From assembly GCF_003945235.1 (NCBI RefSeq), contig NZ_RSDW01000001.1:6060001-6092000 (forward strand): DNA of 32,000 nucleotides. Reading direction: 5' to 3'. The notes under the pieces are model-generated. The model was given only the letters and a program-made list of their open reading frames with translations, was not told the origin of the DNA and searched no databases. Below are positions 1 through 32,000 of the stretch, piece by piece; the stretch's first letter is position 1, and each line of letters begins with the position of its first letter. The stretch is from Edaphobacter aggregans (GTDB taxonomy: Bacteria; Acidobacteriota; Terriglobia; Terriglobales; Acidobacteriaceae). Both the position numbers and the translations under genes were made by a program.

Positions 1-1
1 C

Positions 2-3000
2 CACCCGGCGGGCATCGCGCTGGATGGCGGCAACAGTCTGTACGTGGTGGATAGCGGCGCCAATACGGTTACAGCGATCCAGGGCGCCAATTTGTCATCA
101 AGTGTGCTCGTAGCCGCGACTGCCACCTTTGGCGGCACTGCGCTCAGCGGACCGAAAGGCATCGCCCTCGACGGTTATGCCAATGTGTATATTGCAGACA
201 CCGGCAACAACCGCATTGTGATGGCGCACCAGTTTGGTGCCACTGCAACGGACAACGTCGTATACATCCCCAGCACCACAATCTTTGGCGGCACTGCGCT
301 CAGTGGGCCAACCGGACTAGCGGCCGATAGTGCGGGCGATCTGTTTATCGCCGATACCGGCAACAACCGCATCGTCGAGTACACGGCGCTCGGAGTAGCA
401 TCCGTCGTAAACACGGGATCGCTCACGTTGAATGCTCCGACCGGTATAACCGTTTATCCCTCTGGTGCTCTGGTGGTTACCGATACGGCTAACGGCGTAT
501 CGCTGCTCAACGGCGCTTCGAGCCAGGTGCTTTCGTTCGGATCCACCTATACGACTACCGGCGCGAAGGGCGTAGCACTGGATCTTACCGGAAACATCTA
601 TCTCTCCCTCTCCAACACGACCGGCGATCAGGTGCTGGAACTAAACGTAACATCTCCTCTGTCACTGAACTTTGCCAGCACGACCGAAGGACAATCCAGC
701 GCACCGGCGACAACACAGGTCTTCAACTCAGGAAACTCGTCACTGGTTCTCTCTACCCTCACTACCAGCAACGGGAACTACACAATCGAACCAAGCAGTA
801 CCTGCACGTCCACCTCGACGGTCACGGTCGGCAACTCTTGCAATCTGCTGACGGCCTTTACACCGCAGACCACGGCAACTCCGGGGACACTGACGGGATC
901 GCTGACCCTGACGGACAACCAGGCTGGGTACACACTGGTAACGACCACCTCGAATGAGACCGCGACCTTCGCCTCCACGGGCACGCAGGCGCTTAATCTC
1001 ACCGGCACGGCCGTAGCTGCGATCATTGGAGCGACACCGCAGACCATTACCTTCCCCGCACCTGCATCGCCGGTGGCTTACGGAGTTGGTCCTATCACGT
1101 TATCGGCCACCGCAAGTTCCGGGCTGCCGGTGACCTTCAGCGTCCTCTCCGGGCCGGGAACGGTTAGCGGCAACATCCTGACTATTACGGGTACGGGAAC
1201 GATTGTTGTTGCTGCAGATCAGGCAGGTAACGCCACTTACGCAGCGGCGACCGAAGTCGCGCAGAGCATTGTGGTCAATCTGGCGACTCCGACGTCAAAG
1301 CCTGCATTCGTTTTGAGCCAACTCTCCTGGCTTGGGAAGCTTCCTACCGGTGGATTTCTTGCCGGAGGAAGCCCGTCGGGTGGGAGTTTCGCAGTAAATC
1401 AGAACGGTGACGTCCTCGTAACCAATACTTATGGCAATTCCGTTTACTTGTTCAATGGGCAGACAGGCGCTGTCACCACCCTGTCATCGAATTTCACTAA
1501 CGTAGCCGCAGTCACGGTTGACAGCCAGAACAATCTTTACATTTCGCAGATGTATGGCTCGAACATCTACAAGATTCCTTACGTCAATGGAAGTTACGCT
1601 GCGGTAACACTTCCAACCTCGTCTCCGTATCCGCCATATTGCACAGGGACCGACACAGCGGAGTGCCAGTTTATCCAAGCGGGCAGTTCCAACGTCAAAG
1701 CCATGGCGTTCGATGCTTCGGGCAATTTCTTTATGGCCACTACGCCGTCGAGCTCAGGGGCATCTGCCATCTACGAGTGCCCTGCTTCATGCCAACCCAA
1801 TCCTGGGGCTACGTCAACGCTGATCTACTCCGACGTGAACGCGGTCGGTTCTATTGCCATCGATCCCTGGGGCAACTTGTTCTTCACGGATGCGGCCTTC
1901 AATAGCAGTGGACCCTCCGGCCAGGCCAGCACCAATTCAGCTCTCAACGAGCTTACTTACACTGCTGGAACAGGCTTTGCATCGACTCCGATTCAACTGG
2001 CGAACTACACCGTCCCTACGGCTTCGGTTAGCCAGTACGACGACACCCTGGGAGCTCTGGGAGTGGATGCAAACGGCACGGTATATTATGCGACCCAATA
2101 CAATACCAGCGGGATAAGAGCCCTTCCTAACAATCATGGAGTGGTCGACACCACCAACGTATACGGGGTCGCGACTCAGGGCGCAAAGCTCCTGACTCTG
2201 GATGCCAAGGGCAATATCTATATTGGCGCCAACAACAGTGGAGATTCAATCGGCAAGATTCTGCTGAACAATCTGGTTGCTCCAGCAGCAACGCTCGGGA
2301 CTTCGACAACAGCAACCAACGTAACAGTGATGGACAATTACGCAGGTTGCTCCAGCTCACCCACCCTAGCCTTCGGTGCGACGGAGGGCGGCGTTGCAAC
2401 GTCTGAGTTCACCGCCGTTACAACCGGCACTTGCGCGGGGCAGGCAAGCGGTTCTGATTTTGCCGCGACAATCACATTTGCGCCAACCGCAATAGGCACT
2501 CGAAGTGCGGTGTTGACCGTGGCAGACACGACAAACGGCGGCGTCGGGACAGCAACGGTTACAGGCGTCGGCAAAGCGGTTCCGACGACTCCACAGACGA
2601 TCACCTTCACAGCGCCTGCCACACCGATCGTCTACAGCACAACGCCGATCGTACTGTCAGCGACTGCGAGCTCCAACCTGCCTGTGACGTTCAGTGTTCT
2701 CTCCGGCCCAGGCACTATCAGCGGCAATACCCTGACGATTACAGGTGTAGGCACGGTGGTAGTTGCCGCGGACCAGGCAGGCAATACTACTTATTCGGTA
2801 GCGACCGAGGTTACACAGAGCATCGTGGTTACACAGGCGTCGCAGACGGTCGCCTTCACAGCGCCCACCACGCCGATTAGTTATACCTCGACGCCAATCA
2901 CGCTGTCGGCGACCGCGAGCTCAGGCTTGTCGGTGGCTTTCAGCGTCGTCTCCGGCCCAGCTACCGTCAGCGGCAACAGCCTCACGATTTCAGGTGTAGG

Positions 3001-4069
3001 CACAGTGGTCGTTGCCGCGAATCAGGCAGGCAATGCCAACTATACTGCGGCGTCCCAGGTAACGCAGAGCATCGTTGTTAACCAGGCGTCGCAAGCCATC
3101 AGCTTCACGGCGCCCTCTACTCCGGCCACCTACAGCGCCGCACCAATCACGCTGTCGGCGACTGCGAGTTCAGGGCTGTCGGTAGTGTTCAGCGTCGTTT
3201 CTGGTCCAGCAACCGTCAGTGGTAATGCTCTGACGCTTACCGGTACGGGAACGGTGGTTGTATCGGCGAATCAGTCGGGCAGTGCCAACTATGCTGCGGC
3301 GTCGCAGGTGACACACAGCATTGTTGTCAACTTGATCGGAGCAGCAGCAACCCCTGTTTTTACCCCCGCGGGTGGCAGTTATACTGCGGTGCAATCCGTG
3401 GCCATTACCGACGCGACGGCGGGATCGGTGATCTACTACACCACGGACGGAACCACACCATCAGCCAGCTCAACCGTCTACAGTGGCCCGATTTCAGTGA
3501 CGGCTACTAAGACGATCCAAGCTATTGCTGTAGCCACAGGCTATAACACCAGCTCTGTTGCTTCGGCTACCTACACCCTTAACCTGGTTCCGCCGAGCTT
3601 CACCATTGCGATCAATCCAGCATCCCTTACTATCCCCTCCGGTTCGCAGCAGGGAGCGGTCAGCCTGACGGTGACACCGCAGAATGGCTTCAACGCTGCT
3701 GTTACGTTTGCATGCTCGGGTCTGCCCACGGGCGCCTCGTGCTCCTTCACCCCATCAACCGTGACACCAACGGCCGGCGCATCGACCACCGCATTTTCAA
3801 TCTCCGTTCCTGCGTCGTCTGCGGCGGTTCGCTACAACTCCAGTCCGCTGTTGCCTGGCACAACCCTTGCGCTCGCACTCTGCTTCTTCGGATGGAGGAA
3901 GCGGCGCGGCGTGCAAATCCTGTTTGTACTTGCGATAAGCGTATTCGGTTTCAGCATGCTCTTCGGGTGCAGCACATCCACCAAGCAATCCTCAACGTCG
4001 TCAGTGACTGTAACAGCCACATCAGGCTCCATACAGCAAACTGCCAGGTTGTCACTCACGATCCAATAA
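2..4069 (+). CDS. Giant secreted NHL-repeat beta-propeller / Ig-like-repeat protein with a chitobiase-type C-terminal (CHB_HEX_C-like) domain; the 5' end lies outside the window
   Basis: The frame is open from nt 2: HPAGIALDGGNSLYVVDSGAN continues an NHL blade upstream of the listed GTG at 44. Blades of type P.GIA.D..GN.YIAD.GNNRIV recur, and a second six-blade propeller sits at about aa 430-740. There are four 83-aa Ig-like repeats and a YYTTDGTTPSASSTVYSGPISV motif. The C-terminus carries a hydrophobic helix, RKRR, a second helix ending in GC, and a tail. Confidence 0.85.
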   Translation, partial: HPAGIALDGGNSLYVVDSGANTVTAIQGANLSSSVLVAATATFGGTALSGPKGIALDGYANVYIADTGNNRIVMAHQFGATATDNVVYIPSTTIFGGTALSGPTGLAADSAGDLFIADTGNNRIVEYTALGVASVVNTGSLTLNAPTGITVYPSGALVVTDTANGVSLLNGASSQVLSFGSTYTTTGAKGVALDLTGNIYLSLSNTTGDQVLELNVTSPLSLNFASTTEGQSSAPATTQVFNSGNSSLVLSTLTTSNGNYTIEPSSTCTSTSTVTVGNSCNLLTAFTPQTTATPGTLTGSLTLTDNQAGYTLVTTTSNETATFASTGTQALNLTGTAVAAIIGATPQTITFPAPASPVAYGVGPITLSATASSGLPVTFSVLSGPGTVSGNILTITGTGTIVVAADQAGNATYAAATEVAQSIVVNLATPTSKPAFVLSQLSWLGKLPTGGFLAGGSPSGGSFAVNQNGDVLVTNTYGNSVYLFNGQTGAVTTLSSNFTNVAAVTVDSQNNLYISQMYGSNIYKIPYVNGSYAAVTLPTSSPYPPYCTGTDTAECQFIQAGSSNVKAMAFDASGNFFMATTPSSSGASAIYECPASCQPNPGATSTLIYSDVNAVGSIAIDPWGNLFFTDAAFNSSGPSGQASTNSALNELTYTAGTGFASTPIQLANYTVPTASVSQYDDTLGALGVDANGTVYYATQYNTSGIRALPNNHGVVDTTNVYGVATQGAKLLTLDAKGNIYIGANNSGDSIGKILLNNLVAPAATLGTSTTATNVTVMDNYAGCSSSPTLAFGATEGGVATSEFTAVTTGTCAGQASGSDFAATITFAPTAIGTRSAVLTVADTTNGGVGTATVTGVGKAVPTTPQTITFTAPATPIVYSTTPIVLSATASSNLPVTFSVLSGPGTISGNTLTITGVGTVVVAADQAGNTTYSVATEVTQSIVVTQASQTVAFTAPTTPISYTSTPITLSATASSGLSVAFSVVSGPATVSGNSLTISGVGTVVVAANQAGNANYTAASQVTQSIVVNQASQAISFTAPSTPATYSAAPITLSATASSGLSVVFSVVSGPATVSGNALTLTGTGTVVVSANQSGSANYAAASQVTHSIVVNLIGAAATPVFTPAGGSYTAVQSVAITDATAGSVIYYTTDGTTPSASSTVYSGPISVTATKTIQAIAVATGYNTSSVASATYTLNLVPPSFTIAINPASLTIPSGSQQGAVSLTVTPQNGFNAAVTFACSGLPTGASCSFTPSTVTPTAGASTTAFSISVPASSAAVRYNSSPLLPGTTLALALCFFGWRKRRGVQILFVLAISVFGFSMLFGCSTSTKQSSTSSVTVTATSGSIQQTARLSLTIQ
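1034..1282. repeat. Dispersed copy of the 249-bp Ig-like repeat unit (intragenic)
   Basis: It encodes TPQTITFPAPASPVAYGVGPITLSATASSGLPVTFSVLSGPGTVSGNILTITGTGTIVVAADQAGNATYAAATEVAQSIVVN. This is collinear with the three tandem units at 2588-3334. Confidence 0.75.
2588..3334. repeat. Intragenic tandem repeat, 3 x 249 bp (83-codon Ig-like units)
   Basis: Units start at 2588, 2837 and 3086. Each encodes ..Q.I.F.AP..P..Y...PI.LSATASS.L.V.FSV.SGP.T.SGN.LT..G.GT.VV.A.Q.GN..Y.....V.QSIVV. The copies are clearly diverged at nucleotide level, so these are old duplications. Confidence 0.85.
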
Positions 4070-4091
4070 CTCTTGTAATAGATGTACCCGG

Positions 4092-4135
4092 CCGTTGAGG
4101 TCTCTTAGAAGAGACCTCAACGGGCCAGCACTTTT
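4092..4135 (+). terminator. Hairpin terminator candidate after the first giant gene
   Basis: A perfect inverted repeat CCGTTGAGGTCTCTT / AAGAGACCTCAACGG (4092-4106 / 4109-4123) begins 23 nt after the stop. A TTTT run at 4132-4135 is separated from the stem by 8 nt, so the structure is not fully canonical. Confidence 0.55.
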
Positions 4136-6052
4136 ATGAAAATGTTCTGCCGATCATCGCTCCGTATTAATACAAACGTCTCCGCCATCTTACTGCTCGC
4201 GCTGCTGACGGGAGGTGTCCTTAGCGCCCAGGAGACACCTCAACAAGCGATCCCTACAGGAACGACGCAGAATGATCACCCCGCATATACGCTGCATACG
4301 AGCACGAATCTTGTCATTCTTGATGTCGTTGTGTCGAGCCCCAACGGTCATCCCGTGCACGATCTCCAGGCGAAGGACTTTGTAGTAAGCGAGGATGGAA
4401 GGCCTCAGCAGGTTCGTAACTTTCAGCAGCACGCTATGCCGGTTACAGGCCACGATGATTCGATGGCTCCGCCAAAACTGGCACCGGGGCTGTTCACCAA
4501 CTTCACAACCTCCCATGGAGACGGGCCGGCGAATGTTCTTTTGTTGGATATGTTGAACACGCCGCTGCGCGATCAAACCTATGCGCGGCAACAGATTCAG
4601 GACTATCTGAACCATGCTCCAGATGGAACGCAGGTCGCGATCTTTGGACTCTCCAACCGTCTTGCCATCCTGCAGGGTTTTACTTCTGATACGAGACTTT
4701 TGAAGGCCGCGCTGTCTCGCAAGAACGCCACGAAAGGCTCGTCTTTGCTCAACGACCCGTTAGGCGGAGGAACGGGCGGGGGGCCAGGCGAAAGCAGTGT
4801 ATCCGATGCGCTCGCTGACATGGGGACAACTCCCGATATCCTTGAGGCTGTTGCAAACGCCCAGCAGTTCGAAGCTGAGTCCGAGACGTACCAATTTCAG
4901 CAGCGCGCGCAGATCACCCTCGATGCCCTGAACGAATTAGCCCGTTACCTGGCGAATATTCCGGGGCGCAAAAACCTGATCTGGTTTTCTGGGTCGCTGC
5001 CGATTAATATTCTGCCCAACGGCAACACGAACAATGGCTTTGCCAGTATGGGCAACTGGGAGGCGGAGTTTCGGGAGACGACTGACCTGCTCGTTCGCAG
5101 TCAGGTTTCTCTCTATCCCATCGATTCGCGCGGGTTGACGAACTCCAGCGTTTATAGTGCGGCAGGTTCAGGCCGAAAATACGCGCGGGACCCGACGATT
5201 GCCGGCAAGGACGAAGCGAAGTTTGACGCGCAAAGGGCAGGGGAAAATGACACCATGCTACAGACCGCGCACGACACAGGAGGCCGTGCGTTTATCAATA
5301 CCAACGGTCTCAGCGCCGCAGTCGCGGAAGCCATCGAACACGGCTCTAGTTATTACACCCTGACCTACCTGCCCGCGAACAAAAATTGGGACGGACTCTA
5401 TCGCAAGATCGAGGTCGCGGTGCCGGGAAAGAACTATACCCTCTCCTACCGCCGAGGTTACTATGCAGACGACCCCAGTACTCCTGCCTCACTCTCAAGT
5501 CATGGGGTTGCTGCGATGCCTGAAGATGCCGCAGCCAAGAGTCTGATTACCCGGACGATGGTGCGTGGCTCACCGGTGCCTACGCAGATCATCTTCACTG
5601 TGCGAGTACGGCCCGAGACTGGGACAGCGGAAAGTGAGGCATTGGCCGGGAACGAACTCGCCGCTGCAAATCCGGAGGCGCGACCGCCCTTCACTCACTA
5701 TGCCGTCGACTTCGCTCTTAATGCGCGAGACATCTCCTTTTCGCAATCCAACGGACTTTTGCATGGAGCCTTCGAGTTCGTCATCTTTGTCTACGACGCA
5801 AATGGAGCGCTGGTGAACCGTGTTGGTTCTACTCTCCATGCTGATTTGAAACCGGCGGTTTATATGGACTTCCTGCATCACCCTCTCTCGTATAACCAGG
5901 ACATCAGCGTACCGCGCAAGGGTGACTATTTTCTGCGTGTCGCCGTACATGACCTGAATAGCGACCGGGTCGGCGCCGTTGAAGTTCCCGTAGATTCAGT
6001 CAAAAATCTTCCACCACTTTCTGCGGATACCTCTCCGCCTTCTGGCAGGTGA
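4136..6052 (+). CDS. Secreted VWA-domain protein of the acidobacterial VWFA-related type (TIGR03436-like)
   Basis: It has a signal peptide (ILLLALLTGGVLSAQE). The N-terminal module TSTNLVILDVVVSSPNGHPVHDLQAKDFVVSEDGRPQQVRNF is typical of this family. The VWA core shows NVLLLDMLNT...VAIFGLSN...NLIWFSGS...SLYPIDSRGL...GGRAF. The tail reads SYYTLTYLP..YRKIEV. Confidence 0.85.
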   Translation: MKMFCRSSLRINTNVSAILLLALLTGGVLSAQETPQQAIPTGTTQNDHPAYTLHTSTNLVILDVVVSSPNGHPVHDLQAKDFVVSEDGRPQQVRNFQQHAMPVTGHDDSMAPPKLAPGLFTNFTTSHGDGPANVLLLDMLNTPLRDQTYARQQIQDYLNHAPDGTQVAIFGLSNRLAILQGFTSDTRLLKAALSRKNATKGSSLLNDPLGGGTGGGPGESSVSDALADMGTTPDILEAVANAQQFEAESETYQFQQRAQITLDALNELARYLANIPGRKNLIWFSGSLPINILPNGNTNNGFASMGNWEAEFRETTDLLVRSQVSLYPIDSRGLTNSSVYSAAGSGRKYARDPTIAGKDEAKFDAQRAGENDTMLQTAHDTGGRAFINTNGLSAAVAEAIEHGSSYYTLTYLPANKNWDGLYRKIEVAVPGKNYTLSYRRGYYADDPSTPASLSSHGVAAMPEDAAAKSLITRTMVRGSPVPTQIIFTVRVRPETGTAESEALAGNELAAANPEARPPFTHYAVDFALNARDISFSQSNGLLHGAFEFVIFVYDANGALVNRVGSTLHADLKPAVYMDFLHHPLSYNQDISVPRKGDYFLRVAVHDLNSDRVGAVEVPVDSVKNLPPLSADTSPPSGR

Positions 6053-6601
6053 TTGATTGTCGTCATTTGGGGAGGAAGCTATTGAGTGCGTTCGGTGAGA
6101 GGCTCATTTCATAAATAATGTCGAGTAACAAAATAAATCCATATTTTCGTAACTTTCTATGTGATTCCATGTTTCACTTCCCGATACGTGTCCTGGTCTG
6201 CCAACTGGTTAAGAGCTCCTTTAGGGAGCTTTACGAGGCTGTCTCTACGGCCTGGCATAAGCATGACTGCAATGATCGTTCGTGTGATCTCAGATGCTTG
6301 CTTTTACCGCCCTCTGACGCGTATGGCTCATCTGGCGGATTTCGACCTTCCGCGCCGATATTGGCCAATCCGCTGCCTATATGTGCAGATCTGCCTTCGA
6401 AGAAAATGAAAATTTATTCCTCCTGCACAGTTCCCGATTCGTTCCTTCCCGAGGCACGCGATGGTGCTCGTCTCGATGATGATCATTCCGAATCTGTCGA
6501 TACCGTCCCCCATTTTGTCGACATCAGAGACGAGAATTTAGCCCTGAACAAGGCTTATGTCAGGAACCGTTTCGGTTTTACCAAGGAGCTCAAAAATATA
6601 T

Positions 6602-6631
6602 TTGACAGACGTAAGTGCATAACCCTATATT
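6602..6631 (+). promoter_or_regulatory. Sigma70-like promoter candidate upstream of the second giant gene
   Basis: TTGACA (6602-6607) is followed by an 18-nt spacer and TATATT (6626-6631), inside the AT-rich gap about 190 nt upstream of the ATG at 6819. This is a motif match only. Confidence 0.2.
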
Positions 6632-6818
6632 TCGAGTCGCGATTTAAATTAAAAAGCACTCAAAGTCAGCTTTGACCGTTCGGATGTGAGCCCGATTCGG
6701 CATTGCGCACTAGACCCTTGCTTTCTCGCCGGAGACGGCGATGGAGGCACTTACTAATGAACGCGAAGTTTTAGATCTCTCAGTCTGACAGCCTCAAAAT
6801 TTTGGAGTCGATCAAATT

Positions 6819-9800
6819 ATGGAACCATCCGGCATCACACCAAGCCATCCTGTGCCCCACGAAGAAAGAACGTCTTTTGCCGCTCTTGGAGTATTCGCTT
6901 TTATTGCGGCAATGCTTGTGCTGTGCGGCTCGGTTTCAGCCAGGGCGCAGACCATTCCGGGTGCTGTGGTTTACCAGGCAAAGATGCTGGTCAACATCAA
7001 TGGCAACGCTGGTCACCTTGCGGCGAACAATCTTGGCGATGCGTTCTATGTGAGCCAGACTGACAACGTAGCTTACTGGTTGCCTCGTGGAACCACGACT
7101 CCTGTTTCGTTGGTTACGGGTCTCAGCGGCGGCCGGTCTGTGACTGTCGATGCATTCAATAATGTGTACGTCTCCAGCAATTACAGCGGACGCGTTATCG
7201 AGGTGCCCTATGTGAACGGCACCTACGCCACAGGCACGGCGAACAGCAGCGGTTTGCCCAACTGTACCGGAGCTCCTACGGGACCGTGTTTGGCCTTTGG
7301 CAACGGTGGGGGGCCAACCGGAGGTTATCTGCAGACGGGCGATATCGGCTTCGATCGGCCGACAACGGGTGCGCCAAACGCATATGTAATTGATGAGCGC
7401 GACAACGTCTGTAACCAGGGCAGTGCCGCAACGACCTGCAACAGGATCCTGAAGTTCACTCCGGCGGGCAGCGGTGCGTATACCGCCACCGTTGTCGTTA
7501 CGGGACTGCCTCAAACGAACAATGGGCAGATAGCGGTGGGTCCGAATGGCGACATCTATTACGCGGACGGAAGCAAAGTCTATTACATAGCTGCTGGCAC
7601 TACCTCAGCAGTCACCATCGGCACAGGGTTAACCAATCCTACTGGCGTAACGACCGACTACTACGGCAACCTCTATATCACCAACGCCTCGACGCCGAAT
7701 GCCATTCTCGAAATGCCTGCAGTGAACGGTGTAGCACAGCCGAATCAGCAATTCACTTTTCTGAGCACCTATTCGGCTAACGGCATCGCATTCGATGGCC
7801 TCGGTGACGTTTACTATACGGGCTATTCGGGCCAGACCAATCTGAACGTAGCCAAGATCAATGCGTTTAGTCTCGGATCGGCTGCGATCGGCACACCAGT
7901 TTCTGCGTCAGTTACGACGCTCACGGTGCAATTCAACACTTCCGTCAACGTTGCTGCGATCACTCCTTCCGGTGCTGCGGGCTTCTCCTATGTAGCTGGA
8001 ACCTGCACTCCGGGCGCATATACCGCAGGGAATACCTGCAATTTCAATGTGAACTACACCCCCACCGCCGCTGGGTTGCAGAAGGGGGCCGTAAATTTCA
8101 CTACCGCTACTGGCTCTAATATCGTCGTCGCGTCTCTTTCCGGCACCGGCATGGGCGTTGTACAGACCAGCGATCCCGGCACGATAAGCACGATCGGTAG
8201 CGGCCTCTTGAATCCTCAGGGGATCGCCGTCGATAGCGCGCAGAATGTTTACATCGCGGATGCAGCAGCTAATGCCGTATTCATGTATCCCGCAGGATCC
8301 AGCACTGGAACTTCAATTGGCTCGGGCCTCGTTGGGCCGACGTCTGTTGCACTCGATAATTCCGGAAATCTGTACATTGCAGATTCCGGTAACGGGCGCG
8401 TTGTACAGGTTCCTAATATTGCAGGTACGCTCACGACAAGCGCGCAAACCGTAATCATGAGCGGCCTCGGCACCGCGCTCGGCATCGCGACCGATCAGAA
8501 CAGCAACCTGTATATCGCAGATAGCACCAACAACGAAGTGCTGCAACTTGGCGCGGTAGCAGGGATTCCCAGTTCCAGTGCGACCAGGCAGATGGGCTTA
8601 TCCTCGACTACTTATAAGTCCATCTTTACTGCTCCTATCGCTGTGACAACCGATGGCGGCGGCAACCTGTTCGTCGCGGACACTTTAGCGAATACGGTGA
8701 CGGAGATTACTTATTATGGCCAGCAGACCCTAAACATCGGTACGGGGTATTCACACCCATCGGGCCTGGCTACTGATGCTTCCGGCAGCCTCTATGTTGC
8801 TGACAGCGGTAATGGCCTTTTGCTCAAGATTCCTTTTGAGTCGCCGATTTTCAACACCAATGATGAATATGTGGTCGGTGGCGCAATCATCGCACCTTAC
8901 GGTGTTGCGCTTGACCGCTTAGCCAATCTATACGTGGTGGACAGCGCGAACGCGGGCGCCTATGCGATCAACCGCGCGCAGGGCACGTTGCCATTAGGTC
9001 GCGGGAACATCAATGCGACGACCTCACAACTGAAGGGCTATATCGGCAACGCCGGTAATCAGCCGCTGATACTGGGTAATCCTGGCTACGTCGCAACAGG
9101 CGATACCACGGTGTTTACGATAACCTCGCCGCCGACTACCGGATGCGTGAACTCTGCCACAATCACCTCAGGTTTTGCCTGTTCTCTGTCCGCGAGCTTC
9201 AGCCCGACCGTGGTTGGCAACTACAGTGAGTTGTTGTCGTTCACGAGCAATGCCTCCAACACGGCCACTCCCAGCCTGACGCTGACCGGTACTGGTCTGA
9301 ACCAATCCGTTACCACCATCGCTCTGGCGCAAACGAGTCCGTCCGGTACAGCGCCTTTCGGTCAGGCCGTCACCATCACTGCGACGATCAGTTCCACCAA
9401 GGCGGGTACACCTACCGGCGCTGTGGCGTTCTCCATCGATGGCGGACAGGCTAAGAATGTCCAACTGAGCGGCAATACAGCTCATATTACGCTGACTAAT
9501 CTCACTGGCGGCAGTCACGTGATCTCCGCGAGCTACTCAGGAGATCTCCTGTTTGCCCCCAGCAACACTGTTCTCACTGTCGTGGTTGCCCAGGCAAGCA
9601 GCACGACGGTCATGACCACTACCGGCGGCAATCATAATCCGGATAGCGCTCGACCCGGAACGGCGTTGACGCTGATCGGCACGATTACGCCGGGAGCAAG
9701 CACGGTGCCGACCGGACAAGTCACATTCACGTTGAATGGCAAAGCATTGGCAGCTCCGGCTACGGTTGCGCCAGTCACCACAGTTACCGCTGGAGTGACT

Positions 9801-10613
9801 ACCACCACGTACCAGGCCTCTATCTCGATATCCACACTGCCGGCAGGCTTGGACTCGATCGTTGCCACCTATAGCGGTGACGTCAATTATGTCTCTTCTA
9901 CAGGTACGTTGGGCGTGACCATCACACCCATGACCTTTTCTCTGACCCCTGCAGTCGCCACGGTAACGGTATCTGCAGGGCAGACCATAACGACTCCGCT
10001 TCAGGTGGCTTCGCTCTCCGGCTTCCAGGGCTTCGTCGGTCTAAGCTGCACCGGCCTGCCGGCGAACGTGACGTGCGGGTTCAGTCCAAACAACTTCGTT
10101 CTGCAGCCGGACAACCTGATCACCGCAGAGCAGGATAAGAACGGAGTGACCGTCGTACCAGCAACCTATGGCCCGATGAACATCACCCTCAGCGTCATTA
10201 CGGGCACAACGCCCGTCGTGCCGCAACCGCCAGTCGGTGCCTTGAAGCTTCCTCTGTTTGGGAAGAAGGTTCCGGTCAGTCTGGCGTTTCTGATGCTCTC
10301 GCCCATCGCACTCGCAGTGCGCCGCCACCGCGCATTGAAGCACTTACGCGGATCGCTCAGCCTGTGTCTGGCCTTGCTCGCATTGTTCGGCAGCATAACC
10401 ATGTTTACCGGCTGCGGTTCGAACCTGGTCGGTGTAACGCCGCAGGGAACCTACACCGTAACGATACGGGCAGTGAGCTCGGCGACGGCTACCTACAAGG
10501 GCTCTTTCGCCCCGGGATGCAGTAACTCTCCCGCTGGCTCAGTTGATTCCTCTGGAGCTCCAACGGTCACCTGTGAGCAGGACACACAGTTGAGTCTCTC
10601 GGTGAAGCAATGA
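6819..10613 (+). CDS. Giant secreted double NHL-type beta-propeller / Ig-like-domain protein
   Basis: It has a signal peptide (FAALGVFAFIAAMLVLCGSVSARAQT). There are two sets of six blades, e.g. LNPQGIAVDSAQNVYIADAAANAVFMY, VGPTSVALDNSGNLYIADSGNGRVVQV and SHPSGLATDASGSLYVADSGNGLLLKI. Ig-like domains follow (AVAFSIDGGQAKNVQLSGNTAHITLTNLTGGSHVISASYSGD). The C-terminal helix, RRHR, helix-GC and tail module matches that of the first giant. Confidence 0.85.
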   Translation: MEPSGITPSHPVPHEERTSFAALGVFAFIAAMLVLCGSVSARAQTIPGAVVYQAKMLVNINGNAGHLAANNLGDAFYVSQTDNVAYWLPRGTTTPVSLVTGLSGGRSVTVDAFNNVYVSSNYSGRVIEVPYVNGTYATGTANSSGLPNCTGAPTGPCLAFGNGGGPTGGYLQTGDIGFDRPTTGAPNAYVIDERDNVCNQGSAATTCNRILKFTPAGSGAYTATVVVTGLPQTNNGQIAVGPNGDIYYADGSKVYYIAAGTTSAVTIGTGLTNPTGVTTDYYGNLYITNASTPNAILEMPAVNGVAQPNQQFTFLSTYSANGIAFDGLGDVYYTGYSGQTNLNVAKINAFSLGSAAIGTPVSASVTTLTVQFNTSVNVAAITPSGAAGFSYVAGTCTPGAYTAGNTCNFNVNYTPTAAGLQKGAVNFTTATGSNIVVASLSGTGMGVVQTSDPGTISTIGSGLLNPQGIAVDSAQNVYIADAAANAVFMYPAGSSTGTSIGSGLVGPTSVALDNSGNLYIADSGNGRVVQVPNIAGTLTTSAQTVIMSGLGTALGIATDQNSNLYIADSTNNEVLQLGAVAGIPSSSATRQMGLSSTTYKSIFTAPIAVTTDGGGNLFVADTLANTVTEITYYGQQTLNIGTGYSHPSGLATDASGSLYVADSGNGLLLKIPFESPIFNTNDEYVVGGAIIAPYGVALDRLANLYVVDSANAGAYAINRAQGTLPLGRGNINATTSQLKGYIGNAGNQPLILGNPGYVATGDTTVFTITSPPTTGCVNSATITSGFACSLSASFSPTVVGNYSELLSFTSNASNTATPSLTLTGTGLNQSVTTIALAQTSPSGTAPFGQAVTITATISSTKAGTPTGAVAFSIDGGQAKNVQLSGNTAHITLTNLTGGSHVISASYSGDLLFAPSNTVLTVVVAQASSTTVMTTTGGNHNPDSARPGTALTLIGTITPGASTVPTGQVTFTLNGKALAAPATVAPVTTVTAGVTTTTYQASISISTLPAGLDSIVATYSGDVNYVSSTGTLGVTITPMTFSLTPAVATVTVSAGQTITTPLQVASLSGFQGFVGLSCTGLPANVTCGFSPNNFVLQPDNLITAEQDKNGVTVVPATYGPMNITLSVITGTTPVVPQPPVGALKLPLFGKKVPVSLAFLMLSPIALAVRRHRALKHLRGSLSLCLALLALFGSITMFTGCGSNLVGVTPQGTYTVTIRAVSSATATYKGSFAPGCSNSPAGSVDSSGAPTVTCEQDTQLSLSVKQ

Positions 10614-10714
10614 GGAGTCCTTTGAAATCTGCACTCCACAACCGTATTCATTCCAACCCCGCCGGAAGACTACCCGGTGGGAAACAGGAACCCTCACAGA
10701 TAGGTGATCTCCCG

Positions 10715-13700
10715 ATGAAGAACTACCTTCGTATCTTGTCCTTCTGCATGGCGCTTTTGGCGACCCTGTTCCTCTATCAGCCGACGTCATCCTGGGCCCA
10801 GACGACGAGCGCATCGCTCAGTGGTGTCGTTTCCGATACGACGGGAGCTCTCATCCCACAGGCCAACGTGATACTTCGTAACACGAAGAGTCATGATCTT
10901 CGTCACACGACCAGCAGCGGTGCGGGCATCTTCCGATTCAATGCGGTACCTGCTGGTACGTATAGCGTCACGATCAGCATGAAAGGCTTCCAGACACTGG
11001 TGACGCGCGATATCGAGCTTCATCCAAACGATAACGTCAGCATGTCTGAGCTGCACATGAAGGTTGGTGCTGAAGATGTGAGCGTGACGGTGGAAGCGAA
11101 TACCGATATCGCGACTAACGGCGAGCGCAGCTCGTTGATCACGGCCAAGGATATTCAGAAACTTTCGACTGTTGGCCGCGACGTCTCCGAACTGCTGCGC
11201 ACGCAGGCGGGTTTCGCTGTCGTTCAGAATGGCCTGGACAACGCGAGTTCCAGTTCGGCGGAAGTTGCCGGCACCTATTCCGGTCTATCGAACTACGTTG
11301 GCAACGGAGCAACGGCCAACGGTGCAAGCATTATTTCGGATGGCGCCAATGTTACCGATCCCGGTAGCGGCGCTGGCCAGACTCAGACCGTCAACATGGA
11401 CTTTGTCCAGGAAGTAAAAATCGAGACCTCCAACTTCGGTGCTGATACGGCCAAGGGGCCGACCGTCATCACGGCAGTAGGGAAGTCAGGTGGTCAGGCA
11501 TTCCACGGTAATCTTCGCGCCTATGCGCGGACCTACCAGCTCAACGCGCAGGACTGGTTTCAGAAATTCCAGAACTTCGGCACCATCAAGGATCACTACA
11601 TTTATCCCGGCGTTGAGATCGGCGGCCCGGTTCTATTTCCACACAGCGATTTCAATAAGAATCGCAAGTTGACGTTCGAGTTTGGAGCTGAAGACTACGT
11701 TCAGCGCAACGTCTACGCTTACGGCAGCTTACCGAAGAGTCTTCTGGAGGGCTTGGTTCCCACCAAGGCCATGCTCAACGGCGACTTTTCTCAGCAAGCC
11801 CTTGCAGATTACCTGGGAGTACATGTCGAGGACATTTACGGTACGGGCAACTACGGCGCAGGTTGCACACCCAATGGTCTGCTGTCCACCTATTACCATA
11901 TTTGTGCCTCGCCGAGCAGCAACGGTGGGCACTTAGGCCCGATCGATCCCGGCGTCTCCGCCATTCTAAGGGCATACTATGAGCCAGGCTGCACAGGAGA
12001 CCTCAGCACCTGCCCAGGTCCCGGACCGACAAAGAACTTCTACAACACACAAACCCTGAATTTGGAAAACCCGGACAGCTACCAGATCCGTTACCGTCTC
12101 GACTACAGCATCAACGACAATAACAAGCTGTTTTTCGTCTATAACGGTCAGTTCGGAACGACATCGCATATTCCGGAGTCGATATATTATTCGCCGGGAA
12201 CAAGCGGTCAGGCATATCTTGGCGGAGCCGACACTCCGGGAAAGATTAATGCCAAATCATCTTCCCACCTTGGCAGCGTCAACTACACCCACGTCATTAG
12301 TTCGAAGATGACGAATGAGATATTTGCGGGTCTCTCAGCCGTAAAGAATTCCTATGCTTCCGGTAATCAAAGCTTACTGAGCAAAAGCACATGGGGCTAT
12401 CCGTATCAGGGGATTTATCCAAAGGCAACCAGTCAATTGCCTCAGATAGCCACGTACTCGGCGGGTGATGCAATCCTTCCCTTTGCCATTACCCCGGATT
12501 TCAGCGCCGGGCCATATCTGTCGACAAAGTTCCTGCCGTCCGGTGGCGATAACTTCTCCTACGTCCTCCGCGCCCATACGCTGAAATTTGGCGTTTACGC
12601 CGAACGCGACACGGCCAATCAGACAGATCTCAGCCCAATGACCAATGGCCAGATATCGAACTATTACATGAATAATAGCAACGGTACTTGCGACCCCAGT
12701 TCGTTCCTCCGCGGAGGCGGTGCAAGCTGCGGTGAGAACTATTTGGCGGACTTCTTCGCTGGCTACGTTGGCACCTTTACGCAGCAAAACTTCAATGCGA
12801 AGACCGACCTCTATTATTGGACAGCATCCTGGTATGCGACGGACAGCTATAAGCTAACCAAAAAACTGACGCTCGACTTCGGTGTACGCTTCGATCACCT
12901 TGGTCCCTGGCAGGACAAGCATGGATTGGGAATGGCGACCTTCTTCCCCAATCTGTACGCTACAGACGCCAAGAACACCACCAATCCGGATGGAAGCCTG
13001 TTCGAGCCGGGCGTTCGATGGCACGGCGGAAATCATGCCACAAACAACAATGCAGGCTTCGCAGGCGTACCGAACTCAGGTGTTCCTTCCCGTTGGGCTT
13101 TCGTATCACCGCGCGCAGGTTTTGCATTGGATGCCTGGGGCACAGGAACTACGATCATCCGCGGTGGCTGGGGCATGTATCGCGCCCATGACTCCTGGAA
13201 TGACTTCACCGGGCCGGCAGCCACTGCTCAGGGCCTTGTAACGTCAACCGTGGGAGGCAGCCCAACTCAGGGCTCAGTTTCACTTGCGCAAGTCGACCAA
13301 ACAGGCCCGGGCTTCCGCTGCGATTTCAGCCAGCAAAACGGCTGCCCTAGCATCATGCTTCTGGATCCGAGCGACAACCAACAACCTCTGACGCAGACCT
13401 ACAGCTTCTCGGTGTCTCAGAGATTTCCTTTCGACTCTGTCTTCGATATCGCTTATGTCGGCAACCAGAGCAAAGATCTCCTTACCGACAACGCTTCGAC
13501 CAACGCCGTGCAAGCCCAGGATCTGCGGGACGTCAATGCCATTCCGATTGGTTCCTTCTTCAAACCGGATCCAAACCCAGCCTCGTCGCTGTTCGGCCAG
13601 GTTCCAAATTTGGCAAGCTTCCAGCAAGTCCAGCAGAACGACTACCGCAAATACCCAAACTACAGCCACATGGGCATGCCGCGCCATATCGCTTATGCCA

Positions 13701-14602
13701 ACTACAACGCGCTCCAAGCGAACTGGAACCGGCAGAGAGGCCGTCTGAACTATGGTCTGAACTATACGTTCAGCAAAGCGCTCGGCGTCCGCGGCGCGTT
13801 CAACAATGGCATGGCCGGCGATCCAACAAACCTGCGGGCAAATTATGGTCCCCTTGCCTTTGACCGTACCAGCATCATTGGCGCCAGTTACTCCTACGAT
13901 ATGGGCGAGCGGTTCCATTCCGGCAACCGATTCCTGCGTGGCCTGGCTAACTTCTGGATGGTTTCGGGTATCACGAACTGGCAGAGTGGACCGAATCTTC
14001 AGGCTGTCTATGCCCCAAACTTCAACCTCCAGGGTTATGCGAATAGCTCATACGGTGGTAACCGTTGTGCGGTTGGTGTGGCATCGAATCTAACGACCGC
14101 ATGCCAAATCAGCAACACTATGTTGTTAGGCACTACAGATGTAATGTTGCAGCCGGTAATTCGCCCTGGCACAGGCTGTCTGGGTGGTAATCCCACTGGT
14201 GGACTACAGAAAAATCAGTTCATCAACGGCAACTGCTTCGGCCTGGGACCTCAGGGCGTAAACGGCCCAACGAGCCTCGGTTATATTCATGGACCAGCGT
14301 TCTTCAACAGCGATCTGACGTTGCAGAAGACTTTTCCTTTGAAGGAGAGTCGGAATATACAGCTCCGTCTTGCGGGTTTCAATTTTCTGAATCACCCGCT
14401 GACCAGCTTCAGCTCGCGCTACCCGAGAGAAGCCAACTTGCAGTTCTATGATCCGGATAATGTCGGATTTTCAGGAGTGCAATTGGTCAATAGCGCCAAC
14501 CCCAACGGGAGCTGTAGCGATGCTGGATCGCAATGCTTCGGCTATGCTGGATATAAGACGGGCCGACGCGTAGTGGAGATCATGGCGAGGTATACCTTCT
14601 GA
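10715..14602 (+). CDS. Oar-like TonB-dependent transporter: CarboxypepD_reg domain, degenerate plug and large beta-barrel
   Basis: I place the start at ATG 10715, which is preceded by AGGTGA (10702-10707) and gives the signal peptide MKNYLRILSFCMALLATLFLYQPTSSWAQT. The N-terminal domain reads LSGVVSDTTGALIPQANVILRN...GIFRFNAVPAGTYSVTISMKGFQ. A plug-like segment reads LITAKDIQKLSTVGRDVSELLRTQAGF. The protein ends in an aromatic residue (...MARYTF), typical of outer-membrane barrels. Confidence 0.85.
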   Translation: MKNYLRILSFCMALLATLFLYQPTSSWAQTTSASLSGVVSDTTGALIPQANVILRNTKSHDLRHTTSSGAGIFRFNAVPAGTYSVTISMKGFQTLVTRDIELHPNDNVSMSELHMKVGAEDVSVTVEANTDIATNGERSSLITAKDIQKLSTVGRDVSELLRTQAGFAVVQNGLDNASSSSAEVAGTYSGLSNYVGNGATANGASIISDGANVTDPGSGAGQTQTVNMDFVQEVKIETSNFGADTAKGPTVITAVGKSGGQAFHGNLRAYARTYQLNAQDWFQKFQNFGTIKDHYIYPGVEIGGPVLFPHSDFNKNRKLTFEFGAEDYVQRNVYAYGSLPKSLLEGLVPTKAMLNGDFSQQALADYLGVHVEDIYGTGNYGAGCTPNGLLSTYYHICASPSSNGGHLGPIDPGVSAILRAYYEPGCTGDLSTCPGPGPTKNFYNTQTLNLENPDSYQIRYRLDYSINDNNKLFFVYNGQFGTTSHIPESIYYSPGTSGQAYLGGADTPGKINAKSSSHLGSVNYTHVISSKMTNEIFAGLSAVKNSYASGNQSLLSKSTWGYPYQGIYPKATSQLPQIATYSAGDAILPFAITPDFSAGPYLSTKFLPSGGDNFSYVLRAHTLKFGVYAERDTANQTDLSPMTNGQISNYYMNNSNGTCDPSSFLRGGGASCGENYLADFFAGYVGTFTQQNFNAKTDLYYWTASWYATDSYKLTKKLTLDFGVRFDHLGPWQDKHGLGMATFFPNLYATDAKNTTNPDGSLFEPGVRWHGGNHATNNNAGFAGVPNSGVPSRWAFVSPRAGFALDAWGTGTTIIRGGWGMYRAHDSWNDFTGPAATAQGLVTSTVGGSPTQGSVSLAQVDQTGPGFRCDFSQQNGCPSIMLLDPSDNQQPLTQTYSFSVSQRFPFDSVFDIAYVGNQSKDLLTDNASTNAVQAQDLRDVNAIPIGSFFKPDPNPASSLFGQVPNLASFQQVQQNDYRKYPNYSHMGMPRHIAYANYNALQANWNRQRGRLNYGLNYTFSKALGVRGAFNNGMAGDPTNLRANYGPLAFDRTSIIGASYSYDMGERFHSGNRFLRGLANFWMVSGITNWQSGPNLQAVYAPNFNLQGYANSSYGGNRCAVGVASNLTTACQISNTMLLGTTDVMLQPVIRPGTGCLGGNPTGGLQKNQFINGNCFGLGPQGVNGPTSLGYIHGPAFFNSDLTLQKTFPLKESRNIQLRLAGFNFLNHPLTSFSSRYPREANLQFYDPDNVGFSGVQLVNSANPNGSCSDAGSQCFGYAGYKTGRRVVEIMARYTF

Positions 14603-14710
14603 CCTGTTAGCAGGGAAGAAGGTATGCATTTTCTCTGTCGCCTGATCTTGGTATAGAAACTGCCGAGATCAGGCGCGACGAGAGGGCTCTGACGTGGTCT
14701 TGCGTTTACA

Positions 14711-14748
14711 AAATTCGTAGCCCGCAATGGGTGCGGATCTACGAATTT
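14711..14748. promoter_or_regulatory. Strong palindromic hairpin between the barrel gene and the ROK gene (terminator or operator)
   Basis: AAATTCGTAG-C-CCGCA-ATGGG-TGCGG-AT-CTACGAATTT gives 10-bp outer arms plus 5-bp inner arms. It lies 109 nt after the stop at 14602 and 100 nt before the ATG at 14848. Confidence 0.35.
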
Positions 14749-14847
14749 CTACTCTTCGGCATTTTGCGAAAGTATGAAATGCCGCTTCGCGATCACGGCC
14801 AAGCATGATGCATGTGCAAAGTTCAGATGGCGTAACATGAACCTCAA

Positions 14848-16140
14848 ATGAGGATACAAGCGTTGCTTTCAGGACAAAACGGTTTGCCGCACCCGGAAAG
14901 AGTGCTTGGGGTCAGACGGATTGACCTCTCCTCTGCGCAACTCGCCTCCAGCGAAAATGCGCGCGACATCAATAGAGACATCGTTCTGGAGTTGATCCGT
15001 TTCAGACAACCGGTATCACGCGTGGAACTCGCGCGGTTTTCGGGATTGCAGCCAAGCACAATCTCAATCATCGTTGAGCAGCTTATCTCCGAGCGGTGGG
15101 TGCGCGAGGGAGCAGTCGTTCGCCGTTCGCGCGGCCGCCCTTCAACCATGCTGGAAGTAAATGATTTTCTCGTGACGTTTGCTCTCGACATTCGTCCCGA
15201 CCGCGCTATCCTTGCCGTCGTTGATCTCACTGGCAGGTTTCTTTCTCGCGAAACGGTCATGACCGTATCCGATCCGGAGCTCGCGCTCAAGCACATCATC
15301 GAGAAGATGCGGCTGTTGCAGGATCGGCATGTCGACAAATCCTTTGAGGGAATTGGCGTAAGTGTTCCGGGTCGAGTTCATCCAGAGACTCAGCGCCTTC
15401 TTCTGGCGCCCAATCTTCATTGGCAAGGCTTCGACATCAAGTCTGCTCTGGAAGAAGGATTGAATCTGCAGGTGGAGATTGATAATGACGCCAATGCCTG
15501 CTTGTTATCCGAAGCCTGGTCCGGTCGGCTGGCAGGCGTTTCCAATGCGGTTCTTGTCGCGGTCTCCGAAGGCATCGGCACGGCGATTCTCTCCGGTGGG
15601 CAACTGCATTCGGGGTACAACGGGCTCGCCGGTGAGTTCGGGCATATTCCGATTGATTTGGCAGGTCCAGTATGTGGCTGCGGCCAGCGAGGTTGCTGGG
15701 AGATGGCTGGATCGTCGCGCGCCGCACTGCAGTCTTATCGTGAACTCTCTCCGGACAATCCCTCAATCGATATCTACGGCCTGCTGCGGCTCGCTGAAGA
15801 GAATGACCCGATTGCGATTGAGGCAGTCACTCGTCAGGCTCATGCCATCGGTCGCGGCCTTCGTCTTATCACCGCAGCTCTTTCACCCGAACTCATCTTG
15901 ATCACTGGCGAAATCACGTCCGTATGGCCGCGATTTGGATCGATCATTCAGCGCGAGTTGGAGCTTGCGGTGCTGGCCGGTCCTCCACCACGATTGGAGA
16001 CGGCTGGTGACGGCGAATCGGCTCGACTCCGCGGTGCTGCTGCCATTTTGTTGCAGCAGCATGCAAGCTACCACCGCTCAACGCACTATCCGCGAAATGA
16101 GCGTCGTCTACCGTCTGACGCCATTCCCGTATTGCGCTAA
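14848..16140 (+). CDS. ROK-family transcriptional regulator (NagC/Mlc/XylR-like)
   Basis: The N-terminal winged HTH reads NRDIVLELIRFRQPVSRVELARFSGLQPSTISIIVEQLISERWV. ROK signatures are DNDANACLLSEAW and GEFGHIPIDLAGPVCGCGQRGCWE (the Zn-binding Cys cluster). Confidence 0.9.
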   Translation: MRIQALLSGQNGLPHPERVLGVRRIDLSSAQLASSENARDINRDIVLELIRFRQPVSRVELARFSGLQPSTISIIVEQLISERWVREGAVVRRSRGRPSTMLEVNDFLVTFALDIRPDRAILAVVDLTGRFLSRETVMTVSDPELALKHIIEKMRLLQDRHVDKSFEGIGVSVPGRVHPETQRLLLAPNLHWQGFDIKSALEEGLNLQVEIDNDANACLLSEAWSGRLAGVSNAVLVAVSEGIGTAILSGGQLHSGYNGLAGEFGHIPIDLAGPVCGCGQRGCWEMAGSSRAALQSYRELSPDNPSIDIYGLLRLAEENDPIAIEAVTRQAHAIGRGLRLITAALSPELILITGEITSVWPRFGSIIQRELELAVLAGPPPRLETAGDGESARLRGAAAILLQQHASYHRSTHYPRNERRLPSDAIPVLR

Positions 16141-16161
16141 GCGAGCCACATGTCTTCGGCT

Positions 16162-16674
16162 TTATCGGCTTCCGCACCCAGCCCGATAGACTCTCGGTTT
16201 CTTCCACTCATCGTCCGTTGCGAAGATAATGCACGTTTGCCCAGTATCCGTATTGAGCCGCCAGGTGATATTTCCTTGCCGAAAGAGCTGATACTTTCCT
16301 GTCCCGGCAAACACCATTCCATTCGGCGGATTCGGGCTGATTGTATCGCCTGCCGGAGCCGCCCCCTGCGCCAGCTGTCCTGCCTGTGTGACCTGCGAAC
16401 CCGCCGCAGCTTCGGCCGGCGTGGTCGGAGTCATAGGAGCTCCCTGAGGAGTCTGCGCAGGATATCCGGCCGCTGCTCCATCCGCCGCCCTCGGAGGTAC
16501 CGATACCGTCACCTTCGCGCCTGAACCAGAATTTTCCCCGATCTTCTCTCCCGTATCTCTCGAAAACACATCCCCCGTCCCCCCTGCCCGCCGTGCGTCG
16601 TACGAGTGGTATCCGATGTAGGCGAAACCCACCAGCACCAACGCCATGACGATATAGAGGACGCGTTTTCCCAT
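16162..16674 (-). CDS. Hypothetical membrane-anchored protein: N-terminal TM, Ala/Pro/Gly-rich linker and a small C-terminal domain
   Basis: I place the start at ATG 16674, preceded by AGGAAAGGG. The TM is VLYIVMALVLVGFAYIGY. The C-terminal domain reads GKYQLFRQGNITWRLNTDTGQTCIIFATDDEWKKPRVYRAGC. I recognised no family. Confidence 0.55.
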   Translation of the reverse strand: MGKRVLYIVMALVLVGFAYIGYHSYDARRAGGTGDVFSRDTGEKIGENSGSGAKVTVSVPPRAADGAAAGYPAQTPQGAPMTPTTPAEAAAGSQVTQAGQLAQGAAPAGDTISPNPPNGMVFAGTGKYQLFRQGNITWRLNTDTGQTCIIFATDDEWKKPRVYRAGCGSR

Positions 16675-16892
16675 GATCCCTTTCCTGCCTCGGCCGATCC
16701 GATTCAGGCGTGGCACATCCGCCCCGGAACCCTATCATAAATAACGGCATACAACATGCACCAGCCTCAGCCGTCCTGCCGCTGCTTTGTGCACCTCCAT
16801 CATCTCTCCGTCGGCCACTTCCGGCGCGAGAATCTGAGTTGCGACTCGTTACTATCTCGTCACCAGTGCACTCGTAGGAGTATCATCAACTT

Positions 16893-17867
16893 GTGCCGAA
16901 ATACTCCATCGTCGTGCCGTTCCATAACGAAGAAGACAACGTCACCACCCTTTACGACCGGCTCAAAGCCGTCATGGAGCAGGTCGGCGAGACATTCGAG
17001 CTCGTCTTTGTCGACGACGGCTCACGCGACCGTACCTACCGTCTCCTCGAAGAGATCGCAGCTGTAGATTCGCGTGTCCTCGTCATTAAGCTCCGTCGCA
17101 ACTTCGGCCAGACCTCCGCTCTCGCCGCAGGCTTCGACCACTCCCAGGGCGAGTTCATCCTCGCCATGGACGGCGACCTCCAGCACTCGCCCGACGAGAT
17201 CCCCAACTTCCTTGCCAAGCTCGAAGAGGGTTACGACGTCGTCAGCGGCTGGCGCTCCCAGCGCGGAGACAACTTCCTCCTCCGCCGCATCCCATCCCGC
17301 GCAGCAAACTGGCTCATGGCGGCCTTGAGCGGAGTCAACATCCACGACTTCGGCACCACCTTCAAGGCCTATCGCCGCGAGGTCATCCAAAATATTCCTC
17401 TCTACGGCGAGATGCACCGCTTCATCCCCGCCCTCGCCTCGTGGTACGGCGCCAGTATCTGCGAAATCTCCATCTCGAATCCGGCCCGCGAGTTCGGTAA
17501 GAGCCACTACGGCATCTCCCGCACTTTCCGCGTCTTCTTCGATCTGCTGACCATCCGTTTCCTGCTGAAGTACATGACCCGCCCGCTGCACTTCTTCGGT
17601 AGCATCGGCGCGCTGGGCGTTCTCGCCGGTTCTGGCCTTGCTGCGTGGCTTCTCGTGCTGAAGATCCTCACTGGTCAGCATGTCATGGATATGCACGGCC
17701 CCATCTTTGTGATTGCTGGCATCTGCATTCTCGCCGGCATCCAGATGATGGGTATCGGCCTGCTCGGCGAGCTTCAGGTACGCCACTTCCACACTGCTTC
17801 TCATCGGGCGCCCTACGCCGTCGACCGCATCTTGCGCCTCCGTTCTGAAGAGAGCCTCCTCCACTAA
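16893..17867 (+). CDS. GT2 polyprenyl-phosphate glycosyltransferase (GtrB/ArnC/DPM1-like) with two C-terminal TM helices
   Basis: It has a GTG start. Motifs are KYSIVVPFHNEEDNV, ELVFVDDGSRDRT, RNFGQTSALAAGF, AMDGDLQHSPDEI and GYDVVSGWRSQR. C-terminal helices are FFGSIGALGVLAGSGLAAWLLV and IFVIAGICILAGIQMMGIGLLG. Confidence 0.9.
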   Translation: MPKYSIVVPFHNEEDNVTTLYDRLKAVMEQVGETFELVFVDDGSRDRTYRLLEEIAAVDSRVLVIKLRRNFGQTSALAAGFDHSQGEFILAMDGDLQHSPDEIPNFLAKLEEGYDVVSGWRSQRGDNFLLRRIPSRAANWLMAALSGVNIHDFGTTFKAYRREVIQNIPLYGEMHRFIPALASWYGASICEISISNPAREFGKSHYGISRTFRVFFDLLTIRFLLKYMTRPLHFFGSIGALGVLAGSGLAAWLLVLKILTGQHVMDMHGPIFVIAGICILAGIQMMGIGLLGELQVRHFHTASHRAPYAVDRILRLRSEESLLH

Positions 17868-17972
17868 ATCCTCACCATCGCCAGCCACAACCTCTATCGA
17901 TTCAGGTAGAGTGTTGAACATTGTTCGTTTCCATTCGGGCCAGATCGTCCAATCTGATTTACCGGAGGAAGC

Positions 17973-18305
17973 ATGTCCGCACACTACGAACTGAAACCGG
18001 CAGCAGGCAAGCAATTCATGTTCAATCTGAAGGCAGCCAACGGCGAAGTTATCCTGACCAGCGAGAACTACAAAGAAAAAGAAGGCGCTCTCAACGGCAT
18101 CGAGTCCGTCAAGAAGAACTCTCCAGACGACAAGCAATATGAGCGCAAGACATCAAAGTCCGATCAGCCCTACTTCGTCCTGAAGGCCAAGAACCACGAG
18201 ATCATCGGCAAAAGCGAGATGTACTCCTCCCCGTCAGCTATGGAGAAGGGAATCGAGTCAGTCAAAAAGAATGGCCCCGTCGCAACAACGAACGACCTGA
18301 CCTGA
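17973..18305 (+). CDS. yegP: YegP-family protein (tandem DUF1508)
   Basis: SD GGAGGA lies at 17964-17969. Two DUF1508 repeats are present: FMFNLKAANGEVILTSENYKEKEGALNGIESVKKN and YFVLKAKNHEIIGKSEMYSSPSAMEKGIESVKKN. Confidence 0.9.
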   Translation: MSAHYELKPAAGKQFMFNLKAANGEVILTSENYKEKEGALNGIESVKKNSPDDKQYERKTSKSDQPYFVLKAKNHEIIGKSEMYSSPSAMEKGIESVKKNGPVATTNDLT

Positions 18306-18323
18306 CTGAACTTCAATCCGATC

Positions 18324-18364
18324 AAGGCACCCGAGGCTGTAGACTGGGGGCGCCTTTATTTATC
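18324..18364 (+). terminator. Hairpin terminator candidate after yegP
   Basis: AAGGCACCC ... GGGGGCGCCTT forms a 9-bp stem with one mismatch, followed by TATTTAT. Confidence 0.4.
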
Positions 18365-18440
18365 TGTAGAACAGAATCGCTCGCATCGAGCGACTTCAAC
18401 ACTCACAGAAGCAATCTTCGCAGGAGAGCATCCGACACCC

Positions 18441-19418
18441 ATGCAGGCCATCCAGATCCTAACCACCGGAACCGCTGACGTACTAGAACTCCGCGATCTC
18501 CCAACGCCAACTCCTGGCCCCGGCGAAGCCCTCGTCCGCATCGAAGCCAGCGGAATCAACTTCATCGACATCTATCTCCGCGAAGGCCGTTACCCCGCCA
18601 AGCTTCCCTACATCCTCGGTCAGGAAGCAGCCGGAACTATCGTCGCTCTTGGTGAACCGGGCCCCCAGCCGACCCAGCTCAAAGTCGGAGACCGCGTCGT
18701 CTGGTGCCACATTCCCGGAACCTACGCCCAGCTTGCCGTCGCCCCCACCTCTGCCCTGATCCCCATCCCAGAGAGCGTCACTGCACAACAAGCCGCTGCC
18801 GCAATACTTCAGGGCATGACCGCCCACTACCTCGCGCATTCCACCTATCCCATCCACCCTGGCGACGAAGTCCTCATCCACGCCGGAGCCGGAGGTGTCG
18901 GCCTTCTTCTCACCCAGATTGCCAAGTCCCTCGGAGCCCGCGTCTTCACCACCGTCTCTAACGAAGAAAAGGCCGAACTATCCCGCGAAGCTGGAGCCGA
19001 CGAAGTCATCCTTTACACCCGCGAAGATTTTGCGGCAAAGCTCAAGACTCTCGCCACCGGCCCTGGCCTCCACGCTGTCTACGACTCCGTGGGCAAATCC
19101 ACCTTCGACAAATCCCTCGAAGTCCTCCGCCCTCGCGGCATGATGGTCCTCTTCGGTGGTTCCAGCGGAGCGGTCCCGCCCTTCGACCTCATCAAGCTCT
19201 CACTCCTCGGCTCACTCTACATCACCCGCCCCACGCTCAAGGACTACACAGCTACCCGGGCCGACCTCGAATCCCGCGCTGCCGACGTCCTCAACTCCGT
19301 AGCCAATGGTTCCCTCAAGCTCCGTGTCGAACACATCTATCCACTCGCCGATGCAGCCCGCGCTCACCGCGATCTCGAATCACGCAAGACCACCGGCAAG
19401 CTCCTTCTTATCCCGTAG
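18441..19418 (+). CDS. qor: NADPH:quinone oxidoreductase (zeta-crystallin/MDR family)
   Basis: Motifs are EALVRIEASGINFIDIYLREGRYP, LPYILGQEAAGTIVALGE, VLIHAGAGGVGLLLTQIAK (Rossmann GxGxxG) and AHRDLESRKTTGKLLLIP. Confidence 0.9.
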   Translation: MQAIQILTTGTADVLELRDLPTPTPGPGEALVRIEASGINFIDIYLREGRYPAKLPYILGQEAAGTIVALGEPGPQPTQLKVGDRVVWCHIPGTYAQLAVAPTSALIPIPESVTAQQAAAAILQGMTAHYLAHSTYPIHPGDEVLIHAGAGGVGLLLTQIAKSLGARVFTTVSNEEKAELSREAGADEVILYTREDFAAKLKTLATGPGLHAVYDSVGKSTFDKSLEVLRPRGMMVLFGGSSGAVPPFDLIKLSLLGSLYITRPTLKDYTATRADLESRAADVLNSVANGSLKLRVEHIYPLADAARAHRDLESRKTTGKLLLIP

Positions 19419-19422
19419 CCGT

Positions 19423-21147
19423 TTAAATCAAGCAGGGAATCGAAGGAGCCGGAGCATCCCGGAAGTCATAAGCCAGCTGCCCCGTCTCCTGCATGTAGTA
19501 CGGGTGATCCCGGATGGCCGACACAATCGCGTCGCTGTCCGCAAAATCACGCTTCACCCAGTAGACGTGATAGTCGCAATACGTGCCGCCCCAGACCGCC
19601 GCAAGCACATAGCCGTGCTTGACCGCATAGTTGTGCATCATGGCGTCGTTCAGACTCAGCTTGCCGGTCACCTCCGGAGAGACAACTCCCTCGGTCTGCG
19701 CCTTCAAGTCTGCGACGGTCCGATGCATCGCCCACACGTGATACATCAGGATCTCTGGCTGATAGCGGTCTATATAGGCCTCCGTCAGCAGTCCCTTGTT
19801 GCGCGCGACGAATGAGTCATTCAGGCCGCCCTCATCCACGGCCCGCCACTCCGAATAGAACGGCAGGTCACCCGCCTCCGTTATGACCATGCTGTAGTTC
19901 TTCGCAGCATACGGTTGCAGCCGCAACCCGAGCTCCTGCGCGCCAACATTCGAAAACGGCTTCAGATAGAGGTGCATGTTGTAGATAATCGCGAAGACGA
20001 ACATCAGCGCCATCATTGCCGCAAGCGGCCGCTTCAGCGTCTCTGCCTCTCGTGGGCGAGTGCTCTCAAGCTCCCGCCACCAAACCGTCACCAATCCGCC
20101 CAGGAAAAACATAGATAGCGGCACCATCACATACTGGAACCGCGAAAAATGATTGTTCTCGAACAGGATCAAAATCCACAACGCAGTAAATGGAACCACT
20201 GTAATCAGCCAGACCGCGAGTTGCCGCATCGCGCTTCGGCTTCTGAATCCGAGCCCAATCAAAGGGAGAAACGGTAGCAGCATCTCCACCATCGTCCGCG
20301 ACGACAGCTTCAGATTGGCCCACTGAATCCCACCCGAGTGCTTCGCATAAAACGGAACCGGAAACGGAAATCCGAAGTAGTGCAGTCGCCACGCAAAATA
20401 GATCCCGCCACACACAGCAAAGATCGCCCCAAAGCTAACGACCAGTAGAAGCCGCCTCGCCCTCACCCCATACAGTGTCGAGCACAACATCAGCCCCGCC
20501 AGAATCACTCCATCGGGCCGAATCAGTCCCGTGATGAACCCGAACGTCGCAAACCAGAGCGCCCGCCGCCGGGTCACACCCTCCAGAACGCAAGTCGTTC
20601 CTACGCACCACGTCAGCAGAGCAAACAGCCCATAGAACGGTGCACTGAACCCCGAATTAATATAGTGGTATCCCAGCCCGAGCCCGAGCGTAGCTGCAAA
20701 CCCCGCGGCCACTAGCATCGGCGCTCGATACAGCCGCCGCAGCCCAGCATACATCACCACCACGCTCACAACCTGAGACACAAACAGGAGAGCCACCGCC
20801 GCCGCCTTCACGTCCATATGCATCAACCGGCTGATCAGGCCAATCAGCACCATATACAGAAAATCCGTGGCCCCTTCGACTGGACGCTCTCCAACATTCC
20901 AGACGATTCCATGCCCCCGTGCAAAATTCTGCGAATAGCGCAGCAGCATCGAAGCATCTTCCATCGGGCTCAACGGCAGACTCAGATGTCCCACCAGAAA
21001 CAGGGCCGTAGCCGCTGCGAGCACGCCCGCCACAATCAAATCCATCTTCGAAAAGCGCGCAATGATCCAATCCATCTGTGAAAGTCGCGCAATTCTCACG
21101 CTATCGGTCGAGTCAGTAGAGGAGGCAGGGAAGGCAACAGTGGTCAA
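19423..21147 (-). CDS. Polytopic membrane protein, probably a GT-C-fold glycosyltransferase (ArnT/PMT-like), with a C-terminal soluble domain
   Basis: About 11-13 hydrophobic helices are present. An acidic motif in the first loop (PMEDASMLLRYSQNFARGHGIVWN) resembles the GT-C D/E motif. The soluble C-terminal part is about 190 aa. The start is uncertain: TTG 21147 with GAGGG upstream, or ATG 21075/21045. Confidence 0.6.
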   Translation of the reverse strand: MTTVAFPASSTDSTDSVRIARLSQMDWIIARFSKMDLIVAGVLAAATALFLVGHLSLPLSPMEDASMLLRYSQNFARGHGIVWNVGERPVEGATDFLYMVLIGLISRLMHMDVKAAAVALLFVSQVVSVVVMYAGLRRLYRAPMLVAAGFAATLGLGLGYHYINSGFSAPFYGLFALLTWCVGTTCVLEGVTRRRALWFATFGFITGLIRPDGVILAGLMLCSTLYGVRARRLLLVVSFGAIFAVCGGIYFAWRLHYFGFPFPVPFYAKHSGGIQWANLKLSSRTMVEMLLPFLPLIGLGFRSRSAMRQLAVWLITVVPFTALWILILFENNHFSRFQYVMVPLSMFFLGGLVTVWWRELESTRPREAETLKRPLAAMMALMFVFAIIYNMHLYLKPFSNVGAQELGLRLQPYAAKNYSMVITEAGDLPFYSEWRAVDEGGLNDSFVARNKGLLTEAYIDRYQPEILMYHVWAMHRTVADLKAQTEGVVSPEVTGKLSLNDAMMHNYAVKHGYVLAAVWGGTYCDYHVYWVKRDFADSDAIVSAIRDHPYYMQETGQLAYDFRDAPAPSIPCLI

Positions 21148-21295
21148 AGGAAACCCTCACAAATGCTCTGATTCTTCAAATCGTGAATAGCAGCAGACAC
21201 AGTCTGCATTGAGCTCACTCCAGCCTACTGCCTCTATCGCAGCCAAACTATTGCCCTTATGGGTTACTTGCACCGTGTAAACTGGCTATGCCGGA

Positions 21296-21480
21296 TGTCT
21301 CTCCGACCCCGGTAATTCCTGCGGCGAACATCGCATCCGCCGTGCAACGTAACCTTTGTCCCGCAACGGAATGTTCGGGAAGCGCGGTGAAACTCCGCCA
21401 CTGCCCCGCAACTGTGATTCGCGCACACCCTCAAAAGTGTGAATGCCAGCCAGATACTCCCACTAGCGCATAGCGCCGGG
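21296..21480 (+). promoter_or_regulatory. Cobalamin (B12) riboswitch; boundaries approximate (+/- 30 nt)
   Basis: The core GGGAAGCGCGGTGAAACTCCGCCACTGCCCCGCAACTGTGA (21377-21417) matches the conserved GGGAA..GGTGAAA.TCC...C.G.CCCGCAACTGT.A pattern. A B12-box-like GCCAGCCAGATACTCCC lies at 21445-21461. The element sits directly upstream of a TonB-dependent receptor. Confidence 0.8.
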
Positions 21481-21589
21481 AAGGGAAGCATCCAGCGCCA
21501 AGGCCAGCATGTATCGCGTAAGTCAGGAGACCGGTTCCGTCAACGCACATCAACCACGTTCCCGGGGGGGAACGGAGGAGTTTTCATTC

Positions 21590-24040
21590 ATGGTCACGTC
21601 CGTGCGCCGTCTATCGGCCTCGAAGTCTCTACTTGCCTCGCTCGTCATCCTCTTCAGCCTCACCCTTGCTGCCCGCGCCGTTGTCGTCCGCGGCACGGTG
21701 ACCGACCCGCTCGGAGCCGTCGTCGGCGGAGCCCGCGTCCAGCTTATACAGGGGAAGCAGGCAGTGGCCGCCGTACTCACCAGCCCTGACGGCTCCTTCG
21801 AAATCCGCAGCGCATCTCCTGGCCGATTCGTCCTCCTCACTTCGGCACCCAACTTCACCCCAAACATCGGCCAGGACTTCTATGGCGGAGCCACGGACGT
21901 CGTCAACCGCGACATCGTCCTCGAAGTCGCCTCCGTCAGGACCACCGTCACCGTCACCGCCACTGGAATCCCCACGCCCCTCCAGCAGGTCAGCTCAGCC
22001 GTCACCCTCATCCCGCAAGCCGACCTCGCCACCCGCGTCGGCATCGTCGACGACCTCCGCCAATCCCCCGGAAACGTAGCCGTCCAGTCCGGACAGACCG
22101 GCAGCGTCACCTCGCTCTTCGTTCGTGGCGGCAACTCCACCGCCAACAAAGTCCTCATCGACGGCGTCCCCGCCAACGACGTAGGCGGCACCTTCGATTT
22201 CGGCAATGTCTCCAGCACCGGCCTCGCCGGTCTCGAGATGTATCGCGGCCCCAACTCAGCTCTCTACGGCACCGACGCCGCAGCCTCCGTCGTCAACCTC
22301 ACCACGCCACGCGGCAGCGGACTTAAGCCCGTCCTCAACTACTCCGGCGATGCTGGCAACTTCCACACCTACCGCAACGAAGCCGCCGTCTCAGGCGCCC
22401 ACAACAAGCTCGACTACTACGGAGCCTTCAGCCGCTTCGACACCTCCAACTCCATCCCCCGCGACCGCTTCCACGCTGCCACCTCCGTCGCCAACGTCGG
22501 CTACGACCTGACTGCAAACACCCAGGCCCGCTTCACCATTCGCAATGCCGTCTCTGCCATCGGCCTCCCCCAGGCCCGCAACTTCTACGGCATCTCCGCC
22601 GACGCCAAGCAATCCGATCAGGACATCTATTCCGGCCTCACCCTCGAGAACCGCACCGAACACAACTGGCATAATCTCGTCCGCTACGGGATCGCCCGCA
22701 AGCGCGAGCAGGAACAGGCCTTCACCAACGTCGGCACTCCCATCACCTTCGACTTCGGCGGCGGCGACATCTTCACCGAGTACTTCGGCAACGTGGTCAC
22801 CATCCGCGGAGCCAACGGCTACAGCACCACCGGCCAGGCCTCCTTCTTCGTCCCCAACGAACAGTCCGTCTCCAACCGCGACGAGCTCTACTACCAGTCC
22901 GACTACACCTTCCTCCGCCGCGTCACCGCCCTCTTCGGCTTCCGCTACGAAAACGAGCGAGGCAGCTTCGTTACCTCGTACGAGAAGGAGACCACCCAGC
23001 GCACCAACTACCAATACTCCCTGCAGTTTCAGGGTGACATCATGAACCGCATCTTCTACTCCCTCGGCGGCGGCATCGAGAAGAACCATCTCTACGGCAT
23101 CACGGGAACCCCGCGCATCGGCCTCTCCTACGTTCCCGTCCGTCCCGGCGCAGGATACTTCCACGGCACCAAGCTCCGTGCCAACTTTGCCACCGGAGTC
23201 CAGGAGCCCACCCTCGCCCTCGAGTTCGCCAGCCTCTACACGCAACTTCAGCAGGCGGGCAATACAGCCGCGATTGCGGAGTTCAACGTCACGCCTCCTG
23301 GCCCCCAGCGCTCCCGCACCTACGACCTCGGCATCGACCAAAACATCATCGGCCAGAAGCTCATCCTCCAGGCCGGCTACTTCCACAACATCTTCGATCA
23401 CCAACTCGAAGGCGTAGGCGCAGGAGCCCTCATTCAGGACTTCGGCTTCCCCCCCAGCGTCGCGACCTCCGTCTTCACCCCCTACCTCAACTCACTCGCC
23501 TTCCGTGCCCAGGGTCTCGAAGCCGAACTTCAGTACCAGCCCTTTACCCACCTCATGCTGCGCGGAGGCTACACCTACCTCGACGCCGTCGTCCTCCACT
23601 CCTTCACCAGCGACGCTTATAGCAAAGGCTTCGCCAACAACAACCCCAACTTCCCCGGCATCCCCATTGGAGCCGAAGGCCCACTCGTCGGAGCCCGTCC
23701 CTTCCGCCGCCCACCCCACTCCGGCTTCTTCGCCGCCCAATACACCGGCACCAAATACACCGCAGCCTTTAAAGGAGCCCTGGCCAGCCGCGCCGACGAC
23801 TCCACCTTCCTCGACGGCTTCGACACCAACTTCGGAAACTCCCTCCTGCTACCCAACCGCAACCTCGACTTCAGCTACGCGAAGCTCGACCTCTACGGCA
23901 CCTACGCCTTCCGCCCCCGGATCGTCGTCTTCACCGAACTGGGCAATCTCATCTCCCAACACAACATCGGCCCAATAGGCTACCCCAGCCTCCCATTCAC
24001 CGTCCGAGCCGGCCTGAAAGTAAGAATCGGCGGCGACTAA
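21590..24040 (+). CDS. btuB: TonB-dependent receptor, BtuB-like (the riboswitch implies a cobalamin/corrinoid substrate), with an extra N-terminal CarboxypepD_reg domain
   Basis: I place the start at ATG 21590, with SD GGAGGAG at 21574-21580 and signal peptide MVTSVRRLSASKSLLASLVILFSLTLAARA. The CarboxypepD_reg domain reads VVRGTVTDPLGAVVGGARVQL...DGSFEI. The plug reads SLFVRGGNSTANKVLIDGVPANDVGG...EMYRGPNSALYGTDAAASVVNL. The gene symbol is inferred from the riboswitch context. Confidence 0.8.
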   Translation: MVTSVRRLSASKSLLASLVILFSLTLAARAVVVRGTVTDPLGAVVGGARVQLIQGKQAVAAVLTSPDGSFEIRSASPGRFVLLTSAPNFTPNIGQDFYGGATDVVNRDIVLEVASVRTTVTVTATGIPTPLQQVSSAVTLIPQADLATRVGIVDDLRQSPGNVAVQSGQTGSVTSLFVRGGNSTANKVLIDGVPANDVGGTFDFGNVSSTGLAGLEMYRGPNSALYGTDAAASVVNLTTPRGSGLKPVLNYSGDAGNFHTYRNEAAVSGAHNKLDYYGAFSRFDTSNSIPRDRFHAATSVANVGYDLTANTQARFTIRNAVSAIGLPQARNFYGISADAKQSDQDIYSGLTLENRTEHNWHNLVRYGIARKREQEQAFTNVGTPITFDFGGGDIFTEYFGNVVTIRGANGYSTTGQASFFVPNEQSVSNRDELYYQSDYTFLRRVTALFGFRYENERGSFVTSYEKETTQRTNYQYSLQFQGDIMNRIFYSLGGGIEKNHLYGITGTPRIGLSYVPVRPGAGYFHGTKLRANFATGVQEPTLALEFASLYTQLQQAGNTAAIAEFNVTPPGPQRSRTYDLGIDQNIIGQKLILQAGYFHNIFDHQLEGVGAGALIQDFGFPPSVATSVFTPYLNSLAFRAQGLEAELQYQPFTHLMLRGGYTYLDAVVLHSFTSDAYSKGFANNNPNFPGIPIGAEGPLVGARPFRRPPHSGFFAAQYTGTKYTAAFKGALASRADDSTFLDGFDTNFGNSLLLPNRNLDFSYAKLDLYGTYAFRPRIVVFTELGNLISQHNIGPIGYPSLPFTVRAGLKVRIGGD

Positions 24041-24056
24041 CAAAACAGTCGCCGCC
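24029..24056 (+). terminator. GC-rich hairpin overlapping the receptor stop codon
   Basis: GGCGGCGACT (24029-24038) pairs with AGTCGCCGCC (24047-24056) as a 10-bp perfect stem with an 8-nt loop. There is no adjacent T-run. Confidence 0.3.
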
Positions 24057-24249
24057 CCTCGCTCCAAAATCTTGTTATTTCGACCAGAGCAGCTCACAGC
24101 TTCATCGTGAGCTGCGGAGCGAGAAATCTGTTTCCCAACCCGCGCCTTCTCCTCACGCTACTCATAAACCCATTTGCCCCTAGCCATCATTCAGGTACTA
24201 TTGCGGTCTCGCTCTGAAAGGCCACTTCGTGCCGTGGAGGCTGTCAGCA

Positions 24250-25347
24250 ATGACGCATTCTGCTACCACCGGGCTCCTGGAATCCCAAAAATCTCCCGCC
24301 TACTTCAACGACGCCCTCTGTGACGCCGAGCGCCTCCTCAAGTACGCCGCCGAGATCGGCATCGATGTCACCCCCGACACCCGCGGCGCCATCCTGCGCG
24401 CCCGAACTGCCTCCACCGAAGGCTGGACCGAGGAAGTCGCCGCAAATCTCCTCGCCGCACTCACCAGTCTCGCCGCCCGCCTCAAGCCCGTCACCGCCGA
24501 AAGTCTCAAGGCCTACCACAACGACACTCGCCCCACCGTCCACACCTACCTCATCTGGGCCATCATTCTGGCCTGCGTCATCGTCCCTGCCTCCGTAGCC
24601 ACTTTTGTCACCTCAGCTGTCTCCAACACCCTCCGCGATGACATCACCCGCGCCAACGCTCTCGCCGTCAAGCTTCGTTCTGAACTCGGGCCCCCGCTTC
24701 CCGCCGGCCAGGCCTTCGAATTTCCCAAAGGCGTCAGTGCGTCCGATGTCATCTCCGACCTGCAGGAGTACGCCTCCCTCGTCCGCAACATCAACGCCCG
24801 GGCCCGCAAGCTCAACCGCTTTATCGTGCCTCGCCAGAGACTTCCTTTCGAAGACACACTCAGCCCCGAAGAACGGAAAAGACGCTTCGAGCTCCCCGTA
24901 GGCATACCCGATCCCATCGCCGCCCGCGACAACATCACCAACACCTATCAAGATGTCCGTTATTTCGCCCAGACCCTCATCACCGACGTCTCCGTCTTCT
25001 ACGGAGCCCTCTCCACCTGCATCCTCCCCGTCCTCTATGCCCTCCTCGGCACCTGCGCCTACCTCCTCCGCACATTCGAAGACCAGATGAGCAACCGGAC
25101 CTTCACCCCATCGGCCGCCAACTCCGCCCGCTTCCTCATCGCGGCAATCGGCGGAGGCGTCGTCGGACTCTTCAACAACATCACCATTACCGACCAGGCT
25201 TCCGTCCCGCCGCTTGCCATAGCCTTCCTCGTCGGCTACGCCGTAGACGTCTTCTTCGCCTTCCTCGAAGGACTCCTGCGCGCCTTCACCAAGACTCCCG
25301 CAAGCAATCCTCCACCCAGTGCTCCAGCCGCCATCGGCACACCCTGA
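24250..25347 (+). CDS. Hypothetical integral membrane protein: about 95-aa N-terminal soluble part, TM1, about 135-aa helical region and three further TMs
   Basis: I place the start at ATG 24250, with SD GGAGG at 24236-24240. The TMs are TYLIWAIILACVIVPASVATFV, VFYGALSTCILPVLYALLGTCAYLL, FLIAAIGGGVVGLF and LAIAFLVGYAVDVFFAFLEGLL. I recognised no family with confidence. Confidence 0.7.
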   Translation: MTHSATTGLLESQKSPAYFNDALCDAERLLKYAAEIGIDVTPDTRGAILRARTASTEGWTEEVAANLLAALTSLAARLKPVTAESLKAYHNDTRPTVHTYLIWAIILACVIVPASVATFVTSAVSNTLRDDITRANALAVKLRSELGPPLPAGQAFEFPKGVSASDVISDLQEYASLVRNINARARKLNRFIVPRQRLPFEDTLSPEERKRRFELPVGIPDPIAARDNITNTYQDVRYFAQTLITDVSVFYGALSTCILPVLYALLGTCAYLLRTFEDQMSNRTFTPSAANSARFLIAAIGGGVVGLFNNITITDQASVPPLAIAFLVGYAVDVFFAFLEGLLRAFTKTPASNPPPSAPAAIGTP

Positions 25348-25419
25348 GCACGAGACCGACGAATCATCGAAGCAGGACACTTGCTGGTGTACTTGCCGGC
25401 AGTCGCGGTGTTTTTGCTT

Positions 25420-25475
25420 GTCATTCTGAGCGCAGCGAAGAACCCCCGTATTTCCGAGGGGAGCGAAGCGACCCG
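25420..25475. repeat. Short intergenic element GTCATTCTGAGCGCAGCGAAGAACCC...GGGGAGCGAAGCGACCCGAG (possible REP/MITE-like interspersed repeat)
   Basis: There is only one copy in this window. An internal half-repeat is visible: GAGCGCAGCGAAGAACCC versus GAGCGAAGCGACCC. From memory it resembles short 'cattctgagcg.agcgaag' repeats scattered in Terriglobia intergenic regions. This is unverified. Confidence 0.3.
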
Positions 25476-25625
25476 AGTGCTTTTTGACGTTTTTTCCGGC
25501 TTACTCACGAACTTTCCTTAGAAAGCTTGTCAAGTAAACAAACAAGTCAAACACTTACAGATAAATAATTTGCATATGCCTAATTAATCCTATACATCAG
25601 CTATAATAGAAAGAGAACAGAAAAG

Positions 25626-25657
25626 AAAGGCCTCGGACATCCGAGGCCTTTTTCTTT
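25626..25657. terminator. Canonical, potentially bidirectional intrinsic terminator with no adjacent gene
   Basis: AAAGGCCTCGG-ACAT-CCGAGGCCTTT forms a perfect stem with a 4-nt loop. An A-rich run lies upstream and TTTTTCTTTAT downstream. It is 279 nt after the stop at 25347 and 172 nt before the ATG at 25829. Confidence 0.65.
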
Positions 25658-25828
25658 ATAACCATCCGTCTGCAATACTTTACCCGAAGAAGGTACTTAT
25701 AAGAACAGAAGTCCAAAGCTAAGTATCATTTTATGAATACTTTGCGCAATAAGTGTGGGGGTGGGGAGTACTGGACCTGATGAATCAAGCTCTTGCATCC
25801 AGCGTCTAATTAGTTGAAAGGGAATGAA

Positions 25829-26752
25829 ATGACCAAATATCTGCTGGCTGCAACACTACTCACTGCAACACTTCTCCCAGCTCAGGAAGGCCCCACCCGT
25901 ACTCAGGCCCTCATTGCTCTGGATTCCAAATCCCCCCAGACCCCAACTTCGCAAAACATCATCATTAAGGTCAACGACCGGGCGACTCCTCTCACGAGCC
26001 TTGCCCCCATCCCGCCCACCGGAGCCCAGGTAGCCCTCCTCATCGACGACGGTCTCCGCACTAGCGTAGGTCGCCAACTCGACGACATTCGCAACTTCAT
26101 CACGACCCTTCCGCAGGGGACCGAAATCTTCATCGGTTACATGGAAAACGGCCGCGTCGTGCCCGCCCAGGAATTCACCACTGACTATGCCAGTGCAGCC
26201 AAAAACCTCCGTATCCCGATGGGCACCGCGGGCGCCAGCGCGAGCCCTTACTTCTGCCTCTCCGATTTCACCAAGCACTGGCCTGGAGCGCCCGAGCGGG
26301 AGGACTCGATCCAAACCCCCAAGGCCCGCTTCGTCATGATGCTCACCAACGGCGTTGACCCGTATAACGGGAGCGTCAGCCCCCTGAACCAGAACAGCAC
26401 CTACGTTGATGCGGCTGTCGCCGACGCCCAGCGCGCAGGCATCGCCGTCTACTCGATCTACTACGGCGACTCTGGCATTCGTGGCGAAGCCGCCAGCTTC
26501 AGCGGGCAAAGCTACCTGTCTGAGGTTGCAGAAGGCACCGGCGGCCGCACCTACTATCAGGGAACCGGCAACCCCGTCTCCATCGGACCTTTCCTCAAGC
26601 AGTTCCGGGGAGCGATTGCCGAGACGTACGTCGCCACCTTCGAAGCACCTGGCAACAAAAATATGGTTCGAATCAAACTTTCGACCAACCTGCCTGGCAC
26701 GAAGGTTCGAGCTGCCCAGGAGATCCGCCCAGGAACGGCTATCACTCCATAG
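25829..26752 (+). CDS. Secreted VWA-like protein (short acidobacterial VWFA-type paralogue)
   Basis: I place the start at ATG 25829, with signal peptide MTKYLLAATLLTATLLPAQE. Its layout is collinear with the 4136 gene: VALLIDDGLRT...EIFIGYMENG...FVMMLTNG...IAVYSIYYG...GTGGRTYY...TYVATFEAPG..VRIKL. Confidence 0.7.
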   Translation: MTKYLLAATLLTATLLPAQEGPTRTQALIALDSKSPQTPTSQNIIIKVNDRATPLTSLAPIPPTGAQVALLIDDGLRTSVGRQLDDIRNFITTLPQGTEIFIGYMENGRVVPAQEFTTDYASAAKNLRIPMGTAGASASPYFCLSDFTKHWPGAPEREDSIQTPKARFVMMLTNGVDPYNGSVSPLNQNSTYVDAAVADAQRAGIAVYSIYYGDSGIRGEAASFSGQSYLSEVAEGTGGRTYYQGTGNPVSIGPFLKQFRGAIAETYVATFEAPGNKNMVRIKLSTNLPGTKVRAAQEIRPGTAITP

Positions 26753-26760
26753 TTCAGAGC

Positions 26761-27216
26761 TTAGAGCGCACTGACCCCGGCCGCACGGTAGATCTCACGC
26801 ATGTACTGCATGTCGCGCAGACCTTCCTCGCCCGGGGTCCTCGGAGTCTTGTTCTGAAGAATGCACTCAGTGAAATGATCCGCCTGGCGCTCAAACTGCT
26901 TCGGGTCCCTCTCAGGATTGGTCTCATCTATAACCATCGAAGCCGTTCCTTTACCCCCGACCGAGAAGTTAGCCCGTAACCGTAACCCCTCATACCCAAA
27001 CGAACCCACCTCCAGCCACCCCTTCGATCCAAAAACCTTGTAATAACCCAACGCCTTGGTAGTCCGCCCCTCCCCGTGCGCAATGTTAAAACCATTCGCA
27101 CTATCGATCGCCTGCGCTGTCCCGAGCGCCCCATCCCGAATCATCTGAATTGTCTCAACGTAATCGGCTCGTAGTGCAAGCGATAGGCGATCATCAACTT
27201 CACATTCGCCGCCTTG
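26761..27216 (-). pseudogene. Gfo/Idh/MocA-family oxidoreductase remnant: C-terminal half only, frameshifted
   Basis: The minus strand reads KAANVKLMIAYRLHYEP in one frame. A 1-nt frameshift near 27163-27167 then leads to DYVETIQMIRDGALG...FERQADHFTECILQNKTPRTPGEEGLRDMQYMREIYRAA. There is no Rossmann N-terminal domain, and the middle part looks shorter than usual. Confidence 0.75.
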
Positions 27217-27579
27217 GCTCCGATGCGGCCGGTGCAGTCGGGGCGCGATTTGAGGTGGTCGATGGCGTCGCGGGCGTCGGCGTCTTAGCTCTCGATGGTT
27301 TTGGTAGTTTTGAGGACATTGCCGCGGTCGGAACCGGCCTGGTCGTAGGGGAAGATGGCGCCGGCGGGTTCGAACTAGTGGTAGATCTCGGGCATGGCTA
27401 TGATGTAGCCGTGGCCGGCGAGCATCGCTGCGGTGCGGCGTATCGGCGCGGTGATCTGGAAGATTTCGGAGTAGAAGACGATACTAGGGTAGCGTGCGGG
27501 CGGCTGGGCGGACAATGTGGGTCCGCATAGGGCCGTTGAGTGTGTCGAGGGTGACGTACTCGTCGTTGATGATGATCAT
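27217..27579 (-). pseudogene. Dienelactone-hydrolase-family remnant: N-terminal ~120 codons with a frameshift and two in-frame stops
   Basis: An intact SD+ATG (GGAGAGGGAGC-ATG, ATG at 27579) opens MIIINDEYVTLDTLNGPMRTHIVRPAA. After a frameshift at about 27490 the reading continues YPSIVFYSEIFQITAPIRRTAAMLAGHGYIIAMPEIYH*FEPAGAIFPYDQAGSDRGN...ES*DADARDAIDHLKSRPDCTGRIGA. The stops are at 27377-27375 and 27287-27285. Confidence 0.8.
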
Positions 27580-27763
27580 GCTCCCTCTCCGATGTTGTCT
27601 ATCGGTAGGCTACTATGCCAGGTTCGAGGGAGATGACTTGGCAGGGGAGAGAAGCTGGAAGAGATCGGTGTCTATGTTCGTGATGAACTTTATGTCAAAA
27701 AAATATGCCATCCTTCGCTTACCTGGAACGAAGCGAAGGATGGCGGTAGTGAAGGAACAGGGA

Positions 27764-28381
27764 CTAGTTGAAGAGTTTTCGGCGGAGGGCTCCGACGGCT
27801 CCAAGAGCTCCGGTGCCGAGGAGCAGGAGGCTACCTGGCTCGGGAATGGGAGAAGGATCTCCGGCTGAAGCGACGTTGGTGAAGATGAAGGCGTCGTCGT
27901 TGTAGTCGAAGTCGGAGGAGCCGTTCGGGAGGTCTTCCATTCCGACGTAGGTTCCGGCCGGAAAGATCGTTCCGCTGAGGTCGCCGCCGGTGAAGGGCGT
28001 TACGTAGGCATGGTTGATCCCGTCAGCGCTGTAAGTGCCGTCGGAGGCTAAGATCTGGCCGGTGGCATAGTTGTAGAGCTCGAAGACAAGTGTGTCACCG
28101 GCGTTGACGTGACCGAAGTTCGCAGCGGCGTCGAAGGCAGTGGCGTGATTGGGGAAGAAATAGTTGCTGACCCAACCTGTGTTGACGTCGATCATTCGGA
28201 TGCTGTCGTCGTCGCCTGCGCTTTGGGAGACGAAATATCCGGTGATGTTGCCGGTAGCAGCGGCGGTAATGCTCGACTGCGGAGCTATGGTGCCGACATT
28301 ACTGTAAGGGATAGCATCAGCGGCAGCAAAGAGAGATCCGGCGGCAAGGCAGAGGAGTACCGCGAATGAACGAAAGGGCAT
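27764..28381 (-). CDS. PEP-CTERM-anchored secreted protein with a DUF4114-like domain
   Basis: I place the start at ATG 28381, with SD AGGAG upstream and signal peptide MPFRSFAVLLCLAAGSLFAAADA. The DUF4114-like motif is GMEDLPNGSSDFDYNDDAFIFTNV. The C-terminal sorting signal is PIPEPGSLLLLGTGALGAVGALRRKLFN. Confidence 0.9.
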   Translation of the reverse strand: MPFRSFAVLLCLAAGSLFAAADAIPYSNVGTIAPQSSITAAATGNITGYFVSQSAGDDDSIRMIDVNTGWVSNYFFPNHATAFDAAANFGHVNAGDTLVFELYNYATGQILASDGTYSADGINHAYVTPFTGGDLSGTIFPAGTYVGMEDLPNGSSDFDYNDDAFIFTNVASAGDPSPIPEPGSLLLLGTGALGAVGALRRKLFN

Positions 28382-28474
28382 TGAGACGCTCCTGTGAGAT
28401 GGTTTGCATATATGCACGGGAATGGCCAAACCTAGGAATGACCAAAAACCCGGTGTTTTTGAGGGGGTCAGTGT

Positions 28475-28496
28475 AAAAAAAAGGAAAATATTTTCC
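28475..28496 (-). terminator. Weak AT-rich hairpin plus U8 tract downstream of the histidine kinase gene
   Basis: On the minus strand, GGAAAATATTTTCC is followed by TTTTTTTT (plus-strand A-run 28475-28482). The stem is weak. Confidence 0.25.
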
Positions 28497-28577
28497 CAGT
28501 GTGCAAAGAGTAGGCACGTTTAGTCATGGGAAATGACAGCGGGACTTCCGGGGAGCCGATGGGAGCGCGAAGAAGCT

Positions 28578-30011
28578 TTAGGGGTGTAAGGGGAGAAAGA
28601 GGCTGAAGACTGTCCCGTGGTTTTCACGGCTGCGGACGGTGAGACGGCCGCCGTGGCTGTCGATGATGTCCTTGGAGATCCAGAGGCCGAGGCCGGTGCC
28701 GGCTAGCTCGCGGGTGGTGAAGAAGGGGTGGAATATCTTCTGGACGATCTCAGGTGGCATGCCGTGGCCGTTGTCGGCGAGGACGAGACGGACGCCGCGC
28801 TTGCCGGTGGCGGAATGGGTTGTGTCGTAGGCGCGGAGACCGATGCGGCCGCCGGTTCGCATGGCATCGATGGAGTTTGCGACGAGATTGCTGAGAACCT
28901 GGCGGATTTCGCCCTCAAAGCAGTGGAAGGGGGATGGGGTGATGTATCCGCGGTGGATGGTGATGCTGGAATTGGAGAGGCGGCCTTGGTAGAGGGTGGT
29001 GACGGAGTCGAAGAGTTGAGAGGCAGTGACGGCGGTGGGGCGGGTGCTCTGGCGATGGAAGCGCAGAGTCTGGGTCGTGATCTGGGAGCAGCGGACGACT
29101 TCGGCTTCGGCCAGGGAGAGATGGCCGGCGACCTCGGGGTGCAGGTTCTCGTGGGTGCGGGCGATGTAGATGAGGTTAGTGATGGCTTCGAGAGGATTGT
29201 TGATTTCATGGGAGATGGAGGCGGCGAGGCGTCCGACGGCGGCGAGTTTTTCGGACTGGATGAGGGCGGTCTCGGCGCGTTTGAGGCCGCTGAGGTCCAG
29301 CAGGAAGGCGGCGTTCTCCGTTTTGGCTCCAGTCTCGTCGCGGATGCAGGTGGCACCGACGAGAATGGGGATGCGGCGGCCATCGCGGGCGATGTTTACC
29401 TTTTCGTAGGGCTGGCAGACTCCGGTGGCGGTAAGTTGGCGGTCGGCTTCGGCGTCGAGGGGAGCGAACTCGGGCGGGGTGAGGTCCTGCCAGCGCATGC
29501 GTCCTACGACCTCGTTCCTTTCGTAACCGAGGAGCTTGAGCAGCGAGGGGTTCATGTAGGTGATGTTGCCTGCGGCATCGCTGATGGAGACGCCGACGAA
29601 GCTGGTTTCGATGAGGCGGCTGAAGCGGGCTTCGGCGGATATCTGAGGCTGGATGTTGGTGGAGGTGCAGACCCAGCCAATGAGGGTGTCGTCCTCGACC
29701 ATGGGGATGGCGTTGGAGAAGAACCAGTGGTACTCGCCGTCGCGGCCGAGGATGCGGTAGCGGCCTTCGAAGGGCTTGCCCAGACGGACGCCTTCGGCCC
29801 ACTGCTGGTAGACGATGTCGCGGTCGTCGGGGTGGACGCAGGTGATCCAGAAGGATTCGAGGTCGTTGTTGACGAGGTCGGAGCAGGGGCGCCCTGTGAA
29901 GTCGAACCAGCGGGTGTTGAGGAAGTTGATTGTGCCGTCTGGCGTGGTGGTACAGGTGAGCTGAGGAGTGCAGTTCAGAACGAGGCGCGGGTCGAGTGAT
30001 GCGATAGGCAT
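28578..30011 (-). CDS. Cytoplasmic PAS-PAS sensor histidine kinase (HisKA + HATPase_c), with no TM and no adjacent response regulator
   Basis: The first PAS domain reads FLNTRWFDFTGR...VHPDDRD...YRILGRDGEYHWF. The second reads ITYMNPSLLKLLGYERNEVVG. The H-box is LAASISHEINNPLEAI. The N/G boxes are LVANSIDAM, LADNGHGMPPEI and GTGLGLWISKDII. Confidence 0.9.
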   Translation of the reverse strand: MPIASLDPRLVLNCTPQLTCTTTPDGTINFLNTRWFDFTGRPCSDLVNNDLESFWITCVHPDDRDIVYQQWAEGVRLGKPFEGRYRILGRDGEYHWFFSNAIPMVEDDTLIGWVCTSTNIQPQISAEARFSRLIETSFVGVSISDAAGNITYMNPSLLKLLGYERNEVVGRMRWQDLTPPEFAPLDAEADRQLTATGVCQPYEKVNIARDGRRIPILVGATCIRDETGAKTENAAFLLDLSGLKRAETALIQSEKLAAVGRLAASISHEINNPLEAITNLIYIARTHENLHPEVAGHLSLAEAEVVRCSQITTQTLRFHRQSTRPTAVTASQLFDSVTTLYQGRLSNSSITIHRGYITPSPFHCFEGEIRQVLSNLVANSIDAMRTGGRIGLRAYDTTHSATGKRGVRLVLADNGHGMPPEIVQKIFHPFFTTRELAGTGLGLWISKDIIDSHGGRLTVRSRENHGTVFSLFLPLHP

Positions 30012-30100
30012 AGTTGCGGGCCAAGCTTGCTGCGTACAAAGTGGAGTCAGGTTACATGAATGGGGAAATTGTAGCTGAGTTGTTGGGAAAGGGAATTTAT

Positions 30101-30736
30101 CTAATATGCGGGGAGGAATTTTGATGGCGGGAATCCGTGAATGCGAAGTTGGAGGCAGCGCACGGCTTCTCCGTAGTCGAGGAGGAGCTCGCGGGGGAGG
30201 CTGTACTCCTGCGGCCAGGGGGCGGGGTGGGTGTGCCAGTGGATGGAGAGGGTGGGCTGGGCGTTGTCGAATGTGGAGAGGATGAGGGCTGTGCGGCCGA
30301 GGTGGTAGGGAGAGCTAATGACTTCGGCGGAGGACCAGTTGTGCTGGTGCATGAGCTGGGCCGAGTAGTAGATGTTCTGGATGGTGTTGAGGGCCTGGGG
30401 CTCTTCGAGGATGACGTCAGTTGGGATGCCTCGGGTCTGCGCGAATTGGGCCATGGTGTGGGCCTCGACGAAGTTGTTGTGAGCTGGGCCGCCGGTCATG
30501 ATGATGTGGGGGGCGACGCCGGCTTTGTACTCGCGGATGCCTTCGAGGACGCGCTCGCGTTGTTCGGGGGATGGGGTGCCGTCGGAACGGCTGGGTGTGC
30601 CGAGGACGATGATGGTGTCGAAGTGGGTTTGGGCGGTGTTGCTGGTGGGAAGGGTTTTGTAGTTGATCGTGACGATAAGGGCCAAGACGAAGGCGATCAG
30701 GGCAATGACAATGAGGGTTCGGTTGAGGAGCTTCAC
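30101..30736 (-). CDS. YdcF/ElyC-family (DUF218) protein with an N-terminal membrane anchor
   Basis: It has a GTG start and the anchor LIVIALIAFVLALIV. The DUF218 core reads FDTIIVLGTPSRSDGTPSPEQRERVLEGIREYKAGVAPHIIMTGG...EAHTMAQFAQTRGIP..VILEEPQALNTIQN. Confidence 0.85.
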   Translation of the reverse strand: MKLLNRTLIVIALIAFVLALIVTINYKTLPTSNTAQTHFDTIIVLGTPSRSDGTPSPEQRERVLEGIREYKAGVAPHIIMTGGPAHNNFVEAHTMAQFAQTRGIPTDVILEEPQALNTIQNIYYSAQLMHQHNWSSAEVISSPYHLGRTALILSTFDNAQPTLSIHWHTHPAPWPQEYSLPRELLLDYGEAVRCLQLRIHGFPPSKFLPAY

Positions 30737-30765
30737 GCGGGTAGGGTATCAGGGATGATTTGCGG

Positions 30766-31149
30766 TTAGGTTAGGGCTTGTTCGATGACCGCGCTTAGGC
30801 CTGTGATGGGCGCGAGGAGTTCGTCGGGGAGGGAGAAGCGGGTTTTGAGATATTGCGGGTCGTTGTAGCTTAGCCAGACTTTGCCTTCAGCGTCCTGCCA
30901 GGCTAGGGCTTTGATGGGGAGGTCGATGGCTGAGAGGGGCGCGGCTAGCATGATGGGGGTTCCGCCTTTTGGGTTGCCGAAGATGAGGAGTTGGGTGGGA
31001 GGCATTTGGAGGCCGGCTTTTTCGGCTTCGCCGCTGTGGTCTACGCGGGTGAAGACTTTTATGTTTTTGGCTTGGAGAAGAGATTCGAGGCGGTCTAGGG
31101 TTTCGGGGACGGTGTAGGGGCTGGGGTGGGTGATGATGCCGGTGGCCAT
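30766..31149 (-). CDS. DUF302-domain protein
   Basis: I place the start at ATG 31149, with GGGAGA upstream. The domain reads PYTVPETLDRLESLLQAKNIKVFTRVDHSGEAEKAGLQMPPTQLLIFGNPKGGTPIM...DLPIKALAWQDAEGKVWLSYNDP. Confidence 0.85.
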   Translation of the reverse strand: MATGIITHPSPYTVPETLDRLESLLQAKNIKVFTRVDHSGEAEKAGLQMPPTQLLIFGNPKGGTPIMLAAPLSAIDLPIKALAWQDAEGKVWLSYNDPQYLKTRFSLPDELLAPITGLSAVIEQALT

Positions 31150-31346
31150 GCTTTTTTCTCCCAAGATGCTGGATGATATTGTGGCGATTTTTTTGTGATG
31201 GTGAACAGTGTTTTTTGCTGGGGTTTTTGTGAAAACAGCTCGTAGTTGTGGTGGTTTGGTGGTCAATTAGCGGTAAAAAGTGTGGCAAACGTGGTGAGTG
31301 GACGCGCACTTTTTTGGAGCGCGAAATTGTGCCACTTTCGGTAGCT

Positions 31347-32000
31347 TTATTTTTTCACAGGTGTCTTGATGTGGGCTTTTGGTGATCGGGTTTTGGTGGT
31401 TTCGCTGGTGAGGAAGCGGAGGGGGCGGTCGGCGGCTTTCGAGAGGCCTATGCGTGGGGTGATTTGGATGTCGGTGGGGTGTGTGCCGTCGTCGGCGATC
31501 TGGATGGGGGAGTTGGGTGAGGTTAGGTCGAGATCGTTGGAGTTTTTGCGGGTGATGTCGAGGGCCTGGCAGAGGCGGCCGGGGCCTCCGGTGAGGAGCT
31601 TGGGCCTGGCGTTGAGGGAGACGCGGCGGAGGTGGGCCATGGTCTCGATGCCGTCGATGGGGGTGATGGCGCGGATGAGGACTCCGCCGGCCTCGCCGGG
31701 GAGATGGGCGGCTGCGTTGAGGCAGTAATACATGCCGTAGATGAAGTAGACATGGGTGTGGCCGGGTGGGCCGAAGAGGGGGAAGTTGTTGGGGGTGAGG
31801 CCGCGGTAGGCGTGGGATGCGGGGTCGGTGAGGCCGAGGTAGGCTTCGACTTCGGTGATGCGGCCGGTTAGGCGCTCGCCGTGTAGATCACGGATGAGGA
31901 GTTTGCCCAGGAGGGCTCGGGCTACGGTTTCGGGGGAGCGGGAGTAGAAGGCTCTTGTGAGGAGCTTGTTGGTGTGACGGGTTTGTGGGGATGCGCTCAT
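31347..32000 (-). CDS. mpg: DNA-3-methyladenine glycosylase (Mpg/AAG family)
   Basis: Motifs are VARALLGKLLIR...GRITEVEAYLG..DPASHAYRG.T.NN..LFGPPGHTHVYFIYGMYYCLN...GVLIRAI.P..G and GPGRLCQALDI. The ATG is the last triplet of the window, so a more upstream start cannot be excluded. Confidence 0.9.
   Translation of the reverse strand: MSASPQTRHTNKLLTRAFYSRSPETVARALLGKLLIRDLHGERLTGRITEVEAYLGLTDPASHAYRGLTPNNFPLFGPPGHTHVYFIYGMYYCLNAAAHLPGEAGGVLIRAITPIDGIETMAHLRRVSLNARPKLLTGGPGRLCQALDITRKNSNDLDLTSPNSPIQIADDGTHPTDIQITPRIGLSKAADRPLRFLTSETTKTRSPKAHIKTPVKK

Follow-up and report, generated by a model that had tools for sequence, protein, structure and literature searches.

The terminal Ig-like domain of a giant exported protein of Edaphobacter aggregans is interrupted by a two-helix cassette, inserted in the loop before its last two strands. 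The module so formed is probably a C-terminal membrane anchor of exported acidobacterial proteins, in which a stop-transfer helix would be followed by a re-entrant lipoprotein-type signal giving a lipid anchor. The window, which is the whole stretch of 32,000 nucleotides analysed here, contains two copies of the module.

The interrupted Ig-like domain

Copy 1 lies at positions 3590 to 4069 of the plus strand, as do all the elements described below for it. Translation of this region gave a 159-residue stretch closed by a stop codon at 4067-4069; it was identical to the sequence quoted in the preliminary description, and the Cys codon at 3968-3970 was confirmed. From the N-terminal side, the order is an Ig-like N-part, P-L-L-P, a first hydrophobic helix (TM1), RKRRG, a second helix (TM2) ending in L-F-G-C, a Ser/Thr linker and two β-strands. 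The N-part (residues 3-73, positions 3596-3808) forms the first part of the terminal β-sandwich, assigned from the AF2 (AlphaFold2) model, Foldseek and homology to uninterrupted copies, with six predicted strands and a near-invariant pair of cysteines, C42/C51. The P-L-L-P motif (Pro, two hydrophobic residues, Pro; residues 86-89, positions 3845-3856) is found at the outer edge of TM1, whose core, TTLALALCFFGW (residues 91-102, positions 3860-3895), is the proposed stop-transfer helix on the basis of the AF2 helix, hydropathy and conservation. The basic cluster RKRRG (residues 103-107, positions 3896-3910) is proposed to be both a cytoplasmic loop and the n-region of an internal signal, and TM2, VQILFVLAISVFGFSMLFG (residues 108-126, positions 3911-3967), would be the h-region of this internal lipoprotein-type signal peptide. 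The lipobox L-F-G-C (positions 3959-3970) ends in Cys127, which is followed by a Ser/Thr-rich tether (residues 128-137, positions 3971-4000) and by the tail SVTVTATSGSIQQTARLSLTIQ (residues 138-159, positions 4001-4066). The AF2 model, the VTVTA.SG motif and the alignment with uninterrupted copies identify this tail as the last two Ig-like β-strands.

The host of copy 1 is a giant exported NHL / Ig-like / CHB_HEX_C protein (positions 2 to 4069, plus strand) whose N-terminus is cut by the window edge. The GTG at position 44 is not the start of this ORF because NHL-repeat sequence is in frame from base 2 onward, and Cys127 corresponds to residue 1323 when counted over the portion of the protein that the window covers. 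A full-length orthologue of 1892 aa, 60% identical, was found at locus L001; it carries the module, which is kept in orthologues. Copy 2 (positions 9930-10613, plus strand) forms the end of ORF 6819-10613 and has the same layout, with TM1 at 10269-10319, the basic loop at 10320-10352, TM2 at 10353-10412 and the Cys codon at 10413-10415. Both copies align on the invariant Cys, and the tail of copy 2 is longer than that of copy 1 and contains an additional pair of cysteines. The host of copy 2 has a visible N-terminal Sec signal peptide, as do at least 43 of 66 relatives.

In the AF2 model of copy 1, the six strands of the N-part had a pLDDT above 90, the hairpin consisted of helices 90-101 and 108-122, and the tail formed strands 135-145 and 148-158 with a pLDDT of 95-97. 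For copy 2, the helices were predicted at 119-135 and 143-162, and the tail strands had a pLDDT of 86-95. The two hydrophobic helices seen in the first reading of the sequence, with the basic cluster between them, were thus predicted both by AF2 and by hydropathy. Foldseek matched the models with complete Ig sandwiches, PapD/FimC-like ones at the top and also Fn3-like ones. When the hairpin was deleted from the profile HMM, the latter aligned over positions 2-98 with uninterrupted tandem copies present at loci L004, L070 and L046, and the tail of the module aligned with the last strands of these uninterrupted copies. Among the best 150 representative matches to the hairpin-deleted profile, 106 had at least one uninterrupted copy and 52 had the C-terminal cassette. 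This end-to-end fit, together with the pLDDT of the tail, means that the hairpin has been inserted ahead of the two final strands, and it bears out the earlier suggestion that an Ig-like sandwich is interrupted and that the tail provides its missing strands. The uninterrupted repeat, which occurs in acidobacterial giants in tandem arrays of up to 33 copies, is the same domain and can be aligned from end to end with the module from which the cassette has been deleted; it differs from the module in having a short loop at the cassette site and no equivalent of the C42/C51 pair, which only the interrupted copy has. That the tail packs onto the Ig domain is inferred from pLDDT, Foldseek and homology.

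Conservation of the module and comparison with known signals

The module was found in 49 database homologues and in 205 confirmed genome loci, nearly all of them from Acidobacteriaceae (one peptide pattern searched). With an invariant Cys and HMM E-values of about 1e-7, this recurrence is, as judged from the sequences, far above chance. Cultured strains are among the carriers: Granulicella aggregans M8UP14 (WP_184222511.1), Terracidiphilus gabretensis S55 (WP_157439745.1) and Acidicapsa dinghuensis. Alignments A1, A2 and A4 show the Cys without exception, and 90 of 96 aligned ORFs possess it. Residues R105 and R106 of the basic cluster are invariant, as is the VTVTA.SG motif of the tail, and L93, A94 and G101 of TM1 are at least 90% conserved. 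The net charge of the loop ranges from +3 to +5 in 84 of 90 members, and the uncharged stretch of TM2 is 16-21 aa long in 86 of 90; the tether is Gly/Ser-rich in the relatives, with a variable length. The PxxP motif was found in 60 of 86 members and is missing in the other 26; when present, it mostly lies 17 residues before the basic cluster (46/60).

We then compared the module with known families. The NCBIfam model NF058595.1 'invert_tail' ("lipo-invert putative C-terminal anchoring domain") is a profile of 113 positions that spans the last strand of the N-part, TM1, the basic loop, TM2, the Cys, the tether and the tail strands. It matched both copies (E 1.3e-7 and 1.9e-7) over profile positions 7-113 and 2-102, respectively, with scores of 31.9 bits for copy 1 and 31.4 bits for copy 2, both below the curated cut-off of 37 bits; the Ser/Thr tether of copy 1 is shorter than usual, and copy 2 carries extra insertions. 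NF058595 also matched 31 of 32 aligned homologues, and P0009 (51.3 bits), P0026 (58.4), P0039 (79.4) and the Granulicella aggregans protein (49.9) were all above the cut-off. Homologues 49-55% identical to copy 1 scored 51-58 bits, and scores of up to 79 bits were reached by more distant ones; those passing the cut-off align with copy 1 on every feature. The window copies also have the C-terminal position of this family and its order of TM, basic loop, TM, Cys and short tail. The statement of the preliminary description that no sorting domain of this layout was known is thus only partly upheld: NF058595 already models the layout, while its curated function is only 'putative', and our searches of the literature on 'lipo-invert', NF058595, internal or C-terminal lipoboxes and choice-of-anchor yielded nothing relevant. 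One apparent match, on Deinococcus HPI, was rejected because it concerns an N-terminal signal that is mis-worded. No Pfam model covers the cassette, and a sequence search of the PDB gave nothing relevant.

The window holds, as had been pointed out, a canonical PEP-CTERM protein (positions 27764-28429, minus strand), which passes both Pfam and TIGRFAM cut-offs. Like the PEP-CTERM/exosortase, LPXTG/sortase, GlyGly-CTERM/rhombosortase and PGF-CTERM/archaeosortase signals, the module combines, close to the C-terminus, a short motif containing Pro with a short hydrophobic helix and a cluster of Arg/Lys, and it is borne by exported proteins with varied passengers. In contrast with these tripartite signals, and with PEP-CTERM proteins that end just past the basic cluster, the module protein runs about 55 residues further (52 beyond RKRRG in copy 1), and its motif is Pro/hydrophobic/hydrophobic/Pro rather than PEP or LPXTG. 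The PEP-CTERM HMMs (TIGR02595 and PF07589) did not match the module at E-values up to 1, nor did the PEP-CTERM models match 10 excised TM1 segments at E-values up to 10. When TM1 was considered as a PEP-CTERM or other sorting signal, only sub-threshold matches to the generic LPXTG_anchor model were obtained. The resemblance of TM1 to PEP-CTERM or LPXTG signals is therefore one of layout, and it does not extend to a match above cut-off with any sorting-signal model.

The internal lipobox and the proposed lipid anchor

The lipobox-like L-F-G-C first noticed in copy 1 turned out to belong to an L-x-[GAS]-C box that is conserved and canonical-looking across the family. In the 90 members with the Cys, position −1 is G (67 members), A (18) or S (5), position −3 is L in 57 members, the values being L, V, I, A, F or M, and position +2 after the Cys is G, S or A in 89. 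A PS00013-type pattern matched both window copies and was passed by 66 of 89 members. Leu at position −3 does not fit signal peptidase I. Copy 1 has what is expected of a type II signal sequence, namely RKRRG followed by 19 uncharged residues and LFGC. The module thus resembles type II (lipoprotein) signal peptides (Lgt, LspA, Lnt; PROSITE PS00013/PS51257) by its positive n-region, its uncharged h-region of 16-21 aa, its L-x-[GAS]-C box and the Gly/Ser tether after the Cys. It differs from them in position: the Cys of a type II signal peptide is expected within residues 15-35, whereas the signal of the module is more than 1300 residues from the N-terminus and behind a proposed stop-transfer helix, and only about 30-50 residues follow its Cys. 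The loci gave only 16 candidates for N-terminal lipoprotein signals, too small a set for a useful comparison, although the genuine ones among them look similar.

Both flanks of the cassette are extracytoplasmic, as judged from the N-terminal Sec signal peptides and from the tandem-cassette proteins L028 and P0196 described below, and we propose the following scheme. The N-terminal Sec signal would export the passenger until transfer is stopped by TM1, after the conserved Pro/hydrophobic/hydrophobic/Pro motif. The Arg/Lys cluster would be kept in the cytoplasm, and TM2 would re-insert with its N-terminus inside and its C-terminus outside. TM2, the basic cluster and L-x-[GAS]-C would then form a complete type II signal peptide inside the protein, so that Lgt is expected to add a diacylglyceryl group to the invariant Cys, which signal peptidase II would probably release by cleavage. 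The Ig sandwich would be completed by the acylated Cys with its flexible Gly/Ser tether and the two β-strands, which may persist as part of a split domain, and the passenger would be retained at the inner or outer membrane, the net effect being a lipoprotein anchor at the C-terminal end. At L028 and P0196, two cassettes in series precede a region of about 1000 aa that comprises further exported domains and begins, in the manner of a mature lipoprotein, with CVKP.. or CGGSSSG...

Several features count against the lipid-anchor reading. The lipobox has atypical residues at position −2, with F in copy 1 and N in 13 relatives; the hydrophobic core of TM1, with only 12-13 residues, is short for a stable stop-transfer helix; the two window copies stay under the NF058595 cut-off; and after a cut by signal peptidase II the hairpin would still tether the passenger. 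If the internal lipobox is used, the module would offer a natural example of the lipoprotein pathway operating midway along a polypeptide chain and anchoring proteins by their C-terminal end. Such a sorting logic would be distinct from sortase- and exosortase-type systems, and the anchor would at the same time be a natural split Ig domain held by strand complementation. Many exported enzymes and adhesin-like giants of soil Acidobacteriaceae appear to make use of it.

Other explanations of the module

Two helices with a positive-inside loop suffice as an anchor, and the lipid would be redundant beside them. It is thus conceivable, though we find it doubtful, that a plain membrane hairpin tethers the terminal Ig domain to the inner membrane, with a Cys that is neither lipidated nor cleaved and is kept, for example, for interface packing or redox chemistry; the conserved L93, A94 and G101 of TM1 could then pack on TM2. 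This explanation, however, leaves unaccounted for the invariant Cys, the G, A or S always preceding it, the Leu at −3 and the Gly/Ser tether, as well as the presence of the same box before the 1000-aa downstream region in L028 and P0196.

We consider it unlikely that the anchor is doubly processed, the second idea of the preliminary description, that is, cut by a sortase-like or other protease at Pro/hydrophobic/hydrophobic/Pro and by signal peptidase II at the Cys. The hairpin would then be excised, the two chains would be joined only by β-strand complementation with a lipidated tail of 33 aa, and Lol could move the product to the outer membrane, so that giant exoproteins would gain a C-terminal lipid anchor transportable by this system. 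To our knowledge, there is no precedent for such an anchor. The fixed 17-residue spacing between PxxP and the basic cluster argues for it, as do an order of motif, then short helix, then basic cluster that is shared with known sorting signals, the presence in the genome of at least one true PEP-CTERM protein, and G or S, not Asp, at position +2; moreover, the C42/C51 pair of the interrupted copy could stabilise a split domain. Nevertheless, TM1 is matched by no PEP-CTERM or other sorting-signal model, 26 members lack PxxP, and ORF clustering over 80 loci revealed no dedicated processing enzyme as a conserved neighbour gene, only shadow ORFs and local synteny. If cleavage occurred, the situation would recall donor-strand complementation in chaperone-usher pili, as strands of a separate polypeptide would complete the Ig fold of the module. 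The top Foldseek matches are indeed PapD/FimC-type sandwiches, though the resemblance (TM 0.45-0.49) is one shared by Ig folds in general, and, unlike in those pili, both pieces come from one gene product and neither usher nor chaperone is involved. With the same double cut, the tandem-cassette proteins L028 and P0196 would be true lipoprotein polyproteins, which we likewise regard as improbable.

The basic cluster, TM2 and Cys resemble the beginning of a separate lipoprotein, which would speak for an artefact: a frameshift in the assembly, or the fusion, erroneous or mutational, of the giant gene with a small lipoprotein gene downstream of it. Such an artefact is most improbable. It is refuted by the conservation of the in-frame layout, which recurs at 205 loci spread over many genomes, has two copies in the window and is also seen in cultured strains; by the lack of a conserved Met before the basic cluster, which also led us to reject an internal translation start for the tail; and by the tail itself, which is intelligible only as a portion of the Ig domain upstream of it.

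The proposed lipid anchor is easily overlooked because public annotation names its carriers only by their other domains; one of them is named alpha-galactosidase by UniRef and JGI/IMG. Local synteny around the loci involves RlpA-like and radical-SAM genes, for example.

The split Ig-like domain and its conservation

The translation of 3590-4069 (+), at the end of the first giant ORF (giant 1, 2-4069), was identical to that noted in the preliminary description, with the Cys codon at 3968-3970 and the stop at 4067-4069. In these 159 residues (copy 1, which sets the residue numbering used here) a terminal Ig-like domain is split by a cassette of two helices, TM1 and TM2, with a basic cluster between them and a lipobox Cys after the second; a tether then leads to two tail strands. 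NHL repeats and a CHB_HEX_C/Fn3_assoc domain lie immediately upstream (Pfam). Giant 1 is open from base 2, in frame with an NHL repeat that continues; its start must therefore lie beyond the window's left edge, and not at the GTG at 44. The second giant ORF (giant 2, 6819-10613) ends with the same elements in the same order (helix, RRHR..., helix, F-T-G-C, strands), and this copy 2 matches copy 1 feature by feature in the alignment.

The AlphaFold2 model of copy 1, built from the family alignment, had a mean pLDDT of 83.8, with values above 90 for the six N-terminal strands, 53-77 for the helices (90-101 and 108-122) and 95-97 for the tail strands (135-145 and 148-158). The picture was the same for copy 2 (helices 119-135 and 143-162, tail strands at 86-95). 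In Foldseek, complete Ig-type sandwiches matched across some 160 aligned columns (E down to 5e-6, TM 0.45-0.49), among them PapD/FimC chaperones, subtilase Fn3-like domains and a sialidase linker domain. The tail strands probably pack into the Ig domain, and independent support came from an HMM of 99 positions made from the family alignment minus residues 77-135. This hairpin-deleted HMM aligned without gaps, over positions 2-98, to uninterrupted copies of the same domain at three genome loci (L004, L070 and L046), and this end-to-end fit bears out the proposal of a hairpin inserted into an Ig fold. At L004 and L070 the uninterrupted copies stand in tandem directly upstream of the interrupted terminal one; in uninterrupted copies '...LTISASA' joins 'T.TVTVTGTSG...TLTV' directly. 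When 1.84 billion representatives were searched exhaustively with the profile, 24,177 proteins reached E 1e-3 or better, 898 of them E 1e-30 or better; among the best 150 of those matches, uninterrupted copies occurred in 106 (up to 33 per protein), the cassette end in 52 and both in 9. The interrupted terminal domain has a near-invariant Cys pair, C42/C51 (3713-3742, 'FACSGLP.GA.CSF'), which is absent from the uninterrupted tandem copies ('LSAVGLPSGITASFSP') and may form a disulfide that stabilises the split domain.

A protein search with the 159-residue query returned 49 relatives, in whose alignment the lipobox Cys is invariant. One back-translated tail pattern gave 205 confirmed loci in species-representative genomes, nearly all from Acidobacteriaceae (Terracidiphilus, Granulicella aggregans, Acidicapsa dinghuensis, T. 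gabretensis), with more than one locus in several genomes. The module is also present in a full-length giant 1 orthologue of 1892 aa (locus L001), which shares 60% identity across all 1355 visible residues, whereas absence from orthologues had been named beforehand as a result that would speak against the module. By these comparisons it is conserved and not a product of chance. Two module-bearing loci, L062 (with additional frameshifted copies) and L071, come from MAGs labelled Alphaproteobacteria and Acetobacteraceae, which may reflect mis-binning or transfer.

Lipobox, helices and topology

Lipobox statistics were collected over 96 module-bearing ORFs (80 loci plus the window). The Cys occupies the aligned column in 90; each of the remaining six is a fragment, a frameshifted piece or a match lacking the C-terminal cassette. 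Among the 90, position −1 is G (67), A (18) or S (5), position −2 is S, T, N, F or A, position −3 is most often L (57), the rest being V, A, I, F or M, and position +2 is G (73), S (11) or A (5). An uncharged run of 16-21 residues precedes the Cys in 86 of the 90, and the loop between the helices carries a net charge of +3 to +5 in 84. After the Cys come 31-49 residues, the module being the extreme C-terminus. When a PROSITE PS00013-type lipoprotein rule was applied from the basic cluster on, 66 of 89 segments passed, and most failures were due to Asn at −2. Leu at −3 is unsuited to the −3/−1 rule of signal peptidase I.

TM1 has a short hydrophobic core with conserved residues L93, A94 and G101. 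A PxxP motif (Pro, two hydrophobic residues, Pro; 3845-3856 in copy 1, and PLFP, PFLP, PLLP, PFFP and similar forms among relatives) was found in 60 of 86 members, exactly 17 residues ahead of the basic cluster in 46 of them. This fixed register, together with the conserved TM1 residues, is suggestive of a specifically recognised element, not a generic anchor. The earlier likening of TM1 to PEP-CTERM or LPXTG signals holds for the layout only: no PEP-CTERM or other sorting-signal model was matched above cut-off by the module or by any of ten excised TM1 segments.

An N-terminal Sec signal peptide is evident in giant 2 and present in at least 43 of the 66 relatives whose N-terminus falls inside the locus, meaning that the passenger is extracytoplasmic. 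If the Arg/Lys loop is placed inside, both Ig halves lie outside, as the fold demands. In two independent sequences, L028 (490-10212, ORF of 3241 aa, module at aa 1938-2060) and the protein P0196 (aa 1700-1860), the complete split-Ig module is internal. A near-identical second cassette (RKKRRG.QLMLLAAS...TGC) comes some 30 aa after it and leads into about 1000-1180 aa of additional exported domains, which start 'CVKPL...' or 'CGGSSSG...', like mature lipoproteins. At the level of predicted topology these cases show the cassette to be an out-in-out unit complete in itself, its lipobox retained regardless of what comes after; the two proteins themselves look like lipoprotein polyproteins or four-helix membrane proteins.

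Proposed anchoring mechanism and alternatives

We favour, with some reserve, a reading in which TM1 would act as a stop-transfer helix and the basic cluster plus TM2 as a type II signal peptide lying inside the protein. Lgt would then lipidate the Cys, LspA would probably cut it free, and the lipidated tether and two strands would remain bound in the Ig sandwich after the cut. Large exported proteins with diverse passengers would in this way be held at their C-terminal end, in whichever membrane, by a lipoprotein-type anchor. The chief problem with this reading is that a single cut leaves the passenger held by the hairpin, and it is then hard to see what the lipid would add. A plain hairpin devoid of lipidation is unlikely and leaves the lipobox statistics unexplained. 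Excision of the hairpin by two cuts could draw on the PxxP motif at its fixed register, but it lacks both an enzyme and a model match (no conserved neighbouring gene that might encode a dedicated processing enzyme was found around the module loci), and we judge it quite improbable. An artefact of assembly or gene fusion is incompatible with the conservation and scarcely deserves consideration.

Relation to NF058595 and gene neighbourhood

A model of this layout exists in NCBIfam release 20.0, under NF058595.1 ('invert_tail', 'lipo-invert putative C-terminal anchoring domain'). Residues 64-159 of copy 1 matched positions 7-113 of its 113 (E 1.3e-7, 31.9 bits) and copy 2 matched positions 2-102 (E 1.9e-7, 31.4 bits), both under the curated cut-off of 37 bits. 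The model was matched by 31 of 32 aligned homologues. Scores of relatives were 36.1 bits for the closest (P0001), 49.9 for Granulicella aggregans and 51.3, 58.4 and 65-79 for others; the window copies are thus divergent members, just under the trusted threshold. The preliminary description, largely right in its structural interpretation, knew of no characterised sorting domain with this layout. NF058595 already models it, and the claim stands insofar as the domain is uncharacterised: our literature search found no paper mentioning NF058595 or a lipo-invert domain. No sequence relative was found among solved structures, and public records title the carriers by other domains only (e.g. 'chitobiase/beta-hexosaminidase C-terminal domain-containing protein', 'alpha-galactosidase', 'DUF7948 domain-containing protein'). 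The module is mechanistically unusual, and its layout is already curated as a putative anchoring domain. In the last 110 aa of one relative, P0064 (3334 aa), the cassette sits one strand later, leaving just the final strand after the Cys; this variant passes NF058595 (40.3 bits), and the protein also carries NF058597, 'choice-of-anchor Z repeating domain' (87 bits), whose adjoining accession may mean that both were curated about the same time.

Downstream of giant 2, a 1330-aa ORF (10610-14602, +), whose ATG overlaps the giant 2 stop (ATGA), has by eye the look of an acidobacterial TonB-dependent receptor with an N-terminal carboxypeptidase-regulatory-like domain; it had no NCBIfam match at E up to 1e-3. 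The long gap at 6053-6818, ahead of giant 2, holds a single ORF of 185 aa (6118-6675) with no Pfam match and may be non-coding. It follows the gene for a VWFA-related Acidobacteria-specific protein (TIGR03436; 4136-6052, +; a strong 259.8 bits), which also lies close to the orthologous giant gene at L001; a second such protein (25814-26752, +) scored a weak 40.5 bits, under the cut-off. By this marker and its nearest genomic relatives, Acidobacteriaceae MAGs, the window DNA is acidobacterial. The PEP-CTERM protein claimed for the window is genuine (27764-28429, −): it passes the Pfam (26.3 bits, cut-off 20.7) and TIGR02595 (22.7, cut-off 16) thresholds and has a DUF4114-like region, and its presence implies an exosortase system in the genome.
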